64,000 bases of DNA from an uncultured Solirubrobacterales bacterium (GTDB lineage: Bacteria > Actinomycetota > Thermoleophilia > Solirubrobacterales > Solirubrobacteraceae), in the NCBI GenBank assembly GCA_963839945.1, contig CAWIWW010000004.1, positions 976,218-1,040,217 on the forward strand, written 5' to 3'. Under the pieces are notes generated by a model that had not been told where the DNA came from, did no database searches, and worked only from the letters and a program-made list of their open reading frames with translations. Each line of letters opens with the position of its first letter. Position 1 is the stretch's first letter. This document shows positions 1-64,000 of the stretch, piece after piece. The translations under genes and the position numbers were made by a program.

Positions 1-137
1 AGACCCCGGCGGGCGCCGAGGTCGACGGGGCGGACGCGGACGCCGGGGACGCAGCCGAGATCCCAGTCATCCCCGGCGATGGGGCGGACGGGGCGGACGG
101 GGCTGGCGGGGTCGACGGGGCCGACGCGGCCGCCTGA
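1..137 (+). CDS. 3' end of a CDS with a low-complexity Gly/Ala/Asp tail, probably translation initiation factor IF-3
   Basis: Open frame 3-134 (TPAGAEVDGADADAGD...GADAAA) ends at TGA 135-137. Identity is inferred only from the position upstream of rpmI-rplT. Confidence 0.45.
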   Translation, partial: TPAGAEVDGADADAGDAAEIPVIPGDGADGADGAGGVDGADAAA

Positions 138-201
138 GAGACGCTGGGTTTGCGCGCCGGCGCCGTGGCGCGGGCATGTCATACTGTTGCGCTCGATCGA
201 C

Positions 202-402
202 ATGCCCAAGATGAAGACACACTCCGGCGCCAAGAAGCGCTTCAAGGTCACCGCCACCGGCAAGGTGCGGGGCAGGCACGCGTTTACGAGCCACATCCTC
301 GAGAAGAAGTCGCCCAAGCACAAGCGCGCGCTGGGACGCCCGGCGGTCATCTCCGACCACGACACACCGCGCGTGAAGAAGCTCCTGGGGGTGGGCAGAT
401 GA
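202..402 (+). CDS. rpmI: 50S ribosomal protein L35
   Basis: MPKMKTHSGAKKRFKVTATGK...HILEKKS signature; ATGA overlap with rplT. Confidence 0.97.
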   Translation: MPKMKTHSGAKKRFKVTATGKVRGRHAFTSHILEKKSPKHKRALGRPAVISDHDTPRVKKLLGVGR

Positions 403-758
403 CCAGGGTGAAGCGGTCGTTGCACGCGCGCAAGAAGCGCCGCGCGACGCTCGAACAGACGAAGGGGTTCCGCGGGCAGGCGCACTCGAACTACAAGCGC
501 GCCAAGGAGGCGTTGATGAAGGCGGACGCCTACGCCTACCGCGACAGGCGCAACCGCAAGCGCGACTTCCGCAGGCTGTGGATCACGCGCATCAACGCCG
601 CCGCGCGCCAGAACGGGATGAGCTACTCGCAGTTCATGCACGGGCTCTCGCTGGCCGGGATCGAGCTGGACCGCAAGGTGCTGGCCGACATCGCCGTGCG
701 CGACTCAGACACGTTCCGACGTTTTGCGCAGACCGCCCGCGAGGCGTCGGCTGCCTGA
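399..758 (+). CDS. rplT: 50S ribosomal protein L20
   Basis: MTRVKR...KGFRG...AYRDRRNRKRDFRRLWITRINAAAR...LDRKVLADIA. Confidence 0.98.
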   Translation: MTRVKRSLHARKKRRATLEQTKGFRGQAHSNYKRAKEALMKADAYAYRDRRNRKRDFRRLWITRINAAARQNGMSYSQFMHGLSLAGIELDRKVLADIAVRDSDTFRRFAQTAREASAA

Positions 759-790
759 TCACCGGCACAACCGACAGACAGGCCTCCCGG

Positions 791-822
791 GCGCCGCTCC
801 TGCAAAGGACGGCGCTTTTTTT
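791..822 (+). terminator. Rho-independent terminator
   Basis: GCGCCG(c)TCCT-GCAA-AGGACGGCGC hairpin followed by T7. Confidence 0.85.
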
Positions 823-900
823 GTATCGCATACGTACCGGAGAGGGAAGATCACGAAAGGGACAGAGGCAGGCCGCGCAAGAGAGCGAGATTTGACCCAT

Positions 901-1686
901 ATGACGAGCACAATCACATCTGCACACAACGACCGGCTGAAGCAGCTGCGCCGCCTGCGCAGCAGGCGCGGGCGCGAGTCGGCGGGCAGGTTCAGCGCCG
1001 AGGGCGAGGATCTGATCGCCGCCGCCGAACAGGCTGGGCGCCCGGCGCTGGAGGGCTATCGTCTGGCCGGCTCAGGCCTGGGCAACGACGATTTTCACGA
1101 TGTCGAGCGCTCCGCGCTCGCGAGCGTGTCGACGCTCGGTTCGGGCACGCGCGCGATCGGGGTGTACGAGCAGCGCTGGCTGCATGCGCCGGCGGGTCCG
1201 CTGTGCGTGTACCTGCACCGCGTCGGCGACCCCGGCAACGTCGGCACCGTGCTGCGCTCCGCGCAGGCGTTCGGCGCCTCGTGTGTCGCGCTTGGGCCCG
1301 ATTGCGCCGACCCCCACGGGCCGAAGGCGGTGCGGGCCAGCATGGGGGCGATCTTCGCGGTCGGGCTGGCGCGCGTGAACGACGTGGCCGAGCTGCCGGG
1401 TGAACGGGTTGCGCTGGTGGCGGACGCGGCGGAGCCGCTGCGCGGACCGCTCGACGAGGAGGCCTGCACGGGCGGGCCCAGCGCGCGGGCGGGTACGGAC
1501 GCGGTCACGCTGCTCATCGGCGCCGAGCGCGACGGGCTGCCGGGCGAGGTCGTGGCCGCATGCGAGCGGGCCGTGCGCATCCCGATCGCCACGGACTCGC
1601 TGAACGCCGCGATGGCCGCGAGCGTGGCGCTGTACGAGATGACCCGCCGTAGTGGGCGGGACAACGATACGGTCCCGGCGTCATGA
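901..1686 (+). CDS. TrmH/SpoU family RNA methyltransferase
   Basis: DPGNVGTVLRSA, KAVRASMGA, IGAERDGL and SLNAAMA SPOUT motifs; conserved position before pheS. Confidence 0.92.
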   Translation: MTSTITSAHNDRLKQLRRLRSRRGRESAGRFSAEGEDLIAAAEQAGRPALEGYRLAGSGLGNDDFHDVERSALASVSTLGSGTRAIGVYEQRWLHAPAGPLCVYLHRVGDPGNVGTVLRSAQAFGASCVALGPDCADPHGPKAVRASMGAIFAVGLARVNDVAELPGERVALVADAAEPLRGPLDEEACTGGPSARAGTDAVTLLIGAERDGLPGEVVAACERAVRIPIATDSLNAAMAASVALYEMTRRSGRDNDTVPAS

Positions 1687-2750
1687 TCGATCGCATCCAC
1701 GCGCTGCAGAACGAGGCCGAGAGCGCGATCGCGGCCGCCGCCTCGAGCGAGCAGCTGGAGGAGCTGCGCGTACGCTACCTCGGGCGCAGGGCCGAGCTGC
1801 CGCAGATGCTGCGGGCGCTCGCCGCGCTCGAGCCCGAGCAGCGCGGCGCCGTGGGCAAGGCCGCCAACCAGGCGCGCCAGGCGCTCGAGGCGCTGATTCA
1901 GACGCGCACCGACGAGCTGGCGATCGGAGAGCTGGAGCAGCAATTGCGGGCCGACCGGGTCGACGTCACTCTGCCCGGCGCGCCGCCGCAGCCGATCGGG
2001 CGCCTGCACGTGCTGACCGCCACGCGCAGAGAGCTCGAAGACATCTTCATCGGCCTCGGCTTCACCGTCATGGAGGGGCCCGAGGTCGAGAGCGTTCACT
2101 ACAACTTCGACGCGCTCAACCACAGCCCTACGCATCCCGCGCGTGCGCGGACGGATACGTTCTATCTCGCCGAGGACGTTGTGTTAAGGACGCACACCTC
2201 GCCGATGCAGATCCGGGCGATGGAGGCGCACCCGCCGCCGCTGTACGTGGTGATTCCCGGCCGCGTCTACAGGCCCGACTCTGATGCCACGCACACGCCG
2301 CAGTTCCACCAGATCGAGGGCTTGGCGGTCGACGAGGACATCACGCTGGCCGACCTGAAGGGCACGCTGCTGGAGTTCGCGCGGGCGGTGTTCGGGGACG
2401 CGCGCGAGGTCCGGCTGCGCCCGCATTTCTTCCCGTTCACCGAGCCCAGCGTCGAGGTCGACGTCTCCTGCTTTCACTGCGACGGCAAGGGCTTCGTGAA
2501 GGACGGCTCGCGCTGTTACCTGTGCAAGGGCGAGGGCTGGCTGGAGATCCTCGGCGCCGGCGAGGTCGACCCGAACGTGTACGCCCATGTCCCGACCAAC
2601 GAGCGCAACGCCCCCGGCTATGACCCCGAGCAGGTCCAGGGGTTCGCGTGGGGGCTTGGAATCGAGCGGATCGCGATGCTCAAGCACGGCATCCCGGACC
2701 TGCGTTTGTATTTCGAAAATGATCTGCGTTTCCTGGAGCAGTTCGGCTGA
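1683..2750 (+). CDS. pheS: Phenylalanine-tRNA ligase alpha subunit
   Basis: NFDALN..HPAR..DTFY, LRTHTSP, HTPQFHQIEG, FPFTEPS, GFAWGLGIERI. Confidence 0.98.
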   Translation: MIDRIHALQNEAESAIAAAASSEQLEELRVRYLGRRAELPQMLRALAALEPEQRGAVGKAANQARQALEALIQTRTDELAIGELEQQLRADRVDVTLPGAPPQPIGRLHVLTATRRELEDIFIGLGFTVMEGPEVESVHYNFDALNHSPTHPARARTDTFYLAEDVVLRTHTSPMQIRAMEAHPPPLYVVIPGRVYRPDSDATHTPQFHQIEGLAVDEDITLADLKGTLLEFARAVFGDAREVRLRPHFFPFTEPSVEVDVSCFHCDGKGFVKDGSRCYLCKGEGWLEILGAGEVDPNVYAHVPTNERNAPGYDPEQVQGFAWGLGIERIAMLKHGIPDLRLYFENDLRFLEQFG

Positions 2751-2781
2751 TGAGTCGTGCAGGATTCTCGAGGGTCTGCTG

Positions 2782-5286
2782 ATGCGCGTCCCACTGACCT
2801 GGCTGCGCGAATACTGCGACCCCGACCTCGACACGAAGGGGGTCGAGGAGCGATTGACGATGACGGGGACGAAGGTCGAGGCAATCCACCACCACGGCGT
2901 GCCTGCGCCCGACGGCTTCGTCGTCGGGCGGGTGCTCAGCGCCGAGCAGCATCCCGACGCCGACCGGCTGAAGGTGTGCACGGTCGACCTCGGCGCCGAG
3001 GACGAGCAGCCGGCGAGCATCGTATGTGGCGCGCCGAACGTGGCGGCCGGCCAGACCGTGGCGGTCGCGCGCCCCGGCGCGGTCATGCCCGACGGGACGA
3101 AGCTCAAGCAGGCGAAGCTGCGCGGCGTGCTATCCGAAGGGATGATCCTGTCCGAGCCAGAGCTCGAGATAGGCTCTGACGCTCAGGGAATCCTCGTGCT
3201 GGACGGGCAGATGCTCGACGCTACCGATCGGAGATCGAATGAGATCTCCGATCGGCCAACGGCGGGGACGGCGCTTGCGGATGTGCTGCCGATCTCGACG
3301 GACGTGCTCGAGCTCGAGATCACGCCCAACCGGCCGGACTGCCTGGGGGTATATGGGGTCGCGCGCGAGCTGCACGCCGCGACCGGGGTGCAGCTTGCGC
3401 ACCAACCGTGGAGCGAGGACCCCGGCTCGAGCGGTCCGGTCGCGGGGGCGCAGGTGGCGGTCGAGTGTCCCGAGCTGTGCCAGCGATTCACAGCGCGCGT
3501 GTTCGATGACGTCGCGATCGCGCCCTCTCCGCCGTGGCTGAAGGCGAGGCTGACCGCCGCGGGGCAGCGAACGATCAACAACGTCGTCGACATCACCAAC
3601 TACGCGATGCTGCTCACCGGTCAGCCGCTGCACGCGTTTGACCTCGACCGCGTCGCCGGGGCGCGGCTGACGGTCCGCCGGGCGCGCGGCGGCGAGCAGG
3701 TGCAGACGCTCGACGGCCAGACGCGCACGCTCGATCGGGAGATGGTCGTCATCGCCGACGCCGACGGCCCCACTTCGATCGCCGGTCTGATGGGCGGGAC
3801 GCGTTCGGAGGTACAGCCGGACACGACGCGGGTGCTGCTGGAGGTCGCCACGTGGAGCGGCCCGAACATCCATCGCAGCTCGTGGGCGCTTGGCCTGCGC
3901 AGCGAGGCGTCGGGGCGCTTCGAGAAGGGTCTGCAGCCGGAGCAGTGCATGCACGCCCAGGCGATCGCAACGCGCCTGCTGCTCGAGCTGTGCGGAGCGC
4001 GCGTCGCCGCTGGCACGATCGACGTCGGCGCCGAGTGGGCGAGATCTCAAGCGCAGCGGATCCGGCTGCGCGAGGCGCGCGTGGAGGCGATCCTCGGGGT
4101 GTCGGTCGCGCGCGCGCGTCAGGTTGAGATCCTGGGCGCTCTGGACTTCGCGACTGAGCTGCGCGAGGATGGCCTCGATGTGAGCGTGCCGGCACTGCGG
4201 CGCGACGACGTCACACGCGAGATCGATCTGATCGAGGAGGTCGCACGGATCGACGGCTTGGAGCGGCTGCCGGCGACCCTGCCCGCGCGTCGCGGCGCGG
4301 CCGGACGGTTGACGCACGCCCAACGCGTTCGCCGCGCCGCCGAGGATGCCATGGTCGGCCGCGGCCTGCACGAGATCGTCGGCTGGAGCTTCACCGACCC
4401 GGAGCTGCTCGACCGGCTGCTGCTGCCGGCAGAGCACGGGCTGCGGCGCGTGATCACGCTCGAGAACCCGCTGTCGGATGGGCAGTCGATCATGCGCCCC
4501 ACGCTGCTCGGCTCGCTGCTGGACGCCGCGCGGCACAACGTCGCACGCAACGGCCCCGACGTGGCGATCTTCGAGTCGGGCACCGTGTACCGCGCCAGCG
4601 AGGATGAGCGCCCGGCTGATGAGCACCATGGCCTGGGCGTTCTGCTCAGCGGTGGCCTGGCGCCGCGATCCTGGCGCGGCGAGCGCATCGAGGCGGATTT
4701 CTTCGCCGCCAAGGCGCTGCTGGGCGCGCTGCTCGAGCGTTTCTGCGTCCAGTGGTCGGTCCAGGATGGCGCCTGGCCGTTCCTGCACCCGGGCCGCCGC
4801 GCCGCGGTGATGGCCGCCCCGGGCCACAGCTCGGCGCTCGCGGGCGCCGACGGCGGCGGGGAGGGCGTGCGGCTGGGCTTCCTCGGTGAGCTGCATCCGC
4901 TGGTAGCCGCTGCGTGGGACCTGCCGCGCACGGCGGCCTTCGCGGTCGACCTCGGCATGCTGGCCGCCCTCGCCCCGCCGGTGGTGGAGTTCACGGCGTT
5001 CGGGCCGTTCCCGCCGCTGCGCCAGGATATCGCCATCGTTCTGGGAGAGGACGTGCCCGCCGCGCGGGTGCTGAACGCCACGCGCGGGGCGGGCGGGGAG
5101 CTGCTGCGCGACGTGCGCATATTCGACGTCTACACCGGCTCACAGGTGGGGGAGGGCCGGCGCTCGCTGGCGCTGGCGCTGTCGTTCCGGGCCGCCGACC
5201 GGACGCTCTCAGACGAGGACGTCGCGCCCGCACGCGAGCGGATCCTCGCGGCGCTCACCGCGCTGGGGGGTGAGCTGCGTGGCTGA
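2782..5286 (+). CDS. pheT: Phenylalanine-tRNA ligase beta subunit
   Basis: MRVPLTWL, HPDADRLKVC, IVCGAPNV, ITPNRPDCLG, NNVVDITNY, DLIEEVARI. Confidence 0.98.
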   Translation: MRVPLTWLREYCDPDLDTKGVEERLTMTGTKVEAIHHHGVPAPDGFVVGRVLSAEQHPDADRLKVCTVDLGAEDEQPASIVCGAPNVAAGQTVAVARPGAVMPDGTKLKQAKLRGVLSEGMILSEPELEIGSDAQGILVLDGQMLDATDRRSNEISDRPTAGTALADVLPISTDVLELEITPNRPDCLGVYGVARELHAATGVQLAHQPWSEDPGSSGPVAGAQVAVECPELCQRFTARVFDDVAIAPSPPWLKARLTAAGQRTINNVVDITNYAMLLTGQPLHAFDLDRVAGARLTVRRARGGEQVQTLDGQTRTLDREMVVIADADGPTSIAGLMGGTRSEVQPDTTRVLLEVATWSGPNIHRSSWALGLRSEASGRFEKGLQPEQCMHAQAIATRLLLELCGARVAAGTIDVGAEWARSQAQRIRLREARVEAILGVSVARARQVEILGALDFATELREDGLDVSVPALRRDDVTREIDLIEEVARIDGLERLPATLPARRGAAGRLTHAQRVRRAAEDAMVGRGLHEIVGWSFTDPELLDRLLLPAEHGLRRVITLENPLSDGQSIMRPTLLGSLLDAARHNVARNGPDVAIFESGTVYRASEDERPADEHHGLGVLLSGGLAPRSWRGERIEADFFAAKALLGALLERFCVQWSVQDGAWPFLHPGRRAAVMAAPGHSSALAGADGGGEGVRLGFLGELHPLVAAAWDLPRTAAFAVDLGMLAALAPPVVEFTAFGPFPPLRQDIAIVLGEDVPAARVLNATRGAGGELLRDVRIFDVYTGSQVGEGRRSLALALSFRAADRTLSDEDVAPARERILAALTALGGELRG
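3221..3258 (+). repeat. Palindromic repeat family B, copy 1 (in frame within pheT)
   Basis: CCGATCGGAGATC-gaatga-GATCTCCGATCGG, a perfect 13-bp stem; related copies at 22439, 39648 and 51927. Confidence 0.8.
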
Positions 5287-6433
5287 CTCGAACCCGCCGC
5301 AGACGTTCGCCCAGGGCTCCCCGCGCGTGCTCGTCGCCGGCGCGACCGGGTTCGCCGGGGCGCTGGCCGCGCACCTGCTGTGGCGCCACCCGCGGTTGGA
5401 GCTGACCGGAGTGACCGGGCGCTCGGAGGTGGGCCGGCGGCTGGACGAGCTGTATCCGCGCCACCGGGTGCCGCTCCAGGTCGCCGAGCTGGACCTCGAC
5501 GGGCTCGCGCTCGAACGGGAGACCGGCGGGCGTCTGGATGCGGCCGTCGTGGCCTACCCGCACGCGGCCGCCGCGCCCACCGTGGGCGCGCTGCGCGAGC
5601 TCGGCGTGCGCGTGGTTGATCTCAGCGCGGATTTCCGGCTGTCCTCACAGGCCACGTACGAGCAGTGGTACGGCGCCCACCCGCGCCCCGACCTGCTGGA
5701 TCAAGCGGTGTACGGGCTGAGCGAGCTGCACCGCGCTCAGATCGCCGGCGCGGGCATCGTCGCCAACCCCGGCTGCTACCCGACCGCGGCCGTGCTCGCC
5801 CTCGCGCCGCTGGCCCGCGCGGGCCTGATCGCCGACGTCGTGATCGACGCCAAGCAGGGCATCTCCGGCGCCGGGCGCACGTTCGACGAGACGACCCACC
5901 TGTCGATGGCGGGCGAGAACATCCTGCCCTACAACGTCGCCTCTCACCGGCACACTCCGGAGATCGAGGAGCAGCTGAACGGGTTGATCGATCTGAGTTC
6001 GCAGGGCAAGCTGGGCAAGGACGCAGGGAGCGTGGTGTGCTCTGCACACGAGCGACCGAGGACGCCGATCCAGCGCCGCCATGCGGGCTCAGCCCTGGTT
6101 GTTCAATTTCAGGCTCATCTCGTGCCGCTCGACCAGGGCGAGCTGGCCAGCTGCTACGTGACACCGACCCGCACCGTCGCGCCCGGCGAGCTGAGCGAGC
6201 TGTATGCGGACGCATACGCTGGCGAGCCGTTCGTGGAGGTCGTCAGCGAGCCGCCCGGCACCAGGGACGTGCTCGAGACCAACTTCTGCCGCATCTTCGC
6301 CGCCGCCGACGGACACACCGGCAAGGTGGTGGTGCTCTCGGCCATCGACAATCTGTGGAAGGGCACCTCCTCGCAGGCGATCCAGAACCTGAACATCATG
6401 TTCGGGCTCGCTGAGACTGAAGGTCTGACGTGA
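5279..6433 (+). CDS. argC: N-acetyl-gamma-glutamyl-phosphate reductase with a ~33-aa insertion
   Basis: GATGFAG, VVDLSADFRL, VANPGCYPT, GISGAG, HRHTPEI, AIDNLWKG. Confidence 0.95.
   Translation: MADSNPPQTFAQGSPRVLVAGATGFAGALAAHLLWRHPRLELTGVTGRSEVGRRLDELYPRHRVPLQVAELDLDGLALERETGGRLDAAVVAYPHAAAAPTVGALRELGVRVVDLSADFRLSSQATYEQWYGAHPRPDLLDQAVYGLSELHRAQIAGAGIVANPGCYPTAAVLALAPLARAGLIADVVIDAKQGISGAGRTFDETTHLSMAGENILPYNVASHRHTPEIEEQLNGLIDLSSQGKLGKDAGSVVCSAHERPRTPIQRRHAGSALVVQFQAHLVPLDQGELASCYVTPTRTVAPGELSELYADAYAGEPFVEVVSEPPGTRDVLETNFCRIFAAADGHTGKVVVLSAIDNLWKGTSSQAIQNLNIMFGLAETEGLT
5993..6092 (+). repeat. Structured repeat family A, copy 1 (in frame within argC)
   Basis: CTGAG...CTCAG termini; shares AAGGACGCAGGGAGCGTGG and CGAGCGACCGAGGACGC with the reverse complement of 19571-19676. 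Confidence 0.85.
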
Positions 6434-7734
6434 GCGCCGGCAACGACGTGTGGGGAGACCGGACTTCCGCCGGTCCGCCGCAGCCGTTCTTTCGCTCGCG
6501 CTGGGTGCCCGTGCCGGGACATGTGCGCGACCTCGGGCCCGACGCCGGCCTGCCCGCCGGCTTTCGCGCGGCCGGCGTCGCCTGCGGGATCAAGCCGAGC
6601 GGCAACGCCGACCTGGGGCTGCTCGTCTGCGACTCCGAGCATCCGGCGAGCGCGGCTCGTTTCACTTCGAGCGGCACCCCGGCGGCGCCGGTGCTGCTCA
6701 GCTCCGAGCGCTGCCGGCTCGACGGCCTGCGCGCGATCCTCGCCAACTCGGGCTGCGCGAACGCGGCCACCGGAAGGCGCGGGCTCGATGACGCCGCCAA
6801 GACCCAGGGAGCCGCCGCGCTCGCCGCCGGAGTGCAGCCCGACCAGGTGATTCTCGGCTCGACCGGCGGCATCAGTCAGTACCTGCCGGTCGAGAACATG
6901 CTGCGCGGAATCCTCGACGCCCAACGCCAGCTGCGCCGCGAGGGCGACATCGACTTCCAGCAGGCGATCCAGACGACCGACGCGTTGCAGAAGCGCGCCA
7001 ACCTCGAGGTGGAGCTGTCCACCGGCACGGTGCGCGTCTGCGCGCAGTGCAAGGGCGCGGGAATGATCTCCCCGCGCTTCGCCACCATGTTCTGCTTCGT
7101 GCAGACGGATGCAATCCTGCAGGCGCACACCGCAGATCTGCTGCTCGGTGTCACCGTCAAGCGCTCGTTCGACCGCGCCTCGGTGGACGGCCAGCTTTCC
7201 ACCAACGACATCGCCGTGCTGATGGCCTCGGGCGAGAGCGGCGTCGAGGTCGCTCCCGAGAGCGAGGACGAGCTGCGCTTCGGCGAGGCGCTCGACGCGC
7301 TCCTGCGGGCGCTCGCGATCATGATGGTCTCAGACGGTGAGGGCGCGCGGCGAATCGCACGCGTCGTCGTGCGCGGCGGGCACGCCGAGGGGGTGGAGGC
7401 GGTCGCGCGCGCGGTCGCGAACTCTCCCCTGGTGAAAACCGCGCTGCACGGCGCCGATCCAAACTGGGGGCGGCTGATCCAGGCCGTCGGCGCGGCCTGG
7501 GGTGGGCGGGATCGATTCACTCCGCCGCTGGCGGTGGACCTGTCGATCGAGGGCACGCTCGTGTGCTCGGCGGGCGTCGCGATCGGCTATGACGAGCCCG
7601 CCCTTGCCCAGGCCGTGCAGGCGGATGAGATCGAGTACGAGATCACGCTGCCCGGCGAGGGTTCTGAGAGCGAGGTCTTCTTCTCGGACCTCTCCCACGA
7701 GTATGTCCGCATCAACGCGGAGTACACGACATGA
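6430..7734 (+). CDS. argJ: Bifunctional ornithine acetyltransferase
   Basis: NSGCANAATG, KGAGMISPRFATMF, VDGQLSTND, SDGEGA, SPLVKTALHGADPNWGR, YVRINAEYTT. Confidence 0.97.
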   Translation: MSAGNDVWGDRTSAGPPQPFFRSRWVPVPGHVRDLGPDAGLPAGFRAAGVACGIKPSGNADLGLLVCDSEHPASAARFTSSGTPAAPVLLSSERCRLDGLRAILANSGCANAATGRRGLDDAAKTQGAAALAAGVQPDQVILGSTGGISQYLPVENMLRGILDAQRQLRREGDIDFQQAIQTTDALQKRANLEVELSTGTVRVCAQCKGAGMISPRFATMFCFVQTDAILQAHTADLLLGVTVKRSFDRASVDGQLSTNDIAVLMASGESGVEVAPESEDELRFGEALDALLRALAIMMVSDGEGARRIARVVVRGGHAEGVEAVARAVANSPLVKTALHGADPNWGRLIQAVGAAWGGRDRFTPPLAVDLSIEGTLVCSAGVAIGYDEPALAQAVQADEIEYEITLPGEGSESEVFFSDLSHEYVRINAEYTT

Positions 7735-7859
7735 GCGCTCCGCCCACACAGCCGACGCCTCTACTCAGCCAGTCCGGCGCGAGACCGGTGACGGCAACCC
7801 CGATGCAAGAGCTGAGCGTGGCAGTCACCCACCCATTCAACCCGAGGACTTCTCAATGA
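7731..7859 (+). CDS. 42-aa ORF bridging argJ and argB (translation unproven)
   Basis: Its ATG overlaps the argJ TGA and its TGA overlaps the argB ATG: MSAPPTQPTPLLSQSGARPVTATPMQELSVAVTHPFNPRTSQ. Confidence 0.4.
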   Translation: MSAPPTQPTPLLSQSGARPVTATPMQELSVAVTHPFNPRTSQ

Positions 7860-8704
7860 GAGACATCGGAACACTGCTCGAGGCCCTTCCCTACATCAGG
7901 GAGTTCCACGGCAAGACGATCGTGATCAAGTACGGCGGCGCGGCAATGGAGGACGCGACCCTGCGCGAGGAGTTCGCGCGCGACGTGGTGCTGCTGAAGT
8001 ACGTCGGCGCCAAGCCGATCGTCGTGCACGGCGGCGGCCCGGACATCACCGCCTACATGGAGCGGCTCGGCCTGCCCGTCGAGTTCGTCGGCGGCCTGCG
8101 CGTGTCCGACGAGGACACGGTCGAGGTTGCCAAGATGGTGCTCGTCGGCAAGGTCAACACCGAGATCGTCCTGCGCGTCAACCGCCACGGCCAGCCCGCC
8201 ATCGGCTTGTGCGGCGACGACGGATCGCTGTTTCGCGTCGCTCGCCGCACCGCTCCCGGGGGGCGGGACATCGGCTTCGTTGGTTCCATCGAGCGCGTCG
8301 ACGTGGACGTGCTCAACCACGTCGCCTCCGACTACATCCCCGTGATCGCCTCCGTCGGCGCCGACCGCGACGGGCGCTCCTACAACGTCAACGCCGACGA
8401 GGCGGCCGGCGCGGTCGCGGGGGCGCTCGGTGCATATAAGGTCATCTTCCTGACCGACGTTCCCGGCTGGCTGGCCGACCCGGCCGACCCCGGCTCGCTG
8501 ATCGGGCAGGCCAGCACCGAGCAGATACGTGCCGCGCTGGACGGGCTGGACGGTGGCATGCGCCCGAAGCTGCAGGCATGCGTCGACGCGATCGGGGCGG
8601 GCGTGTCCGCGGCGCACATCCTCGACGGGCGTCTTGCGCACTCTCTTTTGCTGGAGCTGTTCACAGACGAAGGGATCGGCACGAAGATCGAGGCCACCAC
8701 GTGA
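7856..8704 (+). CDS. argB: Acetylglutamate kinase
   Basis: LLEALPYI, VIKYGGAAM, VVHGGGP, YNVNAD, GGMRPK, LLLELFTDEGIGT. Confidence 0.97.
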   Translation: MRDIGTLLEALPYIREFHGKTIVIKYGGAAMEDATLREEFARDVVLLKYVGAKPIVVHGGGPDITAYMERLGLPVEFVGGLRVSDEDTVEVAKMVLVGKVNTEIVLRVNRHGQPAIGLCGDDGSLFRVARRTAPGGRDIGFVGSIERVDVDVLNHVASDYIPVIASVGADRDGRSYNVNADEAAGAVAGALGAYKVIFLTDVPGWLADPADPGSLIGQASTEQIRAALDGLDGGMRPKLQACVDAIGAGVSAAHILDGRLAHSLLLELFTDEGIGTKIEATT

Positions 8705-9899
8705 GCTTGTCGGAGCTCCAGGCGCTCGAGCGCGAGCACGTGATCGCGTCCTACGCGCGCATGCCGGTGCAGTTCGTGCGCGGCGAGGGTCCGTGGCTGT
8801 GGGACGAGGACGGCAACGAGTACCTCGATTTCCTGTGCGGCATCTCGGTCACGAACCTCGGGCACTGCCATCCGCGCGTGGTCGCGGCCGTGCGCGAGCA
8901 GGCCGGGCGGCTGATGCACGTCTCCAACCTGTTCTACACCGAGCCCGCGATGCGCCTGGCCGAGCGGCTGTCGCGATCCAGCCTCGGCGGCAAGGTGTAC
9001 TTCTGCAACTCCGGCGCCGAGGCCAGCGAGGCGGCGATCAAGCTCGTGCGCGCCGCCCGCCCCGTGGGGACGTGATCGTCGTCTACGGCGCCTTCCACGG
9101 GCGCACCTACGGCGCGCTGTCGGCCACCCCCCAGGAGTCCAAGCAGGCTCCCTTCGCGCCGCTCGTCCCCGGCTTTCGCGCGGTCGATCCCACGCCTGAG
9201 GCGATCGCCTCGGCGATCGATGAGGACACAGCCGCGGTGCTGCTGGAGCCGATCCAGGGCGAGTCGGGCGTGCACGTCCTCTCGGAGGAGTCACTTCAAG
9301 CCGCGCGCGCTGCCTGCGACGCGCACGGCGCCGCGCTCGTGTTCGACGAGGTCCAATCCGGCATGGGCCGCACCGGCACGCTGTGGGCCTACGAGCAGAC
9401 GGGCGTTACGCCAGACGCAATCACCACCGCCAAGGCGCTGGGAGGCGGCCTGCCGATCGGCGCGCTCGTGACCGCCTCGCGCCTGGGCGACGTATTGCAG
9501 CCTGGCGATCACGGCTCCACGTTCGCCGGCGGCCCCGTCGTCGCGGCGGCCGCGCTGGCGGCGCTCCAGGTCACCGACGATCCCGCCCTGCTCGCGCGCG
9601 TGCGCACCCTCGGCGAGCGTCTGCACGCCGGCCTGGAACGCCTGCCGCACGTGTCCTCCGTGCGCGGGCGCGGCCTGATGCTCGCCTGCGAGCTGGACGT
9701 CCCGGCACCCGAGGTCGCGCGTCGGGCATTGCTGCAGCAGCGGCTGATCGTCAACGCCACCGGGCCCACCACCTTGCGTCTGCTCCCGCCTTTGATCGTC
9801 GGCGAGGCCGAGATCGACCTCGCGCTGGAGCGTCTTCACGCGGCCCTGGCCGCGGACAGTGGCGGTGGTGGCAGCGACGACGCCGGCGGCGGGGGATAG
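8701..9899 (+). CDS. argD: Acetylornithine aminotransferase, frameshifted near 9060
   Basis: N-half (YLDFLCGISV, NLGHCHP, FCNSGAEA) and C-half (FHGRTYG, EPIQGESG, DEVQSGMGRTG, AKALGGG) are in different frames; one extra C in the C-run at 9060-9063 joins them. Confidence 0.93.
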
Positions 9900-9912
9900 G
9901 GTTGCTGCGCGC

Positions 9913-11190
9913 ATGACCGAGGACACCTCACAGCACGGCTTCCCCCCGCGGACCGCCTCCTACGAGGCTGACCCGGCCGAGGTCTCGCGCGTGCTGCTGC
10001 TGTATTCCGGTGGCCTCGACACGAGCGTGATGCTCAAGTGGATCCAGGACCGCTACTCCGCGGAGGTCGTGTGCCTGACCGTTAACCTCGGCCAGCCCGG
10101 CGAGGACTACGAAGTGATCGAGGACAAGGCGCTGCGGCTGGGCGCGCTCGAGTGTCATGTCGTGGATGCGCGCGAGGAGTTCGCGCACGAGTACGTCCTG
10201 ACCGCGATCAAGGCCAACGCGCTCTACGGCGACTACCCGCTGTTCACCGCGCTCGGGCGTCCCCTTATAGCCAAGCTTGCGGTCGAGTACGCGCGCCGTA
10301 CGGGCTGTGACACGATCGCTCACGGATGCACCGGCAAAGGCAACGACCAGGTCCGGATCGAGGCGACCGTCGCCACGCTCGCCCCCGAGCTGCGAGTGAT
10401 CGCGCCGGTGCGCTCCTGGCAGCTGGGCCGGGATGAGGAGATTGCCTACGCCCGGGAGCACGGCATCCCGATCAAGTCCGCCGTCGGAAGTGAGGACGCC
10501 GCTCCCTACTCAATTGACGACAATCTCTGGGGGCGCTCATCGGAGGGCCGCTGGATCGAGGATTTGGGCCATGCGCCCGAGGACAATGTCTTCCAGCTCG
10601 TGACTCCCCCCGAGCGTGCGCCTGACGAGGCGGAGGTCTTGGAGATCGAGTTCGAACGAGGCACGCCCGTCGCCTTGAACGGCGAGCGCTTGGGGCTGGT
10701 TGATCTGCTCGAACGGACTGCTGAGGTCGGAGCCAGACACGGCGTGGGGATCGTGGACCACATCGAGGACCGGATCGTCGGTCTGAAGGTCAGGGACATC
10801 TACGAGGTGCCCGCGGCGGCGATTCTGCTGCTCGCCCACCAGGATCTGGAGCGACTCGTGGGCACGATCCACCAGAACCAGTTCAAGCCCCAGCTCGACC
10901 GCCAGTGGGCCTACCTCGTCTACGCGGGCCTCTGGTGGGAGCCGCTGCGCGGCGATCTCGACGCCTACATGGATCGGGTCAACGAGCAGGCGACAGGGAC
11001 GATCGGGCTCAAGCTCTACAAGGGCAGCGCGCGCGTCGTCACGCGCTCCTCCCCGAACGCCGTCTACGACGCTCAGCTGGCGTCGTTCTCCGAGTCCGGC
11101 GGCCTGTTCTCGCAGACCGCCTCGCCCGGGTTCATCGAGCTGTTCTCGCTGCAGTCGCGCATGGCGTGGCGGCTGCGCAACCGCTCCTGA
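9913..11190 (+). CDS. argG: Argininosuccinate synthase
   Basis: LLYSGGLDTS, HGCTGKGNDQVR, YSIDDNLWGRS, EDRIVGLKVRDIYE. Confidence 0.97.
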   Translation: MTEDTSQHGFPPRTASYEADPAEVSRVLLLYSGGLDTSVMLKWIQDRYSAEVVCLTVNLGQPGEDYEVIEDKALRLGALECHVVDAREEFAHEYVLTAIKANALYGDYPLFTALGRPLIAKLAVEYARRTGCDTIAHGCTGKGNDQVRIEATVATLAPELRVIAPVRSWQLGRDEEIAYAREHGIPIKSAVGSEDAAPYSIDDNLWGRSSEGRWIEDLGHAPEDNVFQLVTPPERAPDEAEVLEIEFERGTPVALNGERLGLVDLLERTAEVGARHGVGIVDHIEDRIVGLKVRDIYEVPAAAILLLAHQDLERLVGTIHQNQFKPQLDRQWAYLVYAGLWWEPLRGDLDAYMDRVNEQATGTIGLKLYKGSARVVTRSSPNAVYDAQLASFSESGGLFSQTASPGFIELFSLQSRMAWRLRNRS

Positions 11191-11281
11191 GCGCGGCCTC
11201 CCGCGCGCGCAACCGCAGTCGCCTGCGCGCTGCCGCGCCGCCGGTCGCGTCCGGCCCAGACCGTAGGCTCACAGGCAAGTC

Positions 11282-12238
11282 ATGATCGCCGAGGGATCAT
11301 CCTCACAAACCCCCGGGGGAGAGCCCCCTCATCAGAGCGAGCGCGACCTGCTGGCCGAGCGTCGTGCGCTGCGCGCCGCCCAGATGAGCGACCCGGCGCT
11401 GGTGCGCCGCGCCGAGGCGGCCGAGGCGACGGTGCAGACTCTGGAGACGCACTTGACGAGCCTGCGCCAGCGCCTGCACGAGGCCGAGGAGGAGCGGCGC
11501 GGCAACGCCCAACGGCTGGCCGATAGTGAGAACGAGCTGCGCCGCGTCTCCCAGCAGGAGTACGCCGAGCAACAGCTGCGCGCCGAGGCCGAACGGGCAC
11601 TGGCGGTCGCCCTCGACAGATCGCCCGACGGCGCGCTCGCCCGTTCGGAGGTCGTTCAGGGACTGCGCGCGCGTGTGGCGGAGGTCGAGCGCCGCGCCGG
11701 GTGGCTCGCGCAGGAGATCGAATCGGAGCGCCGCGCGCGCGAGCGCACCGAGCGCGAGCTGGAGGCGATGCGCGAGAGTCACGCGACGATGGCCGTGACG
11801 GTGAGCGAGCTCAGGGACGTCGCCCGCAGGCTGCGCGATGCCGCCGCGCTCTCCGCCAGCAGATCGCCCGCTGTGCCCGCGCTCCCAGTCCTACCCACGC
11901 CGGCACGGGCGGGGCAGGAGCAGAGTCAGGTGCGCCGCGAGGAGATGGCCGACGCGCTGGCGGCCGCCGTGGAGCGCCTGCGCGCCCGCGCAGAGGAGTC
12001 TCTGGCGCAACCCCAGCAGGCGCCGGTGGAGGCATCGCCGCCGCCGCCGGCGCCCGTCGAGTCCCCCGTGGCGCTGGCGATCGCGTCAGCCCCGAGCGCC
12101 GGCGCAAAGCCCGCGATCGAGCCCAAGCCGCACAAGCACAGCATGTCGCTGATCGGCCGCTTGCGCTACGCCCGCAAACACCGGCACGACGCCTCCCGGG
12201 ACGCCGGTGGCTCGCCTAGCATCGGCAAGCACCGGTGA
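11282..12238 (+). CDS. Hypothetical coiled-coil protein
   Basis: E/R/A-rich helical sequence with a Pro-rich linker; GTGA overlap with dnaE; host-like codon use. Confidence 0.7.
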   Translation: MIAEGSSSQTPGGEPPHQSERDLLAERRALRAAQMSDPALVRRAEAAEATVQTLETHLTSLRQRLHEAEEERRGNAQRLADSENELRRVSQQEYAEQQLRAEAERALAVALDRSPDGALARSEVVQGLRARVAEVERRAGWLAQEIESERRARERTERELEAMRESHATMAVTVSELRDVARRLRDAAALSASRSPAVPALPVLPTPARAGQEQSQVRREEMADALAAAVERLRARAEESLAQPQQAPVEASPPPPAPVESPVALAIASAPSAGAKPAIEPKPHKHSMSLIGRLRYARKHRHDASRDAGGSPSIGKHR

Positions 12239-15200
12239 CCGTTCCAGCCTGCGCCCACCTGCACGTTCACTCCGAGTACTCGCTGCTCGACGGGGCCTGC
12301 AAGATCGACGCGCTCGCCGCGCGCGCGGCGGAGTTCGGCCAGCCGGCTCTCGGCCTGACCGACCACGGCGTGATGAACGGCGCCGTCGAGTTGCACAAGG
12401 CGTGCGCCTCCCACGGCGTCAAGCCGATCGTCGGCTGTGAGATCTACCTCGTCGAGGACCACATCGCCGCGGCGGGGGCGGGCGGGACCTCGCCGAAGGT
12501 GCAGCGCAACCATCTGACGCTGCTCGCAGCCGACGACGCCGGTTATCGCAACCTGGTCAAGCTCTCCTCGGCCGGGTTCCTGGAAGGGCTCAACCGCGGC
12601 AAGCCGACCGTCGACCTGCACCAGATCGAGCGCCACTCCGATGGCGTGATCGCGCTGACCGGCTGCCTGGCCTCGCGCTTCTGCCAGCACCTGCTCGAGG
12701 ACCGTCCCGGCGACGCGCGCGCGCACGCCGACGATCTGCGCCGGATCTTCGGGCCCGAGAACGTCTACTTCGAGGTCCAGAAGAACGGTCTTCAGGCGCA
12801 GGAGAAGTGCAACGAGGGAATCGTGCGCATCGCCTCAGAGCTCGGCGGCTCGCTGGTGGGCACCGGCGACGTGCATTACCTGCGCCGTGAGGACTACGAC
12901 CATCACACCGCGCTGTTGTGCGTGCAGACCAAGAGCACGATCGCCGCACCGAAGCTGACGTTCGAAACCAACGAGTTCTTCCTGCGCGACAGCTCGGAGA
13001 TGGCCGACGCGTTCGCGCAGTGGCCGGAGGCGATCGCCAGCACCCTGGAGATCGCCGAGCGCTGCTCGGTGCAGCTGGAGCTCGGCAAGCAGCTGATCCC
13101 GAGCTATGCGACGCCCGATGGCAGCGGCGAGCACGAGTACCTGCGCGCGCGCGTGCTCGAGGGGCTTGCGCTGCGCTACGGCGACCCGCCGCCGGCGGAG
13201 GCGATGGAGCGCATGGAGATGGAGCTCGGCGTGATCGACGGGATGGGCTTCAACGCCTACTTTTTGATCGTCTGGGACTTCGTCCGCTTCGCCAAGGAGA
13301 ACGGCATCGCCGTCGGCCCCGGCCGCGGCTCGGCGGCCGGCTCGATCGTCGCCTACTGCCTGGCGATCACCGATGTGGATCCGCTGCGCTACGACCTGCT
13401 GTTCGAGCGCTTCCTGAACCCCGAGCGCGTGTCGATGCCGGACATCGACATCGACTTCTCCGTGCGCGGTCGCGAGCGGGTGATGAAATACGTGACCGAG
13501 AAGTACGGGCGCGAGTCGGTCGCGCAGATCGTCACGTTCGGCAAGATGTTCCCCCGCGCCGCCACCCGCGACGCCGCGCGAGTGCTGGGCCTGGACTATG
13601 GCACCGGCGATCGCCTGGCGAAGCTGATCCCCGACCCGATCATGGGCCGGGCGCCCTCCTTCGAGGAGTGCCTGAAGAGCGGGCAGCCGCTGCGCAAGGC
13701 CTACGACTCCGAGCCGGCCGCCAAGCAGATCATCGACGTCGCGCGTGGCCTCGAGGGAATCGTGCGCAACAGCTCGATCCACGCCGCCGCCGTGGTGATC
13801 GCCGACCGGCCGCTCACCGACATCGTGCCGTTGCAGCTCGCCGACGCCGGCGCTGACGAGAATGGCGAGAAGGCGTTTCGCACCGTCACGCAGTTCTCGA
13901 TGAAGCCGATCGAGGACATCGGCCTGCTGAAGATGGATTTCCTGGGTCTGCGCAACCTCGACGTGATCGAGGATGCGCTGGACATCATCGAGCGCTCCTG
14001 CGGCGTTCGTCCGGACATGACGACACTGCCGCTGGATGACGCGCGCACGTATGAGATGCTCGCGCGCGGAGACTCCACCGGTGTGTTTCAGTTCGAGTCC
14101 GAGGGCATGCGCGAGGCTCTGAAGAAGGTGCGTCCCGACGAGTTCAACGACCTCGTCGCGCTCAACGCGCTCTACCGCCCCGGCGCGATCGACCAGATCC
14201 CGGTCTACGCCAAGGGCAAGCACAACCCGCAGGCGATCTCCTATCCAGACGAGCGCCTGCGTCCGATCCTGCAGTCCTCCAACGGGGTCATCCTCTACCA
14301 GGAGCAGGCGATGCGAATCGCCAAGGAGCTGGCCGGCTTCTCCGGGGCCAAGGCGGATGACCTGCGCAAGGCGATCGGCAAGAAGAACCGGGCGGCGATG
14401 GCCTCGCTGAAGCCCGAGTTCGTGCAGGGCGCGCGCGCGTCGGGGACCAAGCCCGAGGTGATCGAGTTCCTGTGGAACACCAACGAGCGCTCCGCGGACT
14501 ATTCCTTCAACAAGAGCCACGCCGCCTGTTACGGGCTGATCGCCTACCGCACGGCCTGGCTGAAGGCCAACCATCCCGCCGAGTACATGGCGGCGCTGAT
14601 CTCCTCGGTCATGTCCACCAAGGACAAGGTCCCGTTCTTCGTGGCCCGCTGCGAGGAGATGGGCATCGAGATCCTGCCGCCGGATGTGAACCTCTCAGAT
14701 CACCAGTTCACGGTCGGGCCGTCCAGCGTCAAGGGCGGGATCGGAAGCATCCGCTTCGGCCTGGATGCCGTCAAGGGCGTCGGCTACCAGGCCGTGGAGG
14801 CGATCAAGAGCGCGCGCGAAGATTCAGATCCCGCCCACCCCGGCGGACAGTTCACGTCGCTGTGGGACTTCTGCGAGCGCGTGGACAGCCGTGCGGTCAA
14901 CAAGAAGGCGATCGAGGCGCTGATCAAGTGCGGCGCGCTCGGCTCCACCGGCGCCAGTCGCAAGGGCATGCTCGAGGTGCTCGAGCGCGCGCAGGGCGCG
15001 GGTCAGAAGGCCCAGCAGGACGCTCAGATCGGCCAGGGCTCGATCTTCGACCTGGCGGCGCCCGCAACAGGCGATCCGCCCGCCGCCAGCACAGGCGAGG
15101 CCGGCGGGCCCGCCGGCGGCCTCCCGGCAACGACCGGCCCGCGCCCCGGGGCGGCGTTCGCGCGGCCCTCGCACCCTCCGATTCCGGCCGAGGAGTTCGA

Positions 15201-15900
15201 CCAGGCGCGGCTGCTCGCGGTCGAGAAGGAGGCGATCGGCCTGTTCGTCTCCGCCCATCCGCTGAAGCCGCTGCGCGAGATCCTCAGAGCTCGCACCGAC
15301 TGCCAGCTGGCCGCGCTGTCAGACCGCCGCGACAAGGACTGGGTGACGGTCGGCGGGATCATCGTCGAGTCCAAGCGCATCCGCACCCGCGCCGGCGAGC
15401 AGATGATGTTCGCGACGCTCGACGATCTCGGTGGCGCCGTGGAGGTGCTCGTGTTCGGCAAGGCGCTGTCCGAGCACGAGGCCGCGCTCGCGGTCGACCA
15501 GGTCGTGCTCGTACGCGGGCGGGTCGATCACAAGGAAGCCGGCAAGACCTGCCTGATCGCCCAGACCGTCGAGGTGTTCGCGCCCTCAGATCAGGAGATC
15601 GCACAGGCCCGCAAACAGGCCGACGCGGACGCCCGCACGGCGGTCGCGCTCGCCAAGCCGGTGTGCGTGCGCGTCGAGATCGCCAGCGTTTCGCCGAGCG
15701 CGATCGAGGACGTCAAGCAGCTCATCGCCGACTATCCCGGACCGGCCGACGTGTGGATCGAGATTCCCACTCCCACGGGGGGCATGCGCCGGCTGCGCCT
15801 GGGCGATGACTATCGCGTGCAGAACACCCCCACGCTGCGCGCCGAGCTCGAGAACATCTTCGCCGCCGCCCCCGCTGTTGCCGCAGCGCTCGCCGGCTGA
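12235..15900 (+). CDS. dnaE: DNA polymerase III alpha subunit
   Basis: HLHVHSEYSLLDG PHP domain, GPGRGSAAGS, FERFLNPERVSMPDIDIDF, GLLKMDFLGL, YSFNKSHA. Confidence 0.98.
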   Translation: MTVPACAHLHVHSEYSLLDGACKIDALAARAAEFGQPALGLTDHGVMNGAVELHKACASHGVKPIVGCEIYLVEDHIAAAGAGGTSPKVQRNHLTLLAADDAGYRNLVKLSSAGFLEGLNRGKPTVDLHQIERHSDGVIALTGCLASRFCQHLLEDRPGDARAHADDLRRIFGPENVYFEVQKNGLQAQEKCNEGIVRIASELGGSLVGTGDVHYLRREDYDHHTALLCVQTKSTIAAPKLTFETNEFFLRDSSEMADAFAQWPEAIASTLEIAERCSVQLELGKQLIPSYATPDGSGEHEYLRARVLEGLALRYGDPPPAEAMERMEMELGVIDGMGFNAYFLIVWDFVRFAKENGIAVGPGRGSAAGSIVAYCLAITDVDPLRYDLLFERFLNPERVSMPDIDIDFSVRGRERVMKYVTEKYGRESVAQIVTFGKMFPRAATRDAARVLGLDYGTGDRLAKLIPDPIMGRAPSFEECLKSGQPLRKAYDSEPAAKQIIDVARGLEGIVRNSSIHAAAVVIADRPLTDIVPLQLADAGADENGEKAFRTVTQFSMKPIEDIGLLKMDFLGLRNLDVIEDALDIIERSCGVRPDMTTLPLDDARTYEMLARGDSTGVFQFESEGMREALKKVRPDEFNDLVALNALYRPGAIDQIPVYAKGKHNPQAISYPDERLRPILQSSNGVILYQEQAMRIAKELAGFSGAKADDLRKAIGKKNRAAMASLKPEFVQGARASGTKPEVIEFLWNTNERSADYSFNKSHAACYGLIAYRTAWLKANHPAEYMAALISSVMSTKDKVPFFVARCEEMGIEILPPDVNLSDHQFTVGPSSVKGGIGSIRFGLDAVKGVGYQAVEAIKSAREDSDPAHPGGQFTSLWDFCERVDSRAVNKKAIEALIKCGALGSTGASRKGMLEVLERAQGAGQKAQQDAQIGQGSIFDLAAPATGDPPAASTGEAGGPAGGLPATTGPRPGAAFARPSHPPIPAEEFDQARLLAVEKEAIGLFVSAHPLKPLREILRARTDCQLAALSDRRDKDWVTVGGIIVESKRIRTRAGEQMMFATLDDLGGAVEVLVFGKALSEHEAALAVDQVVLVRGRVDHKEAGKTCLIAQTVEVFAPSDQEIAQARKQADADARTAVALAKPVCVRVEIASVSPSAIEDVKQLIADYPGPADVWIEIPTPTGGMRRLRLGDDYRVQNTPTLRAELENIFAAAPAVAAALAG

Positions 15901-15915
15901 CGCGCGCCGGCGGCC

Positions 15916-16782
15916 CTACCGGCGTCTGCGTGCGCGCAGCCCTCGCTCGCGCAGCTCCATCGCCAGCTGCACTTCCGCGCGCGAAGGGCCTTGGCGGTTC
16001 TCGCCCGGGGTCTCCAGCACGCACGGCAGCTTCTGCAATCCCGGGGCAGACAGGAACGCGATGCAGCCCTGCTCGCCGAGCTCGCCCTGACCGATGTTCG
16101 CGTGGCGGTCGCGCTCTGAGCCGAGCGGTGTCTGCGAGTCGTTGCAATGCAGCGAGCGGACGCGACCGCGCCCCAGCGCGCGCGTGCACTCGCGCAGGAC
16201 CGCGCCCATGCCGGCGGGCGTGCGGATGTCATAGCCGGAGGCGAGCAGATGGCAGGAGTCCAGGCACACCCCGACGCGCCGATCGCCGCCGGCCGCTTCC
16301 AGCAGCGCCTGAAGCTCCTGCAAGGAGCGCCCGAGCGTGCCGCCCGCGCCGGCCGTGTTCTCCAGGTGCAGCTCGCACCCCTCGCTCTCGGCCAGCGCCT
16401 CTGCGATCGTCTCGCCGGCGCGCGCGATCGCCTGACCGACGTCGCCGGTCTTGGCCGAGCCGGGGTGCAGCACCACGCCGCACGCGCCGATCGCGCGGCC
16501 CACCCGCAGCGAGTGCGTCAGCGAGTGAAGCGTTTTGGCGCGGATGTCGGGGTCCTCGCTGGCGCAGTTGAGCAGGTAGACGGCGTGGATCAGCACCGCG
16601 TCGATCGGGCTCTGGTCCATCGCGGCGCGAAACGCCGCGAAGTCCTCCTCGCTGTAGGCGGTCGGGCGCCACATGCGTGGAGACTGGTTGAAGATCTGGA
16701 TCGCCCGACAGCCGCGCTCCCGGCCCCGCTCGATCGCTTTCGGCAGGCCGCCCGCGGGGGAGACGTGCGCTCCGATTAGCAT
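15916..16782 (-). CDS. nfo: Endonuclease IV (AP endonuclease 2)
   Basis: IGAHVS, HAVYLLN, VVLHPGS, LENTAG, CLDSCH, HCNDS, DRHANIG, LETP. Confidence 0.95.
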   Translation of the reverse strand: MLIGAHVSPAGGLPKAIERGRERGCRAIQIFNQSPRMWRPTAYSEEDFAAFRAAMDQSPIDAVLIHAVYLLNCASEDPDIRAKTLHSLTHSLRVGRAIGACGVVLHPGSAKTGDVGQAIARAGETIAEALAESEGCELHLENTAGAGGTLGRSLQELQALLEAAGGDRRVGVCLDSCHLLASGYDIRTPAGMGAVLRECTRALGRGRVRSLHCNDSQTPLGSERDRHANIGQGELGEQGCIAFLSAPGLQKLPCVLETPGENRQGPSRAEVQLAMELRERGLRARRRR

Positions 16783-16794
16783 GCGGGCGATCTT

Positions 16795-18249
16795 ATGCAT
16801 TCGCCTTCCGAGCAGCCCGACCGACCGATGCGTGTGCGCTTCGCGCCATCGCCCACGGGCGCGCTGCACATCGGCGGCGCGCGCACCGCCCTGTTCAACT
16901 GGCTGCTGGCGCGCCACCACGGCGGCGAGCTCGTGCTGCGCATCGAGGACACCGACCGCGAGCGCTCCACCGCGGAGAACGTGGCGCAGATCCTCGACGC
17001 GCTGCGCTGGTTGGAGCTCGACTGGGACGAGGGGCCGATCATGCAGACCGAGCGCTCTGAGCGTCACGCCGAGGTGCTGGGGGCGCTGCTTGACTCAGGG
17101 CACGCCTACCGGTCGAATGCCACCGCGCAGGACGTCAAGGCCTACAAGCTCGCGCACGGCGCCGAGGTCGGGTTCCGCGGGCAGGGGTGGGCGGGCAGTC
17201 AGAAAGACGGGTCGGCGGCGGTGCGGCTGCGCGTGCCCGCCCAGGGCGAGACGGTCGTTCACGACGTCATCCGCGGCGACACGCGCTTCGAGCACGCCCA
17301 TCTCGACGACCCCGTGATCGCCCGCGCTGACGGGTCGGTGCTGTACAACTTCGCCGTCGCGATCGACGACCTCGACGCCCGCATCTCCCACGTCGTCCGT
17401 GGCGAGGATCACCTGTCCAACACGCCCAAGCAGCTGCTCGTGCTGGAGGCCGCGCGGGCCGTCGGGTTCGGCGCGGGCCGGCCGTTGCCGGTGTACGCGC
17501 ACCTGCCGCTGCTGCACGGAGCAGACGGCAAGAAGCTCTCAAAGCGCCACGGCGCCGCTTCCGTGCAGGAGCTGCGCGACGCCGGCTACCTGCCCGAGGC
17601 CGTGCGCAACTACCTGGCCCTGCTCGGCTGGGGCGCAGACGACGATCAGACGGTGCTCGGCACCGAGGATCTGATCGAGCGCTTCGAGCTCGATCGCGTC
17701 AGCCGCAACCCGGCGCGCTTCGACGAGGTCAAGCTGCGCTGGCTGAACGGCGTCTGGATCCGCGAGCTGGGAGTGGCCGAGCTGGAGCGCCGTGTCGGGG
17801 AGTTCCTGGCGCGCAGCGGCCACGCCGACGCTGCCGGTGATCGCAGGCTGCCCCGAGCCGTCGCGATCAGCCAGGAGAAGATCCACACGCTCGCGGACTT
17901 CTGGGCGCTGACGGGCTCGCTGCTCGAGGAGCCGGTGGAGGATCCCAAGGCGCAGGAGCGCTGGCTCGGACGGGAGGGACGCGCCGCGCTGGCTCAGGCG
18001 CGCGAGGCGCTGGCCGGGCTCGACGGCTTCAGCGAGGCGGATGTCGGCTCGGTACTGGGAGCGCTCGTCACCGAGCGCGCGGTCAAGCCGCGCGAGGTCT
18101 ATCAGCCGCTGCGCGTGGCGATCGCCGGCACGACCGTCTCGCCGGGGATCTTCGAGAGCGTCGCGCTGCTCGGCCGTGAGGAGACACTGCGCCGGATCGA
18201 CCGTGTATTGGAATCGGCGCCGGAGCCGGGCTCCGAGCCGGCCGGCTGA
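16795..18249 (+). CDS. gltX: Glutamate-tRNA ligase (alternative start 16828)
   Basis: RFAPSPTG, HIGG, LRIEDTD, RGEDH, KLSKRHG. Confidence 0.97.
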   Translation: MHSPSEQPDRPMRVRFAPSPTGALHIGGARTALFNWLLARHHGGELVLRIEDTDRERSTAENVAQILDALRWLELDWDEGPIMQTERSERHAEVLGALLDSGHAYRSNATAQDVKAYKLAHGAEVGFRGQGWAGSQKDGSAAVRLRVPAQGETVVHDVIRGDTRFEHAHLDDPVIARADGSVLYNFAVAIDDLDARISHVVRGEDHLSNTPKQLLVLEAARAVGFGAGRPLPVYAHLPLLHGADGKKLSKRHGAASVQELRDAGYLPEAVRNYLALLGWGADDDQTVLGTEDLIERFELDRVSRNPARFDEVKLRWLNGVWIRELGVAELERRVGEFLARSGHADAAGDRRLPRAVAISQEKIHTLADFWALTGSLLEEPVEDPKAQERWLGREGRAALAQAREALAGLDGFSEADVGSVLGALVTERAVKPREVYQPLRVAIAGTTVSPGIFESVALLGREETLRRIDRVLESAPEPGSEPAG

Positions 18250-18329
18250 CGCTGACTTGTGCCAGCGCGCGCAGCGACGTCTTCGAGCCGGCGCCCGCCC
18301 GCCGCTGGAGGGCGAGATAAAACTTCCTC

Positions 18330-18357
18330 TCAACCATTCGTCGAGGCCTGCCGATAG
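18330..18357 (+). promoter_or_regulatory. Possible sigma28 (FliA/WhiG)-type promoter
   Basis: TCAA-N16-GCCGATAG, ending 11 nt before ATG 18369. Confidence 0.45.
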
Positions 18358-18368
18358 GACACTCGACA

Positions 18369-19574
18369 ATGCCATTGACGGCGACAAAGACTAAGCGCGG
18401 CGCACGGACTGCCGCCGCCAGCAGCGCGCGGAAAAAAGCCACTCCGGCGAGCACCGCCAAGCCCGCGCGTGCCTCGGCGAACGGACGCGCTTCGGCGAAC
18501 GGACTGAGCCCGGTGGCCGCGCCAGCCGCGCCCGCCGCGGCGGCAGCGGCTCGCCAGCAGGGTGGGGGGCACGGCCGGCGCCTGACGAGTGCGTTCGAAG
18601 CGCTCGAGGCGTTTCCCGCCCTGGTCGAGTCGCGCAACCGGCTGCTCTCGGCCGTCGACAAAGACAACGTCGCGACCGCCGACATCGTCACCGCCGTGGA
18701 GTCCGACGTCGCGCTGAGCATCGCCGTGCTGCGTCTGGCCAACCAGGTGCAGGGCAGCCGCGGGCGCGTGGCCACGATCGTCGCGGCCGTCGAGCTGCTG
18801 AGCGTGCAGGTCGTTCAGGCGATCGCGGGACGCGTGCGAACCTTCGACTTCTTCGAGCGATCGAGCGTTTGGGACGGGGCGCCAGAGCGCTTCCGGCTGC
18901 ACGCCCTGTCCACCCAACACGCGGCCGACCGGCTCGCTGCCGAGGTCGGCTACGAGCACCGTGACCGCCTGACCGTCACGAGCCTGCTGCACGACGTCGG
19001 CAAGCTCGTGCTGCTGCACGCCTATCCCGGCTATCCGGCGCAGGTTCACCGCGGCGCCAGGACCCCGGAGGATCGCATCCACTCCGAGCGCCGCGAGCTG
19101 GGCGTCGACCATGCGCTCGTGGGAGGCGTGCTGATCCGCCGTTGGGGTCTGCCGGGCGCGGTCGCCACCGCGGTCGAGCGCCACCACAACAGCGACATCG
19201 AAGGCGAAGTCGCGTTCGTACGCCTGGCGGACATGCTCGCCCACTACGAACAGGGCTCGACGGTGTCGCCGGGGGAGATGCTGCAGACCGCGCGCGTGCT
19301 CGGTCTCGGGCCGGACGAGCTCAGGCGTGTGATGTATGAGCTGCCGAGCACCGCCGGGCAGCGCCAGCGTCATGTCGACCCCTCACCGCTGTCCGGGCGC
19401 GAGCTGGGAGTGCTGCAACGGCTCGCCGAAGGCAAGGTCTACAAGCAGATCGCACACGAGCTGACGCTCTCCACGAGCACCGTCCGCACCCACCTGCACA
19501 ACATCTACGGCAAGCTCGGCGCGGTCGATCGCGCCCAGGCCGTTCTGATAGCGACTGAGCGCGGCTGGCTCTGA
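18369..19574 (+). CDS. HDOD-domain protein with C-terminal LuxR HTH
   Basis: DVALSIAVLRLAN, LLHDVGKLVL, DHALVGGVL..RWGLP, HH; C-terminal LSGRELGVL..LAEG...IAHELTLSTSTVRTHLHNIYGKLG. Confidence 0.9.
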   Translation: MPLTATKTKRGARTAAASSARKKATPASTAKPARASANGRASANGLSPVAAPAAPAAAAAARQQGGGHGRRLTSAFEALEAFPALVESRNRLLSAVDKDNVATADIVTAVESDVALSIAVLRLANQVQGSRGRVATIVAAVELLSVQVVQAIAGRVRTFDFFERSSVWDGAPERFRLHALSTQHAADRLAAEVGYEHRDRLTVTSLLHDVGKLVLLHAYPGYPAQVHRGARTPEDRIHSERRELGVDHALVGGVLIRRWGLPGAVATAVERHHNSDIEGEVAFVRLADMLAHYEQGSTVSPGEMLQTARVLGLGPDELRRVMYELPSTAGQRQRHVDPSPLSGRELGVLQRLAEGKVYKQIAHELTLSTSTVRTHLHNIYGKLGAVDRAQAVLIATERGWL

Positions 19575-19676
19575 GACGATCATTGGCCGGCGCGGCCTCT
19601 GCGTCCTCGGTCGCTCGCGTACGTAGTACGCCACGCTCCCTGCGTCCTTGATCCGCTTGGCCACTGACCGTCTCAG
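19571..19676 (-). repeat. Structured repeat family A, copy 2 (intergenic)
   Basis: 18-bp terminal inverted repeat (16/18) CTGAGACG...CGTCTCAG; core homologous to the argC insert. Confidence 0.85.
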
Positions 19677-19716
19677 GGCGCAGTTCCCGTAGCATCGCCT
19701 CTGGAAAAACGAAGCG

Positions 19717-20109
19717 ATGATCTCGATCACCAGCAAGTCCCCGTATGCCGTGCTCGCGCTCGCCGAGCTGGGTCGCAGCGCGGGCTCTGAGCCGGTCCCG
19801 ATCGGCGAGCTGGCGCGCAAGCGCGACGTGCCGGTGCAGTTTCTGGAGCAGCTGTTCGCGGTGCTGCGGCGCGCGGGCGTGATCAGCTCCCAGCGGGGCG
19901 TCAAGGGCGGCTATCGCTTCGCGCGCGATCCCTCCAGCGTTACGGTCCTGGAGATCGTGGAGCTGCTCGACGGGCCCCTCGGGCGGGACGCCGGCGGAGT
20001 GTTCGCCGACGCCGCCGCCGCCGCGCGCGCGGTGCTCGCACAGACCACGATCGCCGATGTGATCGAGCGCGAGTCGCACGAGGCCGGCGCGAGCATGTAT
20101 TACATATAA
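19717..20109 (+). CDS. Rrf2 family regulator (CymR-like, no Fe-S cysteines)
   Basis: YAVLALAEL, FLEQLFAVLRRAG, SQRGVKGGY, EIVELLDG, C-terminal MYYI. Confidence 0.92.
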   Translation: MISITSKSPYAVLALAELGRSAGSEPVPIGELARKRDVPVQFLEQLFAVLRRAGVISSQRGVKGGYRFARDPSSVTVLEIVELLDGPLGRDAGGVFADAAAAARAVLAQTTIADVIERESHEAGASMYYI

Positions 20110-20261
20110 ACGGGGGTCAGCGCCAGAGCCAGTTTCCCCGCAAACACTGGAGTGTCAACCGCTGGGGAACCGCTCAAAACCGTGGAACGCTGAGGTTCTC
20201 GGGATGTGGGGCCTGTGGGCGAGCTGACTGTCGGCTGTAGCAGCCGCGCTACACTTCCCAC

Positions 20262-20528
20262 ATGGCTACGACGATCGCACAACGAGAGCTGCGCAACCAC
20301 GCTGGCGCCGTGCTGCGCCGCGCGGAGGAGGGCGAGCGGTTCATCGTCACCGTGGACGGTCGCCCGACGGCCGAGCTCGGGCCGCTGGCCGGCGCCCGCG
20401 CGCCGGCGTCGCCCGAGGGTTTCGCAAAGCTCATCAAGGAGACGCCGGTCGATCCCGGCTTCGCGGCCGACATACGGAAGATGCGCGAGGAAGACGAGGC
20501 CGTGAGTGTCGATCCGTGGGCGCCTTGA
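20262..20528 (+). CDS. Phd/YefM family antitoxin
   Basis: IAQRELRNHAGAVLRRAEEGERFIVTVDGRPTAELGP. Confidence 0.9.
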   Translation: MATTIAQRELRNHAGAVLRRAEEGERFIVTVDGRPTAELGPLAGARAPASPEGFAKLIKETPVDPGFAADIRKMREEDEAVSVDPWAP

Positions 20529-20896
20529 CGGTCCTCGTGGACACGAGTATCGCCGCCGGCGACGTGCCGGGCGAGCTCGGCGAGCCGTGGGCGGTGAGCG
20601 TGATTACGATCGGCGAGCTGCACGCGGGAGTGCTGCTCGCCAAGAGCGCTCGCATTCGCGCGCGACGCCTCGCGCGGCTGACCGCGATCGTCGCCGAGGC
20701 GCCGGTGTTACCGGTCGATGGTCACGTCGCTGGGGTCTACGGCCGGTTGCGGGCGCAGACCGGGCGCAAGCCTCACAACGATCTGTGGATCGCCGCAACG
20801 GCGATCGCGCACGAGCTCGTGCTGCTCACCGCCGACGAGCGCCAAGCCGCATTACCGGGCGGGCGCGCGAGGCTCGTGAGGGGTGCCGCCGGATGA
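20525..20896 (+). CDS. VapC/PIN-domain toxin
   Basis: VLVDTS, SVITIGEL, NDLWIAATA, LLTAD; TTGA overlap with the antitoxin. Confidence 0.9.
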   Translation: MTVLVDTSIAAGDVPGELGEPWAVSVITIGELHAGVLLAKSARIRARRLARLTAIVAEAPVLPVDGHVAGVYGRLRAQTGRKPHNDLWIAATAIAHELVLLTADERQAALPGGRARLVRGAAG

Positions 20897-21470
20897 ACCA
20901 GCGCGCTCTTCAACCCGGCCGATCGCCGACGCCGCCGCCGCGTCGAGATCCACGTTCACTGGTTGGCGAGCAGCAGCCACAGCAGAAGACTACCGCGCAG
21001 CAGCAGCGGTCTTGACGCGCTCGGGTTAGAGCCGCACAAGCCCCTCCGCGACACGGACGCGTCAAATCTGAGGGTCAAGCGTGGGAAGCGCCCCGCAAGG
21101 CCCTGCGGTTACTGGCTTTTTGGCGCGTGCCGGGACCATGCCAGACGGGGGTCACTGCCTGTGGCGGGCGTCTGCATGGTCGCGACGATCGGCCTGGGAT
21201 ATAGGCTCTGGTCCTCGGTTTGCATCCCGCCATCCATGGTTCCCTCCTCGGTTTCCCTCCACGGTCCCTCGCCTAACGGCCCTGCATCTTCCCCTGAAAC
21301 ATGGTGGAACTATGAGGGAGAATTAGAGCAGACGACAGCCTGTTTGTCAAACTGAACCCTTCGCCGGCGCCCGCGCAGACCCGGAAAGCCTGAAAACACG
21401 GGCTCCAGGCGTCCTCCACAGCTGCCTCCCGGCGCGCGAGCGAGCCAGTGCTCCCCGTCTGGCATGGTCG

Positions 21471-22358
21471 GTGCATTCCCGCGCGGGCACCGGGCAGAGC
21501 ACTTCTGAGAGCGCGCGCGGCGAGGGTTTGCACGGCGCCGAGCTGGGCGAGCATAGTGCCGGTGAGCGTTACCTGCAGGCGTTCGAGCAGGCGCTTACGC
21601 GGCTGTCCGGGACGGTCTGTGAGGCGGCCGGGCGGGAGGGCTCATGGCTTGCGCGGGTGCGCGCGGGGCTGGTGGCGTTCCTGGGTTTCCTTGACGATGA
21701 GCCTGGGTGGGGTGCGCTGCTGATCCATGAGGCGCCGGTGCCGGGCGCGGTGAGTGCGCTGCGCCGCGAGCAGCGGGTGCTCGGCGTCCTGACGGGGCTG
21801 CTGGACGGCGGGAGTCCCCAGGTGGTTGGCGAGTCGCTGTCCTCTCCCGAGCTGACCTCCGAGCTTGTGATCGGCGGGGTGCTGTCGGTCATCCGCTCCC
21901 ATATGCACAACAGGCGTGAGGGCGAAACGTTCGTGGAGCTCGCGCCCTCGATGATGGCTTTCATCGCGCTGTTCTATCTCGGTCAGGCCGCGGCGCAGAC
22001 CGAGCTGTTGGGGATGTCCGCTCCCGCCCGGGAGGCGACCCTGGACTCTGCCGAGCTGCGCAGCCTGCGCCTGCCGGTGCGCCTCACGCATCGCACGATG
22101 CTGGTGTTGCGCGCGATCGCCGCGGCGCCCGGTTCGAGCAACCGTCAGATCGCGCAGATCGCGGGGTTGGGCGATGAGGGTCAGACCTCGAAGCTGCTCT
22201 CGCGGCTTGCGCAGCGCGGGGTGATCGAGAACGTCGGTGTCGGCATCGCCGGCGGCGAGCCGAACGCGTGGCGGCTCACGGCCGACGGTGAGCGCGTGCT
22301 GCGGCTGACCGGCGGTGTGGCCTCCGCGGGTTCACCCCGGCGTAGGAGCTTGACCTGA
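21471..22358 (+). CDS. Regulator with a TetR-type C-terminal helical domain fused to a winged HTH (start uncertain)
   Basis: WLARVRAGLVAFLGFLDDEP and ELVIGGV; C-terminal VLRAIAAAPGSSNRQIAQIAG...SKLLSRLAQRGVIEN...AWRLT. Confidence 0.7.
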   Translation: MHSRAGTGQSTSESARGEGLHGAELGEHSAGERYLQAFEQALTRLSGTVCEAAGREGSWLARVRAGLVAFLGFLDDEPGWGALLIHEAPVPGAVSALRREQRVLGVLTGLLDGGSPQVVGESLSSPELTSELVIGGVLSVIRSHMHNRREGETFVELAPSMMAFIALFYLGQAAAQTELLGMSAPAREATLDSAELRSLRLPVRLTHRTMLVLRAIAAAPGSSNRQIAQIAGLGDEGQTSKLLSRLAQRGVIENVGVGIAGGEPNAWRLTADGERVLRLTGGVASAGSPRRRSLT

Positions 22359-22438
22359 TGACTCCCAACCAAATCGATCCAGGGGTGCCGAGGGGCAAGC
22401 AGATCAGGATGCACCGAGCGTGGCGTGCTACGCACGCG

Positions 22439-22477
22439 TGCTGGCCGATCGGAGATCCCATCGATCTCCGATCGGTA
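22439..22477 (-). repeat. Palindromic repeat family B, copy 2 (intergenic)
   Basis: CCGATCGGAGATC-ccatc-GATCTCCGATCGG, the same stem as the pheT copy. Confidence 0.8.
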
Positions 22478-22586
22478 AGGACGCGGAGATGCGCCGCTCA
22501 TCGGTGCCCTGGCCTGGGAGAACTTTGCCGGATGGCAAGGACTAGCTAGCAGTGCAAATCGAGAAGACGAAAGGGAGTGATGGGAA

Positions 22587-23675
22587 GTGAGACATTTCAA
22601 GATCATGGGGCTGTGCCTCGTGGCCGTGTTCGCGCTGGTGGCCGTTGCGGCGAGCAGCGCGTCGGCGTCCGAACCGGAATGGGGTCACTGTCTGGCCCAG
22701 AAGCACGGCAACTACACCGAAGGCAACTGCGCGACGGTTGCCACGAAGAAGGGTGTGCCGGATCACAAGGGCCACTTTGAATGGTTAGGCGGGGGCGAAG
22801 CCCAGTGCTACGCCATGAAGCACGGCAACTACACCGAATCGGGTTGCGCCACGGTTGCCACGAAGAAGGGTGTGCCGGATCACAAGGGCCACTTCGAAAA
22901 GACCGGCGGCGGCAAATTCGAAGGTAACGGCGGCGCGGGCGTGCTGAACGCGGACGGCTACCTATGCCGCTCAGAAGAATACGCTCAGCCTCATGCTTTA
23001 CCCCGCGAACAGTGCAATGAAGGAGGATTTGAATACGGTGTAGTGGGCGTAAAAGTTGAATGCTCTAGCGAGCACGCCACCGGTGAAGCGACAGGGAGCA
23101 ACGAAGTTGTCGACATATCCGTGCGCTTCAAAGGCTGTACTACAGTCGGTGAGCCGGCTACCACACACGGTCTGCTCGCGGGGGAAATACAGGTCAATCC
23201 GTTGAAGGGCAGGCTTGGTTACATCAACAAAGCCTCTCACGAGGTTGGCGTGCTGCTCGAACCGGTCTCCGCGGGAGGCCTGTTCGCAGAATTCGAAGTG
23301 CTCAATGGGGAAGCGCTGGAGCGGGTCGGCGAGGGTAACGCCACGGAAGGTTCGTTCTACGAAGAAACGGCATCCACGGGGGACAACGGCATCATCTCTC
23401 CAATAACCCCGGTTAACCAAATGACGCACACGTTCACACAGAACTACCGGAGTGAAAGCATTTCTAACTACCCGTGCAAAGCAAAAACCTGCATAGAAGG
23501 ACCAGAAAGCCGGGCTGATCTCAATGTTCCGAGCCGGTTCGAAGGTGGGCAGCTCGAGGAGCTCGAATGGCAGCAGCAAAAGGTCGGCGAACGATGGCTG
23601 TCATCGTGGTCGCCCGCGAGCGAGGAAATCACGAACGTGAATACTGTGGAAGGAGAAGCGGAGATCAAAGGCTAG
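22587..23675 (+). CDS. Secreted Cys-containing protein with a 39-aa internal repeat
   Basis: Sec signal peptide (MRHFKIMGLCLVAVFALVAVAASSASA), purine-rich leader, repeat KHGNYTExxCATVATKKGVPDHKGHFE twice. Confidence 0.85.
   Translation: MRHFKIMGLCLVAVFALVAVAASSASASEPEWGHCLAQKHGNYTEGNCATVATKKGVPDHKGHFEWLGGGEAQCYAMKHGNYTESGCATVATKKGVPDHKGHFEKTGGGKFEGNGGAGVLNADGYLCRSEEYAQPHALPREQCNEGGFEYGVVGVKVECSSEHATGEATGSNEVVDISVRFKGCTTVGEPATTHGLLAGEIQVNPLKGRLGYINKASHEVGVLLEPVSAGGLFAEFEVLNGEALERVGEGNATEGSFYEETASTGDNGIISPITPVNQMTHTFTQNYRSESISNYPCKAKTCIEGPESRADLNVPSRFEGGQLEELEWQQQKVGERWLSSWSPASEEITNVNTVEGEAEIKG
22700..22898 (+). repeat. Intragenic direct repeat, 82 bp twice, period 117 bp
   Basis: 22700-22781 and 22817-22898 are near-identical. 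Confidence 0.9.
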
Positions 23676-23798
23676 CTAGGCAGCTGAGCGGGACGTATGC
23701 AGTCGTGCGTGGGGTCACGGAGTGTGGCCCCACGCATGTTCTCTCGCCCGTCTAGGCGCGTCACGATGTTTGAGCAGATGACAACAGGGAGGGTGAGG

Positions 23799-26700
23799 AT
23801 GTGGGTGCGGCCGCTGCTCATTTCGGTCGCGCTCGCACTTGGTGGGGCGTCGTTCTCGCCCTCCCCGGCGCTGGCTCTAAGCCAGCGTGGGCATGTCTTC
23901 AGCTTCTCGTATGGGTCGAAGGGCAAGGGGAAAGGGGAGTTCTCCGATCCCGCGGGGATCGCCGTGAACGACGCGACTGGGGATGTCTATGTCGCCGACG
24001 GCAAGAACAAGCGCGTCGAGCAGTTCGAGCCCTTGCTGAACGAAAAGGCGGAACTGGTCGGCGAGAGGTACGTGCGCTCCTTCGAAGTGCCGCATCCGTC
24101 GAGTGTCGCCGTGGATGACTCGACGGAAGCGTCGGATCCGTCCAGGGGTGATGTGTACGTGGTGGGCGCGGCCGGTCACACGCTGTACAAGTTCAGCTCC
24201 GAAGGAGTGCCGATCGGCGAACCGCTGAAGAAGTTTACTCTCGCGGAAACCGGGGTGAAGCAGAAGCTCGAAGCGGTCGAGGGCGTCGCGGTCGACCAGG
24301 CTGGCTCGCTGTTCGTCTACCAGGAAGACGGCGAGATCTACTCCTTCAACGACGCCCAATCGAACGCAGGCGAGCTCAGCATTCAGACGGGCCTCGGCGG
24401 GCTGGGCGAGCCGGGGTTCGCGCTGGACTCCGAAGATAACCTCTTCGTCGGGGTGCTGGGCGAAGGCGCCTTCCCCGTGGTGGCCAAGCTTGAAGGGATC
24501 ACGGGCAAGCCCCTGATCTCCCAGCTCGACGGGGAAGAGTCAACGGGAGTCGCCGTGAACACGGCCGACGTGTTGTCCAACGAGGTCGATGAACGAAACG
24601 ACGTGTACGTCGATAACAAGACGGCGATCGCCGAGTTCGCCCCCGAAGCCGAAGGTGAGCCAGGGCCGCTGATCCAGCGCTTCGGGGCTCCGGGGCTCGC
24701 CGCAAGCGAAGGCGTCGCCGTGGACCATCAGACAGGCGCGGTCTACGTCACCGACGCCGCCTCCGACAACGTCGAGGTCTTCGAGCTCGAACCGCCCGGT
24801 CCCCCGAGGATCGAAGACCTGTCTGTCGAGAGTGCGCCAACGCCGGCGCCCGATGCGAGGCGTGTGAGCGCCCAGGTCGAGCCCACCGGCTCAGACACCC
24901 ATTACTACTTCGAATACGGACAGACGAGCTGTGTGGCGACGCCCTCCCGGTGCACCAAGACGCCCGCGCTCCCGACTGACCTCGGTGGGGGCTTCGCCGG
25001 TCGGGAAGTGAGCCTCGAACTGACGGGCCTCGCCCCCGCCACCTACCACTACCGCGTGATCGCGGAAAGCTTGTTCGGCACGGTCGAGAGCCCCGAACGG
25101 ACGTTCCTGATCTTGGGACTGTCGAGCGGGCTGCCCGACGGGCGCGCGTGGGAGATGGTCACCCCGCCTGATAAGCACGGTGCCGCGATCGAAGCATTGA
25201 CCAGTGAGGGCGGGGCGATCCTGGCCAGCGAAGATGGGGATGCGCTGGCGTATGTCGCGAATGGCGCGATCGAAGAAGAAGTGCAGGGCAATCGCAGCTT
25301 CGAACCGCAGCAGGCGCTCGCCACCCGCGGTCCGGGTGGCTGGAGCTCGCAGGACATCGCCACGCCCAATGACCGTGGGGTGGGCGCCAATTTTGGCGCT
25401 CCGGAGTATCAGTTCTTCTCGTCCGACCTGTCGCTTGCACTGGTCGAACCATACGTCTCCGAACCGCCGCTTGCGCCAGGCGTGACGGGCAAGACGGTCT
25501 ATCTGCGCGACGATCAGCCGATCGTGCCGGAAGCTGCCGAGCAGCAGAGCTACTCAGAAGCGGAAGCGAACGCTGGCTATCTTGCGCCGGGGTTTCTGCC
25601 GCTTGTGAGCGAGGCTGACGCGCCCGAAGCGACGTTCCCCGTGGGCGTGAGCTTCCTCGACGCGACGACCGATCTGAACCATGTCGTGATCGACTCCGCT
25701 AGGGCGCTGACGGGTTCCTCCTCGGGTGCGGGCTTGTACGAGCGCTCTGAGGGGAGCACTCTGCGGTTCCTCAGCGCGTTGCCGGATGGGCAGCCGGCGC
25801 CGTCGGTGGCGCTGGGCTACTACCACACGCGGGCGCACGCGATCTCAAACGACGGGACGCGCGTGATCTGGACCGCCAGTCAGGAGTCCCCGTCGAACCT
25901 GTACATGCGCGACACCGCGACCGAAACGACCATCCAGCTCGACAAGGCGCAGCAGGGCATCACCGAACCGGTTGGCGCGGCGCGGTTCCAGAGCGCCTCG
26001 GGCGATGGTTCGCGGGTGCTCTTCACCGACTATCAGGCGCTGGTGGCGGGCGCGAGCGTGGAACCCGCCCGAGAAATAGCCGACCTGTACCAGTGCGAAA
26101 TGATCGAAACGGGCGGTGAACTGTCGTGCGCCCTGAAGGATTTGACGATCCCGGTGCGCGCGGGCGAACATGCTGCCGTGCAGGGCGCTGTGCTCGGTGA
26201 GAACGAAGACGGGTCGAGCGTCTATGTGGTTGCCAAGGGCGTGCTCGCCGTCAACGAAAACAGCAGGGGCGAAACGGCGCAGTCGGGGCTGGACAATCTG
26301 TATGAGCTGCACTATGACGGCACGGAATGGACGCGCACGTTCATCGCGGTGCTGTCCGGCGAAGACGCTCCGGACTGGGATGAGGGCGCGAACGTTTCCG
26401 ATGAAAACGCGGCGTTTCAGACCGCGCGCGTCTCCCCGAACGGGGAATACCTCGCGTTCATGTCCCAGAGCAGCCTCACGGGGTATGACAACGAAGACCT
26501 CACAAGCGAACATCCCGGCGAACGGCTCGATCAGGAGGTCTATCTCTACGATGCTCACACAGGCAGTCTCACGTGTGTGTCGTGCGATCCCTCCGGCGCG
26601 CGACCGGTCGGGGTGCTCGACCAGGAAAAGTCCGGTGAAGGCATCGGTCTGGTCGCCGACCGGCGCGAGAGCTGGCGCGGAGACTGGCTGGCAGGCAACA

Positions 26701-27422
26701 TCCCCGGCTGGACATCGGAGAGCCTCACAAACGCGCTGTACCAGTCGCGCTACCTCTCAAACGAAGGACGGCTGTTCTTCGACAGCGCCGATGCGCTGGT
26801 GCCGGGCATCGCGACACCCACCCGCGAAGAGCAGGTCAACGGCCACACGCAGAAGGTCGGCGTGGAGAACGTCTACGAGTACGAGCCATCGGGTCTCGGC
26901 AGCTGCGCAAGCGGTTCTGCTGGCGGGTGCGTGGGACTGATCTCCTCGGGCACCTCACAGAAAGAATCGGCGTTCCTTGAAGCGAGCCCGAATGGCGATG
27001 ATGTGTTCTTCCTCACCGCTGCGCAACTGTTGCCGCAGGACAGCGATGACGCGTTCGACATTTACGACGCGCGCGTCTGCAGCGCCTCCTCGCCGTGCCT
27101 GGCGCCGCCTCGGGCGTCTTCGACACCGTGTGAAGCGCCGAGTGAATGCCGGCCTGGGCCGGTGACGCTGCCTGCGCTTGCGGGACCGTCGGGCAGCGAA
27201 GCGTTCTCCGGCGCAGGGAACCTCGCCCCGACAGTGGCCAAACAGGAAGTCAAGGGCGTCAAAAAAGCGAGCCCGAAACCGTTGACGCGAGCGCACATGC
27301 TCACCAACGCTTTGAAGGCGTGCCGCAAGCAACACCCCCACTCCAAGCGCAAGCGTGGGGCTTGTGAAGCGCGCGCCAGAAAGCTTTACGGACCCGCCAA
27401 GAAGAAAGCGGGGCACAACTGA
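23799..27422 (+). CDS. Large secreted protein: NHL-type propeller, FnIII-like domain, second propeller, basic C-terminal tail
   Basis: GGGAGG RBS and signal peptide; FSDPAGIAV..TGDVYVAD repeats; THYYFEYG...LAPATYHYRV; ISNDGTRV/ASGDGSRV/VSPNGEYLAF blades. Confidence 0.85.
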   Translation: MWVRPLLISVALALGGASFSPSPALALSQRGHVFSFSYGSKGKGKGEFSDPAGIAVNDATGDVYVADGKNKRVEQFEPLLNEKAELVGERYVRSFEVPHPSSVAVDDSTEASDPSRGDVYVVGAAGHTLYKFSSEGVPIGEPLKKFTLAETGVKQKLEAVEGVAVDQAGSLFVYQEDGEIYSFNDAQSNAGELSIQTGLGGLGEPGFALDSEDNLFVGVLGEGAFPVVAKLEGITGKPLISQLDGEESTGVAVNTADVLSNEVDERNDVYVDNKTAIAEFAPEAEGEPGPLIQRFGAPGLAASEGVAVDHQTGAVYVTDAASDNVEVFELEPPGPPRIEDLSVESAPTPAPDARRVSAQVEPTGSDTHYYFEYGQTSCVATPSRCTKTPALPTDLGGGFAGREVSLELTGLAPATYHYRVIAESLFGTVESPERTFLILGLSSGLPDGRAWEMVTPPDKHGAAIEALTSEGGAILASEDGDALAYVANGAIEEEVQGNRSFEPQQALATRGPGGWSSQDIATPNDRGVGANFGAPEYQFFSSDLSLALVEPYVSEPPLAPGVTGKTVYLRDDQPIVPEAAEQQSYSEAEANAGYLAPGFLPLVSEADAPEATFPVGVSFLDATTDLNHVVIDSARALTGSSSGAGLYERSEGSTLRFLSALPDGQPAPSVALGYYHTRAHAISNDGTRVIWTASQESPSNLYMRDTATETTIQLDKAQQGITEPVGAARFQSASGDGSRVLFTDYQALVAGASVEPAREIADLYQCEMIETGGELSCALKDLTIPVRAGEHAAVQGAVLGENEDGSSVYVVAKGVLAVNENSRGETAQSGLDNLYELHYDGTEWTRTFIAVLSGEDAPDWDEGANVSDENAAFQTARVSPNGEYLAFMSQSSLTGYDNEDLTSEHPGERLDQEVYLYDAHTGSLTCVSCDPSGARPVGVLDQEKSGEGIGLVADRRESWRGDWLAGNIPGWTSESLTNALYQSRYLSNEGRLFFDSADALVPGIATPTREEQVNGHTQKVGVENVYEYEPSGLGSCASGSAGGCVGLISSGTSQKESAFLEASPNGDDVFFLTAAQLLPQDSDDAFDIYDARVCSASSPCLAPPRASSTPCEAPSECRPGPVTLPALAGPSGSEAFSGAGNLAPTVAKQEVKGVKKASPKPLTRAHMLTNALKACRKQHPHSKRKRGACEARARKLYGPAKKKAGHN

Positions 27423-30400
27423 TGCGGCGCGCCTTGTCGATACTCGCCGGTGTCTTGGTGCTCGTGCTGGGGGGCGCGGCGCCGGCCCTCGCCGAAACGC
27501 CCGCGCCGTGGTGGCGGGTGGGCACCGAAGTGTCCCCGAGCAACCTGCCGCCCGAACACGAAGGCGAAAAGGGCCATGAAGGGCAAGGCGACATCATCGT
27601 GGTGGCCAGCGATCTCGGCGGCGGGTCGGTCAGTGGCGCGGGTGGCCATCCGGTCGTGATCTCCGACACGCTGCCGGCGGGGTTGACGGCGACGAGCATC
27701 TCCAACCCGACAGTCAACGGGGTCCAGGCGAAATGCGTGCTCGAAACGCCCGAGCACGCCCTGTGCACCTACGCGGGCGTCCTGTATCCCTATCAACGGC
27801 TGGCGATCACGATCAAGGTGAACGTAGAAGAGCCCACCGGGACCGTCACGACGCTGCCCAACGGAGTGAGCGTGGAAGGCGGCGGCGCGGCACACGCGGC
27901 GTCCAGCATCCAGCGTGTGAGGATCAGCGGCGCGCCGACACCGTTCGGGGTGCAGGAAGACGGTTATGAACTGGCGCCATATGACGAGGACGGGACGCCG
28001 GCCACAGAGGCCGGCGCGCATCCCTTCGAGCTCACGAGCACGCTGGTTCTGAACCAGACGGGATCGGAACGCGAGCCCGTGGCGCTGCCGCGGAACCTGC
28101 GCTTCAAGCTGCCGCTCGGCCTGGTCGGTGATCCGCAGGCGACCGAGCAGTGCCCGACCTCGGACTTTTACGCGCACGCCCCGGTCTCCGAAGTGGATGA
28201 GTGTCCCCCGGGCTCGGTCGTGGGCGTGGCGATCGTGACGGTCGACGAACCCGAGGTCGCCCACGTGATCACGTTGACGGCCCCGGTGTTTAACCTGGTG
28301 CCCTCCGAAGGCGAGCCGGCGCGGTTCGGTTTCGAGGCGCTGGGGCTGGTCCCTGTCGTGATCGACACCGCTGTGAGCCCGAGTGGCGACTACGGTGTGG
28401 TGGCGAGCGTCAAGAACGCCACCGAGATCGCGGGACTGCTCTCGAGCCAGGTGACGCTGTGGGGCGTCCCCGGCGATGCTAGCCACAACCAGTCGCGCGG
28501 CTGGGAATGCGTCGACAACGGCTACCACTACGAAAAAGGCGAAGTCTCAACGCCCTGCCCCGCCTCCAGCGTCGAGCCCGAGACGCCGTTCTTGACGCTG
28601 CCCACCTCCTGTCCTGCCGACCCGTCCAGCGAACCGTTCGCGTCCACAGCACAGGCGGAATCGTGGACGGAACCGGGACACGTCGTGGAAAGCGAATACT
28701 CGTTGTCGGGTCCGCTTGAAGAACCGCTCGCCCCGGTGAACTGCAACGCGCTGCCGTTCGAACCGTCGATCGGGGTGACCCCCGAAACGCACGCCGGCAG
28801 CACCCCCACGGGGCTGGGCGTGAGCGTGAGGTTGCCGCAAACAACGACGGTGGAACCCAACCCCGAAGGCAAAGCCGAGGCCGATGTGCGCGACACCACC
28901 GTGACGCTGCCAGAAGGGGTGCAGGTCAACCCCTCCGCCGCCAACGGCCTGCAAGCCTGCTCTGAGCACGGCAGCGAAGTCGCACCGGGCATTATCGCCG
29001 GGGGGATCGGCTTCAAGGGGTTCGAGGACTTCCAGCCGGGAGCCCCGACGGCGACCTTCAGCGAAGGGTTCGACTTCACGCCGCCGGAACACCCACAAAC
29101 GGATGAAGGCTTCTGCCCCAACGGCTCCAAGCTCGGCACCGTGCACATCAAGACACCGCTCTTGCCGAAGGAACTGGAGGGCGCGATCTATCTCGCCGAA
29201 CCCGCCCCGTACGGCGAAGGCGACAAGAACCCGTTCAACTCGCTGATCGCGATGTACCTGGTCGCCGAAGACCATGAAGCTGGGATTCTGGTCAAGCTCG
29301 CCGGGGAAGGCAAACTGGAACCGGGCACGGGACGGGTCTCCACGACGTTCCAGAACACCCCGCAGCTCCCGTTCGAAGAACTGAAGGTCGAACTGTTCGG
29401 TGGACAGCGCGCGTCGCTGAGCACCCCAGCCTTCTGCGGCGCCCCCCCGGCCGTGGCGTCGTTCACGCCCTGGTCTGTTCCGCTGGGCGGCCCGGCGACG
29501 CTCGCCGGCTCCCCCAGCGGAGAATTCGACATCACCGAAGGTTGCAGCACTGGCACGCTGCCGTTCTCACCCTGGTTGCAGAAGGCCGCGACCAACGGTC
29601 AGGCGGGCGCGTTCACGCCGTTTACGCTGCAGATCGCGCGTCCCGACGGCAACCAGGCATTGAAGTCCTTCACGCTGGGGCTCCCCCCGGGCCTAGCGGC
29701 GGTCCTCGCGTCGGTGCCCCTGTGCCAGGAACCGCAGGCCGCGGAAGGAACGTGCAGTGAAGAAAGCCGGATCGGCGAATCGCTCGCGAGTTCTGGTGTG
29801 GGCAGCGAACCGTACGGGCTCCCCGGCAAGGTGTACCTGACAGGCCCCTACGGGAGCGCGCCGTTCGGACTCTCCTCGGTCACGCCGCTCGAACATGTGG
29901 GTCCGTTCGACCTCGGCAGGATCGTGGTGCGCTCGGGCATTACGATCAACCCGAACACTGCGGCGGCGAGCATCGACACCGCCGCGAGCACGCTGATCAG
30001 CCCGACAGGCGCCACGGAATCCTTCGTGGGCCTGCCGGAAATGATCAAAGGGATCCCCTCCCAGATCAAACAATTGACCGTGAGCGTGAACCGCTCGGGC
30101 TTTACGTTCAACCCCACCAACTGCTCGGCGATGAGCATCACAGCGACCCTGGACGGGTGGCAGGGCGCGAGCAGCGAAGCCTCCCAGCCCTTCCAGGCCT
30201 CGAACTGCGCGAGCCTGCCGTTCAAGCCGACCCTCACAGCCTCGGTGGGCGGTCACGCCAGCAAAGCAAACGGCACGAACCTCAACGTGACGGTCACCTC
30301 TGCCGGGGTGGGACAAGCGAACATCAAGAAAGTGGACCTCCAGTTCCCCAAGGCGCTCTCCTCCCGCTTGACGACGCTGCAGAAGGCGTGCACCGAAGCG

Positions 30401-31099
30401 GCGTTCAACACCAACCCCGCCTCCTGTGATCCGGACTCGGTGATCGGGCACGCCACCGTGCAGACCCCGATCCTGAAGAACCCCCTGACCGGTCCCGCCT
30501 ACCTCGTCAGCCACGGCAACGCGGCCTTCCCCGACGTCGAGTTCGTGCTCCAGGGCGAAGGCGTGGAGATCCTCCTGGACGGCAAGACCGACATCAAGGA
30601 AGGCATCACCTACTCCAAGTTCGAAACAGCCCCCGACGCGCCGTTCACGACCTTCGAAACGGAACTGCCGTCCGGTCCGGACTCGATCTTCACCGCGAAC
30701 GTGCCCGAAAAGGAAGACTTCAATCTGTGCAAGGCCAGTCTTGAAATGCCGACACGGATCGTCGCTCAGGACAGCGCCGTGCTCGAACCGACAACGAAGA
30801 TCGTCGCGCAGGGTTGCGGTGAAGTCAAGAGCTCGAAAGTCAAGAAGCTCTCGCTCGCACAACGGTTGAAGCAGGCCCTTGCACAGTGCCGCAAGCGCTA
30901 CAAGCACTCCAAGTCCAAGCGCGCGAAGTGCGAAAGCTCAGCGCACGCGCGCTACACGAGCCTCGCGCTCGCCGCGTGCCGCAAGCAGGACAAGCATGCC
31001 AAGAAGCGGCGCGTGGCGTGCGAAAGCCTTGCGCGACGGCGCTACGGCGCTCACGCGGCTTCGCGCGGCACGGGCAAGACGGCTCGCCGTCATGGTTGA
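27422..31099 (+). CDS. Large secreted multidomain beta-rich protein with a tandem basic C-terminal module
   Basis: Signal peptide (…APALA), VISDTLPAGLT (DUF11-like), repeated C..LPF.P domain starts; 1-nt overlap with the upstream gene. Confidence 0.85.
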   Translation: MRRALSILAGVLVLVLGGAAPALAETPAPWWRVGTEVSPSNLPPEHEGEKGHEGQGDIIVVASDLGGGSVSGAGGHPVVISDTLPAGLTATSISNPTVNGVQAKCVLETPEHALCTYAGVLYPYQRLAITIKVNVEEPTGTVTTLPNGVSVEGGGAAHAASSIQRVRISGAPTPFGVQEDGYELAPYDEDGTPATEAGAHPFELTSTLVLNQTGSEREPVALPRNLRFKLPLGLVGDPQATEQCPTSDFYAHAPVSEVDECPPGSVVGVAIVTVDEPEVAHVITLTAPVFNLVPSEGEPARFGFEALGLVPVVIDTAVSPSGDYGVVASVKNATEIAGLLSSQVTLWGVPGDASHNQSRGWECVDNGYHYEKGEVSTPCPASSVEPETPFLTLPTSCPADPSSEPFASTAQAESWTEPGHVVESEYSLSGPLEEPLAPVNCNALPFEPSIGVTPETHAGSTPTGLGVSVRLPQTTTVEPNPEGKAEADVRDTTVTLPEGVQVNPSAANGLQACSEHGSEVAPGIIAGGIGFKGFEDFQPGAPTATFSEGFDFTPPEHPQTDEGFCPNGSKLGTVHIKTPLLPKELEGAIYLAEPAPYGEGDKNPFNSLIAMYLVAEDHEAGILVKLAGEGKLEPGTGRVSTTFQNTPQLPFEELKVELFGGQRASLSTPAFCGAPPAVASFTPWSVPLGGPATLAGSPSGEFDITEGCSTGTLPFSPWLQKAATNGQAGAFTPFTLQIARPDGNQALKSFTLGLPPGLAAVLASVPLCQEPQAAEGTCSEESRIGESLASSGVGSEPYGLPGKVYLTGPYGSAPFGLSSVTPLEHVGPFDLGRIVVRSGITINPNTAAASIDTAASTLISPTGATESFVGLPEMIKGIPSQIKQLTVSVNRSGFTFNPTNCSAMSITATLDGWQGASSEASQPFQASNCASLPFKPTLTASVGGHASKANGTNLNVTVTSAGVGQANIKKVDLQFPKALSSRLTTLQKACTEAAFNTNPASCDPDSVIGHATVQTPILKNPLTGPAYLVSHGNAAFPDVEFVLQGEGVEILLDGKTDIKEGITYSKFETAPDAPFTTFETELPSGPDSIFTANVPEKEDFNLCKASLEMPTRIVAQDSAVLEPTTKIVAQGCGEVKSSKVKKLSLAQRLKQALAQCRKRYKHSKSKRAKCESSAHARYTSLALAACRKQDKHAKKRRVACESLARRRYGAHAASRGTGKTARRHG

Positions 31100-31100
31100 C

Positions 31101-31871
31101 ATGAGCGGTAGCGGTCGTATCGCGCGTGCGTGTACGGGTGCTCCGTTCGGACCGGTTGCGGTCCTCGCCGTGATCGCCGTTGTGCTCGGCGGTTGCGGCT
31201 CCTCCGAAGACATCGCCTCGAAATCCCCCGCGGCGATCCTCGCCGCGAGCCGGACGGCGGCGCAGAAGGCGAGCGCGGTGCACGTCAAGAGCCAGTTCTA
31301 CATCACCACGACCACGAGGAGCAAGGCGAAGGGCAAGCCCAAGACCAAGCTCGTGCCCGCGAGTACGATCGAACTGCAGCTCACCAGCAACGGCGGTCGC
31401 GCGCGACTCGTGTCTCTCGGCGGCGAAAGCGAAGCGATCAGGGTCGGGAGCACCCTCTATGTCAAGGGCGGCCCCGCCCTGTACAGGAATCTGGCACGAC
31501 GCACCGGGGTACACGTGGCGCCTGGCACATGGTTGAAGGCGCCCGCCAACGGCGGGCGGCTCGCCGAATCCGCGGCGCTCACCGAACCGGGCGGCGAGCT
31601 CACCCTGCTGCTGGCAAGTCCCACGCTCTCGCTGACCAAGGGCGCCACCACCACGATCAAAGGGCAGAAGGCGATCGAATTGAAAACCAGGGGCAAGCTC
31701 TACACCGGCGCGATCTACATTGCCGCGACCGGCACGCCCCATCCGATCGAGATCGTCCAGCACGGCCGAGAGACCAGCCAGACCACCTTCACCGGCTGGA
31801 ACGACCCCGTCACGCTCACCGCCCCCGCCGGCGCGGTCGAACTGAGCAAGCTCGAACACAAGGCGCACTGA
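31101..31871 (+). CDS. Lipoprotein (LppX/LprAFG/LolA-like fold possible)
   Basis: Hydrophobic leader with lipobox LGG-C, then KSPAAILAAS..AA..ASAVHV and a C-terminal TFTGWNDPVTLTAP. Confidence 0.75.
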   Translation: MSGSGRIARACTGAPFGPVAVLAVIAVVLGGCGSSEDIASKSPAAILAASRTAAQKASAVHVKSQFYITTTTRSKAKGKPKTKLVPASTIELQLTSNGGRARLVSLGGESEAIRVGSTLYVKGGPALYRNLARRTGVHVAPGTWLKAPANGGRLAESAALTEPGGELTLLLASPTLSLTKGATTTIKGQKAIELKTRGKLYTGAIYIAATGTPHPIEIVQHGRETSQTTFTGWNDPVTLTAPAGAVELSKLEHKAH

Positions 31872-31985
31872 GATGAGCCATCGCCGTTCTCACAAAGCTT
31901 GAGCGTCGTCCAGGAAGGACGGCGCCCGGGGATGCCTCGGCCATCCGGACTCCCTCTCCGTCTAGGCCGAGGACACCCGCAGCAC

Positions 31986-32023
31986 GGGGCGTGGTCCCTT
32001 TCCCCTCGAAGGGGCCACGCCCC
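31986..32023. terminator. GC-rich hairpin between convergent genes
   Basis: GGGGCGTGGTCCCTT...AAGGGGCCACGCCCC. Confidence 0.5.
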
Positions 32024-32057
32024 AATCGCCACGCCCCCGATCAGAGGGGATGAGAGA

Positions 32058-32579
32058 TTAGGGCCAGTCGATCTGCTCGGCCAGCTGGTCTGGGCCGAGG
32101 TCGATCAGGCCGCTGCGCTCGATCGCGTGGTACTCGCCATCCCGGAGTGCAAACCAGTGCACCCGATGCTCTTTTCGATCGACGATCAAGACCTCGTCAA
32201 CGTCATGGGCGGCGTAGAACTCGAACTTCTCCCACGACTTGTCCGCCGGCGAGACCACCTCGATCACGAGCGCGGCGGTCGTCTGATAGACGCCCCGAGG
32301 CAGCGTCCGGTGCAGGCCGCCGTCGGGCACGCGGTAGTTGTCTTTGCCGTCCCCCAGCCCGAACTCGTTGACGACCGGCACGAGACCGGCCTGACGCGCC
32401 AGCGGGTCGAGCAAGACGGCGAGTTGCTGAAGGATGTACTGGTGCTCGGCCGCGGGCGGTGGGTTCATGTGCAGCACACCGTCCCACACCTCGTCGTAGT
32501 GGTCCAGGTCGAGGCGACGCCGATACTCGATCAGCGCGTCGATCTCGGTCGGAGCGGGGTCCATCACCAGCGTGGGCAT
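32058..32579 (-). CDS. Uma2 family (PD-(D/E)XK) endonuclease
   Basis: EVWDG, HQ, RVPDG, LVIEVVSP, K..FYA, EVLIVD. Confidence 0.9.
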   Translation of the reverse strand: MPTLVMDPAPTEIDALIEYRRRLDLDHYDEVWDGVLHMNPPPAAEHQYILQQLAVLLDPLARQAGLVPVVNEFGLGDGKDNYRVPDGGLHRTLPRGVYQTTAALVIEVVSPADKSWEKFEFYAAHDVDEVLIVDRKEHRVHWFALRDGEYHAIERSGLIDLGPDQLAEQIDWP

Positions 32580-32676
32580 TGCACAAGGATAGCGGCGCGC
32601 AGCCGATCTGAGCGCCCGGCAGGCTTGAACCCGATCGACCCGCTGCAGGCGCCCGCCCACTATTGTCGTGGGCGGT

Positions 32677-33615
32677 ATGCCCCGAATCCCGATCAACATT
32701 TCAGAGCTGGTGGGCGACACGCCGCTCGTCGGGCTGCCCCAGCTGCTGGAGGGGCCCGCGGCGCAGAACGGCGTGCAGCTGTTCGCCAAGCTGGAGTCCC
32801 AGAATCCCGGCGGGTCGGTCAAGGACCGCATCGGCGTGGCGATGATCGAGGCCGCGGAGGCCGAGGGCTCGATCGAGCCGGGGCGCACGACGATCGTGGA
32901 GGCGACCAGCGGCAACACCGGCATCGCGCTCGCGTTCGTGTGCGCCGCCCGCGGCTATGAGCTGGTGCTGACGCTCCCGCAGGGCATGTCCCGCGAGCGC
33001 GAGAGCCTGCTGAGGCTGTACGGGGCGCAGGTGAGCATCACCGAGTCTCTCGGCGGCATGGGCGAGGCGGTGGCCGCCGCGCGCGCGATGGCGTCAGAGC
33101 CCGACGTGTTCCTGCCCGACCAGTTCTCCAACCCCGCCAACCCGGCGATCCACCGGCGCACGACCGGCCCGGAGATCGAGCGCGCGCTGGACGGGCGCCT
33201 CGACGTGCTCGTCGCCGGCGTCGGCACGGGCGGCACGATCACCGGCGCTGGCGGATACCTGCGCGAGCGCAACCCTCACCTGCGCATCGTCGCGGTGGAG
33301 CCGCGCGGCTCGGCCGTGCTGTCTGGCGGCGCTCCCGGCCCGCACCGCATCCAGGGCATCGGCGCGGGCTTCGTGCCCGCGGTGCTCGATCGCGGGCTGA
33401 TCGACGAGGTGATCGCCGTCTCCGACGACGACGCGATCCACACCGCCTGGGCCTGCGCCCGGCGCGCGGGCGTGCTCGCCGGGATCTCCTGCGGCGCCGC
33501 GCTGTGGGGCGCGCTGCAGGTGGCGGCCCGGGCGGAGTCTGCGGGCAAGCAGATCGTCGTGATCATGCCCGACTCGGGCGAGCGCTACATCTCGCAGACC
33601 TTCTTTTCACCCTGA
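32677..33615 (+). CDS. cysK: Cysteine synthase A
   Basis: KLESQNPGGSVKDRIG, EATSGNTG, GVGTGGT, HRIQGIG, PDSGERY. Confidence 0.97.
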   Translation: MPRIPINISELVGDTPLVGLPQLLEGPAAQNGVQLFAKLESQNPGGSVKDRIGVAMIEAAEAEGSIEPGRTTIVEATSGNTGIALAFVCAARGYELVLTLPQGMSRERESLLRLYGAQVSITESLGGMGEAVAAARAMASEPDVFLPDQFSNPANPAIHRRTTGPEIERALDGRLDVLVAGVGTGGTITGAGGYLRERNPHLRIVAVEPRGSAVLSGGAPGPHRIQGIGAGFVPAVLDRGLIDEVIAVSDDDAIHTAWACARRAGVLAGISCGAALWGALQVAARAESAGKQIVVIMPDSGERYISQTFFSP

Positions 33616-33659
33616 CGGTTTCGCCCCGACAGGCGATGGGGCGGCGCTACGCTGTTCGC

Positions 33660-34415
33660 ATGTCCGAGCACGGTGCGTTCGCATCCTTGGCGCAAGAGCT
33701 GCGTCGCGACATCGTCGCCGCGCGCGACCGCGATCCCGCGGCACGCGGTGTTACAGATGCCGAGATCCTCGCAACCTGGCCCGGCATCCACGCGCTGCTG
33801 GCCCATCGCGTCGCCCACGCGCTGCACGAGGCGGGCGTGCCGCTGCTGCCACGCGCGATCGCGCTGCTCTCACGCGCGCTGACCGGCATCGAGATCCATC
33901 CCGCCGCGCGCATCGGCACGGGCCTGTTCATCGACCACGGCGCCGGCGTCGTGGTCGGCGAGACCGCCGACATCGGCGAGAACGTGACGCTCTATCAGGG
34001 GGTCACGCTCGGCGGCACCGGCTTCGCCACGGGCAAGCGCCATCCCACCGTGCAGGACAACGTCACGATCGGCTCCGGCGCGAAGCTGTTGGGGCCGATC
34101 ACGATCGGCCACGGCGCCAAGATCGGCGCCAACAGCGTGGTCATCACCGACGTGCCGCCGAACTGCACCGTCGTCGGCAACCCCGGCCATCCCGTGCGCG
34201 TGGACGGCCGGCGCGTCGAGGGCCCCGACGCCGACTGGATCCACCTGCCCGACCCGATCGCCGAGGCGATCCAGGGCCTGGTCGCCCGCATCGGCGCGCT
34301 GGAACAGACGGTCGCCGAGCTCTCCGGCCAGGCGGGGCGGGAGGGCTCCTATACCCCGGTGGCCGAGGTCACGCCGCTGCGCACCGTTCGCGGGCCGAAC
34401 CCGGCCGGGGGGTAG
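33660..34415 (+). CDS. cysE: Serine O-acetyltransferase
   Basis: RDPAA, TGIEIHPAA, FIDHG, VTLGGTG, KRHPT. Confidence 0.96.
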   Translation: MSEHGAFASLAQELRRDIVAARDRDPAARGVTDAEILATWPGIHALLAHRVAHALHEAGVPLLPRAIALLSRALTGIEIHPAARIGTGLFIDHGAGVVVGETADIGENVTLYQGVTLGGTGFATGKRHPTVQDNVTIGSGAKLLGPITIGHGAKIGANSVVITDVPPNCTVVGNPGHPVRVDGRRVEGPDADWIHLPDPIAEAIQGLVARIGALEQTVAELSGQAGREGSYTPVAEVTPLRTVRGPNPAGG

Positions 34416-34507
34416 GCGGCCAGCTCGCGGCGCTGCCTCCAAGACGATCTGCGGTTCGAGCTGTCTGCGGTCCGGTCGGGTGCAAAGGTGACCGCTCAGA
34501 GAAGGGG

Positions 34508-34672
34508 TCAGGCGCGGTCGAGTCGGAACAGTTTGTTGACGAAGCGGTAGACGAACTCCGGGAACGCTGGACCGCTGGGTATGCGCATCGGCTTGAGCGG
34601 CGGCAGTGGGGGCGTCTGAGTGCTCTCCGTAGTGGCGTTCTGTGCGTCTGCGGGGGGGTTGGTTGCGGACAT
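34508..34672 (-). CDS. Small hypothetical protein, 54 aa
   Basis: MSATNPPADAQNATTESTQTPPLPPLKPMRIPSGPAFPEFVYRFVNKLFRLDRA, starting 22 nt after the upstream membrane ORF. Confidence 0.4.
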   Translation of the reverse strand: MSATNPPADAQNATTESTQTPPLPPLKPMRIPSGPAFPEFVYRFVNKLFRLDRA

Positions 34673-34694
34673 AAGGTCTCAGTGTACTCCCGAT

Positions 34695-35171
34695 TCAGGG
34701 GTTGTGGGCGAGGATCAGCAGCACGCTCAGCAGGAGCAGGGCGATCGCGCCGGTGACGAGGTAGCCCTTGAGATACAGGATCCTGGCGTTCGCGTCGAGT
34801 GCGTCGGCGAGGTTCTCGACGATCATCCAGCGCAGCGCTTCGTCTGCGCTGTCCGCCCGGGTCGGGAGCAGCGCCTCGGCGTCGTCGAGCAGGCTGCTCA
34901 GCGTACTGCCGTACTTCGGCGGCGTCACGATCACCGCCGTGATCGCGACAAACGCGGAAGCCGCGAGGACGACGACCGGCGCAAGCCACGGCGTAAGCAC
35001 TACGAGCGTGCCTCCGAGGGCGAGGTCGGCGGCAAGAACGCCGAGCGCCTGCGCATCGAGGCCGCCGGCGAGGGTCGCTTGGATTGTGAGCTGGCCCAGT
35101 CCGACCTCGCGGAGCGGGTCAAGCGCGGCGCCGGTGGAGACGGCCGGGGTCGTCGAGACGCGACGTTTGGG
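34695..35171 (-). CDS. Probable 3-TM membrane protein, true start missing or frameshifted
   Basis: Frame is open from 35171 (…LREVGLGQLTIQATLAGGLDAQALGVLAADLALGGTLVV…) but has no ATG/GTG/TTG before 35000. Confidence 0.55.
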   Translation of the reverse strand, partial: PKRRVSTTPAVSTGAALDPLREVGLGQLTIQATLAGGLDAQALGVLAADLALGGTLVVLTPWLAPVVVLAASAFVAITAVIVTPPKYGSTLSSLLDDAEALLPTRADSADEALRWMIVENLADALDANARILYLKGYLVTGAIALLLLSVLLILAHNP

Positions 35172-35392
35172 TCAGTTCGGCCATCGCATTGGCCTTGCGT
35201 ATAGCGTTGGCTGTGGCAGATCGCTTGTGAGGTGCATGTCTGGCTCCGTTCAGTCGTGAAAGGGCTTCCCTGTCTTCCTATTCCGACAGTGGAGCCGAAA
35301 CGGGACATGTGCGCGAGGTCGCAAAAGGGCGTTTCAATGAACGGCGCCGGGCATGGGAGCGCCCGGTGCCATCTGAAAAAGGAGCGAGGACG

Positions 35393-35704
35393 ATGACATC
35401 ACCCATCAAGAGCCGCCGCCGCACGCGCCGCCGCTGCGCTGAGTGCGAGCGTAGTGGCAGGACCGGTGCAAGGGTCACCGGAGCGCAGGCGGGCGGCGCC
35501 GCGTCGCTGGGCGCATTCGCTGTCGGAGCCCTCGCGCTGGGCAGCGGCGCGATCGGCGCGCTGGCGATCGGCAGGCTGGCCATCAGGCGCGCCAGGATCG
35601 GAAGCCTGCGCGTGGAGGATTTGAGCGTCGGGCGACTGACTGTCGAGGAGCTGTCGGTCGTGCGCCGGGAGCCAGGTGCGCCAGGCGAGGGCGGGGGTTC
35701 CTAG
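35393..35704 (+). CDS. Small protein with GAxAxG repeats
   Basis: AAGGAG RBS; GAFAVGALALGSGAIGALAIGRLAIRRARIGSLRVEDLSV. Confidence 0.7.
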   Translation: MTSPIKSRRRTRRRCAECERSGRTGARVTGAQAGGAASLGAFAVGALALGSGAIGALAIGRLAIRRARIGSLRVEDLSVGRLTVEELSVVRREPGAPGEGGGS

Positions 35705-35769
35705 CACAGGTCTTGCCGGGGTGGGGGACGCTGGCGTGCCCGCCGAGCGCGCATCTATCCTGAGGCGGG

Positions 35770-38220
<2,451 letters not shown>

Positions 38221-38230
38221 AGCCTGGCTG

Positions 38231-38413
38231 TCACGCGTCGCGGCGCTTGTGTATGCGTGGGGGCAGGTCGAAGTGGCGGTACAGGCAGATCGTGACTGCA
38301 ACCGCAAGGAACAGATACGCCGTCCAGAACGGGGCGCCGAGCGCAAAGGCACCGATCATGATCAGGCCTATGACGATCGTGATGGCGAAGTCGTAACGGT
38401 CGACGTCGGTCAT
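38231..38413 (-). CDS. Small 2-TM membrane protein
   Basis: 60 aa with two hydrophobic segments; ATGA overlap with the upstream ORF. Confidence 0.6.
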   Translation of the reverse strand: MTDVDRYDFAITIVIGLIMIGAFALGAPFWTAYLFLAVAVTICLYRHFDLPPRIHKRRDA

Positions 38414-38679
38414 GAGACCAGCCTAGTCGCGAAGACGATGAACGTCAAGAAGCCCAGTGTGGCGCCAAGGGCGAAGCCCGCGCCGATACCGCGGTTGATG
38501 AGGTCGGCGCGTATGTCTGCGCGGGTGCTGTCGAGCGCCATCAGCGCGGCCGGCAGTCCGCCGCCGAGGGCGGTGCCGCCGCCCAGCAAGGTCGCCCATG
38601 CCAACAGCCCGTTGACCACCGCAGTTCCGAACGAGGGATTGGACTCGCAGAAGACGCGGATGGTGGCGCTGAAGAACAT
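38410..38679 (-). CDS. Small 2-TM membrane protein
   Basis: 89 aa with Gly-rich hydrophobic segments. Confidence 0.55.
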   Translation of the reverse strand: MFFSATIRVFCESNPSFGTAVVNGLLAWATLLGGGTALGGGLPAALMALDSTRADIRADLINRGIGAGFALGATLGFLTFIVFATRLVS

Positions 38680-38756
38680 CCCTACTGCCTCTTCCGACCG
38701 TCAACCCCAAACGGGACACCGACACCCGGTCGTCGCGAGCCCTACGATCCCGACCG

Positions 38757-39635
38757 ATGTCCGCCACGATCATCGACGGCAAAGCGATCGCCGCGCGCGT
38801 GCGCGAGCAGGTCGCCGAGCAGGTGCGCGTGTTCACCGCCGAGCACGGCCGTGTCCCCAGCCTGGCGACCGTGCTCGTCGGCGAGGACCCCGGCTCGGTC
38901 GTGTACGTCTCCGGCAAGCAGCGCGCGTGCGCGCAGGCGGGCATGACGCCGTTCGATCACCGGCTGTCAGCCAGCGCCTCCTTCGAGGAGGTCTCACAGA
39001 CCCTGTTGGGCCTGAACGCCGAGGAGGCGGTGAGCGGAATCCTGCTGCAATTGCCCGTGCCCGACCATCTCGACGGCCCCACGCTGACCGGTATGATCGA
39101 TCCCGGCAAGGACGTCGACGGCCTCACGCCGGTCAACGCGGGACGGCTCGCGCTGGGACTGCCCGGGCTGCGCCCGTGCACGCCGCTGGGGGTGCTCGAG
39201 CTGCTGGGCAGCGTCGATGCGACGCTGGAGGGCGCCGATGCCGTGGTGGTGGGGCGCTCCAACCTGTTCGGCAAGCCGATGGCCCAGCTGCTGCTCTCCC
39301 AGAACGCGACCGTGACGATGTGCCACTCGCGCACGCGCGACCTGGCCGGGGTGTGCGCCCGCGCGGACATCCTGATTGCCGCCGTTGGCCGCGCGCGGTT
39401 GATCGAGCGCGAGTTCGTCAAGCCCGGCGCGGTCGTGATCGACGTCGGCATGAACCGGCTGACACCCGCAGAGGCCGGCAACTCCAGCGGGCTCGTCGGG
39501 GACGTCGACTTCGCCGCCGCGGTGCTCCTCGCCTCGGCGATCACGCCGGTCCCCGGCGGTGTGGGCCCAATGACGATCGCGTGTCTGCTGCGCAACACGC
39601 TGGACGCGGCCCGCCGTCAGGCGGGAATCCAGTGA
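38757..39635 (+). CDS. folD: Methylenetetrahydrofolate dehydrogenase/cyclohydrolase
   Basis: IIDGKAIA, GILLQLP, KDVDG, PCTP, VGRSN, GDVDF, TPVPGGVGPMT. Confidence 0.97.
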   Translation: MSATIIDGKAIAARVREQVAEQVRVFTAEHGRVPSLATVLVGEDPGSVVYVSGKQRACAQAGMTPFDHRLSASASFEEVSQTLLGLNAEEAVSGILLQLPVPDHLDGPTLTGMIDPGKDVDGLTPVNAGRLALGLPGLRPCTPLGVLELLGSVDATLEGADAVVVGRSNLFGKPMAQLLLSQNATVTMCHSRTRDLAGVCARADILIAAVGRARLIEREFVKPGAVVIDVGMNRLTPAEAGNSSGLVGDVDFAAAVLLASAITPVPGGVGPMTIACLLRNTLDAARRQAGIQ

Positions 39636-40132
39636 GCCTCAGACGCCTGCTGGACGTTCGGAGATCCCTCCGATCTCCGAACGGTGGGGAGCTGCTCGCG
39701 CTGGCGGGCGCAATCTGCGTGATCGTCTCGATGTGGCTGCCCTGGTATGAGAACGCCGCCGGCAAGCTCAACGGGTGGAACACGTTCGGGCCTGCGGTCG
39801 TGCTGCTGCTCGCCGCGGCGGCGGCCGCGCTCGCCCTCGTCGTGAGCACGATCACCGAGCGCAGCACCGCGCTGCCGGTCGCCGCTGCGGTGTGGAGCAC
39901 GCTGTTCGGGATGCTCGCTGTGATCTCGGCAGTCGTGCGCGTGCTCGAGCGCCCCGAGCATTCGACGGAGCTGTGCGCGGGCGCGTGGCTGGCGCTGGCG
40001 GGCGCGATTCTGATGCTGGCCGGCTCGTGGCAGTCGCTGCGCGACGAACGCACCTCACTGTACGAGCCGGCGGAACCACCGCTGCTGCCGCCGCCCGACA
40101 TTGGCGCCAACGGCGCCCAGCCGCCGGACTGA
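39632..40132 (+). CDS. 4-TM membrane protein
   Basis: GTGA overlap with folD; four hydrophobic segments and an LPWY motif. Confidence 0.75.
   Translation: MSLRRLLDVRRSLRSPNGGELLALAGAICVIVSMWLPWYENAAGKLNGWNTFGPAVVLLLAAAAAALALVVSTITERSTALPVAAAVWSTLFGMLAVISAVVRVLERPEHSTELCAGAWLALAGAILMLAGSWQSLRDERTSLYEPAEPPLLPPPDIGANGAQPPD
39648..39687 (-). repeat. Palindromic repeat family B, copy 3 (inside CDS 39632)
   Basis: CGTTCGGAGATC-cctcc-GATCTCCGAACG. Confidence 0.75.
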
Positions 40133-40208
40133 GCGCCGCCGGCGGGTCCTGGCCTCACGGGCTGCGATCATCGCGCCCGGGGCCGGTCCGGTCCATAGAA
40201 TGCGCGAG

Positions 40209-40511
40209 GTGATCGACCGCGAGGAAGTCCTGCACGTCGCCCGCCTGGCGCGGTTGAAGCTGGGCGAGGAGGAGATCGAGCCGCTGGCGCGCGAGCTGTC
40301 GGCGATCCTCGACCACGTCGCGCGCATCGGCGAGCTCGACCTGGAGGAAGTGGCGCCGACCACGCACGTCGTCGATGATGAGATGCCCACCCACCCCGCG
40401 CTGCGCTCCGACGAGCCGCGCGAGTGCCTGCCGCGCGAGGTCGCGCTCGCCCAGGCGCCGGCCGTGAGCAGCGACGGCGAGGGTTTCTCCGTGCCCAGCC
40501 CGCAAGGATGA
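40209..40511 (+). CDS. gatC: Asp/Glu-tRNA amidotransferase subunit C
   Basis: [25 protein letters not shown]; TAGAAT 7 nt upstream of the GTG (alternative ATG 40200). Confidence 0.93.
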
Positions 40512-42005
40512 GCGCCACCGAGATCATCGCCCTGTCTGCCGCGCAGGCGGCGCGGCAGATCGCCGCGGGCGAGCTGTCGGCGCAAGAGCTGTTCGACGCC
40601 TATCGCGCGCGCGCGCGCGCCGACGAGCTGAACTGCTTTACCTGGGTTGCGCCAGAGCGCGCGCCCCAGACGGCTGGGGACGGCGCCGGGGCCGAGCCGC
40701 GCGGCGCGCCGCTGGCGGGAGTGCCGCTGGCGGTCAAGGACCTGTTCTGCACAGAGGGCGTTCCGAGCCAGTCGGGCTCGCGCATCCTGGAGGGCTATGA
40801 GCCGCCCTACACCGCCACTGTGGTGCGCCGCCTGCGGGCGGCCGGCGCGAGCCTGCTGGCAAAGACAAACCAGGACGAGTTCGCGATGGGCTCCTCCAAC
40901 GAGAACTCCGCCTTCGGGCCGGTGCTGAACCCGTGGGACCGCACGCGCGTGCCGGGTGGCTCCTCGGGCGGGAGCGCGGCCGCGGTCGCCGCGGGGCTGG
41001 CGCCGTGGGCGCTGGGCACCGACACAGGCGGCTCGATCCGCCAGCCGGCCGCCCTGTGCGGGATCGTGGGGCTCAAACCGACCTACGGCGCGGTGTCGCG
41101 CTACGGGATGATCGCGTTCGCCTCCTCGCTGGACCAGGCGGGGCCGCTGACGCGCGACGTGACCGACGCGGCGCTGCTGCTGCGCCACATGGTCGGTCGT
41201 GATCCCTGCGACGCCACATCGCTGCAGTTCCCGCACGAGATCGAGCTGCCCGGGGCCGAGCGCCTGGACGGGATTCGCCTGGGGGTCCCCGCGGAGCTGA
41301 CCGGCGGCTCGGCGGGCGCCGGGGCGGGCACCGGCCTTGACATCGACGGGGAGGGGATCGAAGCCGGCGTGCTCGACGCGTTCGCAGCCGCCCTGGATCG
41401 CGCCGCGGACCTCGGCGCGGAGATCGTGCGGGACGTCAGCCTCCCGCACGCGCCGCACGCGCTGTCGGCCTACTACGTGCTCGCCCCTGCCGAGGCCTCC
41501 TCGAACCTGGCGCGCTTTGACGGGGTGCGCTACGGGCTGCGCAGCACCGATCCCGCCCACCCGGAGGATCTGCTCCAGATGTACGAGCGCACTCGCCACG
41601 ACGGGTTCGGCGCGGAGGTCAAGCGGCGGATCATGCTCGGCACCTACGTCCTGTCGGCCGGCTACTACGACGCTTACTACGGGCGCGCGCAGCGGGTGCG
41701 GACGAAGATCGCCGAGGACTTCGCGCGCGCGTTTGAGCAGGTCGACTTCATCCTCACGCCCACCGCGCCGACGGTCGCGTTCGAGCTGGGAGCCAAGACG
41801 GGCGATCCGCTGCAGATGTACCTGAACGACTACTGCACCGTGCCGATGTCGCTCGCGGGCATCCCCGCGATCTCGATCCCGTGCGGCCTGCACGACGGGC
41901 TGCCCGTGGGCCTGCAGCTCGCCGGCCCCGCGTTCGCCGAGAACAAGCTCCTGGACTGCGCGTACGCGCTGGAGCAGGCGCTCGGCTTCGACGGGAGTCC
42001 CGCCC

Positions 42006-42013
<8 letters not shown>
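40508..42013 (+). CDS. gatA: Amidotransferase subunit A
   Basis: [39 protein letters not shown]. Confidence 0.97.
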
Positions 42014-43487
<1,474 letters not shown>

Positions 43488-43719
43488 AGAGCGTCGTCTA
43501 AACGACGCGCCGACATTTTGGACCGTCGGCCAATGGCAGGGCGTGCGCCGTGCGTCAACATGGGCCTCGTCGTACAAGCAGGCCCACGCCGATGCGTCTC
43601 GGCTTCCCTCGGCCAGGCGCGAGTGGAGCGGCCGGGCGGGGTGGCGATTCCCGTCCGGCCGCACCGTCGCGGCGAGGTTATGGCTGGTGCAAGCAGCTGT
43701 TGGGGGTAGACTGAGCGGT

Positions 43720-43914
43720 ATGAACGACCCAACCTCACAGTCCTCCTCCTCATCCAGTTCGATCGGCAGGTTCGCCGTCGCCGGTCTCGTGCTGCTGATC
43801 GCCGCATATGTGCTGCTGAAGATCGTGATCGGAATCGCTCTGGCGATCGCCGGGCCGGTCGTGCTTATCCTGGCGGTCGTCGCCGTCATCTGGGCAGTGC
43901 GCACCCTGCTCTGA
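43720..43914 (+). CDS. Small membrane protein
   Basis: TAGACT-N7-ATG followed by a hydrophobic 64-aa ORF. Confidence 0.7.
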   Translation: MNDPTSQSSSSSSSIGRFAVAGLVLLIAAYVLLKIVIGIALAIAGPVVLILAVVAVIWAVRTLL

Positions 43915-43922
43915 GGCATCGC

Positions 43923-44228
43923 ATGGAAGGTGATCAGTACCTGATCATCGTCTTCTGCTTCGGGATGGCCGGCGGGATCGTCGGCAAGATCAAGGGCGGA
44001 TCGTTCTGGCTGTGGTTCCTCATCTCCGGGATCGTGCCCGTGCTCGGTCTGATCACGGCGATCGTCTACAGGGTCGAACGCGACGAGCTGCGCCGGCAAT
44101 GTCCGCGCTGCGGGCGCGTCACGAAGATCTACGACGCGCTGTGCATGCGTTGCGGGACCGAGCTGGAGTATCCCGATCAGGTGATCGCGCCGGAATCGTG
44201 GCAGCCTCCGCCGACAGTGCGGTCCTGA
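43923..44228 (+). CDS. Membrane protein with C-terminal zinc ribbon
   Basis: Two TM segments, then CPRCG...CMRCG. Confidence 0.8.
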   Translation: MEGDQYLIIVFCFGMAGGIVGKIKGGSFWLWFLISGIVPVLGLITAIVYRVERDELRRQCPRCGRVTKIYDALCMRCGTELEYPDQVIAPESWQPPPTVRS

Positions 44229-44295
44229 ATCACCACTGCGCGGGAGTCCCACGAGATAAGGGAGCCCGAAGTCAGAGGCCGTCTATAAAGCGTCG

Positions 44296-44835
44296 ATGGA
44301 CGCGAACGCGACGAGCGCTCCCGCGCACGAGCGCCTGATCGCGAGACTGATCCACCGCGCGGGGTTCAAGGACGAGACGGACTTCGTGCTGCGCGTCGTG
44401 CAGCCGGCGCTGGTCGGCATGATCGACGGCACCGTCTCCTCGCTGGCGCCGATCTTCGCGGCGGCGATCTCCTCGGACTCGCACACCGCCCTGCTGGTCG
44501 GGTTCGCGACGGCGCTGGGAGCCGGGGTGAGCATGGGCTGGTCGGAGGCGCTGTCGGATACTGGCGCACAGACCGGCCGCGGCTCGGCGGTCGTGCGCGG
44601 GTCGATCACCGGCGGGATGACCACGCTGGGCGGCATCTTCCACACGCTGCCGTTTTTGATCTCCGACGTCCACAAGGCGCTGTTGGTGGCCGGGTGCGTG
44701 GTAGCTGTGGAGCTGTTCGCGATCGCGTGGGTCAGGAAACAGTTCTTGCACGTGTCGATGCGCTCCTCGCTGCTGGTCGTGACGGTCGGCGGCGTGATCG
44801 CTCTGGCGATCGGCGTTGGACTGGGGCTGTCCTGA
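44296..44835 (+). CDS. VIT1/CCC1 family transporter (MbfA C-terminal-like)
   Basis: VVQPALVGMIDGTVSSLAPIFAAA, GAGVSMGWSEALSD, GGIFHTLPF. Confidence 0.85.
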   Translation: MDANATSAPAHERLIARLIHRAGFKDETDFVLRVVQPALVGMIDGTVSSLAPIFAAAISSDSHTALLVGFATALGAGVSMGWSEALSDTGAQTGRGSAVVRGSITGGMTTLGGIFHTLPFLISDVHKALLVAGCVVAVELFAIAWVRKQFLHVSMRSSLLVVTVGGVIALAIGVGLGLS

Positions 44836-44901
44836 TCTGAGGAGCCGCCCGCGCGCGGCTGCGTGCCGGGAGCCCTGAAAACCCGCTGATAAGCTGCGCG
44901 T

Positions 44902-46605
44902 ATGCGCGCGGTTGACGCCATCATGGAATGTTTGAAGGCCGAGGGCGTGGACGTCGTGTTCGGGTTGCCCGGCGGCGCGAACCTGCCGACCTACGACGCG
45001 TTCGTGAACGGCGGGATCAGGCATATCCTCGTCCGCCACGAGGCGGGCGGGGGGCACGCCGCGCAGGGATACGCCAAGGCGACGGGCAAGGTCGGGGTGG
45101 CGTTCGCCACGAGCGGCCCGGGCGCCACGAACCTGATCACGCCGATCACCGACGCGATGATGGACTCGGTGCCGTGCGTGTTCATCACCGGACAGGTCAG
45201 GACGGAGCTGCTCGGGACCGACGGGTTCCAGGAGGCGGACACGCTGGGGATCACGATCCCGATCGTTAAGCACTCGTTCATGATCCAGGATCCGCGCGAG
45301 ATCCCGAGGGCCGTGCACGAGGCGTTTTACATCGCCCGCACTGGCCGGCCCGGCCCGGTGGTCGTGGATATCCCCCAGGACCTGTCGCGCGGAGAGATCG
45401 AGTTCGAGCTGGTGACCGACGTGCGCTTGCCCGGGTATCAGCCGACGACCGAGGGCAACCAGAAGCAGATCCGCCAGGCCGCCAAGGCGCTGGCCGCGGC
45501 GCGCCGCCCGGTCATCTATGCGGGCGGGGGCGTGGTCAACGCGAACGCCTCGCCCGAGCTCGTCGAGCTGGCGAGCTGCGACCGCTTTCCCGTGACGTGC
45601 ACGCTGATGGGGCTCGGCGCGTTCCCGGCGCGGGTGGGCGGGACAGGCGGGGGGGCGCCCAATCCTCAATGGCTGGGGATGCTGGGGATGCACGGGACCA
45701 GGGCGGCGAACTACGCGATGGACGAGGCCGATTTGATCTGCGCGGTGGGGGCAAGGTTCGACGACCGGATCACGGGCAAGCTGTCGGAGTTCGCGCCGAA
45801 GGCGAAGTTCATCCACATCGACATCGACCCGGCGGAGATATCCAAGAACGTGCCGGCGCACATCCCGATCGTGGGGGACGCCAAGAACGTGCTGGGCAAG
45901 CTGGCGGTCGAGTACAGGGCCCTGAGCGCCGACACCGCGCGCCTGGGCGACTGGTGGAAGCGGATCGAAGGCTGGAGGGCGAAGTATCCACTGGGGTATG
46001 AGGACTCGACCGACAATGAGATCAAGCCCCAGTACATGATCCAGGCGCTGTACGAGGCGACCAAAGGCGAGGCGATCGTGAGCAGCGACGTCGGCCAGCA
46101 CCAGATGTGGGCGGCGCAGTACTACGACTTCCCGGCGCCCAGGCGCTGGATCAACTCGGGCGGCCTCGGCACGATGGGGTTCGGGTTGCCGGCCGCGATG
46201 GGCGCCGCCGTGGGCTGCCCCGAGCGGCTGGTGTGCTGCGTGGCGGGCGACGGGTCGGTGCAGATGAACGCGCAGGAGCTGGCGACGTGCGCGCAGAACA
46301 AGATCCCGATCAAGGTGTTCATCATGAACAACGGCTATCTGGGCATGGTCAGGCAGTGGCAGGAGCTGTTCTGGGACGGCAAATACAGCCAGGTCGACAC
46401 GGGCGAGTTCCCCGACTTCGTCAAGCTCGCGGAGGCGTACGGCGCGACAGGGATGCGATTCGAGGACAAGACGACGCTCGTCGATGACATGCGCCGCGCG
46501 ATCGAGACCGACGGACCGGTGCTGGTGGACGTGAGGGTGACGCGCGAGGAGAACACCTATCCGATGATTCCCGCGGGTCAGCCGGCCAGGGAGATGGTCG
46601 GATGA
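44902..46605 (+). CDS. ilvB: Acetolactate synthase large subunit
   Basis: VFGLPGGA, RHE, TSGPGATN, FQEAD, DVGQHQMW, SGGLGTMGFG, GDGS...NNGYLGMVRQWQ. Confidence 0.97.
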   Translation: MRAVDAIMECLKAEGVDVVFGLPGGANLPTYDAFVNGGIRHILVRHEAGGGHAAQGYAKATGKVGVAFATSGPGATNLITPITDAMMDSVPCVFITGQVRTELLGTDGFQEADTLGITIPIVKHSFMIQDPREIPRAVHEAFYIARTGRPGPVVVDIPQDLSRGEIEFELVTDVRLPGYQPTTEGNQKQIRQAAKALAAARRPVIYAGGGVVNANASPELVELASCDRFPVTCTLMGLGAFPARVGGTGGGAPNPQWLGMLGMHGTRAANYAMDEADLICAVGARFDDRITGKLSEFAPKAKFIHIDIDPAEISKNVPAHIPIVGDAKNVLGKLAVEYRALSADTARLGDWWKRIEGWRAKYPLGYEDSTDNEIKPQYMIQALYEATKGEAIVSSDVGQHQMWAAQYYDFPAPRRWINSGGLGTMGFGLPAAMGAAVGCPERLVCCVAGDGSVQMNAQELATCAQNKIPIKVFIMNNGYLGMVRQWQELFWDGKYSQVDTGEFPDFVKLAEAYGATGMRFEDKTTLVDDMRRAIETDGPVLVDVRVTREENTYPMIPAGQPAREMVG

Positions 46606-46718
46606 CGGCGATGGTCCTGAAAGGGGGGTGGCCGGGAGGGGGGCCTGACCCCCTCCCGATCCAGATCACCTATCCGATGATTCCCGCGGGTCAGCCCGCT
46701 AGAGAGATGGTGGGGTGA
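46554..46718 (+). repeat. 52-bp direct repeat of the ilvB 3' end around a 61-bp spacer
   Basis: 46554-46605 vs 46667-46718, 47/52 identical. Confidence 0.95.
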
Positions 46719-47284
46719 GCGCCGCCGTGGGCGAGCCTGGGACGAAGGCGCCGCTGAGCCTGGAGGAGCTGGAGGCCTCGGTCGGGCTGCGCACGGGGCG
46801 CAAGCACGTGCTGTCGATCTTGGTCGAGAACAAGGCGGGCGTGCTGACGCGCATCGCCGGGCTGTTCGCGCGCAGGGGCTTCAACATCGACACGCTTACC
46901 GTCGGGCCGACCGACGACGAGCAGATCTCGCGCGTCACCCTCACCGTCGACGGGGCGCTGCACCCGATCGACCAGGTGACAAAGCAGCTGCACAAGCTCA
47001 TCAACGTGCTGAAGATCCGCGACCTGGAGCCAGCCGACACGGTCGCGCGCGAGCTGGCCCTGTTCAAGGTCTCCGCGGACGGGTCCCAGCGCGGCGAGCT
47101 GATGCAGATCACGGAGATATTCAGAGGCAAGGTCGTGGACGTGACCAAGCGCTCGGTGATCGTCGAGGTGACCGGAACGACGGAGAAGATCGAGGCGTTC
47201 GAGGGCATGGTGCGCCCGTTCGGGCTGATCGAGATGATGCGCACGGGAGAGATAGCGATATCGCGCGGGCGGACCGAGACATAG
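46715..47284 (+). CDS. ilvN: Acetolactate synthase small subunit
   Basis: LSILVENKAGVLTRIAGLFARRGFNI, KQLHKLINV, RELAL.K, RTG.IA..RG. Confidence 0.96.
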   Translation: MSAAVGEPGTKAPLSLEELEASVGLRTGRKHVLSILVENKAGVLTRIAGLFARRGFNIDTLTVGPTDDEQISRVTLTVDGALHPIDQVTKQLHKLINVLKIRDLEPADTVARELALFKVSADGSQRGELMQITEIFRGKVVDVTKRSVIVEVTGTTEKIEAFEGMVRPFGLIEMMRTGEIAISRGRTET

Positions 47285-47345
47285 GCGCCCGCAATTGGAA
47301 GGTTGTCTTTTTTGTGGGTAAGCCGGGAGCCAGCCCTTTCATCCA

Positions 47346-48878
47346 ATGCGGTCCAAGCCGCTTACCACAGCTGTCGACATTGCGGGAGCGTCTTTGGTAG
47401 CAGTGCGGGGCATAGCCAGCCGGCAAGAGCCGCCGTTCGCATTGAGCGAGCAGGACGGCGAGCGGCTGCGGGCTCGCCTGCAGGGCGCATTGCGCCGGGC
47501 CAGACGCGGCGGGGAGCCGACGCTGGCCACGAGCACGGTCAGGCTGCCGGCCACAGTGGACCCGAGCGCGGTCGTGTGCGCGTCGCGTCGCGCGGGCGAG
47601 CCGTGGTTCGCGTTCGAGCAGCCCGACCGGGGTGGGATGGCGCTCGCGGCGCTCGGCGAGGCGGTGCTGCTCAGCGGCGCGGGCCGGGACCGGTTCGCGA
47701 GCGTGGCCGACCGCTGGCGCGGGCTGGCGGCGAGCGCGGTGGGCGACCCGCTCGATGACCCCGCCGATCGCAGGTCGGCCGGCGCGGGGCCAGTCGCTGT
47801 GGGAGGATTCGCATTCGCGCCCGACGGCGGAGGCTCGCACACGTGGGAGGGGTTCGATCCCGCCTCGATGATCGTGCCCGAGGTGGCGATCAGACGCATT
47901 GCCAGGGCGGGCGACGGCGAGCCGGACGTCAGGCTGACGCTGGCGGCGCTGATGGCGCCGGACGACACGGTGCAGGATGCGCTTGCGCGTCTGGAACGCC
48001 GCTCAGACGAGCTGCACGAACGGGCGCTGCCGCTGCTTGACCCGGCCCCCGCCGGGCGCTATCGCGTGGCGAGCGCGATGCCGCCCGAGCACTACGAGGC
48101 GGCGGTTGCCCGCGCGAGCGAGCTGATCGCGGACGGCCGCCTGGAGAAGGTCGTGCTCGCCCGCGAGGTGGAAGCGCACGCCCCGGCGGCGTATGACCCG
48201 GCGGCGATGCTGGGAGTGCTGCGCGAGGCGTTCCCGGCGTGCTACTGCTTCTGCGTAGGGCGCGGCGACGCGACGCTGATCGCGGCCAGCCCCGAGCTGC
48301 TCGTGCGCCGCGAAGGCCACCGCGTGAGCACGCTCGCGCTCGCGGGCTCTACCAGGCGCAGCGCCGACCCCGCCGTGGACGACCACCTCGGCGAGCAGCT
48401 GCTGCGCGATTCAAGCTACCGCGAGGAGCACGCGATCGTGGCGCGCCGGATCGAGCGTATGCTGCGCGATCACGCGGTGTGGGTGGCCGCCGCGCCCGAA
48501 CCCGAGCTCGTCAAGATCGCCAACATCCAGCACCTGGCGACTCCGATCCGCGCGCAGCTCGCCACCCCGATCGACGTGCTGGAGCTCGCCGGTGAGATGC
48601 ACCCGACGCCCGCCGTCGGCGGGGAGCCGCGAGATGTCGCCATCTCTCTGATCCCGGCGCTGGAGGGGCTTGACCGCGGCTGGTACGCGGGCCCCGTGGG
48701 CTGGACCGACGCAACCGGCGACGGCGAGCTGTGCGTGGCCCTGCGCTGCGCGCTCTTGCGCGGCAGCGTCGCGCGCTGCTACGCGGGCAACGGCATCGTG
48801 CGTGGCTCACGCCCGCAGGCCGAGCTGGCCGAGACAGAGGTCAAGCTTCAGGCGCTGCTGCCGCTGCTGGCGGGCTGA
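47346..48878 (+). CDS. menF: Isochorismate synthase (start may be ~47394-47403)
   Basis: KVVLARE, ASPELL, ALAGS, EEHAIV, HPTPAVGG, RGWYAGPVG, YAGNGIV, ETEVK. Confidence 0.9.
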   Translation: MRSKPLTTAVDIAGASLVAVRGIASRQEPPFALSEQDGERLRARLQGALRRARRGGEPTLATSTVRLPATVDPSAVVCASRRAGEPWFAFEQPDRGGMALAALGEAVLLSGAGRDRFASVADRWRGLAASAVGDPLDDPADRRSAGAGPVAVGGFAFAPDGGGSHTWEGFDPASMIVPEVAIRRIARAGDGEPDVRLTLAALMAPDDTVQDALARLERRSDELHERALPLLDPAPAGRYRVASAMPPEHYEAAVARASELIADGRLEKVVLAREVEAHAPAAYDPAAMLGVLREAFPACYCFCVGRGDATLIAASPELLVRREGHRVSTLALAGSTRRSADPAVDDHLGEQLLRDSSYREEHAIVARRIERMLRDHAVWVAAAPEPELVKIANIQHLATPIRAQLATPIDVLELAGEMHPTPAVGGEPRDVAISLIPALEGLDRGWYAGPVGWTDATGDGELCVALRCALLRGSVARCYAGNGIVRGSRPQAELAETEVKLQALLPLLAG

Positions 48879-48888
48879 GGAGGGCCGG

Positions 48889-49266
48889 TCAGGCGGCGAT
48901 GCCGTGAGGCTGGGCTACCCGGGTCACGCTCGATGACAGCGTGAGCCGGTCGTGGACGCCGTCGGGGATGTCCAGCGCGTGGTGTCGCTCCAATGCGCCG
49001 ACGATGGTCGCGAGGCGCTGGTGCAGCTCGGTGGGGGAGAAACCAGTCAGGGAGATGTCGATCTCGACGCTGTCGTGCTCGAAGTCCGCGCAGGCCGAAG
49101 CGCCCGGAGCGATGTCGGCCATGTGCTCGTCGAGAATCCGCTGCACCTGGAAGGTGAATCCCTCAAGGGTCTCACGTGAGATGTGACGGGTCGCCCGGAG
49201 TGTGAGGACAACGTCGGCTTCGATCTCCGGCGTGGTACTCGGGAGATTGTTCGTCACCGTGTTCAT
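48889..49266 (-). CDS. Hypothetical protein, putative antitoxin partner of the HicA-like gene
   Basis: Starts 1 nt after the HicA-like stop; acidic alpha/beta protein with no evident HTH or RHH. Confidence 0.6.
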   Translation of the reverse strand: MNTVTNNLPSTTPEIEADVVLTLRATRHISRETLEGFTFQVQRILDEHMADIAPGASACADFEHDSVEIDISLTGFSPTELHQRLATIVGALERHHALDIPDGVHDRLTLSSSVTRVAQPHGIAA

Positions 49267-49267
49267 T

Positions 49268-49510
49268 CTACGCCTTCAGTCCAGATCGCTTGAGCGCGGA
49301 CAGCTTGTTCGCGGCTGTACGCGAGCCGCTGGGAGTACTTGGGATCGGAACCATTCGCAGATCGTTCGGCGGATAGCACTTGACGTGTTGATTGCCCGCA
49401 CGCTCGCACCACCAGCCCTGCGCCCAGGCGAGCATGACCAAGCGATCCATTTCTTTGTCGGGCAGCTTCGGCCGTTTCGCAGTCGGATTCGCGACGCGTT
49501 TCGGATGCAT
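49268..49510 (-). CDS. HicA-like toxin
   Basis: LV..A..QGW..ER...HVK...P....V.IPSTPS..R...N..SALKRSG; TAATCT-N7-ATG. Confidence 0.7.
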   Translation of the reverse strand: MHPKRVANPTAKRPKLPDKEMDRLVMLAWAQGWWCERAGNQHVKCYPPNDLRMVPIPSTPSGSRTAANKLSALKRSGLKA

Positions 49511-49618
49511 CGCACTGAGATTACGCAGCGCTTGGTACGAAACTCTTGGGTCGTCGACCTCAAATATCAACGAGGATGGGATCTTGAAAGCGCTGTGGCC
49601 AGGCGCGCCGGGCCGCGG

Positions 49619-51853
49619 TCACTGCGACTCTGTTTGTTGCGCGCGTGGGCTCGGCAGCCCAATCCACGGCATTCGTGGCAGCCACCAGTTGCGTGCTCCC
49701 ATCAGACGCATCAACGCCGGTACCAGCACGAGGCGAATCAATGTCGCGTCGATCGCGATTGCCAGCGCGAGGCCGAGTCCGAACTGCTTGAGTTCGAGCA
49801 CATTCGCGGTCACGAAGCTGCCGAACACCGCGACCATGATCGCCGCGGCCGCCGAGATCGGGCGCGCGGTGTGCTCGACGCCGGTCGCCACCGCCAGCTC
49901 GTTGTCGTGTGTCTTCAGCCACGTCTCCTGCATGCGGCGAATCAGGAACACCTCGTAGTCCATCGACAGTCCGAACAGCAGCGCGAAGATGGTCAGCGGC
50001 AGGTACACCTGGATGAAGCCCACGCTCGTGAACCCGAGCAGTCTTTCGCCGTGGCCCTCCTGGAAGATCAGGATCACGATCCCGACGGTCGCGCCCGTGG
50101 CGAGCAGGTTCATGACCACCGCCTTCACCGGCAGCACGACGCTGCGGAACACTACCGTCAGGAAGAGCAGCGATAGCGCCAGGATCAGCCCCAGCACGAG
50201 CGGGACTTTCGAGGTCGTTACGTTTGACAGGTCCACGATCTTGGCGGTAGCCCCGCCGACCGCCACGTCCGGTCCTCCCCGGGCGCGTATCGGCGGCACG
50301 AGCGTCGCGCGGATGTGACGCACGAGCTGTTCGGAGGCAGACGAGTCGATCGGCGTCGTCGGCGCCACGGTCAGCAGCGCTGCGTCTCGACCCTGCGTCA
50401 CGGCCACCGCGGCGATGTCGTTGTGTCCGGTGGGGGCCAGCTTGCTTGCGAGCGTCGCCGCGCGTGCCTGATCCGCGCGGCTGAGCCTGCCGGTGTCACC
50501 GGGGCGACTGACCACGATCTCGATCGGCGCCAGCGTGCCCGCGCCGAACGAGCGTGCCAGCACCTCCTCGCCCTTGCCCGACGGGGTGCTCCCCAGCGAG
50601 CGGATGCCGAAGTCCACCCCCGTCTGCAGGTTCAGCACGGGCGTGGCCGCAAGGATCAGCACCGCCACGATCGCGCCTGCGGCGAGCAGCGGCCGGCGCA
50701 TCACGGCCAGCGCCCACTGTGCCCAGAGGCCGTGCCCGTCTACAGCCTGGGTCCTTGTGTCGCGCGGCTGCATCCGCGCCGGCAGCGCGCCACGGTTGAT
50801 GCGCGTCCCCAGCGCAGCCAGCAGCGCCGGCAGCAGGGTCAGCGCGGCGATCACCGTGCACACCACGACCAGCGCTGCGCCGAGTGCAAACTCGCGGTAA
50901 GTCGGCGTCCTGATCAAGACGAGCGTCGACAGCGAGAGCGCGACGATCACGCCCGAGAACAGGATCGTCCGGCCCGAGCTTGCGATCGCCGCGCCCACCG
51001 CATCCTCCGTCTGCTCCCCCGCGTCCGCCGAGGTCCCTCCGGTGCGCATCCGCTGTGCGAGCTCCTCTCGGTAGCGGCTTACGATGAACAGCGCGTAGTC
51101 GATCCCGATGCCCACGCCGATCATCGTCACGATCGTCGTCAAAAAGCTGTCGAACGTGAGCGCCTGCGCGATCAGCGCGAGCAACCCATAGGTCAGCAGC
51201 AGGCTGCTGCCAGCCAGCGCCAGCGGCACCACCGCCGCGACCGCCGCCCCGAGCGCCAGCAGCAGGATCGCGAGCGCGATCGGCACTCCGATCGTCTCCG
51301 CCCGCTCGACGTCTTCGTTCTCGACCGTCGTGATGTCCTTGGCGACCGGCGAATAACCCGTCAGCCACACGCGCACGCCCGCGTGCGCGAGCGGGTCCAC
51401 GGCGTGTTGCAGGGTCCCGGCGCGTTCCACCAGCTCCCGGGGGTCCCCGGCGATGCCCACCAGCGCGATCGCGGCGTGCCCGTCGGTGGAGATCTGCCTG
51501 CGGGCGCCGGAGCTGTACGGACCTGCGACGCCCTTGACATAGCTCTCGCGGCGGGCCGTGCCGAGCGCGCGGGCGACGAGGTGACGGTATGCCGGTTCGC
51601 TTGCGCGGCGCGTGGGCGAGTAGAACACGAGCACGTCCTGCTCGGCGCCGTGCCCGGCGAATCGCTGTTCGAGCAACTGCGCAGCCTTCGAGGACTCCGC
51701 GCCGTCGACGCCGTAGTTCGGCGCTCCCAGCGAGCGCTTCAGTGCGGGATAGGACGCCGCGCAGGCGATCAGCACGAGTACCCACAAACCCAGCACCACG
51801 TGCCGGCGGCGGGCGATCATGCGACCCCAGCGGTAGGCGGCCGCGCTGCTCAT
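49619..51853 (-). CDS. MMPL/RND family transporter
   Basis: GIGIDYALF..RYREE, GRTILFSG, FGLSMDYEVF, DATLIRLVLVPA. Confidence 0.95.
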   Translation of the reverse strand: MSSAAAYRWGRMIARRRHVVLGLWVLVLIACAASYPALKRSLGAPNYGVDGAESSKAAQLLEQRFAGHGAEQDVLVFYSPTRRASEPAYRHLVARALGTARRESYVKGVAGPYSSGARRQISTDGHAAIALVGIAGDPRELVERAGTLQHAVDPLAHAGVRVWLTGYSPVAKDITTVENEDVERAETIGVPIALAILLLALGAAVAAVVPLALAGSSLLLTYGLLALIAQALTFDSFLTTIVTMIGVGIGIDYALFIVSRYREELAQRMRTGGTSADAGEQTEDAVGAAIASSGRTILFSGVIVALSLSTLVLIRTPTYREFALGAALVVVCTVIAALTLLPALLAALGTRINRGALPARMQPRDTRTQAVDGHGLWAQWALAVMRRPLLAAGAIVAVLILAATPVLNLQTGVDFGIRSLGSTPSGKGEEVLARSFGAGTLAPIEIVVSRPGDTGRLSRADQARAATLASKLAPTGHNDIAAVAVTQGRDAALLTVAPTTPIDSSASEQLVRHIRATLVPPIRARGGPDVAVGGATAKIVDLSNVTTSKVPLVLGLILALSLLFLTVVFRSVVLPVKAVVMNLLATGATVGIVILIFQEGHGERLLGFTSVGFIQVYLPLTIFALLFGLSMDYEVFLIRRMQETWLKTHDNELAVATGVEHTARPISAAAAIMVAVFGSFVTANVLELKQFGLGLALAIAIDATLIRLVLVPALMRLMGARNWWLPRMPWIGLPSPRAQQTESQ

Positions 51854-53757
51854 TCTCGTGCGCTCGCATTGTGGGGAGAGCCGTCGGGGCCTGCGTCCGC
51901 GAGGGGGAGGTCAGGGCTTGCGGCTGCGCCTGCTGGAGGTTCGGAGATCCCGTCGATCCCTGAACGGTAGACCGCGCTCCACACGCGCTCGTGCAGCTCC
52001 ACGTTGGCGCTACGGTCGGTCCGCACGTGCACGACAGTCGAGCCCGCCCGTGGCGCCAGCGCGCGCTCCAGGGCGGCGCGCAGCGCGGGGATCGTCTCCG
52101 CGCGCTCGTATGCCAGGCCGTACAGCTCGGCGGCCTTGGCGAAGTCCAGGCCGGTAGGTGTGGCTATGTGACGGGTGTACACGTCGATCCCTTGCCCCAT
52201 CGCCGCCCGCGACACCGCCAGGAAGTCGAAGATCCCGCCGCCCTCGTTGTCGAGCAGCACGATCGTCAGCTTCACGCCCAGGCGTTTTGCGGCGAGCAGG
52301 CCCCCGATGTCGTGCGCCAGAGCCACGTCGCCGATCAGCAGCACTACGGGGCCGTCGGTCGCGGCGGCTGCGCCGAACGCGCTCGACACCGTCCCGTCGA
52401 TCCCGTTGGCGCCGCGATTGCACAGCACGCGCGGCGGGTCCAAGCGCACCGGCCAGAACGTCTCGACGTCGCGCACCGGCATCGAGGAGGCGACGAACAG
52501 GGTCGCGGTCGCTCCCAGCAGCACCCCCAGCTCGGCGGCGACCGCGGGCTCGCTGATCTCCTCACTCGCAAGCACGCCGTTGATCGCCTCCGCCGCCTGC
52601 TCGTCGGCGGCGCGCCAGCCCGCCAGCCAGTCCGTCCGATTCGCCGTCCGATTTGCCGGCGAGGCCGATGCCAGGCCGGCGAGGGCGCTCGCGGGCTCCA
52701 ACGCCAGCGAATCGCTCAACACCGACGCCGGGTCCTGCCACGCGCCCTCGGGATCGAGCGCCACCTGGCGCACGCCCGCCAGGCCCGCGAGCCATGTGCG
52801 CAGCGGCTTGGACACCGGCAGGTCGCCCACCCTCACGACCAGGTCGGGACGGTGCGAGGCGGCGAACGCCTCGTCGCGCAGCAGCGCGTCGTAGTGAGCG
52901 ACCGCGGCCGCTCCGCGGCGCGCGCCGGACAGCGGGTCTGCGAGCAGCGGCCAGCCCGCGGCCTCGCAGAACGCGGCCGCCGACGCACCCAGGGGCGTGT
53001 CACTGCAGCGCTCGTAACGTCCGGCCACGACCACGCCGCGCCCGGCTGCCGCCACCAGCTCCGCCAGGTGCTTGTCACCGTCCCCGCTGCTGCTGTCGTC
53101 GCCACTGCCGTCGTCGCCGCCGACCTCGCAGCTGCCGGCCGCGATGGGGATCGGCGAACGGCTCACATACGGCCGCCCACCGTCTCGGGCCGTCTCATCG
53201 TCAGGCAGCGGCTCGTCGGTGACGAGCGGCTCGCGTAAGGGGAAATTGAGGTGCACAACCCCCGGCCGACCCTCCATCGCGCTCCAGTACGCGCGGCACG
53301 CGAGCGTCCTGATCCAGCGTAGCCGCGCAGGACTGGCGTCGTGCGTGCCCACCTCGACGAACCACTTCGCAGCGCTGCCGAACAGCTTCAGCTGATCGAT
53401 TGCCTGTCCCGCGCCGTTATCGCGCAGCTCCGGCGGGCGGTCCGCGGTCATCAGCAGCAGCGGCACGCGCGCCTCGCGCGCCTCGATCGCAGCCGGCAGG
53501 AGCTCGGCCGCGGCGGTCCCCGAGGTGCACGTCACGGCCACCGGCAGCCCCGACGCCTTCGCCACCCCGAGCGCGTAGAACCCCGCGCAGCGCTCGTCCA
53601 CGTGCGAGCAGCACTCGATGCGCAGCTCGCGCGCGAGCGTCAGCACCAGCGGCGCGCAGCGCGACCCCGGCGAGGTGCACGCCACGCGCATTCCGCAGCG
53701 CGCGAGCTCGTCGACGAACGCGCGCAGGATGAGATAGGTATCGGTGACGGGGGTCAA
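51850..53757 (-). CDS. menD: SEPHCHC synthase
   Basis: SPGSRCAPL, DERCAGF, TSGTAAA, TADRP, SMPVRD, NRGANGIDG, GD, NEGGGIF. Confidence 0.96.
   Translation of the reverse strand: MTPVTDTYLILRAFVDELARCGMRVACTSPGSRCAPLVLTLARELRIECCSHVDERCAGFYALGVAKASGLPVAVTCTSGTAAAELLPAAIEAREARVPLLLMTADRPPELRDNGAGQAIDQLKLFGSAAKWFVEVGTHDASPARLRWIRTLACRAYWSAMEGRPGVVHLNFPLREPLVTDEPLPDDETARDGGRPYVSRSPIPIAAGSCEVGGDDGSGDDSSSGDGDKHLAELVAAAGRGVVVAGRYERCSDTPLGASAAAFCEAAGWPLLADPLSGARRGAAAVAHYDALLRDEAFAASHRPDLVVRVGDLPVSKPLRTWLAGLAGVRQVALDPEGAWQDPASVLSDSLALEPASALAGLASASPANRTANRTDWLAGWRAADEQAAEAINGVLASEEISEPAVAAELGVLLGATATLFVASSMPVRDVETFWPVRLDPPRVLCNRGANGIDGTVSSAFGAAAATDGPVVLLIGDVALAHDIGGLLAAKRLGVKLTIVLLDNEGGGIFDFLAVSRAAMGQGIDVYTRHIATPTGLDFAKAAELYGLAYERAETIPALRAALERALAPRAGSTVVHVRTDRSANVELHERVWSAVYRSGIDGISEPPAGAAASPDLPLADAGPDGSPHNASARE
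51927..51970 (-). repeat. Palindromic repeat family B, copy 4 (in the menD C-terminal extension)
   Basis: CGCCTGCTGGAGGTTCGGAGATCCCGTCGATCCCTGAACGGTAG, near-identical to the copy at 39644-39687. Confidence 0.75.
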
Positions 53758-53881
53758 TGCGATGCGAACGCTACCCTGCCGAGGGCCTTCGCTCCGTGCG
53801 ACTGGTCATACATGCCGGTGGGCGCCCGCCGGAGAAAAGGCACTTTCAGAGTCGCCATCCCGCCTAGCGCATCCGACCGTG

Positions 53882-54616
53882 ATGAACATCCTCCCCGGAC
53901 CTCAGGACATTGTTCTGCTGCACGGGTTCGCCGGCACCCATCGCGCGTGGGACGGCGTGATCGCCCGTTTGGCACCCGAACGCTACCGTCCGCTGGCGCT
54001 GGACCTGCCCGGGCATGGCGAGCATGCCGGCGCCCCGCGTCCGATCACGTTTGCCGGCTGTGTCGAGCATGTGCTCGCGCGCGCTCCCGAGCGCTTCGCG
54101 CTGTGCGGCTACTCGCTGGGCGGGCGCGTCGCCCTGCATGTCGCACTGGCGGCGCCGGAGCGTGTTACGCGGCTGGTACTGATCGGCGCCAATCCAGGGA
54201 TCGAGGAGCCCGCCGAGCGGGCCGCGCGACGCGAGGCGGACGAGCGGCTGGCCGAGCGGCTCGAATACGAGCCTTTCGAGGAGTTCATCGAGAGCTGGCG
54301 CACCCAGCCGCTGTTCGCCGAGGACCCGCCCGAGGTCGGCGAGCTCGCCCGTGCCGACCAGCGCCGCAACGACCCGATCGCCCTGGCTGGCGTCCTGCGC
54401 GGCCTCGGCCCGGGCGAGATGGAGCCGTTGTGGGACAGGCTCGGGGAGCTGCGGATGCCGGTGAGCGTCCTCGTGGGCGATCGCGACGCGAAGTTCAGGG
54501 CGCTTGCCGGGCGGATGGTTGAGCTGCTCCCCGACGGCGAGCTGATCGTGGCGCCAGGGGGTCACGGCCTGCCACTGGAGAACCCGCCTGCCGTGGCGCA
54601 AGTGCTGGACGGCTAG
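53882..54616 (+). CDS. menH: SHCHC synthase (alpha/beta hydrolase)
   Basis: LLHGF, DLPGHG, GYSLGGR, W..QPLF, GDRDAKF; men cluster context. Confidence 0.88.
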   Translation: MNILPGPQDIVLLHGFAGTHRAWDGVIARLAPERYRPLALDLPGHGEHAGAPRPITFAGCVEHVLARAPERFALCGYSLGGRVALHVALAAPERVTRLVLIGANPGIEEPAERAARREADERLAERLEYEPFEEFIESWRTQPLFAEDPPEVGELARADQRRNDPIALAGVLRGLGPGEMEPLWDRLGELRMPVSVLVGDRDAKFRALAGRMVELLPDGELIVAPGGHGLPLENPPAVAQVLDG

Positions 54617-54625
54617 ACTCGACTC

Positions 54626-55144
54626 ATGCCGACACTCGTGCTCGACCCGGCGCCCACCGAGATCGAGGCGCTGCTGGAGCGCCGGCGGCGTCTCGGCCTC
54701 GATCATCACGATGAGGTGTGGGAGGGTACCTACCGGATGACCCCGCCACCGAGCTTCGCACATCAGCGCATCGCCGAACAACTCGCCGCGTTGCTCGGAC
54801 CGCTGGCCACAGCGGCCGGCCTGGAGCCGCTGATCCGGGAGTTCGGGCTCGGTGGGCCTGAGGACTATCGCGTCCCCGACGGCGGGCTGCACCGTTCCGG
54901 CGCGGACGGCGTCTGGCACCCAACCGCGGCGCTCGTGCTGGAGATCATCTCGCCGGGCGATGACACCTGGCGGAAGCTCTCCTTTTACGCCGCCCACGGC
55001 GTGGATGAGCTGCTGATCGTCGATCCTCAGGAGCGAGCCGTGCACTGGCTGGGGCTGCGGGGCTCGGATTATGAGCCGATCGAGCGCAGCTCCCTGATCG
55101 ATCTCGGCGCCGCGGAGCTGGCCGAGCGGATCGACTGGCCGTAG
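54626..55144 (+). CDS. Uma2 family endonuclease (paralog of 32058-32579)
   Basis: RVPDG, LVLEIISP, FYAAHGVDELLIVD. Confidence 0.9.
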   Translation: MPTLVLDPAPTEIEALLERRRRLGLDHHDEVWEGTYRMTPPPSFAHQRIAEQLAALLGPLATAAGLEPLIREFGLGGPEDYRVPDGGLHRSGADGVWHPTAALVLEIISPGDDTWRKLSFYAAHGVDELLIVDPQERAVHWLGLRGSDYEPIERSSLIDLGAAELAERIDWP

Positions 55145-55157
55145 GGTAGGCGCGGCC

Positions 55158-56198
55158 CTACATCAGCTCGACGCCCAGCCCCGGCTCGGACGGCAGCGCG
55201 ATCCTGCCCGCGCGCACGGGCAGCGCATCCGCGACGGCGCCCTCGAACATCCCGAGCGTCGCCAGCCCGCAAGCCGGCAGCGGTCCTCGCGAGGCCAGCG
55301 CCGCGGCCGCGTGCAGCGCGGCCGCCACTCCCAGTGGGCCGTCCAGCGTCGAGGAGACGTAGGCCTCCGCGCCAGAGGCGCGCACCAGCGTCGCGGCCGC
55401 GAGCAGGCCCGAGATCCCGCCGCAGCGGCCAATCTTCAGGCACACCGCGTCGGCCACGCCCGCCCCGAGCGCGCCGTGCTCGGCGGCGGTCTCGTCGATC
55501 GCCACTCGCGTGCTCACCCGCTCACGCACCTCCCTGACGGCCTGCAGTCCGTGCGTCGGCTCCTCCACGAGCTCCAGTCCCGCCGGCGCCAGCGTGTCGA
55601 TCGCCCTGACGGCCTCCGGCACCGTCCACGCGCCGTTGGCATCCAGTCGCAGCGCCGTCTTCGTGCCCGCCGCCGCGCGCACCGCCGCCACGCGCCCGGC
55701 ATCGTCGCCGGTTCCCACCTTCAGCTTGATGCACTCGAACCCCGCCTCCACGGCCGCCTGGGCCTGTTCGGCCGCGCCGCGCCGATCGCTCGCGCCGATC
55801 GTCGCGTTCACGATCACCGCGCCCGCCGGATCGTCGGTGAGCAGCTGCACGACCGGCTTGCCCGCGCGCCTGCCCGCGCGGTCCCACAGCGCCATGTCGA
55901 TCGCCGCCAGCGCCTGCGGCAGATCCTCGACGCGCCGGCACGCTTCGATCAGCTGCTCCCCGTTCATGCGCTCGGCGTCCTTCTGCGCGAGCACTGCCCT
56001 GTAGCGTTTGAGCGCAGATTCCACCCGGGCGACGCTCACACCGTCATATGACTGCAGCGGCGCGGCTTCGCCGTAGCCGATCGCTCCGTCCTCGTCGGTG
56101 AGCGTCACCGCCAGCAGCTCGCGCTCGCTCACCGCGCCGTGCGCGCTGTGAAGCGGCTGCCTCAGGCGCACGTTCCGTCGCTGCACGCTCAATCGCAA
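55158..56198 (-). CDS. menC: o-succinylbenzoate synthase (enolase superfamily)
   Basis: GEAAPL, KLKVG, RLDANG, EEP, DET, LK; men cluster context. Confidence 0.85.
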   Translation of the reverse strand: MRLSVQRRNVRLRQPLHSAHGAVSERELLAVTLTDEDGAIGYGEAAPLQSYDGVSVARVESALKRYRAVLAQKDAERMNGEQLIEACRRVEDLPQALAAIDMALWDRAGRRAGKPVVQLLTDDPAGAVIVNATIGASDRRGAAEQAQAAVEAGFECIKLKVGTGDDAGRVAAVRAAAGTKTALRLDANGAWTVPEAVRAIDTLAPAGLELVEEPTHGLQAVREVRERVSTRVAIDETAAEHGALGAGVADAVCLKIGRCGGISGLLAAATLVRASGAEAYVSSTLDGPLGVAAALHAAAALASRGPLPACGLATLGMFEGAVADALPVRAGRIALPSEPGLGVELM

Positions 56199-56205
56199 CC
56201 GGCGC

Positions 56206-57168
56206 TCACCCTCCGATCCCGCCGCTGGCGAGTATGCCCGCGGCGAACAGCACGCAGAACAGCAGCTGCAGCATGCCCGTCTTCGCCAGCGCGCCGTTCA
56301 GCGACGGCCCGTCCACCCTCGTGCGCACGGTCCTGAGGACTCCCACGGCAAGCGGGATCGCCGCCCAGCTGAGCAGCAACCACGGCGAGAACCCGAGCGC
56401 CCACAGCGCTGGCGCGCTTATGAACGCGCCCGCCACCATCCCCGTGTATAGGCCGCGCGTGCGCTCGCGCCCCAGCCTGACTGCGAGGGTGCGCTTACCC
56501 GCGCGCCTGTCGGTGTCGATGTCGCGGACGTTGTTCACGACCAGGATCGCGCTGGCCAACAGGCCCACCGGCACGGCGCACCCGAATGCCTGCCACGGCA
56601 ACTGCTGGACCTGCACGAAGTAGGACCCGGCTACCGCGACGATGCCGAAGAACAGGAACACGAACACCTCGCCGAGTCCCTCGTACCCGTATGGGCGCGG
56701 GCCGCCCGTGTACAGCACCCCGGCGAGGATCGACGCGGCCCCGACCGCGATCAGCTCCGGCCCGGCCACCACCACCAGGTATGCCCCGCACGCGACCGCC
56801 ATCCCGAACGTCACGTACGTGGCGACCAGCACCTGTCTGGGTGGCACCAGCCCGCCCGCCGTCACCCTGACCGGTCCCAGGCGATCCTCGCTGTCCGCGC
56901 CCCGGCGGGCGTCGGAGTAGTCGTTCGACAGGTTGGTCCCCACCTGGATGAACATCGCCCCGAGCAGCGCTGCGAGGAACGCGAGCGGGTGAAACCGCCC
57001 CGCCCCGAGCGCGAGCGAGGTCCCCACGAGCACGGGCGCCACCGCCGCCGGCAGCGTGCGCACGCGCGCGGCCATCACCCAGATGCGCACCATGCTCGCC
57101 CGCCTCCTCGTGCCCGGTCCCGCGCCCGCTGGGGCCGGCGCGGTCATCGTGGTCTGCGCGACGGTCAT
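56206..57168 (-). CDS. menA: DHNA polyprenyltransferase
   Basis: ARVRTL, NLSNDYSD, YTGGP, GLGE, VNNVRDIDTD..GKRTL. Confidence 0.95.
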   Translation of the reverse strand: MTVAQTTMTAPAPAGAGPGTRRRASMVRIWVMAARVRTLPAAVAPVLVGTSLALGAGRFHPLAFLAALLGAMFIQVGTNLSNDYSDARRGADSEDRLGPVRVTAGGLVPPRQVLVATYVTFGMAVACGAYLVVVAGPELIAVGAASILAGVLYTGGPRPYGYEGLGEVFVFLFFGIVAVAGSYFVQVQQLPWQAFGCAVPVGLLASAILVVNNVRDIDTDRRAGKRTLAVRLGRERTRGLYTGMVAGAFISAPALWALGFSPWLLLSWAAIPLAVGVLRTVRTRVDGPSLNGALAKTGMLQLLFCVLFAAGILASGGIGG

Positions 57169-57223
57169 CGTGCGCTCACGCGGTTCGAGCCCTTCAATCG
57201 CCTGGCGCGCGAGCCCATCGGGC

Positions 57224-58093
57224 TCACGCGCGCTTCGGGAACTTGCCGAAGTCCGGCTTGCGCCTCTCCCGGTATGCGTCCCTGCCCTCCTGTGCCTCCG
57301 CGCTGCCGTAGAACAGCAGGTTGGCGTCGTGCGCGAGCTGCTGGATGCCGCTCAGGCCGTCCTCGGCCGCGTTGAAGCTCGCCTTCAACAACCTCAGCGC
57401 GAACGGCGAGAGCTCGAGCATCTCTTCACACCAGCGCACCGTCTCGTCTTCCAGCCGCGCGAGCGGCACGACCGTGTTGACCATGCCCATCTCGAGCGCC
57501 TGGAGCGCCGAGTACTGTCGGCACAAAAACCAGATCTCCTTGGCCTTCTTCGGGCCCACGATGTTTGCCAGTAGCCCGGCGCCGAACCCCCCGTCGAACG
57601 AGCCGACCTTCGGCCCCACCTGCCCGAAGACGGCGTTGTCCGCAGCGATCGTCAGGTCGCACACCAGGTGCAGCACGTGCCCGCCGCCGATCGCGTAGCC
57701 GGCGACCATCGCCACGACCGGCTTGGGCAGTCGCCGGATCTGCACGTGCAGATCGGTCACGTGGAACCTGCCGATGGGTGGGGACTTTGTCGATGACCGC
57801 ATCTCCTCCTCGGCCAGATACCCCGAGTCTCCGCGCACGCGCTGATCGCCGCCGGAGCAGAACGCCAGCTCGCCCGCGCCCGTCAGCACGATCACACCGA
57901 TCTCCGTGTCCTCACGCGCGTCCTCCAGCGCTCTGGACATCTCAACGATCGTTCGCGGGCGGAACGCGTTGCGCACCTCGGGCCGGTCGATCGTGATCTT
58001 CGCAATCCCGGAGGACGAGGACCCGCCCACCCCGCTGGACTTCTCGTAGCGGATGTCCTCGTACTCCCCCGTGCTTGTCCAGGTGGTCGGCAT
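57224..58093 (-). CDS. menB: DHNA-CoA synthase
   Basis: [43 protein letters not shown]. Confidence 0.97.
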
Positions 58094-58104
58094 TCCCGGG
58101 AAGG

Positions 58105-58696
58105 CTACCTTTCCCGGACCAAACGGCGGCCGGCCTTCAGCTGCTGCTCGTCCTCGTCTTCCGGCAGCCGAACATAGAGAAGGTCTCCGGGCGTCACGAA
58201 CGGCTGTTCAAATCCGTGGCGCGCGAGCAGGTCTCGAGAAGAGTCGTTGTCGGGCTCGACCATACCTTGGACGACGGGCATCCTCCCCTCGTGCTCCTCG
58301 ATGTGGCGTAGGGTCTCAGCCAAGACGAAGTCGCTCACAGCCGTCCCGTCCTGGCATTTGTATCCTCCTTCGCCGCGGTACTGCTCGCTGAGGGTGAGGA
58401 CGTCAATGTACGTCGCGTCCGCATACGCATCCTCGGGAAGCCATCTGTGCCGGATCCTAGGGCCGTACTTCCACAAGATGATGCTTAGTCCCACGACGGT
58501 GCCTGCTGGCATCTCCCGCGTCACGCGTAAGGTCGTTATCCGCGTAGGGATGCGTGCCGGCATGGTGGCGAGCAATGATCCTCTCGACCGTATCTTCGTA
58601 CGAATGGCGTTTGTCCCCGCACGAAAAGGTAGCGAGGTCCGCGCAATCCGTAGCGTTCTCGGTATCTGTCTGCAGTTCGCCCGCGATGATCGGCAT
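58105..58696 (-). pseudogene. GNAT-like acetyltransferase (putative toxin), frameshifted near 58548
   Basis: N-part MPII…DLATFSCG; C-part VVGLS, YIDVLTLSEQYRGEG, VEPDNDSSRDLLARHGF. Removing one base from the GGG at 58547-58549 fuses them. Confidence 0.7.
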
Positions 58697-58709
58697 CGGG
58701 GCGTACACC

Positions 58710-59033
58710 CTACTGCGGTGGGGCACCCCTTCTCTGGAACCGCAGGAACTGCTCGGCCTGCTCATCCGTGAGTGCGATCACAACGGGAGCAGAAGCGAAG
58801 CTGACGGCCTCACGCGTGGCCTCATCAGGGCCCAGGACTGTCGCGCCGACAGGGGTCTCGGTTGCTTCGTCGTTGGAGAACGGCCGAGTAAATACGTCGC
58901 TGGTAAACGCATCACCAGCACGCCACCAATCGGGGTCTTTGGGGAAGCGGAGTGCGAACCCTTCGGATAGCTCACGTTCGCCCTGGTAGCTCCCAAATAG
59001 GCGTGCATCTGCGTTGGTCTCAATTGTTGCCAT
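58710..59033 (-). CDS. Hypothetical protein, putative antitoxin
   Basis: AAGGAG RBS; acidic; C-terminus VIALTDEQAEQFL…PP resembles DUF1778/TacA tails. Confidence 0.65.
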   Translation of the reverse strand: MATIETNADARLFGSYQGERELSEGFALRFPKDPDWWRAGDAFTSDVFTRPFSNDEATETPVGATVLGPDEATREAVSFASAPVVIALTDEQAEQFLRFQRRGAPPQ

Positions 59034-59712
59034 GCGAGTCTCCTTCTTCGGATAGTAGCCGCATCGCCCTGTCGTTGACGAAGTCAAAGCCCTCGTCGAT
59101 CCAGGTGGACACTTGATCGAACCCAATCGGACCCGTCGTCGCCGCGCGGCCGATCTGATGATTGACGAGCAACGAAGCCCCTTTCGACCCGTGCTTGTGC
59201 ACGGTGGGCTCAACGGAAAGCGAATCTTCACCCTCCTTCAAGCGCCGGAACCGGACGCCGGCGCCAAAGTACCCCTCGCCAAGGACGTCGGCTTGCTCCG
59301 CACCGTGCAGTAACCGTCCAGCCATAAAGGTCGTCGCGTCGTCGTCGGGCGCGTCGACAAACGCCTGGATCTGGATCGCGCACTGCAGAAACCCATCGAT
59401 GTGCAGGCGTTCTGACGCGATCTTTAGAATCTTTAGCGCCTTCTTCGCGGCCATGGAGTACAGAAGCACTTCGACGTCGTCCATCTTGGCCTGGACCTGG
59501 AGCAGCGCTGGACGGATCTCCACCGTGTCTTCCGGGCCGTTGTTGAGCTGTATGCCCCGGTCGTTGTAGATGAACTCGAACGCCCTGTAGGGATAGGTGG
59601 GGATGATGTCTGCGAAGACCTTCTGAAGATCAGCCTTATCGAATGCCGGCGGCGGGAGCTGCCGGGGTTGCGGCACAAGGCTGACGGTAAGCGATTTGTA
59701 GCGCGGCTCCAC
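59020..59712 (-). CDS. Hypothetical protein, TIGR04255-like pattern
   Basis: AGGAGG RBS before GTG 59712 (alternative ATG 59736); alpha/beta pattern with GVRF and SVEP; overlaps the next gene. Confidence 0.6.
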   Translation of the reverse strand: MEPRYKSLTVSLVPQPRQLPPPAFDKADLQKVFADIIPTYPYRAFEFIYNDRGIQLNNGPEDTVEIRPALLQVQAKMDDVEVLLYSMAAKKALKILKIASERLHIDGFLQCAIQIQAFVDAPDDDATTFMAGRLLHGAEQADVLGEGYFGAGVRFRRLKEGEDSLSVEPTVHKHGSKGASLLVNHQIGRAATTGPIGFDQVSTWIDEGFDFVNDRAMRLLSEEGDSHGNN

Positions 59713-59882
59713 GGGCTCCTCCTGAGGTCGGGGCATCTTACCCGAGTGCTGCAGGGCGCCCTTCGCGCCCGTGGTACTGACTGTCCCGCGGAGGCGGCGA
59801 CGCCCTCGACGACGAATGCGAGCCGACGCTGGTGGAGCTGCCCGGGCCCGCGCCGATGGGCGCAAAACCCTAGCCTGTGGCT

Positions 59883-61241
59883 GTGATCGTCGAGGGCTGG
59901 CTGCATCGCGCTGCGCGCACGCATCCCGGATCGACGGCCGTGGAGGGGCCCGACGGCAGTCGTTCATACGCCGAGCTCTACAGCGCCGCGCAGCGCGGGG
60001 CGGGCGTGTTATCGGCTGATGGTGTCGCTCCCGGCGATCGTGTCGCGATTGCGCTACCGCCGGGGTTGGCGTTCGCCGAGGCCCTCCACGCCTGCCTAGT
60101 GCTGGGGGCCGTCGCCGTGCCGGTGGACGTGCGCCTGGAAGCGGCCGAGCGCGCGCTCATCTGCGACGGCGCTGCCCTGGTCGTGGAGGAAGCACTGGAT
60201 GCCTGTTCTTCGACGTGGCCCTCCGCGCCGCGCGGCGGCGCATCCAAATCGCCGGGAGCCACGTCCCCGTCCCCGGGCCGGCGGCACGACCTCGACGCCG
60301 TCGCGGCCGTCATCCACACGTCCGGCACGAGCGCCTCGCCACGCCCCGTCGAGCTCACCTACGGCAACTTCCTGTGGAGCGCCCTCGGCTCGGCCGTCGC
60401 CCTGGACCGCGATCCGCGCGAGCGCTGGCTGTGCGCGCTTCCGGTATCGCACGTCGGCGGCCTCTCGATTCTGGTGCGCTCGGCGATCTATGCGACCACG
60501 GCGGTCATCCATGAGCACTTCGACGCCGACCTGGCCCTGCATGCGCTGCGCGAGCAGGACATCACGCTCGTCTCCCTTGTCGCCACGACGCTCGCGCGGC
60601 TGCTCGACGCGGGCCTGCGGCACCCGCCCGCGCTGCGCTGCGCCCTGACCGGCGGCGGCCCCGTGCCCGAGGCCCTGATCGAGCGCGCGCACGAGGCCGG
60701 CGTACCGGTCAGCCTCACCTACGGGCTGACCGAGGCGTGCTCGCAGGTCACGACCGGCGGCCCGCCGCTGTTCTGCACGCGGGTGCGCATAGACGGACCC
60801 CGGCCCGAGGGTCCGGGGGTCGGCGAGATCATGGTCGCGGGGCCGACTGTCGCGCCGGCGTCACGCGATCGCGACGGCTGGCTGCACACCGGCGATCTCG
60901 GCTCCCTCGACGAGCACGGCCTGCTCGCGGTCACCGGGCGCGTCGCCGATACGATCGTAAGTGGCGGCGAGAACGTCGCCCCGGCCGAGGTGGAGGCGGT
61001 GCTCGAATCTCATCCCGACGTGCTCGAGGCGGCGGTCGTCCCCCGCGCCGACCCGCGCTGGGGGGAGGCCGTCACGGCGATCGTGCTGGCGCGTCCCGGC
61101 GCGGATCTGAAGGCCGAGACCGTGCGCGCGCACTGCGCCGCGCGCCTGGCCCGCTATAAGGTTCCCAAGCAGGTCTGCTTCACCGCCGTGCCCCTGCCGC
61201 GAACGCGATCGGGGAAGCTGCTCAGGAGGGAGCTCACTTGA
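59883..61241 (+). CDS. menE: o-succinylbenzoate-CoA ligase
   Basis: HTSGTS, HVGGL, TYGLTE, HTGDLG, SGGENV, P..RSGK. Confidence 0.93.
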   Translation: MIVEGWLHRAARTHPGSTAVEGPDGSRSYAELYSAAQRGAGVLSADGVAPGDRVAIALPPGLAFAEALHACLVLGAVAVPVDVRLEAAERALICDGAALVVEEALDACSSTWPSAPRGGASKSPGATSPSPGRRHDLDAVAAVIHTSGTSASPRPVELTYGNFLWSALGSAVALDRDPRERWLCALPVSHVGGLSILVRSAIYATTAVIHEHFDADLALHALREQDITLVSLVATTLARLLDAGLRHPPALRCALTGGGPVPEALIERAHEAGVPVSLTYGLTEACSQVTTGGPPLFCTRVRIDGPRPEGPGVGEIMVAGPTVAPASRDRDGWLHTGDLGSLDEHGLLAVTGRVADTIVSGGENVAPAEVEAVLESHPDVLEAAVVPRADPRWGEAVTAIVLARPGADLKAETVRAHCAARLARYKVPKQVCFTAVPLPRTRSGKLLRRELT

Positions 61242-62131
61242 ACGGGGGTCCACAGGACGACGGCGGTCCGGCCGACGACGGCGCCTTCGACGCGGCCGCT
61301 CACCGCGAGGCGAGCCTCGCGGGCTGGGAAGCGGCCGCCGCCGGCTGGATGCGCCGCCAGGATGCGATCCGCCGGTTCGGCGCCCCGGTGTCGCAGTGGA
61401 TGCTCGACGCGGTCTCGCTGCAGCCGGGCGAGCGCGTGCTCGAGCTGGCAGCCGGTCTCGGCGAGACGGGAATGCTCGCCGCCGAGCTCATCGCCCCGAT
61501 GGGCGGTGTGATCGTCTCTGACCAGGCCGACGCGATGCTCGACGGGGCCCGCGCGCGGGCCGCCGAGCTGGGGCTCAGCAACGTCGAGTTCCAGGTGATC
61601 GGCGCCGAATGGATCGACCTGCCGCTGGCGAGCGTCGACGCCGTGCTCTGCCGCTGGGGCTACATGCTGCTCGCCGACCCGCCCGCCGCGCTGGGCGAGA
61701 CCCGTCGCGTGCTGCGCGCAGGCGGGCGGGTCGCCCTGGCCGTGTGGGACTCCGTCCAGCACAACCCCTGGGCGCTTGAGCCGGCCCTGGAGCTGATCGA
61801 GCGTGGCCTCACCTCGCCGCCCGCTCCGGGGACGCCCGGTCCCTTCGCGCTCGGAGACCACGAGCGCGTGCGTGAGCTGCTCCAGCGGGCCGGGTTCGCC
61901 GAGATCGACGTGCAGGCTCTTGACGTCGTTCAGCTTCACGACTCGTTCGAGACCTTCTGGGAGACGACTCTCGACATCTCCCATGCCTTCCACAACGCCG
62001 TGCTCAGCCGGACCGAGCCCGAGATCGCCGAGATCCGCGCGGGCCTTCAGGCGCGCCTGGAGCCGTTCGCCGAGCCGGACGGGACGCTCGCGATCCCCGG
62101 GCGCACGCTCGTCGCTTCGGCGAGCGCGTGA
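61238..62131 (+). CDS. Class I SAM-dependent methyltransferase (UbiE/MenG-like)
   Basis: VLELAAGLGE motif I, RVLRAGG; TTGA overlap with menE. Confidence 0.85.
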   Translation: MNGGPQDDGGPADDGAFDAAAHREASLAGWEAAAAGWMRRQDAIRRFGAPVSQWMLDAVSLQPGERVLELAAGLGETGMLAAELIAPMGGVIVSDQADAMLDGARARAAELGLSNVEFQVIGAEWIDLPLASVDAVLCRWGYMLLADPPAALGETRRVLRAGGRVALAVWDSVQHNPWALEPALELIERGLTSPPAPGTPGPFALGDHERVRELLQRAGFAEIDVQALDVVQLHDSFETFWETTLDISHAFHNAVLSRTEPEIAEIRAGLQARLEPFAEPDGTLAIPGRTLVASASA

Positions 62132-62252
62132 GCGCCCACGTCGGGGCATGCGCGAGTGCATCGGCTCCTCACCGCTCCATCACACCGTCCCAAAGTCGCC
62201 CTGCCACGCCTGCCGAAGACACCCGATCCCGCCGAGTCGATAGCCTGCGCGC

Positions 62253-63242
62253 ATGCTCTACGACGACGACGCAGATCCCACGCTCCTGCACGGCAAGACC
62301 GTCGCGATCATCGGCTACGGCTCCCAGGGTCATGCCCACGCGCTGAACCTGAAGGACTCGGGCGTCGACGTCGTGGTCGGATTGCGCCCCGACTCCACGT
62401 CGGTAGCCAAGGCACGCGAGCAGGGCCTTGAGGTGCTCCCCGTCGTCGAGGCCGCAAGCCGTGGCGATCTGGTCGATGATCCTGCTGCCCGACGAGCTTC
62501 ACCGGCAGGTGTGGGAGGCGAGATCCGCGACGGCATCGCCCCGGGCAACATGATCCTGTTCGGCCACGGTTTCTCGATTCACTACGAGGAGGTGACTCCG
62601 CCCGCCGGCGTGGACGTGGCGATGGTCGCCCCCAAGGGTCCCGGCCATCTCGTGCGCCGCCAGTTCACCGAGGGCAGCGGCGTTCCCGGGCTGATCGCCG
62701 TCGCCCAGGACGCGAGCGGCAACGCCCGCGCGCTCGCGCTCGCCTACGCGAAGGGCATCGGTTGCACCCGCGGCGGCGTGATCGAGACGACGTTCAAGGA
62801 CGAGACCGAGACCGACCTGTTCGGCGAGCAGGCCGTCCTCTGCGGGGGCGCCTCCGAGCTCGTCCAGGCGGGCTTCGAGACGCTCGTCGAGGCGGGCTAT
62901 GACCCGGAGATGGCCTACTTCGAGTGCCTGCACGAGCTCAAGCTGATCGCCGATCTGATGTACGAGAAGGGCCTCGCGGGGATGCGCTACTCGATCTCCA
63001 ACACCGCCGAGTACGGCGACTACACGCGCGGGCGGCGCGTCATCACCGACGAGACGCGCGCCGCCATGCGCCAGATCCTCGCCGAGATCCAGTCCGGGGA
63101 CTTCGCGCGCGAGTGGATCGCCGAGAACCGCGCCGGCCAGGAGAACTTCCTGCGCATGCGCGCAGAGCAGGCCGACACCCAGGTCGAGCACGTGGGCGCA
63201 GAGCTGCGCTCGCACATGGACTGGATCAAGCCTTCTTTTTGA
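62253..63242 (+). CDS. ilvC: Ketol-acid reductoisomerase with a compensated frameshift at 62475-62521
   Basis: [51 protein letters not shown]. Confidence 0.97.
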
Positions 63243-63273
63243 TCACCCGCGCGGCGTTCGCTACACTCGCCTG

Positions 63274-64000
<727 letters not shown>

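Follow-up and report, generated by a model that had tools for sequence, protein, structure and literature searches.

The question raised by this locus is how the argC gene of an uncultured Solirubrobacterales bacterium came to carry a segment that recurs, in reverse complement, at the end of an unrelated gene of the same genomic fragment. The locus is contained in a window of 64,000 nucleotides (the whole stretch of DNA analysed) from a source genome of 2.77 Mb in five contigs, 89.8% complete (G000). An earlier note on this DNA had proposed a structured, possibly undescribed mobile element which, in the manner of the Rickettsia palindromic elements (RPE), inserts in frame and adds peptide segments to enzymes.

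The insertion in argC and the other copies in the window

The argC ORF, encoding N-acetyl-gamma-glutamyl-phosphate reductase, is intact despite the insertion, with the GCYPT and HRH motifs present and a GC3 of 0.88-0.95 on either side of the inserted segment. The segment is in frame and encodes the 33 residues quoted by the earlier note. It is a true insertion, since it is missing from all 26 ArgC orthologs compared, which were supplemented by an alignment to 1VKN, and argC is here longer by 99 nt. That the copy is tolerated can be explained by its length of exactly 33 codons, by the frame remaining open and by its placement in a loop of variable length among orthologs. Lineage-specific inserts in the same ArgC loop of three other genomes (G024, G001 and G018) were considered as decayed copies and rejected, having no significant match to the model. 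The 125-nt argJ/argB insert at 7731-7855 was rejected as a member of the family, as the core motifs are absent.

The reverse-complement partner (copy 2) was found where the earlier note had placed it. Copies 1 and 2 share two identical conserved blocks, and their apical, middle and outer stems differ in sequence with pairing retained, as described. The first bases of the outer stem of copy 2 include the TGA of the regulator gene (19572-19574), and no promoter or terminator-like site was found at this copy. In copy 1 the purine-rich strand, here called element-sense, is the sense strand of argC, an orientation atypical for the family. The window also holds a third copy, absent from the earlier note, which starts about 20 nt past the stop of a plus-strand ORF (21471..22358) and is likewise in atypical orientation.

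Copies of the hairpin repeat in the window and the genes associated with them
Feature	Position	Strand	Remarks
Hairpin repeat, copy 1	5993..6092	+	99-nt net insertion, in frame, argC residues about 240-272
argC ORF, 387 aa	5270..6433	+	host of copy 1
Hairpin repeat, copy 2	19571..19676	-	element-sense on minus; typical position and orientation
HDOD + GerE (LuxR-type HTH) regulator gene	18369..19574	+	stop codon paired inside copy 2
Hairpin repeat, copy 3 (mosaic)	22379..22512	+	second-family palindrome nested at 22440-22476 interrupts conserved block 2

Fold and covariation

The family unit is an imperfect palindrome of roughly 100-110 nt which forms one long hairpin. Its apical stem of 6 bp closes a 3-nt loop, its middle stem is variable and of 4-5 bp, and its outer stem measures 11-16 bp. 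The conserved core is purine-rich, has the same short words opposed on both arms, and is predicted to form stacked G.A/A.G pairs with short Watson-Crick steps between them. Compared to shuffled sequences, copies 1 and 2 fold with z = -3.8 and -5.7 on the strand described in the earlier note and with z = -2.5 and -4.7 on the complement.

Covariation of the stems is extensive. Compensatory changes are present at 26/34 pairs within the source genome and at 31 of 34 in an alignment of 108 copies from about 100 genomes, in which 91.5% of the cells are paired; none of 500 shuffles reached the observed level, and slid controls gave 25-40%. The concentration of wobble pairs on one strand, seen at first in two copies, is a property of the family, with G:U 186 vs A:C 46 on the element-sense strand. 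Mismatches follow the same direction (198 purine-purine vs 56 pyrimidine-pyrimidine), and the more stable strand is the purine-rich one in 38/43 copies and, in the larger set, in 93 of the 108.

Distribution of the family

Far from being limited to two copies, the family counts 49-53 members in the source genome by nhmmer and 47 by the covariance model. These are scattered over all five contigs and adjoin housekeeping genes. Copies occur mostly singly; one truncated copy, a tandem array and nested insertions were also found. Out of 24 congeners 22 carry the family, with 1 to 70+ matches each, and in two none was found. Five further families of the order have it too, and zero copies were found in three genomes of the order that are 93-100% complete. 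Contigs with the repeat number more than 120, under the names Solirubrobacterales, Thermoleophilaceae, Gaiellales or Conexibacter; the core is present, for example, on a scaffold of the cultured Conexibacter sp. CPCC 206217. No copy was found in the IMG/VR viral contigs, the PLSDB plasmids or the GenBank phages. In Rfam 15 the whole window matched only the ZTP riboswitch at gathering threshold, and copies 1 and 2, searched at E up to 10, gave chance-level matches only. As no description was found either in the literature searched on Thermoleophilia repeats, the suggestion that the family is undescribed holds.

Position and orientation relative to stop codons

Copies typically lie at gene 3' ends, in many cases where two translationally coupled genes meet. 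The outer stem begins with the host stop codon, and of the two strands the purine-rich one, which folds better, usually runs antisense to the host gene. Reading 3' out of the element-sense strand in the source genome, one enters coding sequence of the opposite strand at 34 copies and of the same strand at 3. According to gene calls by GC3 frame analysis, which are crude, the core anchor is preceded by a stop codon at a distance of 16-46 nt in 32/53 copies of this genome (mode 26-29) and of 16-38 nt in 57/61 copies of other genomes (mode 26-28). All three bases of the stop codon are paired in 70/108 copies, and in 60/108 the stem extends at least 3 nt into the coding sequence. Many copies are inside operons, 7-30 nt upstream of the next start codon, and the sequence 3' of the hairpins is G-rich and often bears the ribosome-binding site of the next gene. 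Replication direction was rejected as the cause of the orientation bias, since the antisense placement persists at six genes of the lagging strand.

In-frame residence is rare. The argC copy is the only one of 53 in the source genome with in-frame coding on both sides, and among 121 copies from about 115 other genomes there were no internal insertions and four C-terminal read-throughs. In one relative (L095) the C-terminus of a gene is replaced in frame by the element. Four long open frames running through copies in relatives were rejected as in-frame cases, all being intergenic. The comparison to RPE made by the earlier note is thus correct for argC and fails as a habit of the family, and the addition of peptides to enzymes, which it had inferred, is the exception and is not supported as the main biology of the element.

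Turnover and junctions

Close relatives differ by gains, losses and decay of copies, as expected of the mobile DNA suspected earlier. For the site orthologous to copy 2, 19 loci were read, of which ten are intact (the source genome included), six degenerate or otherwise filled and three empty; about 40 further congeners gave two-piece alignments consistent with absence. At least 15 sites occupied in a relative are empty in the source genome. One copy of the source genome is missing in five relatives, yet it is 95-97% identical to their non-orthologous copies, while orthologous DNA of the same relatives is about 70-89% identical.

Where filled and empty sites were compared, target and element terminus shared 3-7 nt of microhomology. 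The target duplication which the earlier note had proposed to look for was not seen, in that no clear direct duplication >3 nt was found, within a precision limited by flank divergence. The outer arms vary between copies and are partly host-derived. The distal arm of the copy at gyrB can pair with as many as 16 nt from the end of that gene; four genomes belonging to different families have a copy after gyrB. The arm ends at one orthologous site vary from genome to genome in matched fashion, as TGA/TCA, TAG/CTA or TAA/TTA. No conserved tag was found beside the hairpin, all flank columns being at or below about 0.4 bits in 108 copies.

Search for a mobilising enzyme

No Y1/RAYT transposase (Y1_Tnp, PF01797) was found in the source genome, and PF01797 is absent from 37 of 41 relatives, closed genomes rich in copies included. 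Genes of the IS110, TnpB and rve types were not found in the source genome, whose only transposase-type matches are two to DDE_Tnp_1, both weak; its two RVT_1 matches come from a group II intron that is present twice and has no relation to the element. Clustering of 202 flanking ORFs from 120 loci revealed no recurrent neighbour gene, only housekeeping genes.

Relation to known repeats and hairpins

The MITE-like repeats of enterobacteria and Neisseria (ERIC/IRU and Correia elements) resemble the family as imperfect palindromes of about 100-150 nt, co-transcribed with adjacent genes and with orientation-dependent RNA folding. They have conserved terminal inverted repeats and, in the case of Correia, a TA target duplication. 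The present family differs from them in its variable termini, in the lack of a duplication >3 nt and in an outer stem partly copied from the host. MITEs, whose conserved terminal inverted repeats are shared with an autonomous IS of the lineage, also have a target duplication, of fixed length, to which no clear counterpart was seen here. Integron attC sites are imperfect palindromes that follow ORFs in fixed orientation, fold on one strand and vary in arm sequence. All this is shared, including a structure kept despite arm variation; the copies described here are, however, dispersed next to housekeeping genes, with no cassette arrays and no GTTRRRY-type core sites seen. Unlike an intrinsic (Rho-independent) terminator, the hairpin is not followed by a U-tract. 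RPE are about 100-150 nt long and may reside within protein genes with the reading frame kept. The CGTC tag occurs in two RPE families (PMC3733652). Palindrome length and, for argC, in-frame peptide addition are common to both; the family differs from RPE in the rarity of in-frame residence, in unrelated sequences, in host phylum and in the absence of a CGTC tag.

REPs measure 20-40 nt, have a stem of 8-9 bp, are tagged by GTAG or CGTC and occur mostly as inverted dimers (Di Nocera et al. 2013, PMC3733652). GTAG REPs accompany RAYT genes, while CGTC REPs have no dedicated transposase and are in some cases found inside genes; the survey reported no REP families in Actinobacteria (PMC3733652). 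As with REP, BIME and REPIN sequences, the present family consists of multi-copy, mostly extragenic palindromes at gene 3' ends or between cistrons, including mosaics, and as with REPs copy number differs between relatives and one strand is thought to be active. It differs from REP and REPIN in its unit of about 100 nt, in having no GTAG or CGTC tag, in its mostly single copies and in the absence of RAYT from the source genome.

The Tuberculosis Rho-independent terminator motif (TRIT; Gardner et al. 2011) is a sequence-conserved hairpin with 147 copies in Mycobacterium, placed very narrowly relative to the nearest stop codon and overlapping the end of the coding sequence (PMC3152330). It is reported as restricted to Mycobacterium, palindromic and mostly bidirectional, with function and binding factor unproven (PMC3152330). 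Both families are abundant conserved actinobacterial hairpins which start at the end of the coding sequence or at the stop codon. Going by the published description of TRIT, the present one is set apart by its length of about 100 nt, strand asymmetry and orientation bias, and also by freely covarying stems, the purine-rich core, the Thermoleophilia host and the lack of any matching Rfam model.

Interpretation

The family is undescribed, but repeats of its kind are familiar, and it does not constitute a new type of system. We consider it probable (about 0.6) that it is a non-autonomous copy-and-paste hairpin DNA repeat, like REP or TRIT elements. We further infer a copying mechanism, a single-stranded active form and templated growth of the stem. 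New copies would enter where a few terminal bases of the element, usually including TGA, match the target; such a match would preserve the stop codon and so render the insertion harmless. The distal arm would then become complementary to the host stop codon and last codons, the most likely route being strand switching templated within quasi-palindromes; this would mend mismatches between the arms as well and yield apparently compensatory changes. These patterns could also derive in part from gene conversion among copies. The argC copy, opposite to the usual orientation, would be a stray, accidental insertion. Several observations fit such a repeat less well. No mobilising enzyme was found in the source genome, the termini lack the conservation of transposon inverted repeats, and no tag is present in the flanks. 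Symmetric termini do not explain the near-absolute orientation bias. The copies after gyrB in four families suggest long retention or selection. The core, moreover, is conserved across families of the order and beyond, which is uncommon among REP-like elements and could be due to a function in the host.

Such a function is the basis of the alternative that the hairpin is a host-selected RNA element acting in the mRNA of the upstream gene as a factor-dependent terminator, a barrier to 3' exonucleases or processing site, or a brake on translation termination, the argC copy being a misplaced by-product. Such roles have been proposed for TRIT and for REP elements near stop codons. The narrow, class-wide placement at stop codons in fixed orientation and the core conserved across families are in its favour, as are the gyrB copies retained in four families and the equally narrow stop-codon overlap of TRIT, for which a binding factor was suggested by its authors (PMC3152330). 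We nevertheless regard it as unlikely: wobbles and those mismatches that are tolerated point, by roughly 4 to 1, to the strand antisense to the mRNA, there is neither a U-tract nor a terminator-like site, many copies are within operons where termination would harm, degenerate and truncated copies exist, and copy number goes from 0 to 70+ among congeners, with none in three near-complete genomes of the order. In another alternative the purine-rich strand, as single-stranded DNA or antisense RNA, would be the substrate of a dedicated lineage-specific enzyme or binder of the G.A-rich core; the system, whether for mobilisation or for regulation, would be new and have no relation to HUH/RAYT. The strand asymmetry of pairing, a conserved core with free stems and the fact that no known transposase family accounts for the element agree with this, and the 95-97% identical non-orthologous copies across species imply a conserved master sequence, which also favours it. 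It is an improbable explanation all the same, as no protein partner was identified, no neighbour recurs among the 202 flanking ORFs, no promoter-like or tag sequence is conserved beside the hairpin, and viral contigs, plasmids and phages yielded no copies. Very improbable is an RPE-like element characterised by in-frame insertion that adds peptide segments to enzymes; the intact in-frame argC insertion missing from orthologs and the C-terminal replacement in L095 are what it would predict, against a single copy in 53 inside a coding frame here, no internal insertions and four read-throughs among the 121 copies elsewhere, and four candidate long frames in relatives that turned out to be intergenic.

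Implications

Read as a copy-and-paste hairpin repeat, the family provides a natural case for how palindromic repeats without a transposase spread, a question shared with the CGTC REPs, and for how the arms of a hairpin stay complementary, as one arm is here visibly copied from the host gene. For RNA discovery it is cautionary, in that very strong covariation does not prove a functional RNA gene. The argC copy demonstrates that such a repeat can lengthen an enzyme of an essential pathway by 33 residues with the frame unbroken. Thermoleophilia are abundant soil bacteria, hardly cultured, whose genome biology is nearly unstudied. With the repeat on the stop codons of dozens of housekeeping genes in each genome, the annotation of these genomes is affected as regards gene ends, false long ORFs, extra peptide segments and the start sites of genes downstream. 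More speculatively, and with the odds against it, the core may be the recognition site of a lineage-specific protein acting on the purine-rich single strand, serving either a new manner of hairpin DNA copying free of HUH and DDE enzymes or a genome-wide device for locking stop codons. If the latter were true, the helix would lock the stop and last codons of dozens of housekeeping genes, and would tune translation termination, coupling or mRNA decay in Thermoleophilia.

The argC insertion

The 387-residue ArgC frame does contain the roughly 33 extra codons described in the earlier note, in frame and encoding the residues quoted. The segment aligns with the reverse complement of the second copy in the window; the two copies agree exactly in both long blocks, and in the apical, middle and outer stems they diverge with pairing retained, as had been read. 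When ArgC orthologs were aligned to find the empty site, the 33-residue segment was missing from all 26 compared (22 from congeners, 4 from elsewhere in the order). The spacing between two invariant ArgC motifs is 189 nt in G000, the genome of the window, against 90 in its closest relatives, a difference of exactly 99 nt. In 1VKN, the solved Thermotoga ArgC enzyme, chain residues 16-228 match ArgC residues 20-238, and 230-344 match 272-386; since the alignment breaks there, the insert takes the place of a tight turn immediately behind the HRH motif. The ArgC dimerisation domain of Pfam is broken into two matches. In three other genomes this loop has unrelated additions of 7-20 amino acids (loci L002, L003 and L018 of G024, G001 and G018); these were considered as decayed copies and are unrecognised by the model. 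The loop is a tolerant spot for lineage-specific extras. A 125-nt insert between argJ and argB was rejected as a family copy, having no core words and no model match, and several relatives carry a true family copy 1.3-2.2 kb downstream of argC.

Coordinates of the features discussed (C1-C5, contigs of G000 unless another genome is named)
Feature	Location	Strand	Remark
ArgC frame	window 5270..6433	+	387 aa
Copy 1	window 5993-6092	+	within argC
Copy 2	window 19571-19676	-	regulator TGA at 19572-19574
Copy 3	window 22379-22512	+	third copy within the window
GGAGATC/GATCTCC hairpin	window 22440-22476		in copy 3
GGAGATC/GATCTCC hairpin	C1:317789-317940; C2:554086-554267
GGAGATC/GATCTCC, first reading from sequence	window 3221; 39648; 51927		partly within genes
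Longer G-rich hairpin	C2:245453-245699; C2:322998-323189; C1:346808-346998		splits apical region
CCCACCC-containing block	C4:1222206-1222403; C4:72039-72230; C1:223556-223783		replaces first core block
Truncated copy	C1:574850-574917		full copy in relative L067
argJ/argB insert	window 7731-7855		125 nt
L273, closest relative	G007:C8:89700-90000		orthologous to C4:1090994-1091102
Group II intron	C1:95621-97612	-	1992 nt
Group II intron	C4:436775-438766	+	1992 nt
ZMP/ZTP riboswitch	window 63271-63353		56.8 bits

Family size and architecture

G000 (2.77 Mb, 5 contigs, 69% G+C, 89.8% complete) holds dozens of exact and near-exact occurrences of the core words, i.e. the conserved purine-rich words of the hairpin. 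The possibility of only two copies in the genome does not hold, as nhmmer returned 49 and then 53 copies and a covariance model built from 30 copies returned 47. All copies are built alike: an outer stem (about 11-16 bp) is followed inwards by a conserved short spacer, a middle stem of 4-5 bp that varies, the purine-rich core and, at the apex, a 6-bp stem closed by a 3-nt loop. In the core, identical short words (GGAC, GAGCG) lie opposite each other on both arms, together with a covarying 2-bp step (GG/CC, CC/GG, AG/CU, GC/GU or AC/GU); this geometry suggests that the opposed purines may stack as G.A/A.G pairs. About a dozen copies are mosaics with a second or third palindrome nested at differing places, and one locus is a tandem array of three units with a 117-nt period. 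The second palindromic family, a GGAGATC/GATCTCC hairpin, is nested at varied positions in about a dozen copies. The third nested module is a longer G-rich hairpin that splits the apical region of some copies, and in others the first core block is swapped for an unrelated one.

Fold, covariation and strand

Copies 1 and 2 each fold as one long hairpin, the argC-sense strand better than its complement (-52.6 vs -46.4 kcal/mol in one, -56.3 vs -50.2 in the other), with z-scores down to -5.7. Covariation supports the structure: compensatory changes occur in 26/34 predicted pairs within G000 and, across 108 copies in an alignment fitted to the model, both-side changes occur in 31/34 and the fraction of paired cells is 91.5%, against 64% in shuffles and 25-40% with partners slid. 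The 108 loci were retrieved by an exact core pattern, so that core invariance there is by construction, while stems and context are free of this bias; in other families the model matches, which did not depend on the pattern, show a core altered by just a few substitutions.

The non-canonical cells are strongly one-sided, with 186 G:U against 46 A:C and 198 purine-purine against 56 pyrimidine-pyrimidine mismatches. The strand that is sense in argC, here called element-sense, is 58.5% purine and the more stable one in 38/43 and 93/108 copies, by 5-7 kcal/mol. From established strand skews, cytosine deamination on the coding strand, or leading-strand sequence, would give the opposite asymmetry. 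The folded strand, whether ssDNA or RNA, therefore seems to be that lying antisense to its host gene.

Position at stop codons

By crude GC3-frame gene calls, 34 copies of G000 have an opposite-strand coding flank 3' of element-sense and 3 have one on the same strand, which places the argC copy in the rare orientation, with element-sense on the strand of its host gene. The repeat normally comes after a gene and antisense to it. Six lagging-strand genes still have the element antisense to themselves, which rejects replication direction as the source: orientation tracks the gene. In gene direction, 32/53 copies have the stop codon 16-46 nt ahead of the first core word (26-29 nt in 18). The upstream flank of copies from about 115 other genomes was called sense-coding in 61, antisense in 10 and uncallable in 50, and out of the 61 sense-coding flanks 57 have a stop 16-38 nt before the core (mode 26-28). 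Of 108 copies next to a stop codon, 70 have every stop base paired with the distal arm, the outer-stem side away from the host gene, and in 60 the stem reaches at least 3 nt (maximum 23) into coding sequence. In copy 2 the TGA of an HDOD/LuxR-type regulator gene belongs to the outer stem.

Many copies separate two genes whose ends overlap (ATGA, GTGA) in relatives without the element; the stop is followed by the hairpin, then by 7-30 nt holding a Shine-Dalgarno-like run, then by the start codon. The adjoining genes are ordinary housekeeping genes, with no recurrent neighbour. Residence inside a frame is exceptional: only the argC copy out of 53 in G000 has same-frame coding on both sides, and among 121 copies from other genomes none is an internal in-frame insertion and 4 are read through whole by an upstream gene that ends just after. 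The proposal that the element adds peptide segments to enzymes is thus not sustained as a general property. Four promising long open frames through copies in relatives proved to be intergenic copies.

Gain, loss and distribution

At the site orthologous to copy 2, sought in 60 congeners, 19 loci were read: 10 genomes, G000 included, have an intact element, 6 have degenerate or other sequence in its place, and 3 lack it, with the stop joined directly to downstream sequence. Some 40 more genomes give a two-piece alignment, which fits absence of the element. At 15 sites or more the element is present in a relative and lacking from G000, and one copy of G000 is truncated, running from the left arm to the first core word before a deletion. 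In a 20-kb stretch compared with five relatives, one copy is G000-specific, one is common only to the closest relative and one is missing from three relatives. Mobility, as inferred from the sequence, is supported by these filled and empty sites. Since the G000-specific copy is 95-97% identical to non-orthologous copies in relatives, with orthologous DNA only about 70-89% identical, its sequence points to recent copying from a conserved master. The target duplication that had been sought did not appear (no clear one longer than 3 nt at the junctions); instead, target and element terminus, which usually contains TGA, share 3-7 nt of identity. In place of the element, locus L273 of the closest relative has, between two convergent genes, a run of about six perfect short palindromes centred on GCATGC or CACATGTG, another type of repeat.

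By model search the family is present in 22/24 congeners (1 to 70+ matches each) and in five other families of the order, and has no copy in five genomes, three of them 93-100% complete. The core pattern was found in more than 120 contigs titled Solirubrobacterales, Solirubrobacteraceae, Thermoleophilaceae, Gaiellaceae/Gaiellales or Conexibacter sp. CPCC 206217, all placed by the NCBI taxonomy in the class Thermoleophilia, and also in a single contig (3 kb) of a MAG carrying the label Acidobacteriota. An even sample of the phylum gave 12/144 good genomes, including the unpublished positives G077, G124 and G195, on which no other count rests. No copies were found on viral contigs, plasmids or phages.

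Comparison with known systems

The family has no Rfam match, so that this comparison gave no described family; the only match in the window at the gathering threshold is a ZMP/ZTP riboswitch. No description of repeats in Thermoleophilia was found in the literature searched. By position the nearest likeness is TRIT of mycobacteria, a conserved hairpin motif that begins within a narrow range of positions overlapping the ends of genes (PMC3152330). In general kind the repeat resembles REP/BIME sequences, and CGTC REPs, which include in-frame Rickettsia elements, equally lack a transposase (PMC3733652). It differs from REPs in their defining size, tag and RAYT, from MITEs in fixed duplication and perhaps in conserved ends, and from intrinsic terminators in the U-tract. 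It is therefore filed with the interspersed palindromic repeats at gene ends.

Possible origin

A copy follows gyrB in four genomes of different families, and in one of these the distal arm can pair with the gyrB end over 16 nt. At the copy-2 site the arm ends are matched as TGA/TCA, TAG/CTA or TAA/TTA, depending on the genome, and the distal arm of another copy matches four coding bases specific to G000. Because a mobile element cannot bring host-matching sequence along, these sequences indicate that the outer arm must be templated from the host side. Strand switching in quasi-palindromes is a known mechanism that templates such arms. Applied here, it would copy the arm from the host side and would also repair arm mismatches, and so would mimic selection for pairing. 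Selection on the protein would purge changes from the coding arm. A host-selected function at the 3' end of the mRNA seems to us unlikely.

Dedicated machinery of an unknown kind, acting on the purine-rich strand, could be set beside the strand asymmetry and is more doubtful still. No Y1/RAYT gene was found in G000 or in 37/41 relatives, and no IS110, TnpB or rve-type gene in G000, where two DDE matches are both weak and two RVT_1 matches are a two-copy group II intron located elsewhere. The intron copies are 99.4% identical, carry a reverse transcriptase and both interrupt paralogous coding sequences of a Cys-containing basic module.

We favour, with a probability of about 0.6, a non-autonomous hairpin repeat that would enter at short matches to its TGA-bearing end, survive where the stop codon is preserved, and afterwards grow its stem into the host gene. 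As part of this reading of a non-autonomous repeat, the argC copy would probably be an accidental in-frame insertion tolerated by the enzyme.
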